Assembly (NCBI GenBank): GCA_945860705.1
Contig: CAMART010000009.1
Span: 38,248 to 102,247 of the forward strand
Origin: Chitinophaga pinensis
GTDB taxonomy: Bacteria > Bacteroidota > Bacteroidia > Chitinophagales > CAMDFR01
Reading direction: 5' to 3'
Length of the DNA: 64,000 nt
Shown: positions 1-64,000 of the stretch, piece by piece
How the letters are laid out: the number at the start of each line of letters is the position of its first letter
Position numbering within the stretch: the first letter of the stretch is position 1
Notes under the pieces: generated by a model
Database searches by the model: none
Seen by the model: only the letters and a program-made list of their open reading frames with translations
What the model was told of the DNA's origin: nothing
Position numbers and translations under genes: made by a program

Positions 1-426
1 TGTTGCACTTGGTATAGTAGGAGTGATAGCATATGGGCATAAAGCACCAGCAGTAGATACATCAAATGATACAATTCCATTTGAGCCTATAAGTAAACTA
101 TTGTAGCTTCTTCCAAAGAAACAAAAGCTGAAAGGTATACTAATATTTGCACTCCATACATCATCGGTACTTATAGGTACAGTAGTACCTGTAAAAGTGG
201 TAAAACTAAATGGGATACTAGATACACCATATGTGTTTGTTGCTATTGTACCTTGACCATTGAATGTAGCAGACATACTAGCTGTTCCGCCCCCACATCC
301 CAAATCTATAGAAGTGCTACCTGGAGGAGCACTAGCATCTGAGAATATAGGAGTAACACATGACTGTGCATATATACTGCTATAAGCTATAGTTAAAAAT
401 ATTATTAAAAAGTAGATTTGTTTCAT
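1..426 (-). CDS. secreted protein, N-terminal part (gene runs off the window start)
   Basis: The minus-strand frame is open from ATG at 426 to position 1 (142 codons). It begins MKQIYFLIIFLTIAYSSIYAQ, a signal peptide, followed by Gly/Thr/Ser-rich sequence. It is missing from the ORF track because it is truncated. Confidence 0.6.
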   Translation of the reverse strand, partial: MKQIYFLIIFLTIAYSSIYAQSCVTPIFSDASAPPGSTSIDLGCGGGTASMSATFNGQGTIATNTYGVSSIPFSFTTFTGTTVPISTDDVWSANISIPFSFCFFGRSYNSLLIGSNGIVSFDVSTAGALCPYAITPTIPSAT

Positions 427-725
427 TTTATATTGTTTAAAATGTTAAAAGAAAATTTTTTATAGTAGATCTGTTTCATTTTGTTTTTGTTTAATGGTTT
501 ACTAAGGAGATTTAATATCATAAATAAATGTTTGTCTATATAGCTTTTATATATAGTTTAATTTGTTATGATAAGTTCGTTGATTTTATCAAATACATAT
601 TATATATACCTTTATAATATAAATTATATTATGGCAGATTGTATGTAATATGATTTTTAGATTAGATGTAGATTTGCTTCATGCATATTTTTTAGTGGTT
701 AATAAATAATTTACAACATAAATGT

Positions 726-758
726 AAAAAGGATATTTGGTATTTCCAAATATCCTTT
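726..758 (-). terminator. intrinsic terminator downstream of ssb
   Basis: Perfect 13-bp stem AAAGGATATTTGG / CCAAATATCCTTT (728-740 and 746-758) with a 5-nt loop. A T-rich run follows on the minus strand, 24 nt after the ssb stop. Confidence 0.5.
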
Positions 759-781
759 CATTTTTAATTATTTATACATAT

Positions 782-1117
782 CTAATTTTTTGGCATTAGC
801 AACATTTCATTCATTTGTATTTCAATAATGTATTTTTTATTGCCATCTTTATCAGTATAGTTTCTGTTGATGAGCTTACCTTCTATAGCTACATCTTTAC
901 CTTTTTCAAGATACTTTTCTACCATGTCTGCATTTTTCCCCCATGCTACTATATTATGCCATTGAGTATCTGTTATTTTTTCTCCTTTCGAGTTTCTATA
1001 TACTTCATTCGTAGCTATGCTAAATCTTGCTAGTTTTTTATTACTTTCTAAAGATTTGATTTCTGGGTTAGCGCCTAATTTACCTATTAATTGTACTCTG
1101 TTTCTTAATGTGTTCAT
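782..1117 (-). CDS. ssb: single-stranded DNA-binding protein (short form, 111 aa)
   Basis: OB-fold SSB pattern: NRVQLIGKLGANPE...RFSIATNE...TQWHNIVAWGK.AD...YL.KG..V.IEGKL. Confidence 0.85.
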   Translation of the reverse strand: MNTLRNRVQLIGKLGANPEIKSLESNKKLARFSIATNEVYRNSKGEKITDTQWHNIVAWGKNADMVEKYLEKGKDVAIEGKLINRNYTDKDGNKKYIIEIQMNEMLLMPKN

Positions 1118-1631
1118 TTTTTTTAAGATTTTAATTGTTTACGTTATAAATTATTTTTTGTCAAATCAATTTATTTTTTTGCGCAAAATGTTTGTTTGAA
1201 TAATTGACGATGCAAAGATGTGGTCATAAAAAACTGCTAGTCGGTTATTAGTCATTTATAGTCGTTATTATATATTTGTAGTCGTTTGTAAGCATATTAT
1301 ATGTTTGATTTATAAATAGTTAGTATAAATAGTTACTTATTTATACTTTTTGAAAAAATTCAATATAAAATGAATTTACCTTAAATTACAAGTCTTTAAT
1401 TCTTATTTTAAATAGATTATATTGCAGAAATATAGGTTGATTTTTATATAATAAATTATTTATATGAAAATGATGTTAGTCTGAATTGGTATAAATAAAA
1501 TAACATATTCATAAAACTGCTTTATTCTTAAAATTTATTGTTTAACAAAAATCATCTGTGTAATTTTTTTAATTAAAATATAGCTATAAATTATTTAAAG
1601 GTTTTATAAAAATTATCCATAAATTTATTAC

Positions 1632-2348
1632 ATGAAATATTTTAGTTTTTTATTGATTTTTTTTAGTGCAATAATTCTTACAACATCTTGTAATAATAAA
1701 GAACAAATAAAAGTTGATTTAGGATATGATTATTATCCATTGACTACAGGACATTATATTACTTATAAAGTTGATTCTTTTTATTTTTCAGATGGAAGTT
1801 ATCCTATTATTACAATAGATACAGTTAGTTATCAAATCAAAGAAATGATAGATACCATATTTAAAGACAATGAAAATAGAGATGCATACCGTATAGTAAG
1901 ATATAGAAGGCCTGATGCATCTAGCAACTGGGAGATAGATAGAATATGGAGTGCAGTAAGAAATACTACTAATTTGGTGAAAAATGAAGACGATTTACAT
2001 TTTATTAAATTAACTTTTCCGATTAGCAATGATATTACGTGGTCTGGAAATAGCCTCATAGTAACAGATGGAGATAATGCATATCTAAAAGATTGGCAAT
2101 ATAAATATGAAAATATAAATCAAGTTTTAAGTTTTGGTACATTATTGTTTGATTCGTGTGTCACAGTAAATCAGCTTGATGAGGAAAATTTAATTGAGAA
2201 AAAATATAGTATCGAGCAATACTCAAAAGGTGTAGGAATGGTTTTTAAAGAAGAAAAATTTTTAGGTAAACAAAGAAATTTATCGAGTGGGTGGGATTTT
2301 CCTGAAACCGGTATTTGGGTGAGATATAAAATTATAGATCATAATTAA
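1632..2348 (+). CDS. hypothetical lipoprotein
   Basis: Signal peptide with lipobox-like LTTSC. No recognisable catalytic motif. Tightly linked to the next gene (6-nt gap). Confidence 0.55.
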   Translation: MKYFSFLLIFFSAIILTTSCNNKEQIKVDLGYDYYPLTTGHYITYKVDSFYFSDGSYPIITIDTVSYQIKEMIDTIFKDNENRDAYRIVRYRRPDASSNWEIDRIWSAVRNTTNLVKNEDDLHFIKLTFPISNDITWSGNSLIVTDGDNAYLKDWQYKYENINQVLSFGTLLFDSCVTVNQLDEENLIEKKYSIEQYSKGVGMVFKEEKFLGKQRNLSSGWDFPETGIWVRYKIIDHN

Positions 2349-2354
2349 TCAACT

Positions 2355-4004
2355 ATGAAGAGAATATATTTTTTAGCATTTTTTATTATACTATATATTT
2401 CAAGCTATTCACAACAAAAATTTTGGGTCACTTTTAAAGATAAAAATCAGTCTAACTTTTCTTTAGATAAACCAGAAGAATTTCTTTCTCCAAAGTCCGT
2501 AGAACGAAGGTTTAGACAAGGAATACCAATTGTAGAGAATGATTTACCTATAAGTGAGACTTATATAAACGAAATTAAAAATATTGCACCAAATATTATT
2601 CATGCTTCTAAATGGCTCAATGCAATTTCTGTAGAATTAAAAAGCAAAGAACAATATGATGCTATAAAAAATTTACCTTTTGTAAAAAATATCAGTATTG
2701 TAAATACATATAAAAACTTAGATAAGTCTACAATTGCTTCTAAGGACGAACCTATAATCACTATTGGAGCTCCTACTTTTGATGCAAATAAATATGGACA
2801 GGGACACAATCAAATAAAGATGATATCAATCGATACTTTACATGCATTGGGTTATACTGGCAAAGGTATGGATATAGCAGTTTTTGATGCAGGATTTATC
2901 AATGCAGATAAACTTGATTTTTTTGATATAGCTAGAAATGATGAACGAATCGTTCCCGTTTGGAATTTTGTAGATAATAATAATAGAGTATATATCAGAA
3001 GTGGACATGGTATGAATGTATTGAGTGTGATGTGTGCCAATATTCCAAATACATTTATAGGCGCTGCACCTGATGCAAAATATTATTTGTTTATCACTGA
3101 AGATTCATATAGCGAAACAATTGTAGAAGAAGATAATTGGGTAGCAGCAGCTGAAAAAGCAGATAGTATAGGAGTAGATATTTTTAATACATCACTTGGA
3201 TATACACAATATGACGATACCTCTACTAGTCATACTTATGGTTCTATGAATGGCGATAGTACTACTATCACACGTGCAGCAAATATTGCAGCAAGCAAAG
3301 GAATATTAGTAGTAAATAGTGCTGGTAATGAAGGCAATAGTTCTTGGCGATATATATCTGCTCCAGCCGATGGAGATAGTGTTTTTACTATTGGTGCTGT
3401 AAATGAAAATGGATTACTAGCAGGATTTAGTTCTAGAGGTCCGAATAGTAGCGGTCATCTAAAACCAAATGTGTGTGGACAAGGAGCAAATATAATTGTT
3501 GCGAGTAATAATAATAGTGTAGTTGCAAGAAGTAATGGCACCTCTTTTTCAAGTCCATTGATTGCAGCGTCGAGTGCTTGTTTGTGGCAGGCTTTTCCAA
3601 ATAAAACTAGTTCGCAGATTTTTCATGAGATAGAAAAATCAGCACATCTTTATACAAATCCAAATTATGATTATGGTTTTGGGATACCAAATTTTTATAA
3701 AGCATATAAAAAAATGGAGTTAGAATATAATCAGCAAAACCCTACTACTTCATTACCAAAAGTATATCCCAATCCATTTAGAAATGGATTTACTATATTA
3801 TGGAATAGTACTAGTGAAAGTCCATTAAGTATTCGTATTTTCAATTCCATAGGTCAATCGATTTCTGATGAAACTATACAAGTACCTGCAAATCAATTTT
3901 CAAGAATTTATATAAATAATATAGCAGAAAAAGATGCAGGGCATTATACACTACAAATTCTTCAAGACAAAAAAAGTTATACATATCCTTTAATCAAATA
4001 CTAA
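2355..4004 (+). CDS. S8 (subtilisin) family peptidase with T9SS type-A C-terminal sorting domain
   Basis: Catalytic triad contexts VFDAGF (Asp), SGHGMNV (His) and GTSFSSPL (Ser). C-terminal VYPNPF...ILW segment typical of Por secretion tails. Confidence 0.85.
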   Translation: MKRIYFLAFFIILYISSYSQQKFWVTFKDKNQSNFSLDKPEEFLSPKSVERRFRQGIPIVENDLPISETYINEIKNIAPNIIHASKWLNAISVELKSKEQYDAIKNLPFVKNISIVNTYKNLDKSTIASKDEPIITIGAPTFDANKYGQGHNQIKMISIDTLHALGYTGKGMDIAVFDAGFINADKLDFFDIARNDERIVPVWNFVDNNNRVYIRSGHGMNVLSVMCANIPNTFIGAAPDAKYYLFITEDSYSETIVEEDNWVAAAEKADSIGVDIFNTSLGYTQYDDTSTSHTYGSMNGDSTTITRAANIAASKGILVVNSAGNEGNSSWRYISAPADGDSVFTIGAVNENGLLAGFSSRGPNSSGHLKPNVCGQGANIIVASNNNSVVARSNGTSFSSPLIAASSACLWQAFPNKTSSQIFHEIEKSAHLYTNPNYDYGFGIPNFYKAYKKMELEYNQQNPTTSLPKVYPNPFRNGFTILWNSTSESPLSIRIFNSIGQSISDETIQVPANQFSRIYINNIAEKDAGHYTLQILQDKKSYTYPLIKY

Positions 4005-4012
4005 TCAACTAT

Positions 4013-4450
4013 ATGAATTCTCCATATATAAAAACACTTAGAGTTATACATTTAGCATTATTTACTGGATGTTTATTGTTTTTAATTGTTGGATATTTTA
4101 TAAAAAAAGAATCATTATTTTTTGATACGAGTTTTTCAGATCCATTGAGTTTACTAGGGGTTGTTTCCTTAGCTCTTATTTTTGTTTCTTCATTTATATA
4201 TATGCAAAGACTCAAAACTATGAATGAAAACGATAGTATAGACATTAAAAAACAAAAATATCAAGCTGCATATATATTACTTTTAGCTCTAATAGAAGGT
4301 CCTGCATTATTTAATATAGTAATATTTCTTACTACAAATAATGCCATTCATTTGGTGATAGCTTCTATATTTATTCTCAATTTATTATCAAAAATGCCTA
4401 ATAAAATACATATCTCACAAGTCACCAATATACCAATAGATGAACTTTAA
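4013..4450 (+). CDS. hypothetical integral membrane protein
   Basis: Four hydrophobic segments. The start is 8 nt after the peptidase stop and shares the TAATCAACTAT junction motif. Confidence 0.5.
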   Translation: MNSPYIKTLRVIHLALFTGCLLFLIVGYFIKKESLFFDTSFSDPLSLLGVVSLALIFVSSFIYMQRLKTMNENDSIDIKKQKYQAAYILLLALIEGPALFNIVIFLTTNNAIHLVIASIFILNLLSKMPNKIHISQVTNIPIDEL

Positions 4451-4521
4451 AATTTTACAATTCTCTGACACAAGTTTAATTTATTCTACTTAATATTGAG
4501 ATATAAACCCAACACAAAATT

Positions 4522-5220
4522 ATGGACGTAAGAATACTACTCGCTGAAGATGAAGAACATCTATTAGAAGCAATAAAACTCAACCTCGAAATGGAAGGTT
4601 ATGAAGTGGTGACAGCTAAAGATGGTAATGAAGCTATTAAAAAATTTGAGAAACAACGATTCAATTTAGCTATACTAGATGTGATGATGCCTGAAATGAA
4701 TGGTACCGAAGTTTGCCAGCACATACGTATCACTGATATGGAAATACCTATATTATTTCTTACTGCTAAAGATAGTAGCCAAGATAAAGTACTAGGTTTA
4801 AAAGTAGGAGCAGATGATTATATTACTAAACCATTTAATCTAGAGGAACTTTTATTGAGAGTTCGGGTACTTGTTAAACATAGTCTTAAAGGCACTAAAC
4901 AAGAACAAGATTTAAAAACATATAAGTTCGGAAGTAATACTGTAAACTTTGTGACCTATGAAGCAAAAGGTTACGATGGAGTGATGCATCATCTTACAAA
5001 AAAAGAAGTGATGCTTTTGAAATTATTAATAGATAGAAAAGATGAAGTAGTCTCAAGAAATGATATTCTACAGCATGTTTGGGGATACGATGTATATCCA
5101 AGTACCAGAACTATCGATAATTTTATTTTAGCTTTTAGAAGATATTTTGAGCCAGATCCAAAAGAACCCAAGTATTTTCAAAGTATCAGAAGTGTAGGTT
5201 ATAAGTTTGAATGCAATTAG
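4522..5220 (+). CDS. OmpR/PhoB-family response regulator (receiver plus winged-helix domains)
   Basis: Receiver motifs LLAEDEE, ILDVMMP and LTAKD.....G...GADDYITKPF. C-terminal winged helix LT.KE..LL..L.......SR..IL..VWG. Confidence 0.85.
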   Translation: MDVRILLAEDEEHLLEAIKLNLEMEGYEVVTAKDGNEAIKKFEKQRFNLAILDVMMPEMNGTEVCQHIRITDMEIPILFLTAKDSSQDKVLGLKVGADDYITKPFNLEELLLRVRVLVKHSLKGTKQEQDLKTYKFGSNTVNFVTYEAKGYDGVMHHLTKKEVMLLKLLIDRKDEVVSRNDILQHVWGYDVYPSTRTIDNFILAFRRYFEPDPKEPKYFQSIRSVGYKFECN

Positions 5221-5234
5221 TTTTATATTTAAAC

Positions 5235-6128
5235 ATGAATATAAAATTATTATCAAAGATTATATGTATAATTATTATTTGCATTTTCAATTCAAATCAT
5301 AGTCTTGCACAAAACCCAAGTTCACCTAAACAAATATCTATTCTTTCTTGGAATATGTATCTACTGCCAGCTATTGCACCTGTAAAAGGAAGAATAACTA
5401 GAGCATCGCTTATAGCTAATGAATTGAATAATTCTGGATATGATATACTCTGTTTACAAGAAGCATTTCATCATAAAGCCGTAGCTATATTACAAAAAGA
5501 ATTAAAAACTATTTATCCATATCAATATGGTCCTATATATGATAGTAAAAATAAATTTGAAACGAATAGTGGTTTATTGATATGCAGTAAAACACCATTT
5601 TTAATAATAGATTCTATATTGTATAGAGATGCCAATGGAATAGATGCAAAAGCTAAAAAAGCTGCTGTTTTATTTCAAGCGACAATTAACGGTAAAAATT
5701 TTCAAGTGATACTTTCGCATATGCAATCTGGAAAATTTAGTGCTACCAGACGAAAACAATTTGATCAAATAAAAACTGAACTTATAGATAAATATACTAA
5801 AAATGACATGCCTCTATTTATATGTGGAGACTTGAATACAGACAGAGATACGGTAGTAGAATATGAGTATATGTTACATTCCTTAGATGCGAAAAATCAT
5901 ATATTGTCAGGCGAAAAACAATATTCATACGATGGGAAAACGAATACTATTGCTAGACATTTATGGAAAGAAGCCAGCACTAATTTAGACTATATATTAT
6001 TAAAAAATAATAATGCACCAATAAAAATAATTTCACAAAAAATAGTAGCTTATAAAAAACAGTGGTGTAAAAAATATACAGATTTATCTGACCACTATGG
6101 TGTAGAATGTATATTTGAGTTGTACTAA
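5235..6128 (+). CDS. endonuclease/exonuclease/phosphatase (EEP) family protein, sphingomyelinase-like, secreted
   Basis: EEP motifs SWNMY, LCLQEAF, CGDLNTD and SDHYGV, with a signal peptide. I prefer the ATG at 5235 (MNIKLL) over the track start at 5211. Confidence 0.75.
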   Translation: MNIKLLSKIICIIIICIFNSNHSLAQNPSSPKQISILSWNMYLLPAIAPVKGRITRASLIANELNNSGYDILCLQEAFHHKAVAILQKELKTIYPYQYGPIYDSKNKFETNSGLLICSKTPFLIIDSILYRDANGIDAKAKKAAVLFQATINGKNFQVILSHMQSGKFSATRRKQFDQIKTELIDKYTKNDMPLFICGDLNTDRDTVVEYEYMLHSLDAKNHILSGEKQYSYDGKTNTIARHLWKEASTNLDYILLKNNNAPIKIISQKIVAYKKQWCKKYTDLSDHYGVECIFELY

Positions 6129-6131
6129 TTC

Positions 6132-6722
6132 TTATTGTTGAGCTAGTAAACTATTTACCTCTAGAGAAATTTCTTCTGCTTTACCATTTGTATAAATGTT
6201 TGTAGAAATTTTCCATTTATTTTTATCTTCTTCATTAAATAAATCTAAAAATTCCCACTCATAAGGGGCATCATATAATGCACCAAGTACAGATATGATT
6301 GTAAAAATAGATTCTCCTTTATGGTCTATAAAAGTTAGACAAAGTTCTTTCATTTTTACACCTCGCTGACCAGTTTCTCTATAGTACCATTGTTTGCTCA
6401 TCGTAAAAGGAGAGGAGAGTATAAGAGGAGTTGTGAGTTGCGTATCTTTTATTTCTATAGTTACTTTGTCAGCTATTTTTCCTATCTCTAGTTTTATTAG
6501 GCTTTTGAAATATATATACAAACTAACCCCAGTAGAAATAATAATAGCAATAAAAAAATATATGTTAGTCCCTTTAAGTTCTTCAGGAAGTTTTCTTTCA
6601 CCAGCCATAAAATTGATAATAATTATTATCAAACATAGAACAGGAATCACCATCAAAAAACCTAAAATATTTGATTTATTTCTTCTATGGACATTGCATG
6701 AGTATATAGATTCAGAATTCAT
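6132..6722 (-). CDS. hypothetical membrane protein
   Basis: Two N-terminal transmembrane segments followed by a soluble domain. No recognised motif. Confidence 0.45.
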   Translation of the reverse strand: MNSESIYSCNVHRRNKSNILGFLMVIPVLCLIIIIINFMAGERKLPEELKGTNIYFFIAIIISTGVSLYIYFKSLIKLEIGKIADKVTIEIKDTQLTTPLILSSPFTMSKQWYYRETGQRGVKMKELCLTFIDHKGESIFTIISVLGALYDAPYEWEFLDLFNEEDKNKWKISTNIYTNGKAEEISLEVNSLLAQQ

Positions 6723-6751
6723 GGATTAAAATTTATAAAACAAATATAAAA

Positions 6752-6783
6752 CAAAAAAGCCTTGCTGAATATTCAACAAGACT
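6752..6783 (-). terminator. intrinsic terminator after the acyl-CoA dehydrogenase gene
   Basis: On the minus strand, AGUCUUGUUGAA-UA-UUCAGCAAGGCU forms 12 pairs including two G-U. It is followed by UUUUUU and lies 27 nt after the stop at 6810. Confidence 0.5.
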
Positions 6784-6809
6784 TTTAAAACCAAACAAAT
6801 TTTAAACTA

Positions 6810-8609
6810 CTAAAAACAGAATTCGTTAGCTACTATCATTTTTTCTGCAATTCTTTTTCTTGTAGCCACAGTATTAATATTATCATATTTTGTAAAACGT
6901 TTTAAACCCATCAACATCATACGGAGTTCATCGCCTTCTGCATAACCACAAATAGCGTGTTTGCCATTGATGTTTACTCGCTCCATAGCATCACTGATAA
7001 ATGTTTTAGTGATATCTATAAATACAGAACATGCTTCAGCACCTTTTAGATTTACCATTTTTTCAGTACGAAGTATAGCAGACTCCATAGCATAGATATC
7101 TATCATTACATCTGCTGCATACATCAATATCTCTTGTTGCTTTTCTAGATCCATCATAAATTTTTGAACAGCACTACCTGCTACCATCAAAAATCCTTTC
7201 TTTGCATTCACTACTGCTTTTTTCTCAGCATAAAAAATATCTTCGCTTTCTACCATACTAAAATCTGGAATACTCATCAATTCTTTTTGAATAGCCATAG
7301 CTGGACCCAATAAATCTAATTGACCTTTCATTGCTTTTTTGACAAGCATACCTACGGCAAGCAATCTATTGATTTCATTGGTGCCTTCAAAAATTCTATT
7401 GATTCTACTATCTCTGTATGCTCTTGCTAGAGGTGCTTCCTCGCTAAAGCCCATACCACCATATATTTGTACACCTTCATCTACTACATAGTCAAGCACT
7501 TCACTACCCAATACTTTTAGTATTGCACATTCTATACTATATTCTTCTGCAGCTTCTAGTTTTGCTTTTACTTTATCCATACCACCTTCTACAAGAGTAT
7601 CTATTTTATCTTTGATCAAGCCAGATACTCTATACGTAGCACTTTCGCAAGCATAAAGTTGAATAGCCATTTCAGAAAGTTTGTGTTGTATAGCTCCAAA
7701 TGATGAAATAGGTACTTTAAATTGTATTCTTTCATTGGCATATTGTATTGCAGTTGTGCATGCTTTTTTAGCACCACCCATTACCATTGCACATAGTTTG
7801 TATCTACCTATATTTAATACATTGAAGGCTATCTTATGACCTTTTCCAATTTCACCCAGTACATTTTCTTTTGGCACAGATACATTTTCAAAAAATATTT
7901 GTCGTGTACTCGACCCTTTGATACCCAATTTATCTTCCTCTGCACCAAGTGTTATACCTGGAGATTTTGCATCTACAATAAAGCCTGTAAATTTATCGCC
8001 ATCTATTTGTGCAAATACAATAAGAATATCTGCAAAACCTGCATTGGTGATCCACATTTTCTGACCATTGATGAGGTAATTATTACCAGATGCATCTAGT
8101 ATAGCTTTTGTTTTGGCTCCTAATGCATCACTTCCAGAACCTGGCTCTGTAAGGCAATATGAGGCTTTCATTTTTCCACTTGCCAAATCGGGTATGTATT
8201 TCGTTTTTTGTTCTTCTGTACCAAAATATAAAATAGGTAAAGTACCAATACCTGTATGTGCTGCTACAGCTACACCAAACGAATGACTTTGTCCTATTTC
8301 TTCGCTGAGTACAGTATCTGTATTAAAATCAAGACCAAGTCCACCATACTCTTCTGGAATACCAGAACCCAAAATACCCAATTCGCCTATTTCTTCTAGT
8401 AATGTAGGTACAAGTGTAGGATCAGTTTGTTTGTCTATTTTTACCACATTTGGCAAAACTCTTGTTGTTACAAAATCTTTTGCAGTTTGTCCAAACATTA
8501 ACTGCTCTTCTGTCAAGTCTTCTCTGGTATAGGTTTCAGAAGCTATAGATTCTTTTACTATAAACTCTCCACCTTTTGATACGCTGTTTTTTTGTGTCGC
8601 TGTGCTCAT
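6810..8609 (-). CDS. acyl-CoA dehydrogenase (long, about 600 aa, FadE-like)
   Basis: ACAD motifs: CLTEPGSGSD, WITNAG, YGGMGF and a R.YRD.RI..I.EGTNEI-like stretch (ARAYRDSRINRIFEGTNEI). Confidence 0.9.
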   Translation of the reverse strand: MSTATQKNSVSKGGEFIVKESIASETYTREDLTEEQLMFGQTAKDFVTTRVLPNVVKIDKQTDPTLVPTLLEEIGELGILGSGIPEEYGGLGLDFNTDTVLSEEIGQSHSFGVAVAAHTGIGTLPILYFGTEEQKTKYIPDLASGKMKASYCLTEPGSGSDALGAKTKAILDASGNNYLINGQKMWITNAGFADILIVFAQIDGDKFTGFIVDAKSPGITLGAEEDKLGIKGSSTRQIFFENVSVPKENVLGEIGKGHKIAFNVLNIGRYKLCAMVMGGAKKACTTAIQYANERIQFKVPISSFGAIQHKLSEMAIQLYACESATYRVSGLIKDKIDTLVEGGMDKVKAKLEAAEEYSIECAILKVLGSEVLDYVVDEGVQIYGGMGFSEEAPLARAYRDSRINRIFEGTNEINRLLAVGMLVKKAMKGQLDLLGPAMAIQKELMSIPDFSMVESEDIFYAEKKAVVNAKKGFLMVAGSAVQKFMMDLEKQQEILMYAADVMIDIYAMESAILRTEKMVNLKGAEACSVFIDITKTFISDAMERVNINGKHAICGYAEGDELRMMLMGLKRFTKYDNINTVATRKRIAEKMIVANEFCF

Positions 8610-8629
8610 TATATTTATTTTATTTTAAA

Positions 8630-8655
8630 TTACCAACCAAACGTTTGTTTGGTAA
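8630..8655. promoter_or_regulatory. candidate operator: 26-bp near-perfect palindrome in a divergent promoter region
   Basis: In TTACCAAcCAAACGTTTGtTTGGTAA, 12 of 13 positions are self-complementary. It lies 21 nt upstream of the acyl-CoA dehydrogenase start codon. Confidence 0.35.
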
Positions 8656-8762
8656 AATTACTCATAATTTTTTAAAAACAAAATATTTTATGATTTTTTA
8701 AAGAATATTTATTGGAATGTATAAACTTGAATTACTTTAGCAATAATTTAAATACTGAATAT

Positions 8763-9332
8763 ATGGATATCAAAGAAGCAATTTTACATAGAAGACTTAT
8801 ATCACCTGATGATTTCAATAGTAAAATTATAGACGATATAACTATAAATGAAATGCTCACTTGTGCAGATTGGGCCCCTACGCATGGCTATACAGAACCA
8901 TGGAGATTTATTATATATACTAAAGATAAAATAGCATCATTTTGTAAAGACCATGCAGATTTATATAAAAAGTATACTGCATCAGAAAAATTTACAGAAG
9001 CGAATTTTAATAAAATAGCAAGCAGAGGAGATTTGGCTTCGCATCTTATAGTTTGTTATAACAAAAGAGGAAGCAACCCAAAAATATCGCAACATGAAGA
9101 AATATGTGCTACTGCTATTGCTATTCAAAATTTATGGCTATATGGAGCTAGTAAAAATGTAGGTTTGTATTGGGGTACAGGGGGCATGGTACATCACATA
9201 TGTATGAAAGAATATTTTTAGCTTGCACCTGAAGATGTGATGATGGGTCTTTTATTTGTAGGGTATACAGACAAAGAATGGCCAAAAGGGAAGAGAGTTA
9301 CCCCTATTGAAGATAAAGTTATTTGGAAATAG
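8763..9332 (+). pseudogene. nitroreductase family protein interrupted by one in-frame TAG (9219-9221)
   Basis: The ORF ends ...GGMVHHICMKEYF at TAG 9219-9221. The same frame continues LAPEDVMMGLLFVGYTDKEWPKGKRVTPIEDKVIWK to TAG 9330-9332, which is the expected nitroreductase C-terminus. Confidence 0.6.
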
Positions 9333-9376
9333 AAATTTATTTCTAAATATTAGAATTTTATTTATTGAAATAGAAA

Positions 9377-11779
9377 TTAAAATACATATCTAGCTTGTAA
9401 GGTAAAATTAATAGGAGCATCGGCCCTACCGATACGAGTAGCTGTCAGTCTATTCGTAAAGTTTCTTACAATAAATGTAAGGTTGAGTTTTTTAGATGCT
9501 TCAAATCCAGCTCTTATGTCCATAGTAAGTGCACCTCTTTTAGTGCTTTCAATAAATTTAGCTAGTGTATTTCTACCTCCATCCAATGAACTAAAAACTA
9601 AATAATATTGAGATGGAATAATATCTGGTGCACTATTATAGTTGAGTGTATATCCTAGCATCCATTTTTTATATTTTGCTTGTATGTCCAGTCTTACCAT
9701 ATGTCTAGTTCTATATTGAAGAATACTTGTTTGTCTTATGCTATTAGTATCTGTAAAATATAAGGATAAACTATCTAATTTTTGAAATGCATATTTAATA
9801 GAATTTCCAAAGAACTTACCAAATCGTTCATTTTGAGAGCCAGCACTCGTATTACCTGGAAAATTGTAGGTATATCCAATCAAAGAAGTTAGTTCTACTT
9901 TACCAATAGTACCCTGACTCATCACAGATGCTTCATAGCCAGATATACGAGCTTTATCAATATTAAATGCTTTAAACCCAAAAAGATAATCTGCTTTACC
10001 TTTGAAAATAGTATCTCCATTGTCATACCTATTGTGATAAAGCCCTACCGTATATTCTACCATATCTGTGTATTCTTGTAAGAAAACACTAAAGTCAAAT
10101 AATGCTTTCCATTTATCTTTTATGATTAAAGCTTGTTTTACCCCTATTTCTGTATTCCAAGATTTTTCAGTTCGTAAGTTATTATTTGGAAATACATAAA
10201 TATCAGCATTCAAGTTGGCATTCAGATATTTTTCTGCCAAGCTAGGTATTCTATAACCCTGCCCCCATGATGCTCTAAAGAATGTTCCTTTACCAACTTG
10301 ATAGTTTGCTCCAAGTCTATATATAGGTTTAGTGATAGGAATAGTAGCACCTAAACTTGTTTTAGCAAAATTAAAATTATTAATATCAAATCTTAAACCT
10401 CCCACAACACTTAGCTTATTCCATTTCAATTCACCTTGAGCATATGCTGCAGCCATCCATGTTGTTAAAGTTCCAAAAGAAACGAATAAATTACTTACAT
10501 TCGTACTTACTGTAAATGGTATACCAGTAGTAAGTATAAATTTTTTATCTCCTCTAAAAGTAAATGTTTTTTGGTGTTGTAAATCTGCTGTGTATACCCA
10601 AGAAATAGCATCTATATCTGTGCCAGCTCCAAATCTTCTTACATTTAAAAATCGTGCATTTAGAGAAAGCCTATTATTTTTTGGAGCTATATATACCACA
10701 TGTGGGTCTATAGCCATACGCATATATTTATCTCCAGAGCCATTACTCACTTTATATATATTCGTATCTGCATCTTGTGCCAAAAAGAAACGATCACTAT
10801 TTTCATACATGATATTATAGTCAATACCCATTGTTAGTCCAGCTACTTTCTTAGGTACATATTTTGTTTTGAATGATACTCTTCCTCTCAGCTCATCTGC
10901 TCCTGTCAGATAGCTGTCAAAGTGATAGAAGTTGCCAGAAGCCACCAAATTAAAATTACCAAATTTTTGTTTGTGTAAAATTGACATACCCACTTCATAT
11001 GGTACATCTTTTCCCCACCATTTTATTTCTTTTCTTCTTGGGTCACCATACATAGTGATAAACTGGGTTGCTTCAGTATGTGATTTTTCAGTAGCCCATC
11101 CTGTACGCATATTCACTACTCCATTCAAAGCACTAGAACCATATACAACAGATGCAGCACCTTTTATTACCTCGACTTGCTCAGCCATCTCTATTGGTGC
11201 AAACTTAAGTAGCGCATCATTCAAATCTCCACTCATATAAGTAAGCCCATCTACCAATACAGCCGTTCTACTTCCCACTCCATAAGAATAACTACTGCCA
11301 CCTCTTATGCTTATTTGTCCATCTTGCACTTGCACACCAGGTGATTTTGCTACTACATCACCTAGTTGTGTAGCATTCACATTTTTAAGAAGTTCTTTAC
11401 CTATTACATCCATTGAAATGGTTTCATTTGTCAATTTTTTTTCGTACTGACTACCTGTGACTACTACTACTTCTAGGAGAGATTCAGTCTCTTCTAAAAA
11501 AAATGTAATCGGTTTCTCCTCATTAGTTTTTAAATTAATTTCTAAAGTTTGTAGCGTATAGCCAAGATATTTTACAGATATTGTATGCTTACCAGCAGAT
11601 GTTTTTATAGTGAATTCTCCATTTTGGTCACTCATAAAATTTTTATCAGCATCTAGTTGTATTATTGCTCCAGGTAATGCAGTTTTATCTTTTTTGTCTA
11701 AAACAGTACCGTTTATAGTTTGAGAATATATATTTATAAATGAAATTAAGATATATATTATTATTAATAATTTTTTCAA
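9377..11779 (-). CDS. TonB-dependent receptor with N-terminal carboxypeptidase-regulatory-like domain
   Basis: Signal peptide, then a GTV.D......LPGA.I CarboxypepD_reg-like start, a plug-like region, and a terminal aromatic residue (ARYVF). Confidence 0.85.
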   Translation of the reverse strand: MKKLLIIIYILISFINIYSQTINGTVLDKKDKTALPGAIIQLDADKNFMSDQNGEFTIKTSAGKHTISVKYLGYTLQTLEINLKTNEEKPITFFLEETESLLEVVVVTGSQYEKKLTNETISMDVIGKELLKNVNATQLGDVVAKSPGVQVQDGQISIRGGSSYSYGVGSRTAVLVDGLTYMSGDLNDALLKFAPIEMAEQVEVIKGAASVVYGSSALNGVVNMRTGWATEKSHTEATQFITMYGDPRRKEIKWWGKDVPYEVGMSILHKQKFGNFNLVASGNFYHFDSYLTGADELRGRVSFKTKYVPKKVAGLTMGIDYNIMYENSDRFFLAQDADTNIYKVSNGSGDKYMRMAIDPHVVYIAPKNNRLSLNARFLNVRRFGAGTDIDAISWVYTADLQHQKTFTFRGDKKFILTTGIPFTVSTNVSNLFVSFGTLTTWMAAAYAQGELKWNKLSVVGGLRFDINNFNFAKTSLGATIPITKPIYRLGANYQVGKGTFFRASWGQGYRIPSLAEKYLNANLNADIYVFPNNNLRTEKSWNTEIGVKQALIIKDKWKALFDFSVFLQEYTDMVEYTVGLYHNRYDNGDTIFKGKADYLFGFKAFNIDKARISGYEASVMSQGTIGKVELTSLIGYTYNFPGNTSAGSQNERFGKFFGNSIKYAFQKLDSLSLYFTDTNSIRQTSILQYRTRHMVRLDIQAKYKKWMLGYTLNYNSAPDIIPSQYYLVFSSLDGGRNTLAKFIESTKRGALTMDIRAGFEASKKLNLTFIVRNFTNRLTATRIGRADAPINFTLQARYVF

Positions 11780-11948
11780 GTTTAGTAAATTTTTCAGCTA
11801 CGAAAATACATATTTATATTTTACAAATAAAATTTTTGTATTTACTTGACTTATTAATCAATATATAGTACATTAGCAATATAATGAATAGAAAAATTGA
11901 TTTATTTTGTTCTTAATAACGTATATTTAATATAATTTTATTTTGCTT

Positions 11949-12968
11949 ATGAAAAAAATAATACTCGTTACTATTACTTGTGTATTTTCTTTGACTAATA
12001 TGTTTAGTCAAGATATTCATTTTACACAGTTTTATGCTAGTCCTCTGACTCTAAATCCTGCACTAGCAGGCGTAAATGATGGCACATATAGAGCCACAGC
12101 AATCTATCGAAATCAATGGCAAAGTGTAACAGTACCCTATACTACTTATGGTGCATCATTTGACTCTAGAATCCTTCCTGGGAAACTTAAAAATAATAAA
12201 CTTGGTGTTGGTGTAAATTTTAATGCCGATAAATCAGGGACGGGTAAATTGTTTTTTATGCAAGCACAAGTAGCTCTAGCTTACAATATGTCACTGGATA
12301 AAGCAGGCAAACATTTTATAGGACTTGGACTTCAAGGAGGATATGTACAAAAATCACTTCAATATAATTTATTGTCATTTCCATCACAATATAATGGTAC
12401 TGATTTTGATTTGACACTTCCAAATAATGAAGATTTTAATGCCAATAGAACTTCTTATATCGATTTCAATGCTGGTCTATTATGGCACTCACAATTCGGT
12501 GAAAGAATAGGTGCATTTGCAGGCTTTACATACAGTCATATCAATAGACCTAAAGAAACTTTTTTAGGTTCAAATAATAAATTGTCATCTAGGTATACTG
12601 CACATGGTGGTATGAAAATAAAAGTAACCGAGAAAATTTATATCACTCCTAATTTTATTTATCAATATCAAAATAAAGCACAAGAAATATTTTTAGGTAC
12701 TGGACTAGAATACCATATACAAGTAAAAAATATACCAATGATTTTTGGTTTAGGTGGATGGTATAGACTTAAAGATGCTGGCTCAGTGAGTATAGTTGCT
12801 GATATAAAAAGAATACGAGCAGGCTTTGCATATGATATCAATAGTTCAAAACTTAGACCAGCAAGTAGTTCTAGAGGTGCTTATGAAATATTTTTGACTT
12901 ATACTGGATTGATTGGTGGTATGGCAAAAACATTAAAACCGATTCAAGTACCTTGTCCAATGTTGTAA
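11949..12968 (+). CDS. PorP/SprF family type IX secretion system membrane protein
   Basis: Hallmark N-terminus QDIHFTQFYASPLTLNPALAG and a beta-barrel-like alternating pattern. ATG at 11949 preferred over TTG at 11943. Confidence 0.85.
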   Translation: MKKIILVTITCVFSLTNMFSQDIHFTQFYASPLTLNPALAGVNDGTYRATAIYRNQWQSVTVPYTTYGASFDSRILPGKLKNNKLGVGVNFNADKSGTGKLFFMQAQVALAYNMSLDKAGKHFIGLGLQGGYVQKSLQYNLLSFPSQYNGTDFDLTLPNNEDFNANRTSYIDFNAGLLWHSQFGERIGAFAGFTYSHINRPKETFLGSNNKLSSRYTAHGGMKIKVTEKIYITPNFIYQYQNKAQEIFLGTGLEYHIQVKNIPMIFGLGGWYRLKDAGSVSIVADIKRIRAGFAYDINSSKLRPASSSRGAYEIFLTYTGLIGGMAKTLKPIQVPCPML

Positions 12969-12983
12969 AAAATTAATACTTTA

Positions 12984-15050
12984 ATGAAAACTTATTACCC
13001 ATTATTTATGAAAAAAATTAGTTATATATTTCTATTCTCTATTATAAGTTTATCTGTATTTGCAATTGGAGATAAAGATAAAAATGATTCTAAATCAAAT
13101 TTGAAATCTGCTGAAAAAGCACTTGAGCTAGGTGATAAATATCAAGCAATAGATTTATTTGAAAAAGTATTAAGCAAAGAAAGCAATGTAGAAACAGCTT
13201 ATAAATTAGGTATGCTATATTATGAAATCAGAGATTATAAAAATGCTGAACGATGTTTTGAACTTGCCAATACGGATAGTAAAATAAATGCTCAACTACT
13301 TGCAGGTTATTATTTTGCACTCATGCAAAAAATGAATGGAAAATATGCAGATGCAAAAAAATCATTTGAGTTATTTAAAAAGAATTTTAAGGGTGAAGCT
13401 ATTGGATTTAGTAAAAAATGGATAGATATAGAAATAGAAGGATGTACTATGGCTATTAATAAAACAAATGAATCAACTAATGTAGTTGTGAAACATCCAG
13501 GAAGAGAGCTCAATTCTTCTACAGCTGAACTATCTCCATTGCAGTGGGATGATAATACTATAGTTTTTGCATCTAATCAGTCTGATACAATTATTACACG
13601 AAATAAAACAAATAACCATTTACTACACTTTTATAAAGCAACTGTTTCTGAAAATACTTTTACTACAGCATCATTATTCGAGTCTTTTAATGTAGATGAT
13701 AAAGAAGTAAAAAATGGGTGTTTTTCTTCTGATAAAAAAAGATTTTACTATAATGTATGTGGTGAAGACAAAGAAAATAATAGCACCTGTGCAATATATG
13801 TAAGCGAATATAAAGAAGGTAAATGGACAGCTGGTGTGAAGCTACCTGAATCAATAAATCTTCCCAAGTATACAGCATTACAACCTTGTATCGGCACATA
13901 TAGAGATGGTAAAGAAGTTTTATACTTTGTAAGTGATAGACCAGAAGGGAAGGGTAAATTAGATATCTGGTATTCTACTGTATCTAAAGGTAATGAATAT
14001 GCTGAAGTAAAAAATGCGGGTAGTAAATTAAATACTGATAGAGATGATGTGACACCAGCTTTTGATTTCAATTCAAAAACATTATATTTTAGTAGTAATG
14101 GTAGAAAAAGTTTTGGAGGATATGATGTATATTCTACTGTTGGTTCATTAAGTTCGTGGAGTGTTCCAGAAAACTTAGGTGTGCCAATAAACTCTTCTAC
14201 AGATGATATGTGGTTTCAACCAAATAGCCTTCAGAAAAAAGGATATTTTGTGAGTAATAGACCTGGAATTTTATCTGTAAAAAGCGAAACTTGTTGCCCA
14301 GATATTTTTACGTATGAATATATAAATATAATAAACATAGCCGTAAGAGGCAAAGTATATGATAAGTCAGATGGCAAAAATGAAGAGCTCAGTGGCGCGA
14401 AAGTTACACTCAGTGTACTCGATGAAGAAGCAAAAGAATATGTACCAATCATAGAATTGATAACAGAAAAACCGAAATCATATTTTAGTATGCTACAACT
14501 CAATAAACAATACAGAGTCACAGCATCTAAATCTGGATATTTAAATAATAGTGTTAGTTTTAATACTAATGATATCACTCAATCAGATACTTTAATAAAA
14601 AATTTGACTTTAAGCAAAATAGATAAAAACAAAGCATACAGATTGAATAACATTTATTATGATTTTGATAAATGGAATTTAAGAGAAGAAAGTAAAAAAA
14701 CTTTAGATTCTCTCTATAATATTTTAGTAGAAAATCCTCAAATAATTATAGAACTTGGATCACATACTGACTCTAGAGGTAGTGCTGAATACAATGAAGA
14801 ACTTTCACAAAAAAGAGCACAAAGTTGTGTAGATTATCTTATAAGTAAAGGAATAGATAAAAAAAGAATCAGTCCAAAAGGATACGGCGAAAGTGCTAAT
14901 CTTGAAGATTGTAGCAAGAAACCTGAATGTCCTACTACAAGTAGTGGAGATTGTGATTGTCATCAGTTAAATAGAAGAACAGAATTTAAAATCATAGGAG
15001 AATTAGATGGAGTTTTAGAATATGACGATAAACGTGTTATAGATAAATAA
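12984..15050 (+). CDS. OmpA-family protein with N-terminal TPR-like and TolB-like beta-propeller regions
   Basis: C-terminal OmpA domain (F.FDKW.L......L......ENP...IELGSHTDSRGS..YN..LS..RA......L...G....R....GYGE). Upstream are WD40-like PD40 stretches and TPR-like repeats. Confidence 0.85.
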   Translation: MKTYYPLFMKKISYIFLFSIISLSVFAIGDKDKNDSKSNLKSAEKALELGDKYQAIDLFEKVLSKESNVETAYKLGMLYYEIRDYKNAERCFELANTDSKINAQLLAGYYFALMQKMNGKYADAKKSFELFKKNFKGEAIGFSKKWIDIEIEGCTMAINKTNESTNVVVKHPGRELNSSTAELSPLQWDDNTIVFASNQSDTIITRNKTNNHLLHFYKATVSENTFTTASLFESFNVDDKEVKNGCFSSDKKRFYYNVCGEDKENNSTCAIYVSEYKEGKWTAGVKLPESINLPKYTALQPCIGTYRDGKEVLYFVSDRPEGKGKLDIWYSTVSKGNEYAEVKNAGSKLNTDRDDVTPAFDFNSKTLYFSSNGRKSFGGYDVYSTVGSLSSWSVPENLGVPINSSTDDMWFQPNSLQKKGYFVSNRPGILSVKSETCCPDIFTYEYINIINIAVRGKVYDKSDGKNEELSGAKVTLSVLDEEAKEYVPIIELITEKPKSYFSMLQLNKQYRVTASKSGYLNNSVSFNTNDITQSDTLIKNLTLSKIDKNKAYRLNNIYYDFDKWNLREESKKTLDSLYNILVENPQIIIELGSHTDSRGSAEYNEELSQKRAQSCVDYLISKGIDKKRISPKGYGESANLEDCSKKPECPTTSSGDCDCHQLNRRTEFKIIGELDGVLEYDDKRVIDK

Positions 15051-15083
15051 TAATTTACACCTTACAAAATCAAACATATACAA

Positions 15084-18000
15084 ATGAAACAATTTTACAA
15101 ATTTTTATTATTGTTGATATTATCAGTATCGCTTACAAATAGCATTGCTCAAGATTTTATTTTATATACTGAAGGGTTTGAAACTACACCGACAGTTTTT
15201 ACAAATATCTCTGCAGGTCTGGGTTCAAACTCAGGAAATAATAATTGGATAATTAATGATAATTATATTGGTACACCATCTTATACCAATACATTATCGC
15301 AAGATAGTACAGTAAGTGGAACCATCAACAATGCACCAAATAGTAGATATTTACACATACATGATGAAGCAACTAGAGTAGGTGGTGGAGTATCCAATGC
15401 TAATTTTAATGGAACTACTGCTTCTGATAGACTCGCTATTACACCTGGCTTTTGTACATTAGGTATGAGTGATGTGAAGTTTACATTTTTCTGGCTGGCT
15501 GAAGGCGAAGCTAACTCATATGGCGAAGTATATTATAGTGTAGAAAACGGACCCTGGACGTATATGGGTACTAGATATAATAACCAACATAGATGGAAAT
15601 ATGAAGTATTGTCTGATTCAAGTTGGACTAATAAAAATGATGTACGTATTGCATTCCGATGGCAAAATGATGCATCTATCGCTACTCAAAATAGCTCGTG
15701 GGCTATAGACGATATACTAGCCGTAGGTACATATGACACTACTTCACTAGCGGCTAATATGAGTATCACTTCAGTTACTCCCAATCCTGTTTGCCAGTTA
15801 GGAGTGATTATTGTCAACTATAATTTAAGTATTCCATTATGTTTCGGTGAGTATAGATTAGAATTATCAAATGGCACAGGCTCATTCACTACATTCACTA
15901 CTATATCAAATTTCTTTGTAGATACTACTACTACAATAGGAGCTGTAGGTGCTATCATCCCTAGAACTATACCTCCAGGACTTTGCTATAGAGTACGTAT
16001 TCGTAGACTCAATCCTGCTCCACCAATTGTGAGTACAGTCAGTGCTTGTTTTGAAATAAGAGATTGTCCAAATGTAATTACCACACTTGCACCTATAGTA
16101 CTGAGAGATAGAGACACCGCCTGTGTACGAAGTGCTATAGATGTACCATTTACTTCTACAGGAGTATATAATGCGAGCAATCAATATATAGCAGAGATTA
16201 TAGATTCTTCCAATGTGTCTGCTGGTTGGTCTAGAGTAGGTACAAGTCCAGATGTAAATACATATGACCCTATGTTGGGTTCGCCACCCGGTAATGTATC
16301 TGGCCTTATTCCATTGTTACCAGAAGGATGCAACTATTATATAAGAGTAAGAGGAACCAATCCAGCTACCAATGGTAGTGTTTGGGGTCCATTCTGTTTA
16401 AAGCATTGCGATATCACTACTAACGCTACTTTGGATTTAAGTTTTTGTATATGGGATACTATTGGTGGAGGCACTTGTGATAGTATAGAATACGATATCA
16501 ATAGTTTTGATTCGATTGCAGATTATTACAATGGCAATAGTTTTAGACTACAAATTATAAATAAACAAACTTTTGCAATTGTAAACGATGGTACCTTTTA
16601 TTTTCATTTTGATACTATTTCTAGAAAGTTAGTTATATGTATTCCATATCTAGATTCGCTAATATTAGCTGGTGTCAATCCAGGAGCATATTATGCTCGT
16701 TTTGTAGCAGACAGTAGTTCAGTAAGTAATGACGTCAATGGTACTATTATTAGATTTACCATTGGGGCACCTGCATCCAATCCTCCTACAATATTTTTAC
16801 CAGATACTGTTGGTTGCAATGTAGGTGTACAAGAACTTTTTGTCAATCCATTCAATAGACCCCCAAGTCAATATGAATGGGTAGGTACTGGTGTTAACGG
16901 AGGGTTTCCTTTTATATGGGATTTCAATCCATTACGTGTAGATTTCACAGGAGCACCGATAGATGATTATACTTTTTTTGTACGTGAAATAAATTTTGGA
17001 TGTTATGGACCATATTCAGATCCAGCCAGATTATATATCATAGGTACACCACCTATTACACTCACTGGTCCTGAAAATGTTTGTTTGGGAGATACTGTTT
17101 GTTTTTCTGTGCCCTATATACCCGAAACATATTATCAATGGGAAGCAGATAGTGCTACTATTGTAAATGTGTCAAATAATGAAATGTGTTGTGTGTTCTA
17201 TGATACAGGATTTCATCAAGTAAGAATATTTGCTTTGAATGATTGCGGTACTAATAATAATGATACTATAGCATATGTGTCAAAATTATTAGATATCAGT
17301 ATGGCAGCAGATAAATCCATCTGTAGTGGAGATTCGCTTATTATTACAGCTAGCAATACTGGTGTAAATAAAACCATCACTACTATATTTGATGGTACTA
17401 GTACTACCAAAGGAAGCATGTTTGATATTAAGGCTATAAACGATGCTACTATTATGACTTTTGATGTAAATCTGCAAAACGCTACTCCTGCAGATATTCA
17501 AATTTATTTTAAAGATGGTACTTTTGTAGGTAGCGAAACTGATGCCCTCGCATGGAATTTAGTAGCCAATTATTTTGCTATTCCTACTGCTGGTGTCGGC
17601 AATCCTACAAGAATTCCAGTTGATTTATTTCAAAATATTTATGCAGGAAATACCTACGGCATTTATATAGTAGTGAGCAACGCAAATAATTTACTAGCTA
17701 CTTCAGGTACTGCAGTAGGTGCTTTGTACAAAACTGATGGCAATATAGAAATATATGAAGGAAAAAATGTGGCAGGTACTTTTGGTGCAAACATAGGACC
17801 ACGTATTTGGAATGGTAGAATCAATTATATATCAAAAGGAGGTTTATATTATTTATGGAATACAGGTGATACAACTGAAACACTAAGAACACTCCCCACC
17901 ACTTCAGGATTATATACAGTCTCTATTTTCGATTCTTCTGGCTGTGCCAGTAAAGCTCAGTTAAATTTAGATTTAAAAAATAAACCTATAATTAATGCAG

Positions 18001-18512
18001 GTCCTGATTCGTCTATATGTGATGGAAATCCTTATACAATGCAAGCTACAAGCAATAGTACAAATATATCTTGGACTCCAACTAATGTATTGAATAATGC
18101 CAATATTCTAAATCCTATCGCTACTATAAATGCTCCTACCATGTTTATATTGTCAGCTACAGATGCTATTACAAATTGTGTTGCTATTGATACGGTATTT
18201 TTAAATATCAGAGATTGTGATGACCCTCTCAAAGTGCCTTCAGCATTTACACCAAATGGTGATGGCAAAAATGATCACTTTACTGTTTTTGCTACCAATA
18301 TGAAATCATACGAAATAAGAATTTTTAATAGATGGGGCGAACTAGTATATATATCTAATATGCTAGATGAACTCAATGATCTTGACAAAGGATGGGATGG
18401 TAGTTTTAAAGGTAAAACACAAGAAGTAGGAACTTATGTATATTATATAAAAGGAATAGATGCCGATAATATTACTAGAGAGAAAAAAGGAAATCTTACA
18501 TTGGTAAAATAA
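15084..18512 (+). CDS. large T9SS type-B C-terminal-domain (gliding-motility-associated CTD) surface protein
   Basis: The C-terminus reads VPSAFTPNGDGKNDHF..........I.IFNRWGELVY.......WDG...G......GTYVYY, which is the type-B sorting domain. It has a signal peptide and long Cys-containing Ig-like repeats. Confidence 0.85.
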   Translation: MKQFYKFLLLLILSVSLTNSIAQDFILYTEGFETTPTVFTNISAGLGSNSGNNNWIINDNYIGTPSYTNTLSQDSTVSGTINNAPNSRYLHIHDEATRVGGGVSNANFNGTTASDRLAITPGFCTLGMSDVKFTFFWLAEGEANSYGEVYYSVENGPWTYMGTRYNNQHRWKYEVLSDSSWTNKNDVRIAFRWQNDASIATQNSSWAIDDILAVGTYDTTSLAANMSITSVTPNPVCQLGVIIVNYNLSIPLCFGEYRLELSNGTGSFTTFTTISNFFVDTTTTIGAVGAIIPRTIPPGLCYRVRIRRLNPAPPIVSTVSACFEIRDCPNVITTLAPIVLRDRDTACVRSAIDVPFTSTGVYNASNQYIAEIIDSSNVSAGWSRVGTSPDVNTYDPMLGSPPGNVSGLIPLLPEGCNYYIRVRGTNPATNGSVWGPFCLKHCDITTNATLDLSFCIWDTIGGGTCDSIEYDINSFDSIADYYNGNSFRLQIINKQTFAIVNDGTFYFHFDTISRKLVICIPYLDSLILAGVNPGAYYARFVADSSSVSNDVNGTIIRFTIGAPASNPPTIFLPDTVGCNVGVQELFVNPFNRPPSQYEWVGTGVNGGFPFIWDFNPLRVDFTGAPIDDYTFFVREINFGCYGPYSDPARLYIIGTPPITLTGPENVCLGDTVCFSVPYIPETYYQWEADSATIVNVSNNEMCCVFYDTGFHQVRIFALNDCGTNNNDTIAYVSKLLDISMAADKSICSGDSLIITASNTGVNKTITTIFDGTSTTKGSMFDIKAINDATIMTFDVNLQNATPADIQIYFKDGTFVGSETDALAWNLVANYFAIPTAGVGNPTRIPVDLFQNIYAGNTYGIYIVVSNANNLLATSGTAVGALYKTDGNIEIYEGKNVAGTFGANIGPRIWNGRINYISKGGLYYLWNTGDTTETLRTLPTTSGLYTVSIFDSSGCASKAQLNLDLKNKPIINAGPDSSICDGNPYTMQATSNSTNISWTPTNVLNNANILNPIATINAPTMFILSATDAITNCVAIDTVFLNIRDCDDPLKVPSAFTPNGDGKNDHFTVFATNMKSYEIRIFNRWGELVYISNMLDELNDLDKGWDGSFKGKTQEVGTYVYYIKGIDADNITREKKGNLTLVK

Positions 18513-18518
18513 TTTAGT

Positions 18519-20150
18519 ATGAGAAAAATAATTAAGTATCTTCTTTTATTTTTATCTGTAAATGAGATGTATGCTCAATGGAGTACAAATACAAATTTGA
18601 ATACCCCTATTTGTACTGCTTTTACCAAACAAAACGATCCTAGAATCATACAAGACGGAAATGGAGGAGCTTTTATAACATGGAAAGATGAAAGAAACGG
18701 ATTGCCCGATATTTATGTGCAACGCATCAATAAAGACGGATACATACTTTGGACTCTTAATGGTATAAGTGCATGTGATGATACATCTGACCAGAGTACA
18801 CCTAATTTAGTGACTGACATGCAGGGCGGTATAATAGTATCATGGAGTGATAGAAGAACAGGTATAGATAGAGATGTTTTTGTACAAAGAATTGACTCTA
18901 ATGGTACTGAACTATGGACGCACAATGGAGTAGCTATAGCTACCAAACCCAATAGAGAACATAACGAAAAAATCTGTAGTGATGGTGCTGGTGGTGCTAT
19001 CATAGTATGGGAGCAAGAAGACGCTCAGTGGGATGTTTGGGCACAACGAGTAAATAATAATGGAGTGATACAATGGACAGCAGGAGGAATTCCACTCACT
19101 ACAGCCGTAGGCAATCGTATCAATCCAAAAATACAAAAAGATGGGAAAGGTGGTGCTATCGTCACTTGGCAAGATAATAGAACAGGATTTTATGATATAT
19201 ATGCGCAACGTATAGATGCATTAGGAAACTATGTTTGGTCTCCTTTAGGTTTGCCTATATGCCTTGCACCCAATACACAGAGTAGTCCAAAAATAGACCC
19301 GAGCAATAGTACAGGAGGAGCTTATATTACATGGACAGACAAGCGAAATGGTGTAGACTACGATATTTATGTACAAAAAATAGATAGCTCCGGAAATTTA
19401 TTATTTCCTCCAAACGGAATACCTGTATGTATCGCATCAGGAAATCAATCAGCACCTGATATACTTTCCAATAAAGTAGAAGGTGTCATTATTTGTTGGA
19501 AAGATAATAGAGCCACTAATACAGATATATATGCTCAAAGAATAGATGCTGCTGGCAACATCATGTGGACGCTCAATGGAGTAGCTATTTGCACATCACC
19601 CAATGACCAACTTAATCCAAATATTTGTGAAGATATGCAAGGTGGTGCAATCATTGTTTGGCAAGATTCATCAAATGCAAATGACTATGATATCAAAGCT
19701 CAACGAGTAGATTATTTGGGAAATATAGTTTGGACGGTCAACGGAGAGGTGGTATGTAATGCCGTAGATGTGCAAAAAAGTCCTAAAAATATCAGTGATG
19801 ATAGAGGAGGAAGTATATTTGTATGGCAAGATAAACGCTCGGGTTCAAATGATATATATGCACATCATTTTTTCAGTAATGGAACTTATATAGATAATAC
19901 TTCGGTGCAAAATTTATCTACTACAGAAAAAGTACTTATCTATCCTAATCCTACTAGTGATTATTTGTATTTAAATTTTATAGAAAATATTTCTATTATT
20001 AATATTTATGATGTATCAGGGAAAAATATTTTTTCAGAAAAATATCCAACAAATAAAATAGACTTATCTAGTTTTTCACCATCACTGTATTTCTTAGAGA
20101 TTATTAAAAAAGATGGTGCTACTATTTATAATAAAATAGAAAAACAATAA
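18519..20150 (+). CDS. T9SS type-A CTD protein built from eight repeats of about 55 aa (propeller-like)
   Basis: The motif ..NG..C......Q..P.I..D..GGAI..W.D.R.....DIYAQRID..GN..W repeats eight times. C-terminal IYPNPTSDYLYLNF...LYFLEI is a Por tail. Confidence 0.8.
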   Translation: MRKIIKYLLLFLSVNEMYAQWSTNTNLNTPICTAFTKQNDPRIIQDGNGGAFITWKDERNGLPDIYVQRINKDGYILWTLNGISACDDTSDQSTPNLVTDMQGGIIVSWSDRRTGIDRDVFVQRIDSNGTELWTHNGVAIATKPNREHNEKICSDGAGGAIIVWEQEDAQWDVWAQRVNNNGVIQWTAGGIPLTTAVGNRINPKIQKDGKGGAIVTWQDNRTGFYDIYAQRIDALGNYVWSPLGLPICLAPNTQSSPKIDPSNSTGGAYITWTDKRNGVDYDIYVQKIDSSGNLLFPPNGIPVCIASGNQSAPDILSNKVEGVIICWKDNRATNTDIYAQRIDAAGNIMWTLNGVAICTSPNDQLNPNICEDMQGGAIIVWQDSSNANDYDIKAQRVDYLGNIVWTVNGEVVCNAVDVQKSPKNISDDRGGSIFVWQDKRSGSNDIYAHHFFSNGTYIDNTSVQNLSTTEKVLIYPNPTSDYLYLNFIENISIINIYDVSGKNIFSEKYPTNKIDLSSFSPSLYFLEIIKKDGATIYNKIEKQ

Positions 20151-20349
20151 GGATTATTATTTTTTTAGGTTTGTGTCTGATTTGGTCATTCAGGAGGAAA
20201 CTCCTTCATACAAAAAGATACACTTGCATATATAAAAATATAGAGTATTTAAGATACACTTACTATAGCCTACAATAAATTTAGTAAATGAAAAAATCTT
20301 TTTGTTTTTATAGCTATACTTGTATATTATAATATGCAATCACAATCTC

Positions 20350-20455
20350 AGAACGGATATTGCGTAAGGGATAGTAGCGGTATCCTCTCTGTGCTAAATG
20401 CCAGAGAGATACAAGCGGATAGCACGACCTTGCCTTTGTATTTTGGCAAGGATAT
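20350..20455 (+). promoter_or_regulatory. candidate structured 5-prime leader or small RNA upstream of the ACP/KS cluster (class unknown)
   Basis: Three stems can be read directly. GGATA 20355-59 pairs with TATCC 20381-85. CTCTCTG 20385-91 pairs with CAGAGAG 20402-08, extendable by GUAU/AUAC. CCTTGCC 20428-34 pairs with GGCAAGG 20445-51. The local GC content is clearly above that of the surrounding spacer. Confidence 0.3.
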
Positions 20456-20528
20456 GCCCAGTGACAATATAGAATTATACTTATAAAGGCTATCAACTTT
20501 ACTAATATTTTTTCTACCTTTGGCATCT

Positions 20529-21215
20529 ATGTCAGCCACTTATATATCATCTTTTTTGCATATCAAAAACCAAGAGGTTTATTTGAATGGTTCAATCTTT
20601 TTCAAAGATGAAGTGAATACAGATTTTGCAGGTTTTATAAGGGAGCTATACAGACATATCGGTATGAGCTATCCAAAGTTTTACAAAATGGATGATTTAT
20701 CGAAGTTAGCATTGATAGGTGGAGAAATAATCACTAAGAATACAAGTGATTCGTTCCTGCCTGAAGAAAAATCGATCATTTTTGCTAATAAATCTTCTAG
20801 TTTAGATACAGACTACAAACACCAAGAAGCCATAGATACGGGTCTTGCAAGTCCAGCGGTATTTGTATATACCTTGCCCAATATTAGCATCGGTGAAGTA
20901 GCTATCCGACACAAAATAATGGGTGAAAATTCGTTTTTCGTATCTGAAGAATTTGATATCAAAAACATGTTTTACAGAACAGATCCACTACATTTAGCCA
21001 ACAAGACTAAATACAGTATTTGCGCTTGGGTAGAGTATTTTCAAGGCAATTATGAATTGTTTTTGTATACAGTAGAACAAAATCCTATTTTAGACGTTAG
21101 CTCAATAGAAAAAATGCCTATTTTTGCAGGCTTATTAATAAAAGATAATAAAATCATTCATCACCCAAGCAATATAGAAATATTATATACAAATAATGGA
21201 AGACTTAAAAACTAA
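20529..21215 (+). CDS. beta-ketoacyl synthase N-terminal-like domain protein (non-canonical)
   Basis: Its position and size match the small KS-like proteins that precede ACP in aryl-polyene or flexirubin-type clusters. No catalytic Cys context is visible. Weak call. Confidence 0.5.
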   Translation: MSATYISSFLHIKNQEVYLNGSIFFKDEVNTDFAGFIRELYRHIGMSYPKFYKMDDLSKLALIGGEIITKNTSDSFLPEEKSIIFANKSSSLDTDYKHQEAIDTGLASPAVFVYTLPNISIGEVAIRHKIMGENSFFVSEEFDIKNMFYRTDPLHLANKTKYSICAWVEYFQGNYELFLYTVEQNPILDVSSIEKMPIFAGLLIKDNKIIHHPSNIEILYTNNGRLKN

Positions 21216-21456
21216 ACTAAAAGAACAATTGATAGAAGCTTTGAATCTAGAAGGTATGAAGCCAGAAGAAATTGATAATGCTGCTCCACTTTTTGGAGAA
21301 GGATTGGGGCTAGATTCTATAGATGCTCTAGAACTCATTGTATTATTAGAAAAAAACTATAATATACGTATAGAAGATCCAAAAGATGGACGTAAAGTAT
21401 TTCATAGTATAGATACTATGGCAGAGTTTATTCAGTCTAAACAACTTTCAGCATAA
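21196..21456 (+). CDS. acyl carrier protein (phosphopantetheine-binding)
   Basis: GLGLDSIDALELIVLLE contains the DS(I/L) attachment-serine motif. The size is 86 aa. Confidence 0.85.
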   Translation: MEDLKTKLKEQLIEALNLEGMKPEEIDNAAPLFGEGLGLDSIDALELIVLLEKNYNIRIEDPKDGRKVFHSIDTMAEFIQSKQLSA

Positions 21457-21468
21457 AAATAAACTAGC

Positions 21469-22698
21469 TTGTCCTCAAAAGTATATATTACGGGTATTGG
21501 AGCTATTACTGCTATAGGCAATAATGCAAAAGAAAATTTTGATAGTCTTGTTCATAAAAAACATGGACTCACTCATACTCGTTTTTTAAATACGATACAT
21601 AAAGAAATATTTCCTGTTTGTGAAATCAACTTGACAAATGATGCACTAGCTTCTATGCTAGGAATCGAAAACAAACAAGGTTATACCAGAACGGCACTGC
21701 TAGGAATGATAGCTGTAAAAGAAGCAATAGAAGATGCTGGTATCGCATGGAAAGAAAATACTTTAGAAAAAAAATATAAAACGGCACTTATCAATTCTAC
21801 TACTGTAGGTGGTATGCGCCATACAGAAGAAATCTATTTAGATTTATTAGAAAAGGAAAGTCAACCGGAAACGAATAGCTATATCGATACCCATGATTTG
21901 GGTGAATGTACCGAACGTATAGCAGATTATTTTGGAGTGAAATCATACATTACTACTATCAGTACAGCTTGCTCCTCTAGTGCCAATGCTATCATGCTTG
22001 GCGTGCGATTGATACAACAAGGCATTGTAGATAGAGCCATATGCGGTGGTGTAGATTCACTCAGCAAATTTACTATCAATGGATTTAATACTTTGATGAT
22101 TTTAGATAAAGAACATTGTAGACCTTTTGACAATACTCGTGTTGGGCTCAATCTAGGAGAGGGAGCAGGATATGTAATACTCGAAAGTGAAAAGATAGTA
22201 CAAGAAGAAAATAAAAAACCATCTTGTTTTGTATCAGGTTTTGCCAATACTAATGATGCATTTCATCAAACGGCCTCTTCGCCCAATGGTGATGGCGCAT
22301 TTATGGCTATGAGTCAGGCTTTGGCTATGGCACATTTAGAACCTAAAGATATTTCTTATATCAATGTACATGGTACAGCTACACCCAATAACGATTTAAG
22401 TGAAGGTAGAGCTATGGAGCGATTGTTTGGTACAGATGATGCACCAAAATTTAGTAGTACCAAACCATATACAGGCCATACTCTAGCAGCATGTGGTGGG
22501 ATAGAAGCGGTATATGGTGTGATGGCTATAGAAAATGGAGTGATATATCCATCGCTCAATTTTAATGAAAAGATGGAAGAACTCACCATACAGCCTGAGA
22601 CAGAAACATTGACAGGAGTAGAAGTAAATCATGTACTATCCAATTCATTTGGATTTGGAGGAAATAACTCAACAGTAATTATTAGTAAAGTAAAATGA
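21469..22698 (+). CDS. beta-ketoacyl-[ACP] synthase (KAS I/II-like)
   Basis: Active-site contexts STACSSS (Cys), VHGTATPNND (His), GHTLAACG (His) and SFGFGGNN at the C-terminus. TTG start. Confidence 0.9.
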   Translation: MSSKVYITGIGAITAIGNNAKENFDSLVHKKHGLTHTRFLNTIHKEIFPVCEINLTNDALASMLGIENKQGYTRTALLGMIAVKEAIEDAGIAWKENTLEKKYKTALINSTTVGGMRHTEEIYLDLLEKESQPETNSYIDTHDLGECTERIADYFGVKSYITTISTACSSSANAIMLGVRLIQQGIVDRAICGGVDSLSKFTINGFNTLMILDKEHCRPFDNTRVGLNLGEGAGYVILESEKIVQEENKKPSCFVSGFANTNDAFHQTASSPNGDGAFMAMSQALAMAHLEPKDISYINVHGTATPNNDLSEGRAMERLFGTDDAPKFSSTKPYTGHTLAACGGIEAVYGVMAIENGVIYPSLNFNEKMEELTIQPETETLTGVEVNHVLSNSFGFGGNNSTVIISKVK

Positions 22699-23762
22699 TC
22701 AAGTCAGTATACATAAATGGAATAGCAGCTATCTCTCCTCAAAATACATTTGAAGGGGATGACTTTTTTTCAGCGCCTATTTCATTTGATGACAATTACT
22801 TGCTAGTACAAGATGCAGATTATAAAAAATATATAAATCCGGTACAAATAAGACGTATGAGTAGGATACTAAAAATATCTTATTCTACTGCTCGCAAAGC
22901 AATAGAAGATGCAGGAGTAGTGAGCTTAGATGCGATTATTACAGGGTCTGGATATGGCTGTATAGATGATACAGAAAAGTTTCTGCTTTCTATGCTTCAT
23001 CAAAATGAACAAATGCTCAATCCTACAGCATTTATGCAGTCTACGCATAACTCTGTTAGTGGTATTGTAGCTCTCAATATGAAATGCAATTCGTATAATT
23101 TCACCTATGTTCATAGAGGATTGTCTTTTGAGTCATCTATGATTGATGCCATGATACACATACAAGAAGGCATGAAAAATATATTGGTTGGTGGTTTTGA
23201 GGAGAATAGTAAAAATCATTATCAGGTTACCAATAAAATATCATTTTGGAAAAAAAATAATATCAATTCACTAGAACTTTTAGCAGATAATAATATTGGT
23301 ACTATAGCTGGTGAAGGAGCAAATTTCTTTGTGATTTCAGGAGAGAAAAATGAACATACCTATGCTTCAATCCTAGATATTGCAATGCTCTATAAACCTA
23401 CTAGCGATGAAGAAGTAAGCAAAGCAATTCAAGATTTATTAGCAAAAAATAATCTTACTACTGATGATGTAGATGTATACCTTACAGGATTGAATGGAGA
23501 TAATACTTTAGACTCTACATATTACAATATGGCAGAAAAATTATTTGCAAGCAAGTCTATGTTGTATTTCAAACATCTTTGTGGGGAATATTATACAGCT
23601 CCATCTTTTGGATTGTGGGTAGCATCTATGATACTCAAAAAACAAATGATACCTGATATATTGTATTGTAAAAAACAAGCTACGAACTCTGTGAAATATA
23701 TATTATTACACAATCATTATAGAAACATCAATCATGGTTTCTGTCTATTAAAACATGAGTAA
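22695..23762 (+). CDS. ketosynthase-like protein lacking the catalytic Cys context (chain-length-factor-like partner)
   Basis: The N-terminus is thiolase-fold-like (VYINGIAAISPQ). The position equivalent to the KS Cys reads QSTHNSVSG. It overlaps the upstream KS stop by 4 nt. Confidence 0.65.
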   Translation: MIKSVYINGIAAISPQNTFEGDDFFSAPISFDDNYLLVQDADYKKYINPVQIRRMSRILKISYSTARKAIEDAGVVSLDAIITGSGYGCIDDTEKFLLSMLHQNEQMLNPTAFMQSTHNSVSGIVALNMKCNSYNFTYVHRGLSFESSMIDAMIHIQEGMKNILVGGFEENSKNHYQVTNKISFWKKNNINSLELLADNNIGTIAGEGANFFVISGEKNEHTYASILDIAMLYKPTSDEEVSKAIQDLLAKNNLTTDDVDVYLTGLNGDNTLDSTYYNMAEKLFASKSMLYFKHLCGEYYTAPSFGLWVASMILKKQMIPDILYCKKQATNSVKYILLHNHYRNINHGFCLLKHE

Positions 23763-24525
23763 ATATAAAGTTGTAAATCTTATATTTATTGTGCTTATTG
23801 GTATCGCAATTTATTTAGTGTACAGCAAGCAGATTCCATTTTATTTGATACTGATTCTATTATTTTTTCACTCCATCATTATCGCACTAGGAGCCTATTT
23901 TATTCAGTTCAATTTTTTTGTAAAATCTTTTAATAAAGGAATAAATTCAACTAAAAGTATTTCGCTCACTTTTGATGATGGCCCACATGAGAATACACTT
24001 AAAGTTATAGAGGTACTAAAAAAGTATGATATTAAAGCATCATTTTTTTTAATAGGTAAAAACATCAAAGGCAAAGAAGATATACTCAAAAAGATAATTG
24101 ATGATGGTCATTTGGTAGGCAATCATTCGTATAAACATGATTTTTGGTATAGTATAAAATCAGTTAAAAATTTAGTTGCAGATATTCATCAAAATAATGC
24201 AGCTATTTCATCCATTACAGGATTAATATCAAACTGGTTTAGACCACCCTACGGAGTCACTAATCCTAGAATAGCCAATGCCATAAAAGCAACAAATATG
24301 AAATCTATTGGATGGAGTATACGAAGCTATGATACAGTAGGTGCAGATACCAATGCTACACTCAATAGAATATGCAAACAAATAAATGGTGCAGATATCG
24401 TATTGATGCATGATCATCTGGATACTACGGCACAGTTATTGGAAGATTTGATATTGTATTGCAAAAAAGAAAAGATTGAAATTTTGCCACTAGATAAAAT
24501 GATAAATATAAAACCATATGCGTAA
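23755..24525 (+). CDS. polysaccharide deacetylase (NodB/CE4) family protein with N-terminal TM segments
   Basis: NodB motifs TFDDGP, GNHSY.H and RPPYG. Confidence 0.85.
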   Translation: MSKYKVVNLIFIVLIGIAIYLVYSKQIPFYLILILLFFHSIIIALGAYFIQFNFFVKSFNKGINSTKSISLTFDDGPHENTLKVIEVLKKYDIKASFFLIGKNIKGKEDILKKIIDDGHLVGNHSYKHDFWYSIKSVKNLVADIHQNNAAISSITGLISNWFRPPYGVTNPRIANAIKATNMKSIGWSIRSYDTVGADTNATLNRICKQINGADIVLMHDHLDTTAQLLEDLILYCKKEKIEILPLDKMINIKPYA

Positions 24526-25159
24526 AATTATTTTTGTACTAAATAGTGTTTTGTTGATATGGAGTCTGGGAGCTAGCGTGCAAGCCCAAACATACACTCC
24601 TGTAAAAGATATAGAAGCAGTAAAACAAAAAATAGCTACAGCTAGTAAAAATATGAATAGCATGCAATCTAATTTTTCGCAAGAAAAATATATGAGTGTG
24701 ATGAGCCAAAAAATACAAAGCAAAGGTTTATTTTATTTTAAAAAAAACAATCAGGTAAGATGGGAATATACTGAGCCGTACAAATATATCATCGTGCTTG
24801 CAGGCGGAAAAATCCAAATAAAAGATGAAAAGAAAGTAAGTGAGTATGATATGAATGCCAATAAAGCATTTAAGCAAATCAATGATATGATGATACAATT
24901 AGTGCAGGGAAATGTACTGAATAGCACTTCATATATCATAAAATATTCAGAGTCTAGTACTAATTATTTACTAGATATGACACCTACAGATAAGAAACTA
25001 AAGTCTATGTTTAAGAACATTCAATTGTATTTTGATAAGAATACTTATGAGGTTAGTTCGTTTAAAATGATTGAAAATAACGGAGATTATACACTCATCA
25101 AATTCTCCAATAAAAAACAAAATGTAGCTATAGATGCTAGTAAGTTTGTTTTGAAATAA
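24518..25159 (+). CDS. LolA-like outer-membrane lipoprotein carrier family protein
   Basis: Signal peptide, then F.Q.......S......KG.FYF.K....RWEY..P....IV..G, the LolA-fold signature. Confidence 0.65.
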   Translation: MRKIIFVLNSVLLIWSLGASVQAQTYTPVKDIEAVKQKIATASKNMNSMQSNFSQEKYMSVMSQKIQSKGLFYFKKNNQVRWEYTEPYKYIIVLAGGKIQIKDEKKVSEYDMNANKAFKQINDMMIQLVQGNVLNSTSYIIKYSESSTNYLLDMTPTDKKLKSMFKNIQLYFDKNTYEVSSFKMIENNGDYTLIKFSNKKQNVAIDASKFVLK

Positions 25160-25160
25160 G

Positions 25161-25245
25161 CTTAGATACTAGATGCTAGACACTAGATTTAATGCTGATT
25201 AAATATCTAACTACTAATATCTAACGTCTAGCGTCTAAATATATT
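25161..25245. repeat. heptad-periodic tract (TAGAYNN x4, then the inverted CTA-phase x5)
   Basis: TAG occurs at 25163, 25170, 25177 and 25184. CTA occurs at 25207, 25214, 25221, 25228 and 25235. The two halves are imperfectly complementary. Confidence 0.75.
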
Positions 25246-25260
25246 AGTATTTTTGTTTTG

Positions 25261-25866
25261 ATGAAATTTTCAAAGAAAATATTCCTTTTGTTTTTATTTT
25301 TTATAGCTTTTCAAGTAAGTAAAGCGCAAGATAGTATCGTGTCTTTTTTCAATGAAAGAGATACGGTTTATCTATATCATACCTTACTAGATGTGTATAC
25401 TTTTCATTTTAGTGGAGTGATGGCTATCAAAAAACTAGAAACTCAACATAGAATAATTTTTAGTACTGAAACGGGCGCAACACTCTTTGACTTTACTATA
25501 GAAAAAAATAAATGCAAGACTAACTATATCATGAAAGAGATGGAAAATCCCATTTTTGTAAAATTGATTAAAACTGATTTATTAGACTTAGTACAAAGTT
25601 ATTTAGAGAAAAAGAATTATACAGATAAAGTAAAAGTATCAAATTATTCAAATTCTAATTTTAGATTAGATAATAATGGAAATCAAAATATAGTTTATAT
25701 TAGTGGATGTACCATTGATTTTATAAATAATAAAAATATTTATAAGACTATATCTCATATTAAATCAGATGAAAATGGAATAGTATCTTATGTAATAAAT
25801 ATTATACACAATAATCTTCCCATCAAAATAGAACTAAGTAAGTTTTATAATACCATAGAAGAATAG
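25261..25866 (+). CDS. hypothetical secreted protein
   Basis: Signal peptide (FFIAFQVSKAQ). No recognised motif. Confidence 0.5.
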   Translation: MKFSKKIFLLFLFFIAFQVSKAQDSIVSFFNERDTVYLYHTLLDVYTFHFSGVMAIKKLETQHRIIFSTETGATLFDFTIEKNKCKTNYIMKEMENPIFVKLIKTDLLDLVQSYLEKKNYTDKVKVSNYSNSNFRLDNNGNQNIVYISGCTIDFINNKNIYKTISHIKSDENGIVSYVINIIHNNLPIKIELSKFYNTIEE

Positions 25867-25966
25867 ATATTAGAAAGTAGGAGTTTGATGATAAATTTGA
25901 ATTAATATGAATATTTGTACAATTAAAATATTCATAATTCAAAATTAATTAATTCAGAATTAATTA
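25864..25966. repeat. heptad-periodic tract between convergent genes (TAG phase, then ATTCAAA phase)
   Basis: TAG occurs at 25864 (the real stop), 25871 and 25878. The heptads ATTCATA, ATTCAAA, ATTAATT, AATTCAG and AATTAAT span 25930-25964 and abut the stop of the minus-strand gene. Confidence 0.7.
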
Positions 25967-26992
25967 ATGCTCTCTACCATGTATTTTTTCTGCCAATTGA
26001 CGTAATATTGTTTTACTAGATTCGTCAGTATGTATATTATCTAAGTAGTGAATACATTCATGATAGTATTTATCTATACGAGCTGTTGTGTATTCTTCTA
26101 TTTTGTATTTATTAAAGATAGCTTTTACTTCATTGATTTTTTTCTCTTCATCGGTTTCATCCATCAAGTTGAGTAATGCTTTTTTATCAGCATCATCAGC
26201 CATTCTCAAAGCATTGATTAGTAAGAAGGTTTTTTTGTTGTTTAGTATATCTCCACCTATTCGTTTACCAACTTTAGCTTGTTCGCCAAATGTATCTAAC
26301 AAATCATCTTTTATTTGAAATGATAAACCAAGATACAAACCAAAATTGTAAATACTTTCTTGATCTTCAGATGATGCACCTGCTATGATTGCCCCAGCCT
26401 TTAGGCTACAAGCTAGCAAGACAGATGTTTTATATTCTATCATCTTGATATATTCTTCTTCAGCTACATCTAGACGTGTTTCAAAATCTACATCCAATTG
26501 CTGACCTTCATATATTTCGATGCTTGTTTTATTGAATACTTCTAATAATTCGGGTAGGCAACTTACAGGCGACATACATAGATATTTGTATGCATAAGAT
26601 AACATTGCATCGCCAGCTAGTATACCTGCATTTGTTCCAAAAACCTTATGAACTGTTGGATGACCTCTACGTATATCGGCTTTATCCATGATATCGTCAT
26701 GTACTAAAGTAAAATTATGGAAAACCTCCATAGCAAACGATGCATATAGAGCGTCTTTTATTTTTCCACCAAACATTTCACACGACATGAGGCAGAGCAT
26801 TGGTCGTATTCTTTTGCCTGGTATAGACATGATATGTTTTACGGGTTCATATAAGCCTTTCGGCTCAAAATCAAAGTGATCGGTACTAAAAGTCTCTTGA
26901 TATAACTTATATAAGTCTTCAGATGTATGCATTTTTGGGTAGGTTTCTATAGTATTACTGATATAGTCGTTTACAATTTCTTGAATAAACAT
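25964..26992 (-). CDS. polyprenyl diphosphate synthase (trans-isoprenyl synthetase family)
   Basis: First DDxxD motif LVHDDIMDKADIRRG and second motif FQIKDDLLD. Confidence 0.9.
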   Translation of the reverse strand: MFIQEIVNDYISNTIETYPKMHTSEDLYKLYQETFSTDHFDFEPKGLYEPVKHIMSIPGKRIRPMLCLMSCEMFGGKIKDALYASFAMEVFHNFTLVHDDIMDKADIRRGHPTVHKVFGTNAGILAGDAMLSYAYKYLCMSPVSCLPELLEVFNKTSIEIYEGQQLDVDFETRLDVAEEEYIKMIEYKTSVLLACSLKAGAIIAGASSEDQESIYNFGLYLGLSFQIKDDLLDTFGEQAKVGKRIGGDILNNKKTFLLINALRMADDADKKALLNLMDETDEEKKINEVKAIFNKYKIEEYTTARIDKYYHECIHYLDNIHTDESSKTILRQLAEKIHGREH

Positions 26993-27146
26993 TTTACAAA
27001 TTTATAAGAATAAACACATTATTAATATAAAAGTTTACACAATATGCTACTCAAAATGTATTTTATTCATAACTTTATCATCTATTTATAATTAAACTAT
27101 ATATTTCGATAAAATACTAAAGATTGTATTTTAGCGTTTTTAGCCT

Positions 27147-29651
27147 ATGAGATTTTGTATTATTTTTATCATAATTGTTTTTAGTAGCATATCTTTCAAC
27201 CTATTAGCCCAAGATGTTGGTTTAGTAAATGGTACCTTGGTCAATGAAAAACGAGAACCACTTTCCAATATATCCATTATAGTATTAGAAGATGCTACAA
27301 AAGGCACTGTTTCAGATTCTCTTGGAAATTTTAGTTTAAAACTTCCTGCAAATACACGTTGGACGCTTCAATACACCTCTCTCAATACCGAAAAATTCTC
27401 TAGAACAGTTAAGTTGAAATCTAATGAAACGCTAGAAATAAAAGAAATCTTAGTAGAAAAAACCAAAACATTTGATCAAGTAAATATCAATGGTTCTAAA
27501 GACAGAGAAAATAATACGGTACTCTGGAAACCAATGGAAACAATACTTAGTCCAGGTGGCTTTGTGGAAGATCAACTCCGGTATATGGGTGCAAATAAAA
27601 TAGGTGGGGAGCTAAGTTCAGCCTATGCAGTGCGTGGTGGTAGTTTCGATGAAAATCTGGTTTATGTCAATGATTTTGAAATATACAGACCTTACTTAAT
27701 TAGAAGCGGTCAGCAAGAAGGCTTGTCTTTTTCAAATCCAGATTTGATCAATAATATAAAATTTAGTGCGGGTGGATTTCAAGCAAAATATGGCGATAAG
27801 ATGAGTAGTGTTCTAGATGTGACTTATAAAAGACCTCAAACTTTTGGTGGTTCTGTAAGTGCTAGTTTACTAGGTTTTTCAGCTCATTTAGAAGGAGTAA
27901 GTAAAGATACTAATTTTACTTTTTTATTGGGTTTTAGAAATAAATCCAATCAATATTTGATATCTAGCCTTCAACAGAAAGGACAATATGCACCTGTTTT
28001 TTATGATGTGCAAACATATATGACCTATAAATTCAAAGAAAAACATGTACTAGAGTTATTAGCAAATTATGCATATAATGAATATAAATTTCAACCGCTC
28101 AATCAAGTAACTGATTTTGGTCTAGCTAATCAAACTATACGAATTGATATAGGTTTTGATGGACAAGAAAGAAACAAATACAGAAATATAATGGGAGGTT
28201 TGGCATATTCTGTAGAGCCTATCAAAAAACTGAAATTAAAATTTATGCTCGCAACATACAACTCAAATGAGATAGAAGCTTTTGATATAATTAGTGAATA
28301 CAGAATCGGTGAAGTAGAAAAAACAGATATCAATAGAGAAGATTTTAATACCATAAAATATTCACTAGGTAATGGTACTACACACAATTTTGGTAGAAAT
28401 AACCTGCAAATACAAATATACAATGCACGTCATTTAGGTTCATATTATTCAAAAAGCAATACACTCAACTGGGGCATTTCTTACAAATACGAAATAGTAG
28501 CCGATGAACTAAAAGAATGGAGAAAATTTGATTCAGCTGGTTTTACTCTTCCTTATCAAAATGGCACTATCACAGTTCCTTATTATTTAAAATCAAGTAT
28601 TAATATAGCTTCTAGCAGAATAGAAGCACACCTTCAAAATACTTGGAGATGGAATGGAGATAATAAATGGACCATCACTGCAGGTGCTAGAATCCAATAC
28701 TGGTCGCTGAATAAAGATATCATTGCTAGTCCTAGATTGCAGATTGGATTTAAGCCACGAACCAAAAAAAGTAATGTCACGCTTACATTTGCAACCGGAC
28801 TTTATCAGCAAGCACCTTTTTATAGAGAGATGCGAAATAATGAAGGAATAGTCAATCAAAATCTGAAAGCACAAAAATCTTATCATGCAGTATTTACTAC
28901 AGACTATGAGTTCACTGCATGGAAACGTCCATTCAAATTTTCTACAGAGCTCTACTACAAGTATATGTGGAATATAGTACCTTATGATTTGGATAATACT
29001 TTGATACGATATTTTGGAACTAATAATGGAGTGGGTTATGCTTATGGTGTAGATTTTAGATTGAACGGAGAGCTTGCAAAAGGTGACCAATCATGGATTT
29101 CGATGAATATCATGAATGCACGTATGAATATACTGGATGATTATTACAAAGAATATTTTGATACTTCCGGAAGAAAAACCTATCCTCAATTCGCCAATCA
29201 AAATGAAGCTGTAGACAGTGCCATAGTTTATCCAGGCTATATACCTACACCTACAGACCAGCGAGTGAGTTTCAATTTGTTTTTTCAAGATCATATACCT
29301 AGATTGCCAGAGCTAAAAGTACATGTAAATATGGATTTTGCAACGGGTCTACCTTTTGGTCCACCAGATGGAAGAAAAAATTTGGATACATTGCGTATAC
29401 CTTCATACAAAAGAGTTGACGTAGGTTTCAGCGGACAGCTATACAATAGCGAATGGAAAAAACACCATATCAATAAAACAATTTTCAAAAGTTTAAAGTC
29501 TATATGGTTGAGCTTTGAAGTCTTTAATATTTTGGGTATCAATAATACGGTTTCATATATCTGGATAAAAGATTATTACCAAAGACAATTTGCAGTACCC
29601 AACTACCTCTCCAATCGGAGATTTAATGCAAGGTTAGTGATTAAGTTTTAA
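27147..29651 (+). CDS. TonB-dependent receptor (CarboxypepD_reg N-terminus)
   Basis: Signal peptide, then GTLVNEKREPLSNISI, a plug region and a long beta-barrel ending ...RLVIKF. Confidence 0.8.
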   Translation: MRFCIIFIIIVFSSISFNLLAQDVGLVNGTLVNEKREPLSNISIIVLEDATKGTVSDSLGNFSLKLPANTRWTLQYTSLNTEKFSRTVKLKSNETLEIKEILVEKTKTFDQVNINGSKDRENNTVLWKPMETILSPGGFVEDQLRYMGANKIGGELSSAYAVRGGSFDENLVYVNDFEIYRPYLIRSGQQEGLSFSNPDLINNIKFSAGGFQAKYGDKMSSVLDVTYKRPQTFGGSVSASLLGFSAHLEGVSKDTNFTFLLGFRNKSNQYLISSLQQKGQYAPVFYDVQTYMTYKFKEKHVLELLANYAYNEYKFQPLNQVTDFGLANQTIRIDIGFDGQERNKYRNIMGGLAYSVEPIKKLKLKFMLATYNSNEIEAFDIISEYRIGEVEKTDINREDFNTIKYSLGNGTTHNFGRNNLQIQIYNARHLGSYYSKSNTLNWGISYKYEIVADELKEWRKFDSAGFTLPYQNGTITVPYYLKSSINIASSRIEAHLQNTWRWNGDNKWTITAGARIQYWSLNKDIIASPRLQIGFKPRTKKSNVTLTFATGLYQQAPFYREMRNNEGIVNQNLKAQKSYHAVFTTDYEFTAWKRPFKFSTELYYKYMWNIVPYDLDNTLIRYFGTNNGVGYAYGVDFRLNGELAKGDQSWISMNIMNARMNILDDYYKEYFDTSGRKTYPQFANQNEAVDSAIVYPGYIPTPTDQRVSFNLFFQDHIPRLPELKVHVNMDFATGLPFGPPDGRKNLDTLRIPSYKRVDVGFSGQLYNSEWKKHHINKTIFKSLKSIWLSFEVFNILGINNTVSYIWIKDYYQRQFAVPNYLSNRRFNARLVIKF

Positions 29652-29703
29652 TTAATATGATCTATTTAACAAAATATAATATTTTATTACTAATAATGAT
29701 TGT

Positions 29704-29717
29704 AATATTGCAATATT
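29704..29717. promoter_or_regulatory. candidate ArsR operator (14-bp perfect palindrome AATATTGCAATATT)
   Basis: A perfect palindrome ending 11 nt upstream of the preferred arsR ATG. Note that AT-rich palindromes arise easily by chance. Confidence 0.35.
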
Positions 29718-29728
29718 ATAATATAACA

Positions 29729-30061
29729 ATGGGAGCAACTAAAACAGAACATTTTACGGAGAAACAAAATCAATTAGCTATTGTACTAAAAGCAATAGCG
29801 CATCCTGCACGTATTGCTATTATTGAACATCTACTAAAGGTGAAGGCATGCATTTGTGTAGATATTGTAAATGAGATACCATTAGCTCAACCTACTATAT
29901 CGCAACATTTACGCGAATTGAAAAATGCAGGAGTTATCAAAGGGAATATAGAAGGCACTGCTATTTGCTATTGTTTAGATGAAAAGTGCCTCAGTTTATT
30001 AAGTACTTATTTTTCAAAGATGACTGATCAAATAAAAAAACATAATGCTTCTTGCTGTTAG
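29729..30061 (+). CDS. arsR: ArsR/SmtB family metalloregulator
   Basis: HPARIAIIEHL.....CICVDIV......QPTISQHLRELKNAGVI, a winged HTH with Cys residues. The start was moved to ATG 29729 because the track extension is hydrophobic low-complexity sequence. Confidence 0.85.
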   Translation: MGATKTEHFTEKQNQLAIVLKAIAHPARIAIIEHLLKVKACICVDIVNEIPLAQPTISQHLRELKNAGVIKGNIEGTAICYCLDEKCLSLLSTYFSKMTDQIKKHNASCC

Positions 30062-30106
30062 CAAAAAGTATATTCATAAATCAATTAACTATTAAAAAAT
30101 AATAAT

Positions 30107-30577
30107 ATGAAATTATCAATAGTAAAAAACACATTAAATAATCTATCTGCTGTCAATTTTAAATTAGAAGATGGTACTGATGTTCCAGTTCACTTTCATG
30201 TCACTGAAGTAGGAGTAGTAAGCAAACATTTTATAGATTGTGGAGGTACTGTAAGAGATGAAAAAGTGGCTAATTTCCAATTGTGGGATGCCAATGATTT
30301 TGACCATAGATTAGCACCACAAAAATTATTAAACATAATTGCACTCTCCGAAAAAACTCTTGGAATGGAAGACTATGAGGTAGAAGTAGAATATCAAACC
30401 TCTACAATCGGAAAATATGATTTAGATTTTGATGGTACTAGTTTTATTTTGAAATCTAAAAAAACAAATTGTTTGGCAAGCGATAAATGCGGAATACCAG
30501 CTGACAAATTAAAAGTAGATTTAAAAGATTTAGAAGCAAAAACTACCTGTTGTTCACCTGGTGGTGGATGTTGTTAA
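30107..30577 (+). CDS. DUF6428-like protein of ars operons, Cys-rich C-terminus
   Basis: It sits between arsR and arsC. It contains the VPVHFHVTEVG motif and a C-terminal TTCCSPGGGCC. The family name is from memory and was not searched. Confidence 0.55.
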   Translation: MKLSIVKNTLNNLSAVNFKLEDGTDVPVHFHVTEVGVVSKHFIDCGGTVRDEKVANFQLWDANDFDHRLAPQKLLNIIALSEKTLGMEDYEVEVEYQTSTIGKYDLDFDGTSFILKSKKTNCLASDKCGIPADKLKVDLKDLEAKTTCCSPGGGCC

Positions 30578-30679
30578 TTCTTATCAGAATAAAATTAATT
30601 ATTCATTTTGATCAGAAAACTAAAAATTAAAATAAGCAATGTCATCGAATAGTTTTTTCTACAAAAAAAAATTACATAT

Positions 30680-31291
30680 ATGTATAAAACAATACAGGAA
30701 CTTTTAGATGAGTTAAGCAAACAGTTCAATACAATTTCTGATGAACGAAAAACACTTTTATTTCAGATTAGTAAATATATACAAGAGAAAAAAAACAATG
30801 GCTTAGCTATTCAATTGGTTTATATATGTACACACAATTCACGTCGTAGTCATTTTGGTCAGATAGCAGCTACAATTGTGGCAAATTATTATAACATAAA
30901 AAATGTGGCATCTTATTCTGGTGGTACAGAGATTACTGCCTTTAATATTAATGCTATAAATGCATTAGAAAAATTAGGTTTTGAGATAGTCACCAACGAC
31001 TTAAATAATAATCCATTATACAAAGTATTTTATGATGAAGAGAATTATGTTAGTTGTTTTTCAAAAAAATATAATGATGATGCCAATCCTAAAAATAATT
31101 TTCTAGCAATTATGACTTGTTCAGATGCAGATGAAAATTGTCCATTGATTTTGGGTGCTGAAAATAGAATCAGTACAACCTATGAAGACCCCAAAAAATC
31201 AGATGGTACTGAACTTCAAGAACAAATTTATAAAGAAAGATTCAAACAGATAGCCCTTGAAACACTTTATGTTTTTTCATTAGTAAAATAA
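30680..31291 (+). CDS. arsC: arsenate reductase, low-molecular-weight phosphatase type
   Basis: CX5R P-loop CTHNSRRSH, plus the ars operon context. Confidence 0.8.
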   Translation: MYKTIQELLDELSKQFNTISDERKTLLFQISKYIQEKKNNGLAIQLVYICTHNSRRSHFGQIAATIVANYYNIKNVASYSGGTEITAFNINAINALEKLGFEIVTNDLNNNPLYKVFYDEENYVSCFSKKYNDDANPKNNFLAIMTCSDADENCPLILGAENRISTTYEDPKKSDGTELQEQIYKERFKQIALETLYVFSLVK

Positions 31292-31297
31292 AAAAAA

Positions 31298-32401
31298 ATG
31301 AGTATTAATAATTGCACTCCAGCTAATAGAAAGCATCTTGGATTTTTAGATAGATACCTGACTTTATGGATATTTTTAGCAATGATAATAGGTGTTACTG
31401 TAGGGTATTTTATACCATCTGTTGCAAGCACTATAGATTCTTTTTCAAATGGTACTACAAATATACCACTTGCAATTGGACTTATTCTGATGATGTATCC
31501 TCCACTTGCAAAAGTCAATTATGAAAAGATTACTCAAATATTTAAAAATGTAAAATTATTAGTTTTGTCATTATTGATTACTTGGGTGTTTGCACCTTTG
31601 TTTATGTTTTCATTAGCATATTTTTTTCTAAAAGATTATCCTGATTATTTTACTGGTCTTATACTTATAGGAATTGCTCCATGTATCGCTATGGTCATAG
31701 TATGGAACGAACTTGCAGATGGCAATAGAGAATACTTAGCAGGACTTGTAGGCATCAATAGCGTTTTGCAAGTTTTATTATATTCAGTATATGCTTATTT
31801 TTATTTAACTATCGTCCCAAATTTCTTGGGTATGAAAGCGTTAAGTATAAATATAACTATAGCTCAAATAGCACAAAGTGTATTTATATATCTAGGTATT
31901 CCTTTTTTAGCAGGTATTATTAGTAGATATACCCTTATTAAATGGAAAGGAGAGGAGTGGTACAACAAAGTATTCATTCCTAAAATTTCACCCATAACTT
32001 TGATAGCTTTATTATTTACCATTATTATTATGTTTAGTCTCAAAGGACAGATGATTGTGCAGATACCAATGGATGCAGTGCGTATAGCTATTCCACTAGT
32101 GATTTATTTTGCAGTGATGTTTGTTGTTACATTTTTGATAGCACGCAAAGTAGGTGCAGACTATGCTACCAATACTGCCATTTCTTTCACAGCTACAGGC
32201 AATAATTTTGAGTTGGCAATAGCAGTAGCAGTAGGAGTATTTGGTATTAATTCAGGTCAAGCATTTGCAGGAGTTATTGGTCCTTTAGTAGAAGTGCCAG
32301 CCTTGATTTTATTAGTAAAATTGGCGTTTTGGTTTAGAGGAAAGTGGTATAAAAAGGAACTTCAAAATTCTATATCAAATCCATCAAAGAGATATTTATA
32401 A
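31298..32401 (+). CDS. acr3: ACR3 family arsenite efflux transporter
   Basis: Ten-TM profile with conserved [27 protein letters not shown] and [10 protein letters not shown] (containing the conserved Cys). Confidence 0.9.
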
Positions 32402-32413
32402 TATCTTTACAGT

Positions 32414-33418
32414 GTGAAAAAAGTTTCTGTAGTCATACTCAATTATAATGGTAGAAAATGGTTGGAAAAATTCTTGCCAAATGTAACACAGCACTGTCAA
32501 TATGATTGGTGTGAAGTAGTAGTGGCAGACAATGCTTCCACAGATGATTCAGTTGATTTTTTACTCAAAAACTATAGCCACCTTAAACTTATAGTACTGC
32601 AGTCAAATACTGGATATGCAGGTGGCTATAATCAATCACTTGCTCAGATAGATAGTGAGTATTTTATCTTACTCAATAGTGATGTAGAACTTACCGATAA
32701 CTGGTTGCCACCATTAATAGATTTTATGGATACTCATAAAGAAGTAGGTGCAGTGCAACCCATCATTAAATCCTATCTTCAGCCAGATGAATTTGAATAT
32801 GCTGGAGCGGCAGGAGGTTTTATTGATTTTTTGGGTTATCCATTTTGTAGAGGAAGAATTTTTGAGACTTTAGAAAAAGATAATGGACAGTATACTAAAA
32901 ATATAGAGTGCCATTGGGCTAGCGGTGCTTGTCTAGTGATAAGAAAAGAAATATTCAATAAAGTAGGAAAACTAGATGATGATTTTTTTGCTCATATGGA
33001 AGAGATAGACCTCTGCTGGAGAGTGCGTATGTATGGATATAAAGTATATTGTATTACATCAAGTACTGTATATCATGTGGGTGGAGGTACACTGCCACAA
33101 GGTAATCCACGGAAAACCTTCCTCAATTTCAGAAATAATTTGAGCATGATTTTCAAGAATGAATCCTTGTTTATAATGATATTGGTAATCATAGCTCGAT
33201 TATTCTTAGATGGATTAGCAGGTATTTATTCTTTGATAGTCAAAAAAAATATACAAGATGTAGTAGCTATTATCAAAGCTCACTGGAGTTTTTTCTTATT
33301 GATTCCTTCACTTATCAGAAAAAGAAATTCGGTGATTCGTGCTTCTGTAGTTATCTATAGATCTAGTATTGTATTCAATTATTTTATACAACAAAAAAAA
33401 TATTTTAAAGATTTGTAG
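32414..33418 (+). CDS. family 2 glycosyltransferase
   Basis: VSVVILNYNG......L.......VVADNAS.D.S, then LNSDVE and EE.DLCWR motifs. Confidence 0.85.
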   Translation: MKKVSVVILNYNGRKWLEKFLPNVTQHCQYDWCEVVVADNASTDDSVDFLLKNYSHLKLIVLQSNTGYAGGYNQSLAQIDSEYFILLNSDVELTDNWLPPLIDFMDTHKEVGAVQPIIKSYLQPDEFEYAGAAGGFIDFLGYPFCRGRIFETLEKDNGQYTKNIECHWASGACLVIRKEIFNKVGKLDDDFFAHMEEIDLCWRVRMYGYKVYCITSSTVYHVGGGTLPQGNPRKTFLNFRNNLSMIFKNESLFIMILVIIARLFLDGLAGIYSLIVKKNIQDVVAIIKAHWSFFLLIPSLIRKRNSVIRASVVIYRSSIVFNYFIQQKKYFKDL

Positions 33419-33483
33419 TACTTTGCTTTTTTAATATTAATTTTGGATATCCCTAATTTTTTATTTTCAAAATTATTATTTAA

Positions 33484-34776
33484 ATGAAACGAATCGTACT
33501 CCTTTGTCTATCCCTAGTATTCATTACTAATTTGCATGCAGCAGATGAACAATATCTAATCTCATACAAATTGGTGAAAACCCATACTAAAGAGACTTTG
33601 AGAGCTTTATGGAAAAAAAATAAGTTGCCTAGAGCTATTGTTCCGGTTAACTATGAAGTAGACATATATGAAGTGCTCTATAATGCAAAATTCGTAGATG
33701 GCACTATGCGTAAAGCTTCTGGAATATATTATGTAGCAAAAAATCCTAAGCATCCACTACCATATTTTATGTTTGGACATGGTACAGAGATACATAAAGG
33801 AAGAAAAATATCTGATGATGATGCACAGCAAGGCATTTGTTTGGGTGCAGCTACCAATGGATATAATTCTGTATATCCAGATTATTTTGGTATAGGAACA
33901 GGAGATGGAAACCATATATACCAACATGCAGAGAGCGAAGCCAATGCATTTATTTATATGCTCTATGCAATAGATGAAATGAACAAAAAAATAGGAGTGA
34001 AAACTAATGGACAATTATTTTTGACGGGTTATTCTCAAGGTGGTCATGCTTCATTTGCAGCACATAAATATCTAGAAAAATTAAATGATTCACGTTTTCA
34101 GGTTACGGCTAGCTCACCTATGAGTGGCGCTTATGATATGAATGGCGACCAAGCAAAATTTATGTTTCAAGAATATCCACGACCATTTTATTTGCCTTAC
34201 TTATTAGTTTCTTATCAAGAAGCATATAAAGTGATAGAAACCGATAATATCTATTCTATTTTCAAAGCTCCTTATGATTCAATTTTACCTTTTTATTTTG
34301 AAGGAGAAAGAACTCATGGATTGTGGGACTTAAATAGAATCCTGCCTAAAGTACCAAAAGAAGCTGTGAAAGATTCGTTTATAAATATGTTTTTAAATGA
34401 TCCAAATTTCACGTTTAATGAGAGACTGCAAGAAAATAATTTATACGATTGGATGCCAAAAGCACCAGTTCAACTGTGCTATTGTCAAGGAGATAGAGAA
34501 GTATCCTACAAAAACTCTGAAAAAGTATATGAAGACATGACTAAGAGAGGAAAGAAAAATATTAAGCTGAATAACCTGAGTCCAAAATTAGATCACAATA
34601 CTTGCGCATTATTTGCGGTGATGGCTACAGTTGGCTATTTCGATAGATTTAAAAAACATGGCGAAAATCCAAAAATGAAAGATGTACCAGGATTTAAAAA
34701 GTTTTTGCTCAGCATAGTTCGTAAACAAGAAGAGAAAAAATATCTAGAAACAAAGAGCGATCATGCGTATTATTAG
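33484..34776 (+). CDS. secreted alpha/beta hydrolase (lipase-like)
   Basis: Signal peptide and the nucleophile elbow GYSQGGH. Confidence 0.6.
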   Translation: MKRIVLLCLSLVFITNLHAADEQYLISYKLVKTHTKETLRALWKKNKLPRAIVPVNYEVDIYEVLYNAKFVDGTMRKASGIYYVAKNPKHPLPYFMFGHGTEIHKGRKISDDDAQQGICLGAATNGYNSVYPDYFGIGTGDGNHIYQHAESEANAFIYMLYAIDEMNKKIGVKTNGQLFLTGYSQGGHASFAAHKYLEKLNDSRFQVTASSPMSGAYDMNGDQAKFMFQEYPRPFYLPYLLVSYQEAYKVIETDNIYSIFKAPYDSILPFYFEGERTHGLWDLNRILPKVPKEAVKDSFINMFLNDPNFTFNERLQENNLYDWMPKAPVQLCYCQGDREVSYKNSEKVYEDMTKRGKKNIKLNNLSPKLDHNTCALFAVMATVGYFDRFKKHGENPKMKDVPGFKKFLLSIVRKQEEKKYLETKSDHAYY

Positions 34777-34780
34777 AAAA

Positions 34781-34857
34781 TAGACTTTAGATACTAGATA
34801 TTAGACTTAAAACTTTTAACATATAACTTTCAACTTTAATCTCGTAACTTTGTTGTC
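34781..34857. repeat. heptad-periodic tract (TAGAYNN phase merging into NNAACTT phase), 11 units
   Basis: Units: tagactt tagatac tagatat tagactt aaaactt ttaacat ataactt tcaactt taatctc gtaactt tgttgtc. The real stop TAG at 34774 is in exact 7-nt register with the tract. Confidence 0.8.
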
Positions 34858-34875
34858 TATTTAAAAGATGTGCAA

Positions 34876-35109
34876 ATGAAAAAGTATCTATTATCAGCAA
34901 TTTTAATGATATTTCAATTGGCTACTTACGCGCAATGTGCTATGTGCAAAGCCAATGCAGAAACGAGTGTAAACTCAGGTGCAAAAGACCTTATCAGTAT
35001 CAATAGAGGGATTATATATTTATTAGTAGCTCCATATATGTTGGTAATGACAGTAGGTCTTATCTGGTGGTATCATCGCAAAAAAGCACAAAAAGCTGCT
35101 CTAGATTAA
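34876..35109 (+). CDS. small membrane-anchored protein (signal peptide plus C-terminal TM segment)
   Basis: MKKYLLSAILMIFQLATYAQCAMCK..., followed by a C-terminal TM segment and a basic tail. Confidence 0.45.
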   Translation: MKKYLLSAILMIFQLATYAQCAMCKANAETSVNSGAKDLISINRGIIYLLVAPYMLVMTVGLIWWYHRKKAQKAALD

Positions 35110-35142
35110 ATATGTTTCCATGGCTTTATGAAAATATATTTT

Positions 35143-35631
35143 TTACAGTAGAATATAAAATCTAACGGCATATCCCAAAAATTCCTTTGTTTTTCCATCC
35201 AATGCTGGAATCATAAAATCAATTTTCTTTACTTCGCTAGTCATTTTATTTATTTTCTCATCAAAATGAGTTTCAGATACAAGTCTAATCTTCTCAATAT
35301 TATAATTTTCATAACCTATTATAATTTTCCTATCATCTAACATAACTGGATCTATTTCGGTTGTTGTATCATACTTTGTAATTAAACTATTAAACTCATC
35401 CAAATTGAGTGCTCGATCATTATTTTTTGAATCAGTAAATCCTTCATTATAGACTTTAATTTTTCCATCTTTTATAAGCCATGTAAAGTATTTAACAAGT
35501 TCATCAACTTGAGATTTATCGCTAGGGTTATAAGTCCCATCAACATATGATTTCAAACCTTTAAATTCTTGTGATTGAATATTTAGTACAAATATTGCAA
35601 CTAAAAAGAATGCGGAAAATATTTTTTTCAT
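35143..35631 (-). CDS. hypothetical secreted protein
   Basis: Signal peptide. No recognised motif. Confidence 0.5.
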   Translation of the reverse strand: MKKIFSAFFLVAIFVLNIQSQEFKGLKSYVDGTYNPSDKSQVDELVKYFTWLIKDGKIKVYNEGFTDSKNNDRALNLDEFNSLITKYDTTTEIDPVMLDDRKIIIGYENYNIEKIRLVSETHFDEKINKMTSEVKKIDFMIPALDGKTKEFLGYAVRFYILL

Positions 35632-35687
35632 TGTATTTGTTTTTTGGGTTAAATAAGTATAACGTTTTTGTTTTGTATTTTATTGTA

Positions 35688-35720
35688 TAAAAAAATCTCT
35701 TCAATTTTGAAGAGATTTTT
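35688..35720 (-). terminator. intrinsic terminator (bidirectional-looking) downstream of pgk
   Basis: Stem ATCTCTTCAA / TTGAAGAGAT (695-704 and 707-716), flanked by an A-run and a T-run. Confidence 0.45.
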
Positions 35721-35851
35721 AGAATATAGTTTTAAGTAATTTATTACAGCTAATATGTTTTTTAAATATTGAAAATCATATATTGAATTTAAAACTTTTA
35801 CTTACTGCTGTTATGCTGTCTTGAAATCCATAATATTGAATCTATTTTTTT

Positions 35852-35893
35852 ATTCAAAATTCAAAATTCTATAATTCAAAATTAATAAACTAG
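35852..35893. repeat. heptad-periodic ATTCAAA tract abutting the pgk stop codon
   Basis: Units attcaaa attcaaa attctat aattcaa aattaat aaactag. In mRNA sense this places TGA or TAA every 7 nt. Confidence 0.75.
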
Positions 35894-37083
35894 CCTCGTA
35901 TCGCTTTTATACCAGGTAGTTCTTTGCCTTCAAAAAACTCAAGCATAGCACCACCACCTGTACTCACATAGCTTACTTTATCTGCCAAATTAAATTTGTG
36001 AATAGCTGCAACACTATCACCACCACCTATCAATGAATAAGTGCCTTTGCTCGTAGCATCTGCTATAGCTAGTGCTATTTGTTTTGTACCATTACTAAAT
36101 TTATCCATTTCAAAAACACCCATTGGCCCATTCCAAAGAATAGTTTTAGAGTTGGCTATCACATCACAAAATTCTTTCACTGCTTTTTCACCTATATCTA
36201 ATCCCATCCATCCATCTTCTATATGCATATTGTCAGATACTTTAGTATTTGCATTTGCATCAAATTTATCAGCTATGATAGAATCTACAGGTAAATAAAT
36301 ATGTACGTTTTTAGCTTTTGCTTTTTTGATGAGTGAGTTGGCAAGATCTAGTTTATCCATTTCGCAAAGTGAACTTCCTATATTGCCTCCCATAGCTTTA
36401 AAGAATGTATACGCCATACCTCCACCGATGATAATATTATTCGCTACATTCAATAGGTTTTCTATGATCAATATTTTGTCAGATACTTTGGCACCACCAA
36501 GTATAGCTGTAAATGGTCTTTCAGCATCTTTCATTACTTTTTCAGCTGCACTTACTTCACCTTGCATACAGTATCCAAACATTTTTTCGCCAACATCAAA
36601 ATAGCTAGCTATCACAGCCGTACTAGCGTGTGCTCTATGTGCAGTACCAAATGCATCATTGATATATACATCACCAAGTTGCGAAAGTTCCTCCGAAAAT
36701 ACTTTATCGCCTTCTTCCTCTTCAGGATTGAAACGAGTATTTTCTAGCATCAAAACTTCTCCCATTTCTAATGTACCACATGCCAATACTGCTTCAGCAT
36801 CTATACAATTTGGTGCATGCTTTATAGGCATCCCAAGTAGCTTACTGAGCGTAGGAATCAGGTGTTTTGTAGAGTATTTATCTTCTGGGCCACTTTTGGG
36901 TCTACCAAAGTGAGTCATCAATATCACTGCACCACCATCAGCCAATACTTTTTTTATAGTAGGTATTGCAGCTTGTATTCTACTATCATCTGTCACATTA
37001 AAATCCTTGTCCATCGGAACATTGAAGTCTACACGTATCAATGCCTTTAAGCCTTTAAAATTGTAATTATCTATGTTTACCAT
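35890..37083 (-). CDS. pgk: phosphoglycerate kinase
   Basis: RVDFNVP, a GRPK-like stretch FGRPKSG, and GGGDS...STGGGA..E. The start is set at MVNIDNYNFKG (37083). The upstream 17 codons in the track translate the ATTCAAA repeat. Confidence 0.95.
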   Translation of the reverse strand: MVNIDNYNFKGLKALIRVDFNVPMDKDFNVTDDSRIQAAIPTIKKVLADGGAVILMTHFGRPKSGPEDKYSTKHLIPTLSKLLGMPIKHAPNCIDAEAVLACGTLEMGEVLMLENTRFNPEEEEGDKVFSEELSQLGDVYINDAFGTAHRAHASTAVIASYFDVGEKMFGYCMQGEVSAAEKVMKDAERPFTAILGGAKVSDKILIIENLLNVANNIIIGGGMAYTFFKAMGGNIGSSLCEMDKLDLANSLIKKAKAKNVHIYLPVDSIIADKFDANANTKVSDNMHIEDGWMGLDIGEKAVKEFCDVIANSKTILWNGPMGVFEMDKFSNGTKQIALAIADATSKGTYSLIGGGDSVAAIHKFNLADKVSYVSTGGGAMLEFFEGKELPGIKAIRG

Positions 37084-37195
37084 TTTATTAAATTTTGAAT
37101 TATTGAATTTTGAATTCATAAAAAATGAATTCAAAAAACCTACTTAAATTATGCAAGCTTTAATTAGTTTATTTTATAACCTTAAATTTTAATAG

Positions 37196-38295
<1,100 letters not shown>

Positions 38296-38359
38296 CTAGC
38301 CTATATAGACAATGAAATAGAGCTACTTAGGTATATAAAATAAAAAAATGCACAAATTA

Positions 38360-38391
38360 TTGACATCATGAATAAAAAGTTTGTATATTTG
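38360..38391 (+). promoter_or_regulatory. promoter of tRNA-Glu (TTGACA, 18-nt spacer, TATATTTG)
   Basis: TTGACA at 38360-65 and TATATTTG (TAnnTTTG consensus) at 38384-91, 19 nt before the tRNA 5-prime end. Confidence 0.45.
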
Positions 38392-38409
38392 CACTCCATT
38401 TTAGGAAAT

Positions 38410-38481
38410 GGCCCGTTCGTCTAAGGGTTAGGACACGTCCCTTTCACGGATGAAATAGGGGTTCGAATCCCCTACGGGTCA
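38410..38481 (+). tRNA. tRNA-Glu (anticodon UUC)
   Basis: Cloverleaf folded by hand. Acceptor GGCCCGU/ACGGGUC, anticodon stem CGUCC/GGAUG with loop CUUUCAC, and T-arm AGGGGTTCGAATCCCCT. No CCA is encoded. Confidence 0.9.
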
Positions 38482-38491
38482 CGCGCGACAG

Positions 38492-38521
38492 AAGCCTCAA
38501 GATTTTCTTGAGGCTTTTTTT
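38492..38521 (+). terminator. intrinsic terminator after tRNA-Glu
   Basis: An 11-bp stem AAGCCTCAAGA / TCTTGAGGCTT followed by a T-run. Confidence 0.7.
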
Positions 38522-38679
38522 ATTGCTTAGATTTTGTTTTTTTTTATTCTGTCGCTTGGTTCTGTCGAGTGACAATTATTATATTGCTTCTAGCATATAT
38601 ATATATAAGCCAGAGGCTATAGAATACAAATCACTTCACCCAAAATATGTAAGAGCCGAGCGATTGATTTGAATTATTC

Positions 38680-39333
38680 CTAAAACATTTTACTTCCTAT
38701 CCGAAGCATAGTACTTCCACAACTAAGAGCTAGTTCGTAGTCGCTACTCATACCCATAGATATTTCTTTAAAACTAGTTTGTGATTCAAAATAAGTAGCT
38801 TTTATTTCATCAAATAATTTTTTGAGTGATAAAAATTCATTTTTCACTTGCTTTTCATCTTCAGTGTTGGTAGCCATTCCCATCAAACCAACTAATTCTA
38901 TATTTTTTAAATCTTTTAGATTCTTATGTTGTAGTATTTCAACTAATTCATCTTTACTCAAGCCAAATTTTGTTTCCTCACTTGCTATATAGCATTGTAG
39001 CAAACATTTGATAATTCTATTATTTGCAGATGCATGTTTATTGATTTCTTCTAGTAGTTTCCAGCTATCTACACTATGTATACAAGCAATAAATGGCGCA
39101 ATATATTTTACTTTATTAGTTTGCAGGTGTCCTATCAAGTGCCACTCAATATCTTTTGGTAGTAGTTCCTGTTTATCACAAAGCTCTTGCACTCTATTCT
39201 CTCCATAGATTCTCAATCCAAAGTCATATACTTTTTGTATGGCTTCTATAGATTGAGTTTTTGTCACCGTGATGAGTCTAGCATCATACTTAAGAAGGAG
39301 AGGAGCAAGTTTATTGTAAAATTCTATATTCAT
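38680..39333 (-). CDS. yggS: YggS family pyridoxal-phosphate-dependent protein
   Basis: LITVTKTQS (PLP Lys), the HLIGHLQTNK motif, and SMGMS.D. Confidence 0.85.
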   Translation of the reverse strand: MNIEFYNKLAPLLLKYDARLITVTKTQSIEAIQKVYDFGLRIYGENRVQELCDKQELLPKDIEWHLIGHLQTNKVKYIAPFIACIHSVDSWKLLEEINKHASANNRIIKCLLQCYIASEETKFGLSKDELVEILQHKNLKDLKNIELVGLMGMATNTEDEKQVKNEFLSLKKLFDEIKATYFESQTSFKEISMGMSSDYELALSCGSTMLRIGSKMF

Positions 39334-39373
39334 ATTCTAAGCTTTTCATCAACGAAAATACTACATTTGTACT

Positions 39374-39724
39374 ATGAAGTTTGGTATAAAATCAATTTTA
39401 CTATTACTAGTGGTGATGGCTTTTCTGTCTTGCAAAGATAAAAAGGTACGTCCAAAAGATATTTTGAGCAAACAAGATTTTATAGATGTGCTCTGCGATA
39501 TACATATTGCGGATGCATATACTGAAAATAAAGGTTATCAGGCAGACACATTGGTACTCACCAATAAAAAGAATTTTGAAAAAGTACTGAGCAATCACAA
39601 AATAAAAAAAGAAATATTTGATAAAACCTATCAATTTTATACCCAAAATCCTGAAGACTTTGATCTCGTATACCTAGAAGTAATAGACAAACTCAGTCAA
39701 ATGCAAGCAGACGCCAATCGATAA
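39374..39724 (+). CDS. small lipoprotein (DUF4296-like)
   Basis: Lipobox LSC, then ....DILSKQDFIDVLCDIHIADAY. The family assignment is from memory. Confidence 0.45.
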   Translation: MKFGIKSILLLLVVMAFLSCKDKKVRPKDILSKQDFIDVLCDIHIADAYTENKGYQADTLVLTNKKNFEKVLSNHKIKKEIFDKTYQFYTQNPEDFDLVYLEVIDKLSQMQADANR

Positions 39725-39733
39725 AAATAGACG

Positions 39734-39757
39734 CTAGTCCCGAAGCTTCGGGACTAG
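39734..39757. terminator. bidirectional terminator hairpin between convergent genes
   Basis: A perfect 24-nt palindrome CTAGTCCCGAAGCTTCGGGACTAG embedded in a TAG-heptad tract. Confidence 0.6.
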
Positions 39758-39831
39758 ATGTTAGACACTAGATATTACAAATTATGCAGTATGAAAAACT
39801 TTGAACATTACACTTGAAACTTTTAACTATA
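39758..39831. repeat. heptad-periodic tract (TAGAYNN phase, then AACTTTN phase)
   Basis: TAG occurs at 39755, 39762 and 39769. The heptads aactttg aacatta cacttga aactttt aactata at 39797-39831 overlap the stop of the minus-strand gene (39827-29). Confidence 0.7.
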
Positions 39832-40834
39832 AAGATTTCTGTAAGCTAGCCAACGTATTTTTTACATCTACTAATTTTTCTTCTTTACTAGCTATTTTTT
39901 CTTCTAGCATAGTTATTTTAGCTTCACGTAGTTTTGCTTCTAGTTGATTTACATTTCTATCATCTCTCTTTCTTATTTGATACTCCAAGTCTTTTTTGTC
40001 ATAATCTTGAGATTTCTCTAGTTTATTGATGATTTCTGTAAGATCATGTATACGTTTATCGTTGTGTTTAGTCTCTCGTTCGTTTCTTCTATTTTTTAGC
40101 AAATCAAAAGCTTCGTCCAAATCTTTATGAAGCTCTTCTCTGCTTGGCTTACGAAGCGTAAGTTTTATTACATTATTACGTTGTTCTTTTAGCTGTTCAA
40201 AAAGTTCCTTAGCAGGCTGGTTTTTTTTGATGCCATCAGTTATTTGTTGTATGACAGTTTTTAACTCAGTATAGATAGTTTCAGCTTGTTCGCCATATTT
40301 TTTGTTCTCATCAGAACGTAGTTCTTTCAGTTTATCAAATACCGCATTTACTTCTTCTTTGAGTTCATCTACCTTATCTTGACCAATATTTTTTTCTCTT
40401 CTATGGTCCAATATTCTCTCCCAAAGTGCTTTTGTTTGTTCAAATGCATCTTTGCTATATGCAGTGAAAGTATTCACTTTTTCTTTGATATCCTTAAGTT
40501 CATCTACAATAGATTCTACCAATTTTTCAGTCAATAACAAATAAGCCCATTCATTTTGTAGGTTTCTTATTTTACCCGTTTCATCTACTTTTATGTCATC
40601 AGGTAGTAAAGAATCTTCACTCAAAGGACGAGTGATTAATTTATGATTTTCTGGAAAAGCAAGTTCCTTACCTTTTGCCCATTCTTTTTCTAGTTTTTCA
40701 GCAAATTCTTTATCTACATCTTTCTCATCAAAGAAGTATATATCTACCTTAAATCCAGCTTTATCCAATTGCAAAGCCAATAATTGTCTTTTGCCTTCTT
40801 TTGCACTACTTTTTGTAACAAATCGTTCTTTCAT
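39827..40834 (-). CDS. highly charged coiled-coil protein (possibly DUF349-like)
   Basis: It is 335 aa and dominated by K, E, D and L heptad-like helices. No enzymatic motif. Confidence 0.5.
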   Translation of the reverse strand: MKERFVTKSSAKEGKRQLLALQLDKAGFKVDIYFFDEKDVDKEFAEKLEKEWAKGKELAFPENHKLITRPLSEDSLLPDDIKVDETGKIRNLQNEWAYLLLTEKLVESIVDELKDIKEKVNTFTAYSKDAFEQTKALWERILDHRREKNIGQDKVDELKEEVNAVFDKLKELRSDENKKYGEQAETIYTELKTVIQQITDGIKKNQPAKELFEQLKEQRNNVIKLTLRKPSREELHKDLDEAFDLLKNRRNERETKHNDKRIHDLTEIINKLEKSQDYDKKDLEYQIRKRDDRNVNQLEAKLREAKITMLEEKIASKEEKLVDVKNTLASLQKSL

Positions 40835-40917
40835 CTATTTATAAGTCTGTTCTAAAAAAAATTAGGTTGCAAAACTAATGTTATTTATAATTTCGTACAA
40901 TATTTTAAGTATTGAAT

Positions 40918-41556
40918 ATGATTCAAATAATTGATTTTCTGAAGAATTTTGATGAAACTCTACTTCCCGGTTGGGAGGCACAAAGGCTCATGTCTCCACC
41001 CTATAGGGGAGAATTGGATATGAATGCTATACTAGCAAAACAACCAAAACAAGGTGCAGTGGCTATTATTTTATATTATAAAAATGATGAATTGCATTTT
41101 ATTTTGACTCAAAGACAGGAATATGAAGGTACTCACAGCGGTCAGGTGAGTTTCCCTGGTGGAAAAAAAGATGGTAACGAGCACGTTTTAGATACTGCAA
41201 TTCGCGAAACTAAAGAGGAAATAGGTGTGGCATTAAGTCAAGAACATTTTTGTTGTTCTTTATCGCCAATATATATACCTCCAAGTCATTTTTTAGTGAG
41301 TCCACAGGTTTTCTTCATGCAACAAATTACAGAGTTTACAAAAGATGTACGAGAAGTGAAAGAGATTGTAGAAGTGCCTTTAATACAATTATTTTTAGCA
41401 GATAATAAAACAAATAAAGACATTGCAACATCACAAGGATTGATAAAAAACATACCTGCTTATACTTTAAATGAAAAAATTGTTTGGGGAGCTACGGCAG
41501 TAATATTAAGCGAATTGGAACAGATTTTAAATCAGATGCTAGATACTATACATTAG
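40918..41556 (+). CDS. NUDIX hydrolase (CoA pyrophosphatase-like)
   Basis: Nudix box GGKKDGNEHVLDTAIRETKEEIGV. ATG at 40918 preferred over TTG at 40912. Confidence 0.8.
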   Translation: MIQIIDFLKNFDETLLPGWEAQRLMSPPYRGELDMNAILAKQPKQGAVAIILYYKNDELHFILTQRQEYEGTHSGQVSFPGGKKDGNEHVLDTAIRETKEEIGVALSQEHFCCSLSPIYIPPSHFLVSPQVFFMQQITEFTKDVREVKEIVEVPLIQLFLADNKTNKDIATSQGLIKNIPAYTLNEKIVWGATAVILSELEQILNQMLDTIH

Positions 41557-41567
41557 ATATTAGATTT
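41540..41567. repeat. short TAG-heptad tract overlapping the NUDIX gene stop
   Basis: Units tagatac tatacat tagatat tagattt. The real stop TAG at 41554 is in register. Confidence 0.6.
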
Positions 41568-41613
41568 GAAAAAAGAGTTAAGTGATAAGTAAAAAGAATT
41601 AAACATTAAAAAT

Positions 41614-41964
41614 ATGCACACCATTATTATTATTCTAGGATCTAGTTTTTTTATAACATTCTTTTATCTTTTTTTTAAAATATACATGATTTATATAGAT
41701 ATAATGGTTATTAAAGAGAATAGAAAACATAATGGCTTTTTAAATGAATGGATAAATTCAGGATTTAATTTTAATATAGAAGATAGATTGCATTTTACTC
41801 CTTTATCATTTTTTTTAAATTCTATAGATCCAAAAGAATTCAATAATTATTCTGATGAAATAAAAAGTTTATTCTATAAAAAACATAATCTTGAAAAAAT
41901 ACTATGGGGTTTATTTCTATTTATTATTATCCTTGGATTCATTTCAGATAAATTTCTAAACTAA
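41614..41964 (+). CDS. hypothetical membrane protein
   Basis: TM segments at both the N- and C-terminus. Very AT-rich, so this is a weak call. Confidence 0.4.
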   Translation: MHTIIIILGSSFFITFFYLFFKIYMIYIDIMVIKENRKHNGFLNEWINSGFNFNIEDRLHFTPLSFFLNSIDPKEFNNYSDEIKSLFYKKHNLEKILWGLFLFIIILGFISDKFLN

Positions 41965-42037
41965 ATATATTCTATTTGCTAATTATCAAATTTGCTAGTT
42001 TTCTTCAAGAAACTTTGAAATATATAGTTGTTTTAAG

Positions 42038-42072
42038 AACTTTAAACTTTTAACTTTTAACTTTGAACTAGT
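42038..42072. repeat. heptad-periodic AACTTTN tract overlapping the MFS gene stop
   Basis: Units aacttta aactttt aactttt aactttg aactagt. The stop of the minus-strand gene is at 42057-59. Confidence 0.75.
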
Positions 42073-43295
42073 TCAATTTGTTTATGGTATTTTTTTATGA
42101 GGACTTGATAGGCATATACTCCAATGCTATACATAAATGCAGTCACTAGTAAAATATAACTATAACTCACCTCTAGACTTCTCAATATCTCAAATATTTT
42201 TGCTGAGAAAAACCAAGATCCACTCCAAATAGATGCTGTGAGTGAGCTGACTAATTCTCTGTTTTTTTCGCCAACATAGTTCATGGTTAGTTCAGATGTC
42301 ATAGGTCCCGCTACATTCATCAGTGGCTGTCTGATGATAAAAAGAAATATAGCAATATATACTGCATACCATCGTTCTTTGTACCACTCTGTAGATGCTA
42401 ATCCTACAAGTATTATTATGGCTATCACTTGCACTAAAGTGATGGCTACTTCATATCCAAAACTTCTTTTGATAGTAGGAATAATAAAAGTACCGATAGC
42501 TACCAATACATAAGTACTTGCACCCATCATAGCAAAAGTATTTGAATCTACTCCATGTACATTTTCAAAAAATAAATTGATAAACTGAATCGTCAATCCT
42601 GCACCGATAGCAATGATAGTAGTAGGAATCAATGTAGCAAATATTTTTTGCCAATCATATGTTTTATAAGCTTTTGATAAGGGTACTCGTGCTGAGGTGA
42701 TTTCTTTATTTTTTATTCTAAATAAAAACACAAGACCAATTGCAGACAGAGCCGATATCAGGTACAAAAAATTTCTATCTATAGACAATACAGGATAAAA
42801 ATGCTTGAATAAAAAGTGCAGTATGCCTACAAAAATCATGGAGAAGGTAAAAGTTTGAAACGTAAGTGCCATTACTTCTGTATGAGTGCCAGCCTCACTA
42901 TTCAATAATAAATATGGGGTGACCGTAGCAGACAAACAAGCAAATGCTATACCCCAACAAAACATGGATAAGATAATCATATTATTGAGTTGATGGTCTA
43001 TAGCATATATTTCTAAAAATGCAATCAATGGAAGAAAACACATAGCTGTGATAAACCATGCACGAAGTTTTTTGCCTTTGATATACAAGCCAAGTGGGAA
43101 CGCTATCAATGTGATAGCAATATAATTATAAGAAGTAAAATTGGCTATTTCAAAATCTTTATAACCTTTTGAAAGCATAAAGTAATTGCGTAACAATCCA
43201 AAAGCAGCATTCATCATCTGAATGAAAAATTGCGCTAAAATTATTTTGTAAATATTTCTATCTACTTGCTTATATGTTTCTAAAATCTTTTTCAC
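42057..43295 (-). CDS. MFS transporter
   Basis: A profile of about 12 TM segments over 412 aa. Confidence 0.7.
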   Translation of the reverse strand: MKKILETYKQVDRNIYKIILAQFFIQMMNAAFGLLRNYFMLSKGYKDFEIANFTSYNYIAITLIAFPLGLYIKGKKLRAWFITAMCFLPLIAFLEIYAIDHQLNNMIILSMFCWGIAFACLSATVTPYLLLNSEAGTHTEVMALTFQTFTFSMIFVGILHFLFKHFYPVLSIDRNFLYLISALSAIGLVFLFRIKNKEITSARVPLSKAYKTYDWQKIFATLIPTTIIAIGAGLTIQFINLFFENVHGVDSNTFAMMGASTYVLVAIGTFIIPTIKRSFGYEVAITLVQVIAIIILVGLASTEWYKERWYAVYIAIFLFIIRQPLMNVAGPMTSELTMNYVGEKNRELVSSLTASIWSGSWFFSAKIFEILRSLEVSYSYILLVTAFMYSIGVYAYQVLIKKYHKQIELVQS

Positions 43296-43296
43296 T

Positions 43297-44166
43297 TTAT
43301 AATACCTGCAGTATTTCTTTTATATTTTTTATCCATCGAATGTCTGTATCTCTTTTAAACCAAGTCATTTGGCGTTTTGCATAGTTTCTAGTATGCTGTT
43401 TTATTTTTTCTATTGCTTCAGTTTTTGAAATTTTATTTTCAAAAAAATCAAAAAATTCTCTATAGCCAATGGTATCTAGATTTTTGTTGGGCAAAAGTTT
43501 AGTGAGTTCTTTCGCTTCATTTTCTAGACCATCTATTATCATATCATCTACACGCTGATTGATATTTTCATATAATTTTTCTCGCTCTATATCGATAGCA
43601 AATTTTAAGATTTCAAAATTGCGTTGTTTTTTCTCACCTTTTCTAAAACATGAAAAAGGAAGTTTTGTTTCTAAAATTACTTCGGTTGCTCTTTGCACTC
43701 TCCGAGTATTCTGTTGATCCATTTCATTAAAGTATGTTTCATCTTTTTCTTTGATGATAGATAAACATTCCTCTATAGATAAATTGGCTACTTGTTTTTT
43801 TACTGCTTCCCTGATAGCAGGCATATCGTCTAGTCCATTGCAGAGCGCATCTATATACAAACCACTACCTCCACACAATATGATGTATTCATATTTTTCA
43901 AACAAATTATCGGTAATACTCAAGGCCTCTTTTTCAAAATCAGCTACTGTATAGTTGCTATTGATACTTTGATGACTGATACAGTGATGTTTTATTTTTT
44001 TTAGTTGTTCATCATTTGGTTTTGCTACACCTATATTCAGTTCTTTATAAAACTGTCGAGCATCACAACTGATAATTTCACAATGCAAATGAGTAGCCAA
44101 ATCTATTGCTAAAGATGTTTTGCCACTAGCTGTAGCACCCGCTAATACTATCAGTCGCTTAACCAT
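43297..44166 (-). CDS. miaA: tRNA dimethylallyltransferase
   Basis: P-loop GATASGKTSLAIDLA, with DARQFYKELNIG and GGSGLY motifs. Confidence 0.9.
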   Translation of the reverse strand: MVKRLIVLAGATASGKTSLAIDLATHLHCEIISCDARQFYKELNIGVAKPNDEQLKKIKHHCISHQSINSNYTVADFEKEALSITDNLFEKYEYIILCGGSGLYIDALCNGLDDMPAIREAVKKQVANLSIEECLSIIKEKDETYFNEMDQQNTRRVQRATEVILETKLPFSCFRKGEKKQRNFEILKFAIDIEREKLYENINQRVDDMIIDGLENEAKELTKLLPNKNLDTIGYREFFDFFENKISKTEAIEKIKQHTRNYAKRQMTWFKRDTDIRWIKNIKEILQVL

Positions 44167-45583
44167 TTTTCTTTACGATTAATCCTAAACTCTGTCCTTT
44201 TTGAAGCATCATTTGATAAGCTTCATCATAGTCATTTCTGATATCGCCATCGAGTATAGCGTCTTTTATTTGATTCTTTATAATACCTATTTCTTTGCAA
44301 GGTTGTATACCAAAAGTCTCCATGATCAATTCACCAGATATAGGTGGTTGAAAATTTCTGATATGATCTTTCTCTTCTATTTCAATAATTTTTTTTTCTA
44401 CTATATCAAAATTGTCTAAGTATCTTTTTACTTTCAATTTGTTTTTTGAGGTGATGTCTGCTCTACAGAGCATCATCAAATCATCTATATCGTCACCAGC
44501 CTCGAATAACAATCGTCTTATTGCCGCATCAGTAATATTTTCTTTGGTAAGTGATATGGGTCTAAGATGCAACAGTACTAATTTTTGTACATAGCGCATT
44601 GGTGCATCTAAAGGCAACTTCATTCGCTTAAAAATATTTGGTACCCATTTAGAACCTAAAAACTCATGTCCATGAAATGTCCAACCATGATTTTCATCAA
44701 ATTTTTTAGTAGGTGGTTTTGCTATATCATGAAGTATAGCACTCCATCGCAGCCATAAGCTATCACTCATTTCACATACATTGTCTAGTACTTTTAACGT
44801 GTGATAAAAATTGTCTTTGTGCGAAAGATTGCGAATCGTATCTACTCCATGCAATGCATACATCTCAGGGAAAATAATTTCTAATAAGCCACTATCAAAC
44901 AATAAACCAAAACCGATAGATGGATTTTTTGATAATATTATTTTATTGAGCTCCTCGGTGATACGTTCTTGAGAAATAATTTTTATTCGTTCTTTATTAT
45001 TTTTAATCGCTTCAAAAGTACTATGCTCTATGCTAAATTGAAGAACAGATGCAAATCGTATAGCACGCATCATTCGAAGTGGGTCATCACTAAAAGTAAT
45101 ATTGGCATCAAGTGGCGTGCGTATGATTCCTTTTTCTATATCATCTATTCCATTAAATGGATCTAAAAGTTCGCCAAAATTATTTTTGTTTACAGATATT
45201 GCTAATGCATTGATGGTAAAATCTCTTCTGTTTTGATCGTCTTCAAGTGTGCCATCTTCCACAATAGGATTGCGCGAATCTCTTTGGTAGGATTCTCTGC
45301 GAGCACCTACAAATTCTATATCTGTATCAAAAGCATGAAACATAGCCGTGCCATAATTCTTAAAAATATGTACTTGTATATTAGGGTCTATCAAACTAGC
45401 CGTTTTTTCAGCTAGAGATATTCCACTTCCCACACATACAAAATCTATATCTTTTTTAAATGGACGTTGCATGATCAAATCACGTACATAGCCACCCACC
45501 ACATAGCTTTCGAGACCAAGCTCTTCTGATGCTTTGCTGATATAATTAAAAATAGGATGATGGAGTACTAACTGATTTTGCAA
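44159..45583 (-). CDS. CCA-adding tRNA nucleotidyltransferase / HD-domain protein
   Basis: Pol-beta head GGYVRD......KDIDF, RRDFT.NA, and an HD region (ILHDIAKP). Confidence 0.8.
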   Translation of the reverse strand: MQNQLVLHHPIFNYISKASEELGLESYVVGGYVRDLIMQRPFKKDIDFVCVGSGISLAEKTASLIDPNIQVHIFKNYGTAMFHAFDTDIEFVGARRESYQRDSRNPIVEDGTLEDDQNRRDFTINALAISVNKNNFGELLDPFNGIDDIEKGIIRTPLDANITFSDDPLRMMRAIRFASVLQFSIEHSTFEAIKNNKERIKIISQERITEELNKIILSKNPSIGFGLLFDSGLLEIIFPEMYALHGVDTIRNLSHKDNFYHTLKVLDNVCEMSDSLWLRWSAILHDIAKPPTKKFDENHGWTFHGHEFLGSKWVPNIFKRMKLPLDAPMRYVQKLVLLHLRPISLTKENITDAAIRRLLFEAGDDIDDLMMLCRADITSKNKLKVKRYLDNFDIVEKKIIEIEEKDHIRNFQPPISGELIMETFGIQPCKEIGIIKNQIKDAILDGDIRNDYDEAYQMMLQKGQSLGLIVKKNG

Positions 45584-45633
45584 AATATAAAATTTATATT
45601 TGCAAAGGTAAGAAGAATAGAATTATTCTTTGT

Positions 45634-46149
45634 TTAGTCTAAGATTTCTTTTTTCACTTCTTTCATAGCTCTGTGATAGGCTATCAAATCTGTAGATTCA
45701 AATTTCGTTTGACCAAATCCTCGTAAAATAGTAATCAATTGACCTCTATGAAAAGTACTGTGATTCATGCAATGTGTCACTATATCTACAGCTGTAGAAG
45801 AGAACGATTCGCCAGCCATATTTTTATAGCTAAATATTTTCGTATCATAAGTAGGCAATTGTTTATCTAGAAACAAATAAAAATCTTCTGAAGATTTGAT
45901 AAGTCCAGCCACTACATCCTCATTGTTTCCTTTAAAATTTTTGCTCGGAAAATCAGTGATGGGTTTATCATTGAGTCTAGTAAACCAGATATCTTGTGCA
46001 TCCCATATATGCAATAAGGTATCTTTTATAGATGGAAAGCTATTTTTTACAGGTGCACAAAATATTTTTTCATCCGTAGAAATCATCGAAATCATTTTTT
46101 GATTTGCCCAAAGATTATAATGTGCTAATTTTACTAGATATTCTTTCAT
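45634..46149 (-). CDS. DinB family protein
   Basis: Four-helix-bundle His pattern: YNLWAN, LLHIWDAQ and HCMNHSTFHRGQ. Confidence 0.8.
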   Translation of the reverse strand: MKEYLVKLAHYNLWANQKMISMISTDEKIFCAPVKNSFPSIKDTLLHIWDAQDIWFTRLNDKPITDFPSKNFKGNNEDVVAGLIKSSEDFYLFLDKQLPTYDTKIFSYKNMAGESFSSTAVDIVTHCMNHSTFHRGQLITILRGFGQTKFESTDLIAYHRAMKEVKKEILD

Positions 46150-46187
46150 ACAAAATTTTTTAGATAAACAAATTTACAAAAATATTT

Positions 46188-47390
46188 ATGACACCAAATT
46201 TCAAAAAAGGATTTGATACCATTTGCATAAAAGATGATACGATTTACTCTTCTATCGCACATACTACGCCTATCTTTGCTTCCTCTACTTATGTGTATGA
46301 AAGTCCAGAAAAAGCTATGGAAGTCTTTAGAGGCAATGAAGAAGCTTTTATCTATGGTAGATGGAATCATCCAAATGTAGAGTTGGTAGAAAATAAACTG
46401 ACTGCACTCGAGAGTTTTGGTATAGAAAATTTAGAAGCAAAAGGATATTTATTTAGTACAGGAATGGCTGCTATTGCAGCATTGTTTAATAGTACCTTGA
46501 GTGCTGGAGGTACTATCATTGCTCAAGGAAATATATATGGCACTACTGTAGAGCTACTCAATACTCTAGTGAAAAATAGAGGTGTGCAGATTGTATTTGC
46601 AGATTTTGCTGATATAGATAATTTAAAAAAATTCGCACAAACAGAAAAAAACATTCAATTATTTTATGCGGAGACTCCTTCTAATCCTACTATATCGGCT
46701 TATGACTTAGAAGTGATATCAGCTATTGCTCACAGTTGTGGCGCAAAAATGGCTGTAGATAATACATTTGCCACTCCATACCTACAACAACCATTCGCAC
46801 AGGGAGTAGATTTTATAGCACATTCTACTACTAAGTTTCTCAACGGTCATGGTACTGCATTGGGCGGATTTTTGATAGGTAGAGATAAAAATTTTATGCA
46901 ACAAGAAGTATGGAAACAACGAAAACTTCAAGGCGCTATGTTGTCACCCTTTGATGCATGGCTCCTCAATCAAGGGCTCAAAACGCTCAGTATTCGTATG
47001 GATAAACACTGCAATAATGCTAGAGAAGTGGCAGTGTTTTTAAGAAATCATCAAGCTATAAATAAAGTAAATTATCTAGGATTTGAAGATCATCCTCATC
47101 ATACAATTGCTAAAAAACAGATGCGTGAGTTTGGTGGTGTGATATCTTTTGAGCTGAAAGCTGGGCTGGAAGCAGGAATAAAACTAATGAATCAAGTAAA
47201 ACTTTGTACACTCACGGCTTCGCTTGGTACTGCAGACACGCTCATTCAGCATCCTGCAAGTATGACCCACTTCAATGTACCCAAAGAACAAAGAGAAAAA
47301 TTTGGCATCACCGATGGGCTCATTCGCCTATCTGTAGGTATGGAAAATATAGAAGATATTATCGGAGATTTGGAGATGGGATTGAAATAA
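46188..47390 (+). CDS. Cys/Met-metabolism PLP-dependent enzyme (methionine gamma-lyase or O-acetylhomoserine sulfhydrylase-like)
   Basis: The PLP-lysine context HSTTKFLNGHG, with the family pattern across the full length. Confidence 0.85.
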   Translation: MTPNFKKGFDTICIKDDTIYSSIAHTTPIFASSTYVYESPEKAMEVFRGNEEAFIYGRWNHPNVELVENKLTALESFGIENLEAKGYLFSTGMAAIAALFNSTLSAGGTIIAQGNIYGTTVELLNTLVKNRGVQIVFADFADIDNLKKFAQTEKNIQLFYAETPSNPTISAYDLEVISAIAHSCGAKMAVDNTFATPYLQQPFAQGVDFIAHSTTKFLNGHGTALGGFLIGRDKNFMQQEVWKQRKLQGAMLSPFDAWLLNQGLKTLSIRMDKHCNNAREVAVFLRNHQAINKVNYLGFEDHPHHTIAKKQMREFGGVISFELKAGLEAGIKLMNQVKLCTLTASLGTADTLIQHPASMTHFNVPKEQREKFGITDGLIRLSVGMENIEDIIGDLEMGLK

Positions 47391-47412
47391 AAAAGCCTTT
47401 CGTCATTCAACA

Positions 47413-47480
47413 ATCGCCATTCAAGGTTTTGTAAACTTGAATTATTTTTGATTTGCTGGTGACAAGACTAGCAAAGGCGA
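47413..47480 (-). pseudogene. decayed fragment of a paralogue of the adjacent 78-aa gene
   Basis: By hand alignment, positions 47413-47480 match 47624-47691 at roughly five of every six positions. The fragment translates IAFASLVTSKSKIIQVYKTLNGDC* against LAFADVVSSKAKINQGDNTLNGD, and it has no start codon. Confidence 0.5.
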
Positions 47481-47485
47481 TTAAA

Positions 47486-47722
47486 TTATTTTACTCCTAA
47501 CTGTTCCATTTTTTCTTTAGCTCTATTAAAAAATTTCATGACTTGTTCATAATTTGAGAAATCATATCTTGATATACCAAAATCATCTGAGCGAAAATAC
47601 CAGTTTAAAGTTTGATTTTCTACATCGCCATTCAAGGTGTTATCACCTTGATTTATTTTTGCTTTGCTGGAGACAACATCAGCAAAGGCGAGGAAAGTAA
47701 TTATGATTAGTAAATGTTCCAT
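47486..47722 (-). CDS. small secreted hypothetical protein (paralogue family)
   Basis: The C-terminal LNWYF......F.....Q..KFF.RAK.K motif is shared with the next gene. Confidence 0.5.
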   Translation of the reverse strand: MEHLLIIITFLAFADVVSSKAKINQGDNTLNGDVENQTLNWYFRSDDFGISRYDFSNYEQVMKFFNRAKEKMEQLGVK

Positions 47723-47764
47723 TATATCTTTACAATTAATGGGGATGCTTTCATTTGTTTCTAT

Positions 47765-48307
47765 TTATCTTGAGGTTAGTACATCAATTTTATCTTTTGC
47801 TCTTTGAAAAAATTTCAACGCTTGGTCAAAGCTTGTAAAATAAAGTTTAAAGACAAGATTATCGAGGTAATTAAAATACCAGTTTAATATCTGGTTATCA
47901 ACTAAACAACCTACTATTACATCACTACTAAGTACGTGTCGATTGTCTACGTAATCATAATTTTTAGATAAATCACTGTTAGACTTCATATTAATAACAT
48001 TGATTGCTTTGATAATTTCTACTAATTCTTCATAAGATAGGAAAACAGTATTATTAAGCGTATTAGCGTTATTTATATTTATGCCTAAACTATATTTTAT
48101 TTCATTTTGATATGCTAGAGCTCTGATGTATGATTTTGCTGTTCCAACTGAAAGAATAGTATTAGGAAATTCATATCTTACTTCTCTTTCAAGGTATCCT
48201 AATGTAGGCTTATGTTCATAAAACTTTAACGAATCTGAAACAGTTTTTTGACAATATATTACATCGCAACTAATTATCGTAAAAAACACAATAAAAAATT
48301 TTTTCAT
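47765..48307 (-). CDS. hypothetical secreted protein (paralogue family)
   Basis: Signal peptide. The C-terminus ILNWYFNYLDNLVFKLYFTSFDQALKFFQRAKDKI is homologous to the 78-aa neighbour. Confidence 0.55.
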   Translation of the reverse strand: MKKFFIVFFTIISCDVIYCQKTVSDSLKFYEHKPTLGYLEREVRYEFPNTILSVGTAKSYIRALAYQNEIKYSLGININNANTLNNTVFLSYEELVEIIKAINVINMKSNSDLSKNYDYVDNRHVLSSDVIVGCLVDNQILNWYFNYLDNLVFKLYFTSFDQALKFFQRAKDKIDVLTSR

Positions 48308-48400
48308 AAATTATAAATAATATTTGTATTAATCTTTGCTCTTAATGAAATTTGGTAGATTTTCTTCATTTTCTCTAGTAATATCGATTTCTTTAATAGT

Positions 48401-48550
48401 TTAATCAATTTCATATTTATTATCTATCGGTTTGTTATTTTTATGGTAGTCACTAATGCCATGTGCTACAGCTTTTCTTATTATCCAATAAATTATAAAT
48501 ATTGCTATGATATTACCTAATAAAATTGAATATAATAATTCGTCTTTCAT
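48401..48550 (-). CDS. possible 49-aa single-TM protein (below the ORF-track cutoff)
   Basis: ATG at 48550 to TAA at 48401 translates MKDELLYSILLGNIIAIFIIYWIIRKAVAHGISDYHKNNKPIDNKYEID. It fills an otherwise empty gap. Confidence 0.3.
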   Translation of the reverse strand: MKDELLYSILLGNIIAIFIIYWIIRKAVAHGISDYHKNNKPIDNKYEID

Positions 48551-48663
48551 AGTTGATTCATTTTTGTAAAGATAATTTATTTCTCAAATAATCATTGGTG
48601 ATTTTTTATTAAACAATATTGTTTGTAAGTGAAGATAATGACAAGGGCGAGTATTTTTTAAAA

Positions 48664-48694
48664 CAAAAAAAGCCTTGTAAATAAATACAAAGCT
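48664..48694 (-). terminator. intrinsic terminator after tRNA-Leu
   Basis: On the minus strand, stem AGCUUUGUA / UACAAGGCU (one mismatch) is followed by UUUUUUU, 16 nt after the tRNA 3-prime end. Confidence 0.5.
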
Positions 48695-48709
48695 TTGAAA
48701 TATAATATG

Positions 48710-48789
48710 TGCCCCAAGTGGGAATCGAACCCACACACTTTCGTACACGATTTTGAGTCGTGCGCGTCTACCAGTTCCGCCATCAGGGC
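48710..48789 (-). tRNA. tRNA-Leu (anticodon CAA), long variable arm
   Basis: The reverse complement is GCCCTGATGGCGGAACTGGTAGACGCGCACGACTCAAAATCGTGTACGAAAGTGTGTGGGTTCGATTCCCACTTGGGGCA. The anticodon loop is CUCAAAA, and the T-arm is GTGGGTTCGATTCCCAC. Confidence 0.9.
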
Positions 48790-48826
48790 AATTGTTTTAT
48801 GAACGATTTCCTATAAAGGATTGCAA

Positions 48827-49010
48827 AGATAAGATTTTTTACAAATAATCAAACCTTGATTAATAAATTGCTCTAAGCAATTAAATATTAATCACTCGGC
48901 AGAGCCGAGCGATAGAGTACTAGATAAGATTTTTTACAAATATTCAAACCTTGTTTAATAAATTGCTTTAAGCAATTAAATATTAATCACTCGGCAGAGC
49001 CGAGCGATAG
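48827..49010. repeat. tandem duplication (two 89-nt units, 95-bp period) with two hairpins per unit
   Basis: Units 48827-48915 and 48922-49010 differ at 3 positions. Each contains AATTGC(n5)GCAATT and CTCGGC-AGA-GCCGAG. Confidence 0.85.
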
Positions 49011-49028
49011 GTTAGCGTTAAATAATTA

Positions 49029-49114
49029 AACATTAACCATTTTACATCCAACATTACATTTAACATTTACTATTTAACATTTAGCATTTAAAATTAAACA
49101 TTTAGCATTTAAAA
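49029..49114. repeat. heptad-periodic AACATTT/AGCATTT/AAAATTA tract abutting the msrB stop
   Basis: The CAT trinucleotide recurs at 49031, 38, 45, 52, 57, 64, 78, 85, 99 and 106, giving period 7 with one slip. The last 21 nt are duplicated exactly. Confidence 0.8.
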
Positions 49115-49594
49115 TTATTTCCCGCTCGGTTTAAAATCTAGTGACAAGGAGTTGACACAATAGCGCATGCCAGTAGGAGCTGGGCCATCATCAAATACAT
49201 GACCTAAGTGTGAGCCACATTTTTTGCATACTATTTCTTCACGCAACATATTGTAAGTGCTATCTGTGTGAGATGCTACATTATTTCCTATTTCATTGAA
49301 GAAGCTAGGCCAGCCTGTACCACTCTTAAATTTTGTATCGGAGCTAAAAAGTGGAGCACTACATACGGCACAATAGTAAATGCCTTTTTCATAATGATTG
49401 TCATATTTCCCACTGAAAGGAGATTCTGTAGCTTTATCGTGGCATACTTTGTATTGTTCTGGACTGAGGTTGTTCCACTTAGCATTTTGAGTACTATCTG
49501 CTTGACTAGTATAGCTATTAGCATGAACAGTAGAGTTCATGTTTTTGCAGTTCATAGAGCTCAGTATTACTAAAAAATACATCATCGTTTTCAT
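49115..49594 (-). CDS. msrB: peptide-methionine (R)-S-oxide reductase with signal peptide
   Basis: CAVC....F.S..KF.SGTGWPSF and CKKCGSHLGHVF.DGP.PTG.RYC.NS. Confidence 0.9.
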   Translation of the reverse strand: MKTMMYFLVILSSMNCKNMNSTVHANSYTSQADSTQNAKWNNLSPEQYKVCHDKATESPFSGKYDNHYEKGIYYCAVCSAPLFSSDTKFKSGTGWPSFFNEIGNNVASHTDSTYNMLREEIVCKKCGSHLGHVFDDGPAPTGMRYCVNSLSLDFKPSGK

Positions 49595-49697
49595 CTGTTC
49601 ATCAATTTTACACCAATATTAATGAATATCTAATTGAATAGGATATTAAATATTGTTAAAGATATTTTTTGTTTAGCGTAATTTTGTACAAAACAAT

Positions 49698-50579
49698 ATG
49701 ATGACAATAATAGACGGAAATCTTATCTCCAATCAAATTAAAGAAGAAATAAAAGAATCAGTAACTAAGCTAGTAAATGAAGGTAAAAAACGACCACATT
49801 TAGCTGCAGTATTAGTAGGTATGGATGGCGCAAGCCAAACATACGTGGGTCATAAAGTAAAAAGTTGTGAGCAAGTGGGTTTTGAATCTACATTAGTTAC
49901 GCTGGATGAAAATACGACTGAAGAAACCTTGATTTCAAAAATACATGAATTGAATAATAATGATGCTATTGATGGATTTATAGTACAGTTGCCACTTCCA
50001 AAGCATATAGATGCAGATAAAATATTGCTAGAAATAAAAGCATCGAAAGATGTAGATGGTTTTCATCCTATCAATTTTGGAAGAATGTGTTTGAACCTTC
50101 CTGCATACATCCCAGCTACACCAATGGGTATTATGACTTTGATAGAACGCTACAAAATAGAAACCAAAGGAAAACATTGTGTAGTAATAGGTAGAAGCAA
50201 TATAGTAGGTAGACCTATGAGCATACTGATGAGCAGAGCTGGAATAGATTCTACCGTCACACTTTGTCACTCTCGTACCAGCAATCTTCAAGAAGAATGT
50301 AGGAGAGCAGATATCATCATAGCAGCACTTGGCAAACCAAATTTTGTAACAAAAGATATGGTGAAACCTGGAGCAGTAATCATAGATGTAGGTATCACCA
50401 GAGTAGAAGATAGTAGTAAAAAAAGTGGCTATAGAATAGCGGGTGATGTTGACTTTGAAAATGTAAAAGATCTATGCAGTTATATAACTCCTGTCCCAGG
50501 TGGAGTAGGACCTATGACAGTGGTTTCGCTTATGCTCAATACACTCCAAGCTTCACAAAATTTAATCTATACAAAATAA
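49698..50579 (+). CDS. folD: bifunctional methylenetetrahydrofolate dehydrogenase/cyclohydrolase
   Basis: P.LA..LVG.D.AS..YV..K.K, DG..VQLPLP, DVDGFHP, GRS.IVG.P and PVPGGVGPMT. Confidence 0.95.
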   Translation: MMTIIDGNLISNQIKEEIKESVTKLVNEGKKRPHLAAVLVGMDGASQTYVGHKVKSCEQVGFESTLVTLDENTTEETLISKIHELNNNDAIDGFIVQLPLPKHIDADKILLEIKASKDVDGFHPINFGRMCLNLPAYIPATPMGIMTLIERYKIETKGKHCVVIGRSNIVGRPMSILMSRAGIDSTVTLCHSRTSNLQEECRRADIIIAALGKPNFVTKDMVKPGAVIIDVGITRVEDSSKKSGYRIAGDVDFENVKDLCSYITPVPGGVGPMTVVSLMLNTLQASQNLIYTK

Positions 50580-51494
50580 ATGAAATACATATTTTATATT
50601 CTTTGTGTTACTATTTTTTTTGTTTCTTGTAAAAGAAATCAAGGAAGTAGTTTGATTATTGCACCAGATAGCAATACTATAGTAGCAGATTCAAGCTATT
50701 CAAAAGTTTATATAGCGGCTAATGAATTAAAAAAAGAGAGCGTAGATTTTTTGCAAATAGAGTACCCATTTATAAAAGAAAAAAATACAGGAGTAGTAAA
50801 AGTTTCTAAAAAATCATTCATCAATACTGCACAGAATTCTACAAAAACTGAGATGCAAATTGAGCCAATATATTTTAAAAATAAAACAGCAAGTATAGAA
50901 AAATACAATATAATCGTAGATGCAGATGCACTAGAATATAGAGATGCTTGTTTATTTGCTAAAAAAAATGGAACAGATACAACTGAAGATTTTTACTATG
51001 TATACAATCCATTGTCAGGCGAAGAATTATTTACCTATACCAATGATTATTTTGATTTAGTTATACCAAATTCTAAAGTGCGAAGATTCATCGGTTTTAC
51101 TTCTACAAAAAGAGTTTTAGCTAGCGAAGAAAAAACCATTAAAAATTTAATTGGTCATTTATTTTATGCATCTAATTTTAAACAAATACAAGAGTTTGAA
51201 ATCACTGCTAAAGATGAAACTATATTTAAAACTTTTTCTTTATATACTCCAAAAATATTATTGAAAACTACTAATGCTAATTATAGTTTGATAGATGAAG
51301 GTAGGAGACTAGCATTGATGAATTTGACAGAAGAAAATAATGCATCCGATTTTTCAAACATTCAATTAGAAATCACTTTTTATTATGGAGATGATGCAAA
51401 AGAATCTATTTGTATTATTCCAATAAAAGATGATAAGTTGGATATAAGTAAAAGTGTATACGATAAAAATTTAATACAAATCAATACTAAATAA
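50580..51494 (+). CDS. hypothetical lipoprotein
   Basis: Lipobox FFVSC. No recognised motif. Confidence 0.5.
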   Translation: MKYIFYILCVTIFFVSCKRNQGSSLIIAPDSNTIVADSSYSKVYIAANELKKESVDFLQIEYPFIKEKNTGVVKVSKKSFINTAQNSTKTEMQIEPIYFKNKTASIEKYNIIVDADALEYRDACLFAKKNGTDTTEDFYYVYNPLSGEELFTYTNDYFDLVIPNSKVRRFIGFTSTKRVLASEEKTIKNLIGHLFYASNFKQIQEFEITAKDETIFKTFSLYTPKILLKTTNANYSLIDEGRRLALMNLTEENNASDFSNIQLEITFYYGDDAKESICIIPIKDDKLDISKSVYDKNLIQINTK

Positions 51495-52096
51495 TGAATG
51501 AACAATTGCCAGTAATGGAGCACTTTTACACCTTGCAAGGCGAAGGTTATTATCAAGGACAAGCTGCCTATTTTATAAGATTGGGTGGCTGTGATGTGGG
51601 TTGTACTTGGTGCGATGTAAAGGAGAGTTGGGATGCTAGCAAACACCCAATGTATAGTATTGATGAAATAGTGCAATTCGTAAAAGATTCAAAAGCATCT
51701 CTCGCAGTCATCACGGGAGGTGAGCCAACCATGCATTCATTAGTTGCATTGACTGATACTTTGATAAATAATGGTATTCGATCTAATATAGAAACATCGG
51801 GTACCAATTCATTAACTGGTTCGTGGAATTGGATTTGCTTTTCTCCAAAAAGATTTAAAAAACCACTCGAAGAATACTATGAGAAATCTCATGAACTAAA
51901 AGTAGTTATCAATCATGTAAATGATTTGAGATGGGCTCAGGCACATGCGGATAAAATGAATCCTACATCTAAACTTTATTTGCAACCAGAGTGGGACAAT
52001 AGAGAGAGTGTAACGGAAGCAATAATCGATTATATAAAAGAGCACCCAAGATGGCAACTGTCACTTCAAACTCATAAGTATCTCAATATACCATAA
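51494..52096 (+). CDS. queE: 7-carboxy-7-deazaguanine synthase (radical SAM)
   Basis: FYTLQGEG...G....FIRLGGCDVGCTWCD, a CX3CX2C-type cluster with the QueE N-terminal pattern. Confidence 0.85.
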   Translation: MNEQLPVMEHFYTLQGEGYYQGQAAYFIRLGGCDVGCTWCDVKESWDASKHPMYSIDEIVQFVKDSKASLAVITGGEPTMHSLVALTDTLINNGIRSNIETSGTNSLTGSWNWICFSPKRFKKPLEEYYEKSHELKVVINHVNDLRWAQAHADKMNPTSKLYLQPEWDNRESVTEAIIDYIKEHPRWQLSLQTHKYLNIP

Positions 52097-52754
52097 AACT
52101 AGAATCCCGATAAATCAACCTGTGAATTATCGGGATACCTAACCTTAAAACTACCTAACACTATCTCTTACGTAGAGAAAATGAAAAGGTTACAATTATT
52201 TATCTTTTATTTGAAAAATTATAATTTGACTTAAAAATAGAATCCCGATAAATCAACCTGTGAATTATCGGGATACCTAACCTTAAAACTACCTAACACT
52301 ATCTCTTACGCAGAGAAAATGAAAAGGTTACAATTATTTATCTTTTATTTGAAAAATTATAATTTGAGTTAAAACTAGAATCCCGATAAATCAACCTGTG
52401 AATTATCGGGATACCTAACCTTAAAACTACCTAACACTCTCTCTTACGCAGAGAAAATGAAAAGGTTACATTTATTTATCTTTTATTTGAAAATTTATGA
52501 TTTGGGTTAAAAATAGAATCCCGATAAATCAACCTGTGAATTATCGGGATACCTAACCTTAAAACTACCTAACACTATCTCTTACGCTGAGAAAATGAAA
52601 AGGTTACAATTATTTATATTTTATTTGAAAAATTATAATTTGAGTTAAAACTAGAATCCCGATAAATCAACCTGTGAATTATCGGGATACCTAACCTTAA
52701 AACTACCTAACACCATCTCTTACGCTAGGAAAATGAAAAGGTTACATTTATTTA
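52097..52754. repeat. tandem array, 138-bp period, 4 full units plus 1 truncated unit
   Basis: AGAATCCCGATAA recurs at 52101, 52239, 52377, 52515 and 52653. The units are near-identical. Each has a 10-bp stem ATCCCGATAA / TTATCGGGAT with a 13-nt loop. Confidence 0.95.
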
Positions 52755-52841
52755 AAAATTTTTTAATAATTTATTTAAGTGATTGATTTACAAGTGTAAA
52801 AACTTTTCTTTTTTTATTTTTTAGTACAATATATTTGTAAA

Positions 52842-53621
52842 ATGCAATTGATAGATCAAATAAAACATCAAATAACTATAAATGATGTACCAAAAAGAAT
52901 AATTTCCTTGGTTCCCTCTCAAACAGAGTTTTTATTTGATATAGGCTTAGATGATTGCATCGTAGGAATCACCAAATTTTGCATACATCCAAAAGAAAAA
53001 GTAAAAGATATAATAAATATAGGAGGTACAAAAAATTGTAGACTTGATAAAATAGAATCTTTAAACCCAGATATAATCATTGCCAATAAAGAAGAAAATA
53101 CCCAATCGGATATTGAATATCTTCAAAAAAAATATACCGTTTATACTAGCGATATTAAAACTTTAGAAGACAATTATCAAATGATGATTGATATTGGTAC
53201 AATTTTTAACAAGCTAAATGAAGCAAATAAAATTATTGAACAAATCAAATCTGGTATAGCCTCTATTGATAGTTCATCTAAAAAGAAAGCTCTTTATTTT
53301 ATATGGAGAAAACCCTGGATGAGTATTGGTCATGATACTTTTATCAATGAAATGATGCACCAACTAGGTTTTGAAAATATAGTAGCTGAAAAGACTAGAT
53401 ATCCAGAACTAAGTATAGAAGAGATACAAAATTTGCAAGCTCCATACATCTTGCTTTCTAGTGAACCATTTCCATTCAAACAAAGACATATAGATGAGCT
53501 ACAAGAGTTGTGCCCTATGTCAAAAATTATAATGGTAGATGGAGAAATATTTAGTTGGTATGGAAGTCGTTTGCTACATGCAAGCACATACTTTCATAAA
53601 GAATTAGTTCAGCTATTATAG
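52842..53621 (+). CDS. ABC-transporter periplasmic binding protein (BtuF / helical-backbone metal-receptor-like)
   Basis: RIISLVPS.TE.L...GL.D.IVG.T..C and PD.IIAN.E.N motifs typical of cobalamin or siderophore class III binding proteins. Confidence 0.7.
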   Translation: MQLIDQIKHQITINDVPKRIISLVPSQTEFLFDIGLDDCIVGITKFCIHPKEKVKDIINIGGTKNCRLDKIESLNPDIIIANKEENTQSDIEYLQKKYTVYTSDIKTLEDNYQMMIDIGTIFNKLNEANKIIEQIKSGIASIDSSSKKKALYFIWRKPWMSIGHDTFINEMMHQLGFENIVAEKTRYPELSIEEIQNLQAPYILLSSEPFPFKQRHIDELQELCPMSKIIMVDGEIFSWYGSRLLHASTYFHKELVQLL

Positions 53622-53625
53622 AATA

Positions 53626-55857
53626 CTATGCAAAAATCTCTTTTTCTATTGCAGTATTATATAGTGTTGCCCATTCGCTTACAGCTCCCCAATTTTCAGA
53701 TTTTATTTGAATACTATCTTTAGTTACTTTACCTATAAGTGAAAAATAAAGTTGATGAGCGGTAAGAAGTTTTTCGAAATTTTCTTTGTTTTTTGAGTCT
53801 ATAGATACTACTACTCTAGATTGGCTCTCACCAAAAAGCATGGCATCTTCACGAATTTCTGTACCATAGCAAATTTCAAAACCTTTAGCACCACTCATTG
53901 CACTTTCAAGCAAAGTCACAAATAGTCCACCTTCACTCACATCGTGCATAGATTGAGCTAATTTTTGCTCATTTATTTTATGAAGTGTAGATTGAAGTTT
54001 ATATTCTTCTTCTAGATTGAAATAAGGCACACTAGAGTTTTCATTCTTATGGATATTCACTAGATATTGAGAAGAATTGATATCGTTTTTAGTTTCACCT
54101 AATATATAGATTAAATCACCTTCATTCTTAAAATGCAAGGTCATTTTGTGGTCAATATGTTTCATAGTACCTATCATACCAATAGTAGGAGTAGGGAATA
54201 CAGCTCCACCATCGTTTGATTGATTGTAAAAACTTACATTACCACCAGTAACTGGGGTATCAAATTTGATACAAGCATCGCCCATACCACGAAGTGCTTC
54301 TACAAATGTCCAGTATACTTCTGGTTTATTAGGATTTCCAAAATTTAAACAATTGGTGATAGCACTTGGCATTCCACCGCTACAAGTAATATTTCTTGCA
54401 GCTTCACTCACAGCTATCATAGCGCCTACATAAGGGTCTGCATATACAAATCTAGAATTGCAATCTACCGTCAAAGCCAAACAAGTATCTGTACCATCTA
54501 TACGCACTACAGCTGCATCACTTTTTTCATTTATAGAAGTATTTGCAAGTCCTACCATAGAGTCGTATTGTTCGTATACCCATCTTTTTGAAGCAATATT
54601 TGGTAGTTGTATTATCTTTTTTGCTACTGCTTTCAAATCAGTAGGTATTGATATAGTATTGATGTCAAATTTTTTCAGTTCCTGAAAATATGCAGGTTCT
54701 GTATATGGTTTATTATATACAGGAGCACCACCACCTAGCACCAATGATTGTGCAGGAACAGAGGCTACTAATTCTTCTCCCATATAATAATTTAAAATAC
54801 CCGTATCAGTTACTTCACCTATCACAGCACAATGCAAGTCCCATTTGTCAAATACTTTTTCTACTAAATGTTCTTTGCCTTTTTCAACAACGATGAGCAT
54901 TCTTTCTTGGCTTTCAGAAAGTAAAATTTCCCATGGTTTCATATTTTGCTGACGTGTAGGCACTTTATCTAGCCAGATATTCATCCCATGTTCTCCTTTT
55001 GCACTCATCTCAGAGGTAGAGCAAGTAATACCTGCTGCGCCCATATCTTGCATACCTATCACTGCACCAGTTTTTATTACTTCGAGTGATGCTTCTAGCA
55101 ACAGTTTTTCTTGAAATGGATCGCCTACTTGCACTGCAGGTAAGTCATTGATAGAATCTTCACTGATGTCTTTAGATGCAAATGCAGCACCAGCTATACC
55201 ATCTTTACCAGTAGATGAACCCACAATATATACTTTATTTCCTACTCCGTATGAAGTAGCAGATACGGTTTCTCCTTTTTTTACAATACCTACAGACATG
55301 GCATTGACAAGTGGATTGGTTTGATAACACGAATCAAAATATACTTCACCAGCTACTGTTGGTACACCAAATGCATTGCCATAGTCGCCAATACCTTTCA
55401 CTACACCTTTCAGTAAATGTTTAGTTTTATTGTTTTGCAAATCACCAAATCTTAGTGAATTAAGCGCTGCTATAGGTCGAGCACCCATAGTAAATATATC
55501 TCTATGTATACCGCCCACACCGGTAGCGGCACCTTGATATGGTTCTAGTGCAGAAGGGTGGTTGTGACTTTCTATTTTAAAAGCACATCCTAAATCATTA
55601 CCTATATCTACAAGGCCTGCATTCTCTTCTCCAGCTTCTACTAATAAGTGCTTACCACTTCTTGGCAATTTTTTTAAGTAAATAATAGAGTTTTTATAAG
55701 AGCAATGTTCGCTCCACATCACACTGTATATAGATAGTTCATTGAAGTTTGGAGTCCTGCCTAGTACTTCTTTTATCTTTTCAAACTCTTCTGGCAATAA
55801 TCCTAAATCTTTGGCAGTTTCAACTGTGGTAAGTGTTTCTTGTGCAGTAGTAGACAT
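53626..55857 (-). CDS. purL: phosphoribosylformylglycinamidine synthase subunit PurL
   Basis: [29 protein letters not shown] and TGGNVSFYN, over 743 aa. Confidence 0.95.
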
Positions 55858-55869
55858 ATGTATTATATT

Positions 55870-57132
55870 TTAGCTTATTGTTTTTTTTACTAGTAATAAA
55901 AATTCTTGAATATCTTTTTTATTTACCAATAAATCTGATAGTGTAAAATTATTATTTTTATAAAACTGATAGAGAAGAAATAATGAACAAACTATAAACG
56001 AAATGCTCATTGTAAATGCTGTGCCAGTCATTTCGTACCTTACTATCAAAAAATATCCCATAAATATAGAAATAAAAGCGCCTAAGCCACAGGCTATTAT
56101 ATTGAGGTCTATTCTTCCTTTGCCTAAAAAATAAGAACTTAATACTATGAAAATAGGATAGGCAATAGCACCTGGTATGAGCCACCGTATATAATGTTTG
56201 AGTACTTTGCATGAACTACCAAAAATAAAAGTATAGACTTCAGTTGGCATCAAAAATATAATAGAAACCAAAATAATACTTATTAGAACAGATATTTTCA
56301 ATGTTTTTAGAGTTTGCTTACTTTGTTCTATATTGTTTTCAGAATTTGCTACTTGTATATAGTTGAGTGTAGCACTACTACGCGAAACTATCCATATACT
56401 TTCTATCAGTGACAGACCGATGGAGAAAACTCCAAGAGATATTTTTCCTTCAAATTGGTATAAGAGGAAAAATGAAAATCGCAACATCATAAATTGTAAA
56501 AAATCAAACAATTGATATTTGTATCCATGAGATAAAATCAATTTGATTTCTTCCATATTATAGCCTATTACATTGGTTTTGATGATATCTTTTGATAAAT
56601 ATATAGCTATCAGAATACTAATAATGCTGCTACAATACATCATGATGATGATAGACCCAAGTCCCATTCTGTTGATGCCAAATATCATAAATACAATGAT
56701 CAATAAATTGCTAATAATATAAATGATAGATAAAGTATTGTATTTTTTTATTTCTTGATTGGCAAGCAATACGGCACTAAGTAAGCCAAAAATGGCTTGA
56801 AAAAATGTGAGGATACTAATATGAAATAAATACTCATTACTTCCTACAATAAACAATCTTAGGAAAACAAATTCTAAACTACATACAATAGCTATCCATG
56901 TGATAGAAGTAAAATAGATAGTTTTAAATGAGTTTTTGGCATAACTATAAATGAGGCTATTGCTACTAAAAATATTGCTAAAAAAACCTACAAAAGTGAT
57001 TAAAGTAAGTATATAAGTAAATTCTCCTTTGCCAATAGCTCCGTAGTATCTAGTGATGATGAGCGCTAATATAAAATTGAGTACATTGCAAAGTACTCTA
57101 GTAAATATATTGCTTAATAAATATTGTTTCAT
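55870..57132 (-). CDS. polysaccharide biosynthesis flippase-like (MOP/Wzx) membrane protein
   Basis: About 12 TM segments. The N-terminus is LSNIFTRVLCNVLNFILALIITRYYGAIGKGEF, the Wzx-like pattern. Confidence 0.65.
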   Translation of the reverse strand: MKQYLLSNIFTRVLCNVLNFILALIITRYYGAIGKGEFTYILTLITFVGFFSNIFSSNSLIYSYAKNSFKTIYFTSITWIAIVCSLEFVFLRLFIVGSNEYLFHISILTFFQAIFGLLSAVLLANQEIKKYNTLSIIYIISNLLIIVFMIFGINRMGLGSIIIMMYCSSIISILIAIYLSKDIIKTNVIGYNMEEIKLILSHGYKYQLFDFLQFMMLRFSFFLLYQFEGKISLGVFSIGLSLIESIWIVSRSSATLNYIQVANSENNIEQSKQTLKTLKISVLISIILVSIIFLMPTEVYTFIFGSSCKVLKHYIRWLIPGAIAYPIFIVLSSYFLGKGRIDLNIIACGLGAFISIFMGYFLIVRYEMTGTAFTMSISFIVCSLFLLYQFYKNNNFTLSDLLVNKKDIQEFLLLVKKTIS

Positions 57133-57273
57133 TATCTAGATAAGTAGGCTATAAATGCATTGTAAAGGTAAGATATAGTTCTAAAATACTAATCTAATTT
57201 ACCTTTGATTAGTAATTAAATATATGTTTATAAGATATTGTAAATTTAAATTGTTTATTCATTTTTAATATTG

Positions 57274-57281
57274 TACCTTTG
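57274..57281 (+). promoter_or_regulatory. -7 promoter box TACCTTTG upstream of the initiator tRNA
   Basis: An exact TAnnTTTG match ending 47 nt upstream of the tRNA 5-prime end, followed by CAAA as in the other boxes in this window. Confidence 0.35.
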
Positions 57282-57328
57282 CAAACCGATTAGGGAATAA
57301 TACTAATATAATTTTTATAAAAATATAT

Positions 57329-57401
<73 letters not shown>

Positions 57402-57403
57402 CT

Positions 57404-57436
57404 AAAAAAAAGATCACCTTTGGTGGTCTTTTTTTA
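57404..57436 (+). terminator. intrinsic terminator after tRNA-fMet
   Basis: An A-run, then stem AGATCACC / GGTGGTCT (one G-T pair), then a T-run. Confidence 0.6.
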
Positions 57437-57465
57437 TTTCACATAATACCCTAACTTTGTAATAT

Positions 57466-58344
57466 ATGCACAAATCAGGTTTCGTAAATATCATAGGATT
57501 GCCCAATGTAGGCAAGTCTACTTTGCTCAATGCCCTTATTGGCGAGAAGTTATCTATCATCACATCCAAAGCACAGACTACTAGACATAGGATTTTTGGT
57601 ATTTATAATGATGAAGATTATCAAATAGTTTTTTCGGATACCCCCGGATTTATCAATAAAGCGGCTTATAAACTGCAAAAACAAATGAATGATTTTGTAG
57701 CTTCAACTTTTGAAGATGCAGATTTATTTTTATTTGTGACACACAAATACGCTAAAGACGAAGAACAACAGCCACTCATAGAAAAACTTCAAAAAGCAAA
57801 TGTACCCATACTTGTAGTTATCAATAAAATGGATGAATGCAAAACAGAAGAAATACTGGCAATGATTACTAAATATCATGCATTACTTCCTACCGCTAAA
57901 TATATCAATGTGTCTGCTTTGCAAAAAAAGCATACTGCTGATTTATTTGAATTGATAAAATCCTATATCCCAGAGCATCCACCTTATTTTGACAAAGAAG
58001 ATGTAAGTGATAGAAATCAACGATTTTTTGTGACAGAAATCATCCGTGAAAAAATACTAGAACAATATGAAAAAGAAATACCCTACTCATGCGAGGTGAT
58101 AGTAGAAGAATACAAAGAAGAAGACAAAATCACTAAAATACGTGCCTTGATATATGTAGAGAGAGATTCGCAAAAAAATATTATCATAGGCAAAGCGGGA
58201 AGTTCTATCAATAAACTAGGCACTGCGGCTCGAAAAGATATTGAGGAGTTTATTGGGTCAAAAGTATATTTAGATTTGTTTGTAAAAGTGATGGACAACT
58301 GGCGAAATAATGAAAAAGTTTTGAAAAGATTTGGATATATGTAA
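57466..58344 (+). CDS. era: GTPase Era
   Basis: G1 GLPNVGKST, G3 DTPG, G4 NKMD, and a C-terminal KH domain (II.GK.GS.I..LG..AR..IE). Confidence 0.95.
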   Translation: MHKSGFVNIIGLPNVGKSTLLNALIGEKLSIITSKAQTTRHRIFGIYNDEDYQIVFSDTPGFINKAAYKLQKQMNDFVASTFEDADLFLFVTHKYAKDEEQQPLIEKLQKANVPILVVINKMDECKTEEILAMITKYHALLPTAKYINVSALQKKHTADLFELIKSYIPEHPPYFDKEDVSDRNQRFFVTEIIREKILEQYEKEIPYSCEVIVEEYKEEDKITKIRALIYVERDSQKNIIIGKAGSSINKLGTAARKDIEEFIGSKVYLDLFVKVMDNWRNNEKVLKRFGYM

Positions 58345-58384
58345 TCATATTTTCTATTAATATTAATTTTGAAAAAAATATTTT

Positions 58385-59041
58385 ATGGCTTTAGATAAAT
58401 TTCAAATAGCAAAAAGAATAGCTAGAGAATTAAAAAACGGATATTATGTAAATCTCGGTATTGGTATTCCTACACTAGTAGCCAACTATATACCTGATGG
58501 AATGAGTGTAGTATTGCAGTCAGAAAATGGATTGCTTGGCATGGGGCCATTTCCTTTTGAAGGTGAAGAAGACGCAGACTATATCAATGCAGGTAAACAA
58601 ACTATTACCACACTTGCTGGTTCTTCTATTTTTGATAGTGCTACAAGTTTTGCGATGATACGTGGAAGACATGTTGACCTCACAGTGCTTGGTGCTATGG
58701 AAGTGAGCGAAAATGGTGATATAGCTAATTGGAAAATACCTGGAAAAATGGTGAAAGGTATGGGCGGTGCTATGGATTTAGTTGCTGGTACAGATAATAT
58801 CATCGTAGCTATGATGCATACTAATAAAGAAGGAGAGAGTAAATTGCTTCCATCATGTACACTACCACTTACAGGTAAAGCTTGCATCAAAAAAGTAATC
58901 TCAGATCTTGGATATTTTGAAATAAAAGAGGGTGCTTTTCATTTATTAGAAAGAGCTCCAGGAGTATCTATAGAGGAAATACAAGCAAAAACTGCTGGTA
59001 AACTCATCATTTCTGAGCATGTAGTAGAAATGAGTCTCTAG
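58385..59041 (+). CDS. 3-oxoacid CoA-transferase subunit B
   Basis: VNLGIGIPT, QSENGLLG (catalytic Glu) and GMGGAMDL. Confidence 0.9.
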   Translation: MALDKFQIAKRIARELKNGYYVNLGIGIPTLVANYIPDGMSVVLQSENGLLGMGPFPFEGEEDADYINAGKQTITTLAGSSIFDSATSFAMIRGRHVDLTVLGAMEVSENGDIANWKIPGKMVKGMGGAMDLVAGTDNIIVAMMHTNKEGESKLLPSCTLPLTGKACIKKVISDLGYFEIKEGAFHLLERAPGVSIEEIQAKTAGKLIISEHVVEMSL

Positions 59042-59042
59042 T

Positions 59043-60224
59043 ATGGATAGGAGAATAGCCATACTCTTACTCACTATTTTTATAGATTTATTAGGATTTG
59101 GTATAGTGATACCGATACTACCCAACTATGCCAAAGAACTTGGTGGCTCTGCTATGTGGACGGGTATTGTAGTAGGAATTTATGCATTATGTTCATTTAT
59201 TGCTACTCCTATATGGGGAAATCTGAGCGATAGATATGGTAGACGTCCATTACTTTTATATACAATAGTATTTAGTACTGTGGCTTATTTTATGTTTTCA
59301 TTTGCTACTACTATTTGGTTATTGCTGCTGTGTAGAGCCATTGCAGGACTTGGCTCGGGCAATATCAGTGTAGCACAAGCATATATCAGTGATGTGTCAT
59401 CACCTGAAAAAAGAACTAAAATGATGGGAATGATAGGTGCCGCATTTGGTATGGGTTTTATATTGGGTCCACCTATAGGTGGTTTTATAGCTGGAGAACT
59501 AGGTTTTGCATGGCTGGGCTATATCACAGCGATGCTCTGTGCTATCAATTTTATTTTGGCATATCTATTTTTAGAAGAATCTTTAGTAGAAAAGAAAACT
59601 AAAAAACTTCAAATCATTCCTATCGATTTATATAAGCAGAGTTTTTCTATCAAGCAACGAGCATTTATTTTTATTTACAATTTCTTTTTTGTGTCTGCAT
59701 TTTCTATGTTTCAGATCACTGCTACTTTGCTTTGGGAAGATAAGTATGGATATAACGAAAAACAAAGAGGTTATCTTTTTATGTTTATAGGATTGTGCAA
59801 TGCCATAGTGCAAGCAGGATTGATTTCGGTATTCAAAAAATATCTAAGCGAAAAAAAACTCGTCATCATTGGTTCAGTGACTATGGGTCTCTGTATTTTG
59901 TCTATTCCTTTTATGAGCAAAAATTTATTTATTCCATACCAACTCTTAGCGCTAGCTGTGATGACGATAGCCAATGGAGGAATAGGGCCAAGTCTACTCA
60001 CTACACTTTCGCTTACTGGTGAGTCAAATGAACAAGGGGCATTGATGGGTATTTTTCAGAGTATGGGTTCGCTTGCTAGACTTGCTGGGCCAGTGATTGG
60101 TAGCTTGTTGTATGCATATGATATACACGCACCATACATTTGTGCATTTGCTATTATGCTCTTTATTTTATTCCTTGTAAATGGTATTTTCAAGAAGCAG
60201 GAATCCTCTGTTTTGAGTGTATAA
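59043..60224 (+). CDS. MFS transporter (drug:H+ antiporter-like)
   Basis: GNLSDRYGRRP (MFS motif A) and a 12-TM profile. Confidence 0.8.
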   Translation: MDRRIAILLLTIFIDLLGFGIVIPILPNYAKELGGSAMWTGIVVGIYALCSFIATPIWGNLSDRYGRRPLLLYTIVFSTVAYFMFSFATTIWLLLLCRAIAGLGSGNISVAQAYISDVSSPEKRTKMMGMIGAAFGMGFILGPPIGGFIAGELGFAWLGYITAMLCAINFILAYLFLEESLVEKKTKKLQIIPIDLYKQSFSIKQRAFIFIYNFFFVSAFSMFQITATLLWEDKYGYNEKQRGYLFMFIGLCNAIVQAGLISVFKKYLSEKKLVIIGSVTMGLCILSIPFMSKNLFIPYQLLALAVMTIANGGIGPSLLTTLSLTGESNEQGALMGIFQSMGSLARLAGPVIGSLLYAYDIHAPYICAFAIMLFILFLVNGIFKKQESSVLSV

Positions 60225-60406
60225 ATTCTAAATTTAAATCTCAATTGAGAATTTTTTAAGACAGTTAGTAGTATTTTATTAATATTCGTAATTCGCTATT
60301 TCATATTCAGTAATACACAATTTGCATCATTTTAGCGTGGATAAATAGCCACAATGCCCCTTCTTATAATAGATAATTTAGCGTGTTTATTTATTTAATA
60401 TATTTT

Positions 60407-62689
60407 ATGAGAAAAATTCAACTTGCACTTTGTTGCATCATCGCTATATTATTGCTAAGTATATCTACTGCATCTGCCCAAAAACAACTGGGAGGCGTAA
60501 AAGGATTTATCTTCAACGATAAGAATGCTGAACCACTGCCTTTTGCTACAGTAATTTTAGCTGGTACTAATAATGGAAGTGTTACAGATGTCAATGGTTT
60601 TTTCAATATAGTAAACGCTCCAGTAGGAAATTATAAACTGGTAGTAAAATATATCGGTTTTGTGAGTGATACGCAAGATATAGCTATAGAAGCCGGACAG
60701 ACCAAAAACATAAAAGTAAAACTAAAAGAACAAGAAAATGAGCTAGTTGAAATAAAAGTAGATGCTAAAAGACAAGAACGTAAAACTCAAACTCAGGTTT
60801 CTACCATTTCATTCAATACAAAAACCATAGAGCGAATTCCTACCATAGGTGGTGAGCCAGATTTGGCACAGTTTCTACAAATCATACCAGGTATTGTTTT
60901 TACTGGTGACCAAGGTGGTCAGATGTATGTGCGTGGTGGTGCAGCTATCAATACCTTGTTTCTTCTCGATGGTATGCCTATATACAATCCATTTCACTCT
61001 ATAGGTTTGTACTCTGTATACGAGACCGAAATCATCAAAAACGTAGATGTACTTACGGGTGGTTTTCCAGCAGAGTATGGCAATAGAACTAGTGCAGTAA
61101 TAGATGTGACTACACGTGATGGAAATAAAAAACGAATCAGTGGCAAAGTAACTGGAAACCCATTTATGGCGAAAGCATTGGTAGAAGGTCCTATGTGGAA
61201 ATATAAAGAAGATAAAGGAATTGGTACTTTCTTGGTAACAGGAAAATACTCATATATAGATAAAGTTGCTCCAGGATTGTATCCCTATGTAAGTGGAGGG
61301 ATACCATATAGCTTTCAAGATATTTATGCTAAAACTACATTTAGTACGAAGAGTGGTAGTAAGTTCGAAATGTTTGGGTTCAATTTTAGAGACAGAGCTA
61401 ACTTTGTAAATATAGCAGATACAAGATGGAATGCATTTGGTGTTGGTGCTAATTTCACTTTGGTGCCTGTAAGAGGAAAATTCTTTTTCAATACCATATT
61501 CAATTATTCAAATTATAAACTCAATCAAACAGAATTTGACAATAGACCTAGAAACTCATCTATAGGTGGATTTAATCTAGGAATGAATTTTACCTATTAT
61601 GTAAAAAATGGAGATATCAAATACGGTATACAAATAACAGGATTCAAAACGGTACTTGAGTTCTACAATGTATTAGGAAATAAAATAGATCAAAATCAAA
61701 ATACTACTGAGTTTGCAGCATATGCAAAATATAGAAAAAACTTTGGTAAGCTAGTGTTTGAACCAAGTATAAGATTCCAATATTATGGTTCGTTAGGAGA
61801 GATTTCTCCTGAGCCACGTCTTCGTTTGAAATATAATATTCACGACAAATTCAGAGTCAAATTTGCAACAGGTATGTTCTCGCAAAATCTAATCAGTAGT
61901 AAATCTGATAGAGATGTAGTGAATTTATTCAATGGCTTTTTATCAGGTCCAGAAGATAGACTTACCAAAATAGATGGAGAAGAAGCAAAATCTAAATTGC
62001 AAAAATCTGTTCATGCAATATTAGGATTTGAATATGAGCCAATCAATAATCTTACATTGAATCTTGAGCCTTATTTAATCTATAATACACAACTCATCAA
62101 TATCAATAGAAATAAATTATTTCAAAGTGATCCAAACTATATGATAGAGAAAGGATATTCGTATGGAGTAGATTTCTTAGCAAAATATGAGAGTAAGAGA
62201 TTGTTTATATGGTTAGGATATTCACTAGCATGGAATAAAAGAAATGATGGCAATCAAATATATCCACCTCATTTTGATAGAAGACACAACGCCAATATAG
62301 CTGCAACTTATACATTTGGTAAAAAACTCAATTGGGAAGTGAGTGCTCGTTTCAATCTTGGAAGTGGATTTCCGTTTACTCGTACTGCCGGATTCTACGA
62401 AGATTTACAGCTAGGAAATGGTATCAATACTAATATCAATGGTGAGAATGGAACAGTAGGTATCATGTACGAAACTAAATTGAATAACGGAAGATTGCCT
62501 ATTTATCATAGACTTGATTTAGGATTGAAGAAAAAATGGCAACTAGGAAAAAGAGTAGAAATAGAGTCGAATCTTGGGCTTTCAAATGTATATAATAGAA
62601 ACAATTTATTTTATATAAATAGAGTGACTCAAGAAAAAGTTTTTCAACTTCCTATACTACCGACAATAGGTTTTGCGTTTAAGTTTTAA
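60407..62689 (+). CDS. TonB-dependent receptor (CarboxypepD_reg N-terminus)
   Basis: Signal peptide, then GGVKGFIFNDKNAEPLPFATV, a plug region and a C-terminal ...GFAFKF. ATG at 60407 preferred over GTG at 60383. Confidence 0.8.
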   Translation: MRKIQLALCCIIAILLLSISTASAQKQLGGVKGFIFNDKNAEPLPFATVILAGTNNGSVTDVNGFFNIVNAPVGNYKLVVKYIGFVSDTQDIAIEAGQTKNIKVKLKEQENELVEIKVDAKRQERKTQTQVSTISFNTKTIERIPTIGGEPDLAQFLQIIPGIVFTGDQGGQMYVRGGAAINTLFLLDGMPIYNPFHSIGLYSVYETEIIKNVDVLTGGFPAEYGNRTSAVIDVTTRDGNKKRISGKVTGNPFMAKALVEGPMWKYKEDKGIGTFLVTGKYSYIDKVAPGLYPYVSGGIPYSFQDIYAKTTFSTKSGSKFEMFGFNFRDRANFVNIADTRWNAFGVGANFTLVPVRGKFFFNTIFNYSNYKLNQTEFDNRPRNSSIGGFNLGMNFTYYVKNGDIKYGIQITGFKTVLEFYNVLGNKIDQNQNTTEFAAYAKYRKNFGKLVFEPSIRFQYYGSLGEISPEPRLRLKYNIHDKFRVKFATGMFSQNLISSKSDRDVVNLFNGFLSGPEDRLTKIDGEEAKSKLQKSVHAILGFEYEPINNLTLNLEPYLIYNTQLININRNKLFQSDPNYMIEKGYSYGVDFLAKYESKRLFIWLGYSLAWNKRNDGNQIYPPHFDRRHNANIAATYTFGKKLNWEVSARFNLGSGFPFTRTAGFYEDLQLGNGINTNINGENGTVGIMYETKLNNGRLPIYHRLDLGLKKKWQLGKRVEIESNLGLSNVYNRNNLFYINRVTQEKVFQLPILPTIGFAFKF

Positions 62690-62701
62690 TATCAAAGAAA
62701 A

Positions 62702-64000
62702 ATGCTAAAAAAATATTTTTATAGTTCGCTTATTTTAATAGCAAGTCTTTTTGTAGTGCAAGCACAAGAATCTCAATCTATGATTGATGATAATGCTCAT
62801 TACAAAAATGGTGTAGCTCTTTATGAATCTGGTCAGTTATTAGCCGCTCGCAAAGAATTTGAAATATATACCGAGCAATACAGAAATTCATTAGTCAATC
62901 AAAACTCTGTGAAGTATAGCAATGCGTTTTATTATATAGGAGCAGTTGCTACAGATTTGCAACAGCCCGATGCAGAAAAAATATTGCTAGACTATATTCA
63001 TAACTCACATGAAACTGCACTAAGAAGATTGGCCTATTTTCAATTAGGAAAAATTTCTCTGCGCAAAAATGATTATGACAATGCCATTAGTTGGTTCGAG
63101 AAAGTGACTAAAAAAGATTTGAATAATGCACAAAGAGTAGAATATAGTTTCAAACTGGGTTATGCATATTTTGTAAATAAAGAATTTGACAAAGCAAAAC
63201 CGTTATTCAAAGAAGTGAAAGCGTTTGATAATATATATAGCAATGATGCCAACTATTATTATGGCTATATCGCTTTTACTGATGGAGATTACAGTGCAGC
63301 ACAAACGAGTTTTGAAGCAATACAAAATATAGATGCATATAAAAGTTCTGTGCCATACTACTTGGCTCAGATATATTTTATGAAAGAAAACTATGATAAA
63401 GTAATCAGCTATGCAAAGCCATACGTAGCAGATGACAAACTCAAATATCAAGTAGATATGATGCAGCTTTTAGGTCAGTCGTATTACTATAAAAATGATT
63501 ACACCAATGCAGCATTTTATCTTAAAAAATACATTGATAAAACACCTAAAGTAAAAAAAGAATTATTATATCAATTAGCGTTTTCTCAATATAAAAATAA
63601 TGATATAGATGCAGCTATAATCAATTTCAAACAGTTTAGTATAGTTGATGATTCATTAGGACAAAATGCAATGTATGCACTTGCCAATTGTTATTTGAAA
63701 AAAAATAATTTGGAAGAAGCGAAAACTGCTTATGCAGCTGCAATGCGAATGAATGGCGACGCATCTATCAAAGAACTAGCTAATACTAATTTTATAAAAT
63801 TGGCTTACCAGCTAGAAGACTATAATACGGTAGTGAATAGCGCACCAGATTTTATCAATACCTATTCAAAAAGTGAAAGCATCAATGATATCAATCAAAT
63901 ATTAGCTACTTCGCTTTTGAAAACTAAAAACTATAAAGAAGCTATAAAAGTAATTGAAGGAATTAAAAATAAAAATGCTATATTAAACAAAGCATATCAG
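62702..64000 (+). CDS. TPR-repeat protein, N-terminal part (runs off the window end)
   Basis: I translated this frame by hand. It is open from ATG 62702 to the window end. It has a signal peptide (LIASLFVVQAQ) and repeated A..Y..G...Y....Y..A...F TPR-like units. It is missing from the ORF track because it is truncated. Confidence 0.7.
   Translation, partial: MLKKYFYSSLILIASLFVVQAQESQSMIDDNAHYKNGVALYESGQLLAARKEFEIYTEQYRNSLVNQNSVKYSNAFYYIGAVATDLQQPDAEKILLDYIHNSHETALRRLAYFQLGKISLRKNDYDNAISWFEKVTKKDLNNAQRVEYSFKLGYAYFVNKEFDKAKPLFKEVKAFDNIYSNDANYYYGYIAFTDGDYSAAQTSFEAIQNIDAYKSSVPYYLAQIYFMKENYDKVISYAKPYVADDKLKYQVDMMQLLGQSYYYKNDYTNAAFYLKKYIDKTPKVKKELLYQLAFSQYKNNDIDAAIINFKQFSIVDDSLGQNAMYALANCYLKKNNLEEAKTAYAAAMRMNGDASIKELANTNFIKLAYQLEDYNTVVNSAPDFINTYSKSESINDINQILATSLLKTKNYKEAIKVIEGIKNKNAILNKAYQ

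Follow-up and report, generated by a model that had tools for sequence, protein, structure and literature searches.

Period-7 tandem arrays beside stop codons are an additional example of heptamer repeats in low-GC Bacteroidota

STRR are heptamer tandem repeats of cyanobacteria, and SDR hairpin elements are reportedly embedded in the tandem heptamers of Nostoc. A period of 7 is also found in the HutP site, in which UAG is followed by four nucleotides and two sets of three UAG are present. Intergenic heptamer tandem repeats have been described in Beggiatoaceae, Cyanobacteria and five Bacteroidetes, with other heptamers in the same spacers and with relatives that have shorter, repeat-free spacers (MacGregor 2015, PMC4679880). 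For the TAACTGA repeats in that work, it was noted that forward-reading stops in a heptamer repeat restrict its overlap with a coding end, and S1, Csp or CsrA-type proteins were proposed as candidate binders (MacGregor 2015, PMC4679880). As far as it is summarised in PMC4679880, Mrazek 2007 found heptanucleotides to be the commonest long SSR among units of 5–11 nt. Our literature searches on heptamers that follow stop codons, and on heptamer repeats of Flavobacteria, gave nothing beyond PMC4679880.

We analysed a 64-kb stretch of DNA (hereafter the window) that has a GC content of about 31% and T9SS (type IX secretion) markers among its genes, and we found that it carries period-7 arrays of this kind. 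They consist of at least three head-to-tail copies of a heptanucleotide, occur above chance and are concentrated in non-coding DNA; these heptamer arrays belong to a known class and are an additional example of it in low-GC Bacteroidota. A first-pass annotation of the window had held that no described element has such properties, a view that does not stand beside the intergenic heptanucleotide tandem repeats already described (MacGregor 2015, PMC4679880). Among named relatives, Chitinophagales/Bacteroidota MAGs come nearest. The genes that carry arrays are ordinary ones: LolA-family, polyprenyl synthase, gap, pgk, NUDIX, MFS and msrB.

The archetype lies behind the LolA-family gene (24518–25159), whose TAA stop at 25157 is followed by a spacer of about 95–98 nt. 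Its 5' arm (25163–25190, plus strand) begins after a gap of 3 nt and consists of the units TAGATAC, TAGATGC, TAGACAC and TAGATTT. After a 13-nt linker comes the 3' arm (25202–25238), an inverted copy whose minus-strand units are TAGACGC, TAGACGT, TAGATAT, TAGTAGT and TAGATAT; the two arms pair with each other. Re-reading the sequence bore out the two phases described earlier, with TAG at 25163, 25170, 25177 and 25184 and CTA at 25207, 25214, 25221, 25228 and 25235, and the long imperfect hairpin proposed for this spacer agrees with a predicted fold of –26.2 kcal/mol (z = –3.3).

Throughout the window, 11 arrays from four unit families lie no more than 5 nt from a stop codon or overlap one, with array-to-stop gaps of 3, –3, 2, –3, 1, 5, 3, 0, –24, –13 and –3 nt; the first-pass annotation had placed such tracts at about ten gene ends, and every coordinate it gave is correct. 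Read in the sense of the adjoining gene, the families are TAGAYNN, TTTGAAT, AAAGTTN and AAATGTT. Tandem Repeats Finder reports period-7 arrays at 25163, 25202, 25220, 25930, 35852, 37091, 37196, 41540, 42038 and 49025, with copy numbers in the window of 2.4–13.6, and the arrays at 25864, 34774, 34809, 39728 and 39797 were taken from direct reading of the sequence.

The TAGAYNN family recurs at four further plus-strand sites. At 25864–25884 (TAGATAT, TAGAAAG, TAGGAGT) a 201-aa gene (25258–25866) has the first unit as its stop codon, and so does a lipase-like gene (33484–34776) at 34774–34808 (TAGAAAA, TAGACTT, TAGATAC, TAGATAT, TAGACTT). The array at 39728–39779 begins 3 nt past the stop of a DUF4296 gene with TAGACGC and a TAG that leads into an embedded GC hairpin (39736–39755) and CTAGATGT, and ends with TAGACAC and TAGATAT. 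The array at 41533–41567 (CAGATGC, TAGATAC, TATACAT, TAGATAT, TAGATTT) covers the final 24 nt of the NUDIX gene, where the in-frame TAG at 41554 is the stop. Across about 26 units the TAGA core is nearly invariant and positions 5–7 are variable. A restriction of this variation to transitions (YRY) is not general, as arrays with transversions and transition-only arrays number 26:22 at position 6 and 42:12 at position 7. We also considered whether two 116-aa genes beside TAGA arrays are paralogs with duplicated flanks; the genes are unrelated.

The TTTGAAT family is found on the minus strand. A TTTGAAT/ATTCAAA inverted pair (25895–25961) occupies a convergent spacer, and the polyprenyl synthase gene (25964–26992, minus strand) has its stop 2 nt from one of the arms (25930–25961). 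A TTTGAAT array in the sense of pgk (35852–35888) is 1 nt from the pgk stop. In the gap–pgk intercistronic spacer (37086–37225), a TTTGAAT array (37196–37225) lies 5 nt past the gap stop and its complement, ATTCAAA in sense, lies at 37086–37118 in the pgk leader. The longest pgk ORF has a TTG start at 37134 (minus strand). Because its Pfam PGK domain starts at residue 21 and the strain gene calls are 397 aa long, the true start is about 17 codons downstream of this TTG (37083–37134), with the ATTCAAA arm in the leader and not in coding sequence.

The remaining arrays belong to the AACTTTN/AAAGTTN and AAATGTT families. An AACTTTN array (34809–34860, plus strand) shares the register of the TAGA array at 34774, without complementarity to it, and ends 15 nt upstream of a 77-codon ORF (34876–35109). 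On the minus strand, an AAAGTTN array (39797–39826) in the sense of the minus-strand gene 39827–40834 abuts the stop of that gene, and an AAAAGTT array (42038–42069) covers the final 13 nt of the MFS gene (42057–43295). An array of about 13 AAATGTT/AAATGCT units (49025–49117, minus strand) begins on the msrB stop (msrB, 49115–49594) in a 325-nt spacer. As had been pointed out, the units at 25864, 34774 and 41554 are themselves the true stop codons, in exact register; the same is seen within the arrays at 42057 and 49115. Bacteroidetes –7 promoter boxes (TAnnTTTG) can be read in AACTTTG units; chance alone would give about six on each strand of the 5.9 kb of spacer, and we set them aside. Between a tRNA-Leu and the AAATGTT array there is a separate repeat of a 95-bp unit (48827–49010, 1.9 copies, 96% identity) with the hairpins AATTGCTNTAAGCAATT and CTCGGCAGAGCCGAG, and a partial copy of its GAGCCGAGCGAT motif is found near 38655.

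To compare these observations with chance, we counted tracts against shuffled and coding sequence. Tracts with at least 15 of 21 matches at lag 7 number 8 in the window and 1.9 in dinucleotide shuffles, so the excess of period 7 over such a control is real, and the pattern of three TAGAYNN units plus TAGA with at most two mismatches has 9 matches in the window where 0.07 are expected. At the boundaries of 55 genes, period-7 tracts are found at 8 3' ends and 4 5' ends, and other periods within 5–11 give 0–4. Exclusive placement at 3' ends is therefore not confirmed, since the difference between 8 and 4 genes is not significant within the window (p = 0.36); the divergent spacers of the window (1.5 kb) have zero tracts where about 2 are expected. 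Tract density in the window is 1.2–1.7 per kb of spacer as compared to 0.018 per kb of coding sequence, and a spacer-to-coding ratio of about 60-fold is found both in the window and in about 120 loci from other genomes. By an arithmetic estimate, the chance that an array falls within 5 nt of the stop is about 0.03 for each of the long spacers, one of 258 nt and the other of 325 nt.

The closest relative found, L131 (GCA_037130135.1), is syntenic with the window, with 85% amino acid identity in the polyprenyl synthase and 75% in the LolA-family protein. In this sister species, the junction from the LolA-family gene to the next start is 4 nt long, where the window has its arrayed spacer of about 95 nt, and the convergent junction is 15 nt long; the proteins at the LolA and convergent junctions both end at residues that are homologous between L131 and the window. 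We found no array in 21 kb of L131, and in three relatives together (L131–L133, 63 kb) we found no clear arrays, just five weak tracts at the laxest threshold, as compared to 11 arrays in the 64-kb window. Conservation in related genomes, which the first-pass annotation had put forward as a check, is thus not seen: the arrays are missing from the same junctions of L131, and from L132 and L133. They are lineage-specific and sporadic, as is the heptamer-repeat class. Because the sister junctions of 4 and 15 nt have no arrays and the protein ends are homologous, the arrays appear to be recent additions exactly behind ancestral stops; these junctions had no other free DNA, and therefore much of the adjacency of array and stop is explained.

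Among strains, most arrays are identical in 5–10 contigs and no simple 7-nt steps in copy number were seen. Some junctions nevertheless differ. The MFS-gene array at 42038 has three strain haplotypes, one with a 62-nt insertion of extra AACTTTN units and a GC hairpin. The pgk 3' spacer has the TTTGAAT array in the window and in L142, and in strains L134 and L135 AACATTN units flank a different GC hairpin. A single strain SNP changes TAGACAC to TAGATAC in the array at 39728–39779. The arrays lie behind stops of housekeeping genes (gap, pgk, msrB, LolA-family) and are mostly strain-invariant, and in this they are not phase-variation repeats, which sit in a promoter or at the 5' side of a coding region and switch the gene as their copy number changes among strains.

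Taken together, these data lead us to favour, with moderate confidence, the reading that the tracts are a lineage-specific burst of heptamer arrays of the STRR/long-SSR type that has been filtered by position and orientation. The unit families TAGAYNN, TTTGAAT, AAAGTTN/AACTTTN and AAATGTT would have spread into gene junctions that were once compact, often with an array and its inverted counterpart together, and sometimes with an embedded short GC hairpin. Slippage or recombination that keeps the 7-nt register would create and renew the arrays, which would survive only where they are harmless; behind a stop, they would disturb neither a promoter nor a leader. Growth up to or over a stop codon would be possible only in the orientation whose transcript has stop triplets. 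As 7 mod 3 = 1, three units of an array in this orientation are enough to close all frames, and the stop would then look "in register" although the protein end stays the same. If so, three-frame stops and sense orientation would be products of arithmetic and purifying selection and not the purpose of an element. Several observations count against a repeat burst. The near-invariance of the TAGA core is more that of a recognised motif than of a decaying microsatellite, the same families at several junctions need a mechanism of dispersal, most arrays are identical among strains, the TAGA arm comes first in inverted pairs at 24:3, and the predicted folds of several pairs are much more stable than those of shuffled sequence (z = –3 to –6).

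To identify how much of the stop pattern such a filter leaves to be explained, we examined stop triplets and orientation. The first-pass annotation had proposed that the tracts give stops in three frames and that the stop triplet is always in the sense of the gene. Sense stop triplets are indeed present in 11 of 11 arrays; three-frame stops, however, are found on the sense strand of 7 of 11 arrays and not in the rest, and the antisense strand also has them in 5 of 11. The probability that a given strand of a random tandem heptamer with the composition of the window spacers has a stop is 0.57. The sense rule is likewise non-discriminating for three of the four families, and only TTTGAAT is strand-specific: TAGAYRC, AACTTTT and AACATTT arrays have stops on both strands because the CTAG and TTAA at their unit junctions are palindromic.

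In a sample of about 230–240 loci from other genomes, we took period-7 tracts independently of any search pattern and used G>C in sense as the measure of orientation (stop triplets have no C). Tracts adjacent to 3' ends have G>C in sense at 41:13 and 23:12, and array-free flanks show no such bias. When these tracts are divided by position, the ratio is 46:13 for tracts that touch or overlap the stop, and the bias is absent, at 18:12, where a tract starts downstream of it. TAGAYNN arrays with such a downstream start are oriented 14:7. Since the bias falls to 18:12 once stop-overlapping tracts are removed, we rejected G>C polarity as an independent rule and retain it only as an effect of constraint. 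All six window arrays that begin after the stop still have G>C in sense, by small margins, which again counts against the repeat burst. The sense-orientation rule thus follows from logic and selection, as a stop can be reached or replaced only by the orientation that supplies stops and the 7-nt period closes all frames within three units. A metagenome scan for (TTTGAAT)3 was rejected as a second test of orientation, as 71 of 80 matches lie more than 100 nt from a stop, deep in long ORFs on the stop-free ATTCAAA strand; intergenic (TTTGAAT)3 matches in metagenomes have no orientation bias (12 versus 10). In metagenome loci L144–L263, exact (TTTGAAT)3 is mostly in the middle of an ORF on the ATTCAAA strand, where it would encode a 7-residue peptide repeat, and is not a spacer array.

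The alternative that survives best, though we think it improbable, is that the tracts act as RNA structure in 3' UTRs and intercistronic spacers, where a hairpin behind the stop would stabilise the upstream mRNA, attenuate or terminate transcription, or mask the next leader in translational coupling. An array plus its inverted copy is present in three spacers (25160, 25895–25961 and 37086–37225) with predicted folds of z = –3 to –6: –3.3 at 25160, –2.9 and –4.2 at 25860, and –6.1 at 37085–37232, where the 3' arm overlaps the pgk leader. The array–hairpin–array modules of the strain haplotypes and the recurrence of the array plus inverted array layout in other phyla are also in keeping with a structural role, as is the embedded GC hairpin with a U-rich tail at 39734–39757, which was the only array feature to pass a terminator scan; the archetype and the direct arrays fail. 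Five of the nine array-bearing spacers, in contrast, are unstructured (direct arrays at 34770, 35830, 41535, 42000 and 49010, z = –1.2 to +1.6). Sense folds are not consistently more stable than antisense folds, and a preference for sense-strand structure through G–U pairs was rejected on the same mixed energies. The sister species has the same operon with a 4-nt junction, and a canonical terminator lies about 130 nt beyond the pgk array (35852–35888). Each of these points argues against a structural role. Canonical terminators are also found elsewhere in the window, for example at 38490–38518.

Against the Rfam 15 covariance models only tRNAs in the window reach the gathering score, and the archetype has only a chance match to a plant miRNA hairpin (26 bits versus 60). 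A sub-threshold match to the Flavo-1 RNA motif (RF01705) at 20357–20433 (plus strand) covers the full model length with 37.8 bits versus a gathering score of 42 (E = 1.3e-6). It falls within a GC-rich island, in the spacer of 369 nt that precedes the gene at 20520, and strain gene content differs just upstream of it, with DMP19, ParDE and FRG genes in L002, L003 and L009. Two other structured repeats in the window have no Rfam match. A 138-bp unit is repeated 4.8 times at 95% identity (52094–52754) directly after a small radical-SAM gene (51494–52096), and each unit has a hairpin, CCCGATAA...TTATCGGG, and a 17-codon ORF, MKRLQLFIFYLKNYNLT; precursor peptides or leaders may be what this repeat encodes in series. 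Two 79-nt copies with 82% identity (47413–47491 and 47624–47702) form two hairpins within an outer stem (–25.4 kcal/mol, z = –5.3), the base changes between the copies preserve both inner stems, and a conserved 22-nt box with a minus-strand ATG lies behind either copy.

An exact scan for three TAGAYNN units plus TAGA in other genomes gave at least 120 loci. Among the matches listed, TAGAYNN arrays are found in Bacteroidota, Cyanobacteria (mostly Microcoleus), Acidobacteriota, Chloroflexota, Clostridia and others, and many of them adjoin start codons rather than stops. In Bacteroidota, start-abutting arrays, with a leader that reads AAATCTA, are about as many as stop-abutting ones among the matches listed. 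Spacer densities in Bacteroidota are 1.41 per kb in convergent, 1.09 in tandem and 0.54 in divergent spacers, which is a preference for the 3' side and not a rule. The layout of an array plus an inverted array is common among the matches listed, and the TAGA arm is first in 24 versus 3; the constraint model accounts for this arm order only partly. In Microcoleus and other cyanobacterial loci (L013–L125), perfect TAGATTT arrays have a conserved TCAnTCGATTT flank in front and often a GC hairpin like CCACGGATAAATYCGGGGGCTTG behind; for many of them the distance to a candidate start codon of the opposite strand is exactly 7 nt. The combination of array, flank and hairpin looks like a dispersed composite element.

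With regard to the origin of the arrays, small mobile elements or an active repeat-adding process may be involved, in which dedicated machinery would insert arrays and mini-hairpins as proposed for Nostoc SDRs; we regard this as doubtful. It would explain dispersal, the swapping of arrays at junctions and the fixed polarity of the arms: each family is found at 3–5 junctions, the pgk junction has two unrelated array haplotypes within one species, the 62-nt indel carries a hairpin inside an array, TAGA-first polarity is 24:3, and the Microcoleus arrays have conserved flanks and adjacent GC hairpins. The proteins of the window that were scanned, however, include no transposase, reverse transcriptase or RAYT-like gene, we found no target-site duplications or conserved termini, and the GC hairpins differ in sequence. 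Equally tentative is the more specific proposal of an active, strand-polar process, a tiny mobile element or repeat adder akin to the drivers of cyanobacterial heptamers and SDRs, that would target junctions and lay down the strand with G so that it points away from the gene on either side. If true, it would account for the 24:3 polarity, for a TAGA core across phyla and for the swap of families at one junction within a species.

That the arrays bind an oligomeric protein (HutP-like, TRAP-like or of the cold-shock/S1 type) which recognises RNA or ssDNA with a footprint of 7 nt, and which would load on the transcript behind the terminating ribosome, seems to us a slim prospect. TAGA arrays do combine an invariant 4-nt core with a variable 3-nt spacer, and the UAG-N4 spacing is that of the HutP site. 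S1, Csp or CsrA-type binders have their precedent in the proposal for TAACTGA repeats (MacGregor 2015, PMC4679880). At least four unrelated unit families in the same type of position, on the other hand, argue against one specific binder, no candidate was found among the window proteins scanned, and the arrays are missing from the sister species.

The suggestion in the first-pass annotation of a fail-safe stop, by which arrays would be selected to end read-through or frameshifted ribosomes in all frames, is very improbable: it has on its side the sense stops in 11 of 11 arrays (three frames in 7 of 11) and the bias of stop-touching tracts to the stop-bearing strand, but sister junctions have no arrays, antisense strands are stopped almost as often (5 of 11), 57% of random heptamers have a stop and any frame in AT-rich DNA would thus close after about 13 codons anyway, 4–13 units are present where three are enough, the bias is gone for tracts that begin after the stop (18:12), and the same families are found upstream of start codons elsewhere.

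If the repeat-burst reading is true, the arrays are a cautionary case in which a 7-nt period and purifying selection give an engineered look, and an uncultured low-GC Bacteroidota lineage with about one array per 6 kb joins the short list of heptamer-rich genomes. Strain-level turnover would make population metagenomics a practical way to ask about the origin and spread of the arrays, their period, their core and the order of their arms; the organism occurs in many samples, and 144 collection blocks contain its LolA-family protein.

The window arrays can be compared with several described systems. Like HutP and TRAP sites, they have UAG triplets at a fixed short spacing, and by inspection the spacing in TAGA arrays fits HutP; HutP and TRAP sites, however, are single 5'-leader sites of specific Bacillus operons, whereas the window has four families at many unrelated 3' ends, and UAG is missing from three of the four. 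As with Nostoc SDRs, short hairpins are inserted in arrays, at 39736–39755, at 42038 in the haplotype with the 62-nt insertion, and in L134 behind pgk. The window hairpins have no common sequence family, and mobility is conjecture here. The arrays share with STRR the favoured heptanucleotide, a sporadic phylogeny, a non-coding location and slippage as the proposed origin. They differ from long SSRs and STRR in having little copy-number variation among strains and, in the TAGA family, a conserved core with a variable spacer.

The traits shared with STRR are shared with long SSRs as well, as far as Mrazek 2007 is summarised in PMC4679880. REP, BIME and REPIN sequences are likewise repeats that form hairpins and are scattered over the 3' ends of genes and within operons (PMC3116915); REPs are single 20–40-nt palindromes with a conserved head and a RAYT transposase (PMC3116915), whereas the window has 7-nt tandem arrays, no conserved palindromic unit and no Y1 transposase/RAYT among the proteins scanned. 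A further likeness is to the TAACTGA-type repeats (PMC4679880). The window units (TAGAYNN, TTTGAAT, AAAGTTN, AAATGTT) differ from these in being other heptamers and degenerate rather than perfect copies, and nearly all window arrays abut stops, whereas in BOGUAY, the most closely studied Beggiatoaceae genome, most repeats precede starts (PMC4679880). Both nevertheless have 7-nt units in tandem within spacers, with more than one family of heptamers in a single genome, both are present in one species and absent in its closest relative with a shorter spacer, and in both forward stops limit overlap with coding sequence and some sets lie behind or between stop codons.

Follow-up and report, generated by a model that had tools for sequence, protein, structure and literature searches.

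Tandem cassettes predicted to encode sibling small RNAs from ECF-type promoters in uncultured freshwater Bacteroidota

We analysed a 64-kb stretch of DNA assigned to Chitinophaga pinensis (GCA_945860705.1; the whole stretch is called the window here) and found that an array of near-identical 138-bp units in it probably consists of five tandem sibling small RNA (sRNA) genes. Each gene would be driven by an ECF sigma factor, would give an RNA of about 67 nt ending at its own terminator, and would act in trans. The five units are homologous cassettes that each combine a promoter-like motif with a terminator, and each is predicted to be expressed on its own. The units belong to an RNA family that is conserved in uncultured freshwater Bacteroidota and absent from Rfam. 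A first-pass annotation of the window had proposed small RNA genes, repeated cis-regulatory modules or micropeptide ORFs as readings of the array, the first of which is supported by the present analysis.

The array lies between a radical-SAM gene and a gene for a periplasmic binding protein (Table 1). The former is named QueE-like because its best NCBIfam matches were to several QueE models, every one below the cut-off. The latter matched NCBIfam NF038402 (TroA_like) at 149.6 bits against a cut-off of 30; it is a TroA-like 'helical backbone metal receptor' with weak similarity to BtuF, and is called BtuF-like below. Tandem Repeats Finder gave a period of 138 bp, 4.8 copies, 95% matches and no indels, in agreement with the five near-identical units and the exact 138-bp period described at first reading. 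As had also been noted, the first unit begins at the queE stop codon (TAA, 52094-52096), and this codon is overlapped on the opposite strand by the U tract of the cassette 1 terminator. This makes the sRNA genes converge on queE and point away from the BtuF-like gene, which lies on the plus strand with the array directly upstream of it. Unit 5 comes first in the direction of transcription, because it is nearest to the BtuF-like gene.

A 33-nt stem-loop, ATCCCGATAA-N13-TTATCGGGAT, which is the 10-bp stem with 13-nt loop recognized earlier in each unit, occurred exactly five times in the 64-kb window, where chance alone would give 0.00. The block with two ACCTAAC repeats likewise had exactly five occurrences in the whole window, spaced 138 bp apart (0 expected). 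In the five-unit alignment, columns 1-65 were invariant apart from column 3, and columns 77-80 formed the variable 4-nt patch that had been pointed out before. The divergence of the fifth unit was also seen, with a departure from the other units at about column 107. The array is not an assembly artefact, because independent assemblies of this species from ENA, JGI and Logan agree on the units and on their order. In any one genome the units are nearly identical over their full length, spacers included, and for this reason recent amplification or gene conversion contributes to the identity within the array.

Table 1. Positions of the array, its predicted parts, the flanking genes and the motif matches next to type-B transcripts (window coordinates, except in the last three lines)
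Feature	Position	Strand	Basis and remarks
Whole array	52094..52754	minus	Five head-to-tail cassettes, 138-bp period; Tandem Repeats Finder and covariance-model matches; cassette make-up, all read on the minus strand: AT-rich spacer, promoter-like element, short RNA, terminator
Covariance-model matches	52094-52195, 52232-52333, 52370-52471, 52508-52609, 52646-52747	minus	104-115 bits
33-nt stem-loop, starts	52104, 52242, 52380, 52518, 52656		138-bp steps
Unit 1 promoter-like element	52169..52194	minus	TGTAAC(CTTTT)-N16-CGTA; pattern search; putative -35 hexamer 52189-52194, putative -10 CGTA 52169-52172
Unit 2 promoter-like element	52307..52332	minus	TGTAAC-N16-CGTA; pattern search
Unit 3 promoter-like element	52445..52470	minus	TGTAAC-N16-CGTA; pattern search
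Unit 4 promoter-like element	52583..52608	minus	TGTAAC-N16-CGTA; pattern search
Unit 5 promoter-like element	52721..52746	minus	TGTAAC-N16-CGTA; pattern search; upstream spacer is unique sequence
Predicted sRNA 1, about 67 nt	52095..52161	minus	Seed 52137-52161 (GUGUUAGGUAGUUUUAAGGUUAGGU), hairpin 52104-52136, U tract about 52095-52103
Predicted sRNA 2	52233..52299	minus	Seed 52275-52299, hairpin 52242-52274
Predicted sRNA 3	52371..52437	minus	Seed 52413-52437, hairpin 52380-52412
Predicted sRNA 4	52509..52575	minus	Seed 52551-52575, hairpin 52518-52550
Predicted sRNA 5	52647..52713	minus	Seed 52689-52713, hairpin 52656-52688
QueE-like radical-SAM protein gene	51494..52096	plus	Pfam Radical_SAM; outside the element; convergent with the sRNA genes
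TroA-like/BtuF-like periplasmic binding protein gene	52842..53621	plus	Pfam Peripla_BP_2; outside the element; divergent from the array
Motif match preceding type B, L027	4487
Motif match preceding type B, L033	9864
Motif match preceding type B, L036	2183

Exact-protein look-ups with both flanking proteins yielded 19 loci from ENA, JGI and Logan lake metagenomes, and the array was present in all 19 of these same-species loci. Four units each were found in the gap-free contigs L004, L007/L014 and L019, at least five in L017 and at least four in L008, both of the latter contigs ending inside the array; the second unit of L017 and L008 was a variant different from that of the window. In gap-free contigs, near-identical strains carry 4 or 5 units per array, and the copy numbers from short reads are only indicative because many scaffolds are gapped, with a break or a 100-N gap inside the array, or end within it. 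Beyond one relative with a 97% identical BtuF-like protein (L020, four units), none was closer than 65%. In L023 and L021 (MAG GCA_037130135.1, 'Bacteroidota bacterium'), where this protein is 63-64% identical, a long non-coding gap was present at the same place. The gap of L023, at the queE/BtuF position, contained 8.5 copies of a 147-bp unit (counted as 9 copies), and that of L021 contained 2.2 copies of a 398-bp unit, a repeat that holds five homologous elements in two variants. Scanning genome_contigs with the core of the unit gave two records, corresponding to two species representatives, and led to L025, a MAG that bears the label 'Saprospirales bacterium'; here at least three elements follow queE, again at the queE/BtuF position. 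Homologous units, whose presence in relatives had been proposed as a check, were thus found in L021, L023 and L025 as well as in a second clade, and copy number ranged from 4 to 9 among genera. The segment ATCGGGATACCTAACCTTAAAACTACCTAACA is identical between the genomes of the window, L021, L023 and L025. The 25-nt core is also identical in the latter three; the hairpin loops and the AT-rich remainder of the units differ. Judged from these alignments, the conservation of the unit is far above neutral. In relatives at 56-58% BtuF identity, among them a 'Vicingaceae bacterium' MAG, tilS precedes the BtuF-like gene in a fusion, and neither an array nor queE/BtuF synteny was found.

The second clade places the unit in other contexts. 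A scan of metagenome_contigs with the core gave two records, L027 and L026, of which L026 was rejected as a homologue, being an unrelated CCTAACC-type simple repeat. L027 carries five copies, one of them at the contig end, and its neighbours are acyl-CoA dehydrogenase, FAD-oxidoreductase and PaaK-like genes. Through homologues of its PaaK-like protein (82-88%) we reached L033, L034 and L036, in which the covariance model described below detected 3, 2 and 5 copies, respectively. In these four loci the 2-5 copies extend over about 1 kb with no exact tandem repeat, and the spacers are G+C-richer and unrelated; the neighbours are Fasciclin/GldM in L033 and PaaK/short-chain dehydrogenase in L036. 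Because the copies are scattered, with unrelated spacers and other neighbours, the unit is a gene-like module and not only a satellite, and neither a queE-like nor a BtuF-like neighbour is required. A few kb from the copies, L036 has a queE-like/folD block and L033 a 200-aa radical-SAM gene; since the RNA genes of L036 point towards the queE-like/folD block, as in the window, an old common locus is suggested for the window and the second clade.

These comparisons bear directly on the alternative that the array is a neutral or near-neutral minisatellite (VNTR) which grew from the terminator region downstream of queE and owes its conservation to recent amplification. Such an origin would suit the exact 138-bp period, the 95% identity that includes the spacers, and a copy number that varies among near-identical strains and among genera. 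However, the core is identical at 63-64% flanking-protein identity where the spacers are unalignable, the second-clade copies are non-tandem and lie elsewhere, conservation is position-specific, and the hairpin has undergone compensatory changes. The minisatellite reading is already contradicted by the comparative data, and we regard it as highly improbable.

The strand on which the sRNA genes are read was judged from the conserved hairpin. In each unit of the window, a perfect 10-bp stem is followed by UUCUAUUUUU or UUCUAGUUUU on the minus strand, and a stable stem-loop with a U tract on this strand was present in all lineages. We built a covariance model and aligned 38 units, 33 of them distinct, from eight sources. 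In the 33 distinct units, six of the nine pairs of this helix were changed on both sides and 96% of the cells were paired, compared with 27-51% in slid-partner controls. The covariation score of the helix was reached by 0 of 500 shuffles, in an alignment that was itself fitted to the covariance model. In L027 and its relatives the hairpin is built from other sequences (CCCAUUGGU/ACUGAUGGG, CCCGUUAGU/ACUGCGGG and CCCCGUUA/UGCGGGG) with the pairing kept, and 6-9 U always come next on the strand equivalent to the minus strand of the window. G-U and U-G pairs, like the T tract, are confined to the minus strand; on the opposite strand such pairs turn into C-A mismatches. The minus strand is therefore read as the transcribed one and the hairpin as an intrinsic terminator, as had been suspected from the window. 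We consider it very likely that the units are minus-strand transcription units that end at these predicted terminators. A generic promoter and terminator scan was uninformative, as it used sigma-70 hexamers and a loop limit of 8 nt; the 13-nt loop exceeds this limit, and the terminator was missed for that reason. RNAalifold on a MAFFT alignment also missed it because the L027 hairpins were misaligned, which the covariance model solved.

The way in which the hairpin has changed also makes it quite improbable that the units act as DNA, either as repeated protein-binding sites or as decoy promoters that titrate an ECF sigma factor. Changes in the arms keep RNA pairing, including G-U pairs that are C-A on the other strand, and do not keep a DNA palindrome; the U tract is one-sided; and each lineage has its own loop and upper stem, although conserved sequence would be expected of a binding site. 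Each unit does contain an inverted repeat (a palindrome) and a direct repeat (two ACCTAAC), as a DNA element might, and a row of strong promoters might draw on a sigma factor in short supply, but decoy action would need neither a conserved transcript nor a terminator.

Upstream of the predicted transcript, every lineage carries the bipartite motif TG[T/A]AAC(CTTTT)-N16/17-CGTA on the minus strand. The pattern G[TA]AAC-N16/17-CGTA was found five times in the window, all inside units, versus 0.06 expected. Neither strict nor relaxed searches detected the motif outside the units in the window, and no regulon is visible there because no other gene of the window carries it. In all fetched loci, the N16 form occurred only in sRNA cassettes, of type A (the unit described so far) or type B (see below). 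The column profile of the 33 distinct units was ttGtAACcTttt....tt.....g.CGTA..ag...gtGTTAGGTAgTTTTAAgGTTAGGt, with the hairpin base and the U tract behind it. Ahead of the core, full invariance was limited to G.AAC and CGTA; the T-rich run after AAC (CTTTT in most units) and the 'ag' after CGTA were largely kept. The two blocks are separated by 16 nt (17 nt in four units), and CGTA is exactly 8 nt from the core in every unit, these 8 nt varying freely. Over the eight sources, all motif matches had this position relative to the core apart from three, which precede type B (Table 1). In the BtuF-proximal units of L021 and L023 the sequence between the blocks has been replaced (TGTAACATAATTATATTAATTGCGTA, TGAAACATAAATTATTCTTGTGCGTA), with both blocks kept.

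ECF promoters have 'AAC' in the -35 and 'CGT' in the -10 element, for example tGAAACnTTTt...CGTA for sigmaW of B. subtilis (PMC5758882), and ECF-type promoters with a CGT -10 box have been mapped in Flavobacterium psychrophilum (PMC9723704). The units agree with this architecture on both sides. At the position of the -35 AAC, which is often followed by a T tract, G[T/A]AAC is present in 33 of 33 distinct units, and where CGT(A/C) is expected at a spacing of about 14-17 nt, CGTA is invariant behind a spacer of 16 nt (17 nt in the four units above). By analogy with sigmaW and sigmaE promoters, an ECF-driven transcript is expected to start about where the core begins, 8 nt after CGTA. We infer that the bipartite motif is a promoter with an ECF sigma factor as its reader, the ECF assignment being made from the identity of the motif only, and we consider an ECF-type promoter with a start about 8 nt after CGTA to be likely. 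ECF sigma factors usually regulate their own genes from the motif that they read. No ECF sigma gene was found among 10 small candidate ORFs tested in the window or in the precomputed Pfam tables of the fetched loci.

The promoter reading changes the meaning of several features of the window. The variable 4-nt patch becomes the 3′ end of the promoter spacer, a part whose sequence is expected to vary. The element TATAATTTG, likened before to the Bacteroidota -7 box, lies in the lineage-specific spacer of the unit and is unalignable in L021, L023, L025 and L027. Compared with a housekeeping promoter, defined here as a TAnnTTTG -7 box with a -33 TTG about 19 nt upstream, both kept in homologues, it has three and not two bases between TA and TTTG, and the sole upstream TTTG is 8 nt off. 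The tRNA-Leu promoter of the same window is a textbook housekeeping TTTG-N18-TATCTTTG, unlike the unit motif.

Eight nt past CGTA, on the minus strand of all lineages, begins the invariant 25-nt G/U-rich stretch GUGUUAGGUAGUUUUAAGGUUAGGU. The 5′ end of the predicted sRNA was placed here on the basis of the fixed 8-nt distance, and in the fold of the predicted RNA the first 15 nt were unpaired. Target prediction over 53 start regions of the window gave a best energy of -18.1 kcal/mol versus a shuffled-seed mean of -17.8 kcal/mol, which was not significant. The AAGGUUA of this seed is complementary to the UAACCUU of its own -35 region, a match that might point to a longer RNA in which the upstream region is included.

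The main competitor of a 67-nt transcript is indeed a longer RNA of about 100-130 nt, made from a housekeeping-type promoter upstream of TGTAAC, in which TGTAACCUUUU...GCGUA would form a structured 5′ part. The 7-nt complementarity TAACCTT/AAGGTTA (helix 1), described in the first-pass annotation as a long-range stem, is found in most units with 94% of the cells paired, and the minus strand of the whole unit folds well (z = -4.2 to -5.6). The stem itself did not withstand the comparison: no pair of helix 1 was changed on both sides, and uncompensated breaks occur in 7 of the 33 distinct units, which have the seed variant AAAGUUAGG, and also in the BtuF-proximal units of L021 and L023 (TGTAACATAA). 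The small hairpin noted beside it shifts its register between lineages, with 71% of the cells paired. The two arms of the long-range stem are now read as the -35 region (5′ arm) and part of the seed (3′ arm), and the 'loop' GCGTA of the small hairpin as the -10 element. As for the promoter of a longer RNA, TAAATTGT just before TAACC in L021 and L025 resembles the flavobacterial TAnnTTGY box (PMC9723704), but neither type of box (TAnnTTTG or TAnnTTGY) is conserved upstream from lineage to lineage, and the textbook tRNA-Leu promoter of the window shows a different form.

Further evidence on this point came from a second predicted transcript. In L027, L033 and L036, a different conserved sequence, ..UAGUUUAUUGUUAA..AAUCCUGAAGGUUUGGUUUCCUUUAGGAUUUUUUUUU, is located among the type-A copies with its own terminator and with the same bipartite motif upstream at the same distance; we call it type B. 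Two unrelated short transcripts that have only the bipartite motif in common support a promoter and argue against an RNA structural element. Taken together, these results make the longer RNA unlikely, and the case shows that a promoter can pass for RNA structure when one genome alone is read.

We also considered whether the plus strand is the functional one, through 17-residue peptides (possibly type I toxins that the antisense RNA would counter) or through leader- or riboswitch-like control of the BtuF-like gene. Five ATG ORFs of exactly 17 codons are present in the window, as had been stated, and the BtuF-like gene follows immediately downstream of the array, also on the plus strand. The supposed conservation of the ORF did not hold: 23 of 42 homologous units are without the ATG, the residual ORFs span 1-22 codons with unrelated sequences, and even the 97%-identical strain L020 has ATT in one unit and a 14-codon ORF in another. 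The ATG falls in the variable promoter spacer. The micropeptide reading is therefore abandoned on these grounds, and with it a type I toxin-antitoxin system, whose candidate peptide has only about eight consecutive hydrophobic residues on direct reading. Control in cis of the BtuF-like gene fares no better, since second-clade units are nowhere near such a gene and the Vicingaceae-like gene has no array. With no Rfam riboswitch match and with weaker folding than that of the minus strand, a functional plus strand is scarcely credible.

The remark that no known RNA or repeat family fits was borne out by searches of Rfam 15 with the window and its relatives. At the gathering threshold, the window matched three tRNAs only, and L021, L023, L025 and L027 likewise gave tRNAs only; with the array at E<=10, the only matches were CopA (19.8 versus 60 bits) and mir-454 (15.9 versus 60 bits), both driven by the hairpin. 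The core had 0 matches in plasmids, phages and viral contigs, and a literature text search with the core sequence returned no match. A MITE or IS remnant was rejected, as no dispersed copies were present in the window, in the flanks of 14 sources, or in plasmids, phages and viral contigs, in line with the mobile element-free context noticed earlier. The array is not CRISPR-like, as had been concluded from the repetition of the whole unit; a CRISPR or guide-RNA array was set aside given that the conserved part is the presumed functional stretch and the neighbours are queE-like and TroA-like genes. The dCas12f-sigmaE guide-RNA system (PMC13472631) was dropped because there is no dCas12f gene nearby and no variable guide. 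A Fur-box, prompted by the iron/B12-type neighbour, was rejected too: a good half-site was seen by eye only in unit B of L021, and the lineages were inconsistent.

We propose the following mechanism for the sRNA genes. Each cassette would lead from an AT-rich spacer through an ECF-type promoter to an RNA of about 67 nt on the minus strand, composed of unpaired GUGUUAGGUAGUUUUAAGGUUAGGU, the 10-bp hairpin and UUCUAUUUUU. Upon release of the cognate ECF sigma factor, the five promoters would fire and produce a burst of near-identical sibling sRNAs. These would most likely act in trans via the 5′ stretch, which would either base-pair with A/C-rich segments of mRNAs or bind a protein. To our knowledge, Bacteroidota generally lack Hfq. 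A more speculative extension, which we think rather unlikely, is that the array works as a regulatory device tunable by copy number. The number of units (4, 5 or 9 seen) would change through unequal crossing-over between identical cassettes, and this would set both the sRNA dose and the count of high-affinity promoters competing for one ECF sigma factor, and AAGGUUA facing its own -35 region could add feedback on read-through transcripts of the array. If so, these streamlined freshwater Bacteroidota would show heritable differences between strains in stress-response gain.

The candidate family may be useful beyond the window. Apart from those of gut Bacteroides and a single Flavobacterium, very few regulatory RNAs are known in Bacteroidota, and we are aware of none that is linked to an ECF sigma factor. 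The predicted sRNAs would add a candidate Rfam family from abundant uncultured lake bacteria, and 5-9 identical tandem sRNA genes offer a natural case for why bacteria multiply sRNA genes. Bacteroidota average about 22 ECF sigma factors per genome (PMC7826278). Most of their regulons are unknown, and the promoter-RNA module, being compact and easy to recognise, could be used on complete genomes to find the matching sigma factor and its regulon.

Among known repeats, MIRU/VNTR are mycobacterial intergenic minisatellites. At least part of PMC4596501 concerns a MITE-borne minisatellite of P. gingivalis. The array resembles both in being an intergenic tandem repeat of about 50-150 bp that starts from an upstream stop codon and varies in copy number, but it differs from these repeats, which have no conserved interior of a gene-like kind, in that its promoter, transcript and terminator blocks are conserved across genera and it has non-tandem homologues.

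The promoter-like element corresponds to the sigmaW consensus (PMC5758882) and to the flavobacterial SM6 'CGT box' (PMC9723704) letter for letter, with AAC and a T tract, 16-17 nt, and CGTA. Those promoters have mapped starts and known sigma factors, whereas the match in the window is one of sequence.

Tandem sibling sRNAs offer the closest parallel in gene organization. The Listeria LhrC1-4 sibling sRNAs are encoded in tandem, and such arrangements are thought to raise dosage or diversify targets. PrrF1/2, OmrA/B, AbcR1/2 and the csRNAs comprise 2-6 copies, mostly pairs (PMC4211561). As in these systems, similar genes stand side by side in the window, each apparently with its own promoter and terminator. 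In contrast, the present arrays have five (window) to nine (L023) copies arranged head to tail, the seeds being identical and the spacers nearly so, and their copy number seems to differ between strains.

For the mechanism, our working analogy is with RybB, MicA and MicL, the sigmaE (ECF)-dependent envelope-stress sRNAs of enterobacteria, which have a 5′ seed and a terminator. Like them, the RNAs predicted here would be short, made from an ECF-type promoter, and would carry a single-stranded 5′ regulatory stretch followed by an intrinsic terminator. Unlike them, they have no sequence or Rfam similarity to these sRNAs, occur in 5-9 tandem copies versus single ones, have a G/U-rich seed, and belong to an uncultured Bacteroidota lineage. 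SigmaE-dependent sRNAs are the subject of at least part of PMC12249550. Overall, the comparison suggests a new family of sibling sRNAs under an alternative sigma factor, which motif identity points to as one of the ECF type.

In each unit of the window's array (type A, the proposed minus-strand sRNA gene), the AAGGUUA in the conserved seed is perfectly complementary to the UAACCUU found in that unit's own -35 promoter region. This match is retained in most units overall; since the pairing shows no covariation, it is unlikely to represent an RNA helix. Ahead of the BtuF-like gene, we found a good TAnnTTTG -7 box, TATATTTG (window 52814-52844). Since this box ends just 4 nt upstream of the ATG, the BtuF-like mRNA may be leaderless or almost so, and the gene, judged from its upstream sequence, would not depend on the array for a promoter.

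In this species (L001-L019, the same-species loci), the majority of short-read assemblies break or carry 100-N gaps inside the array, and metagenome-assembled genomes would therefore usually be without it. This may be the reason that the core matched no more than two GTDB species representatives.

Another short transcript with a conserved sequence, type B, was predicted amid the type A copies in three loci (L027, L033 and L036) of the second Bacteroidota clade (clade 2), and it was absent from the window. In all three loci its sequence runs ..TAGTTTATTGTTAA..AATCCTGAAGGTTTGGTTTCCTTTAGGA followed by a T run, and it is preceded by TG[TA]AAC-N16-CGTA, the same motif as for type A. The clade-2 loci also have in common a G+C-rich element of ~90 nt (GGGGGTTCCGTTCGC..GCGAAACGGCGGGCTTTCCG..) inside the sRNA cluster, whose L027 copy had no Rfam match at the gathering threshold, and a further conserved G+C-rich segment, GCGTGAAGGGGCGGCCAAAGTGCCATGCACTTGAGAGCACCTGACC, was observed downstream of the clusters in L033 and L036.

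Coordinates of the features near the array and in the clade-2 loci
Feature	Location	Strand	Remark
Conserved protein, 304 aa	window 50580-51494	+	stop overlaps queE start
Conserved protein, 420 aa	window 55870-57132	-	adjoins purL
Seed / -35 complementarity	window 52137-52161 vs 52186-52192		likewise in each unit
Type B transcript	L027 4487-4600	+	conserved sequence
Type B transcript	L033 9864-9965	+	conserved sequence
Type B transcript	L036 2183-2285	+	conserved sequence
~90-nt G+C-rich element	L033 10125-10215; L036 2735-2825; L027 about 5025-5133		conserved between loci
G+C-rich segment	L033 about 10528-10575; L036 about 3125-3175		conserved
95-bp repeat region	window 48827-49010 (and 49025-49117)		
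tRNA-Leu(CAA)	window 48709-48789	-	

Near the array, the 304-aa and 420-aa proteins had no Pfam or NCBIfam matches and hold the same position in all clade-1 relatives, which share the queE/BtuF-like synteny. Immediately upstream of tRNA-Leu(CAA), we also observed 1.9 copies of a 95-bp unit, followed by AT-rich microrepeats of 7/14/21 bp; strains differ in this region, with additional 36- and 49-aa gene calls in L002, L003 and L006. Every copy contains a small hairpin, CTCGGCTCTGCCGAG, along with a canonical Bacteroidota housekeeping promoter, TTTG-N18-TATCTTTG; the 95-bp repeat therefore resembles a duplication of the tRNA promoter region.
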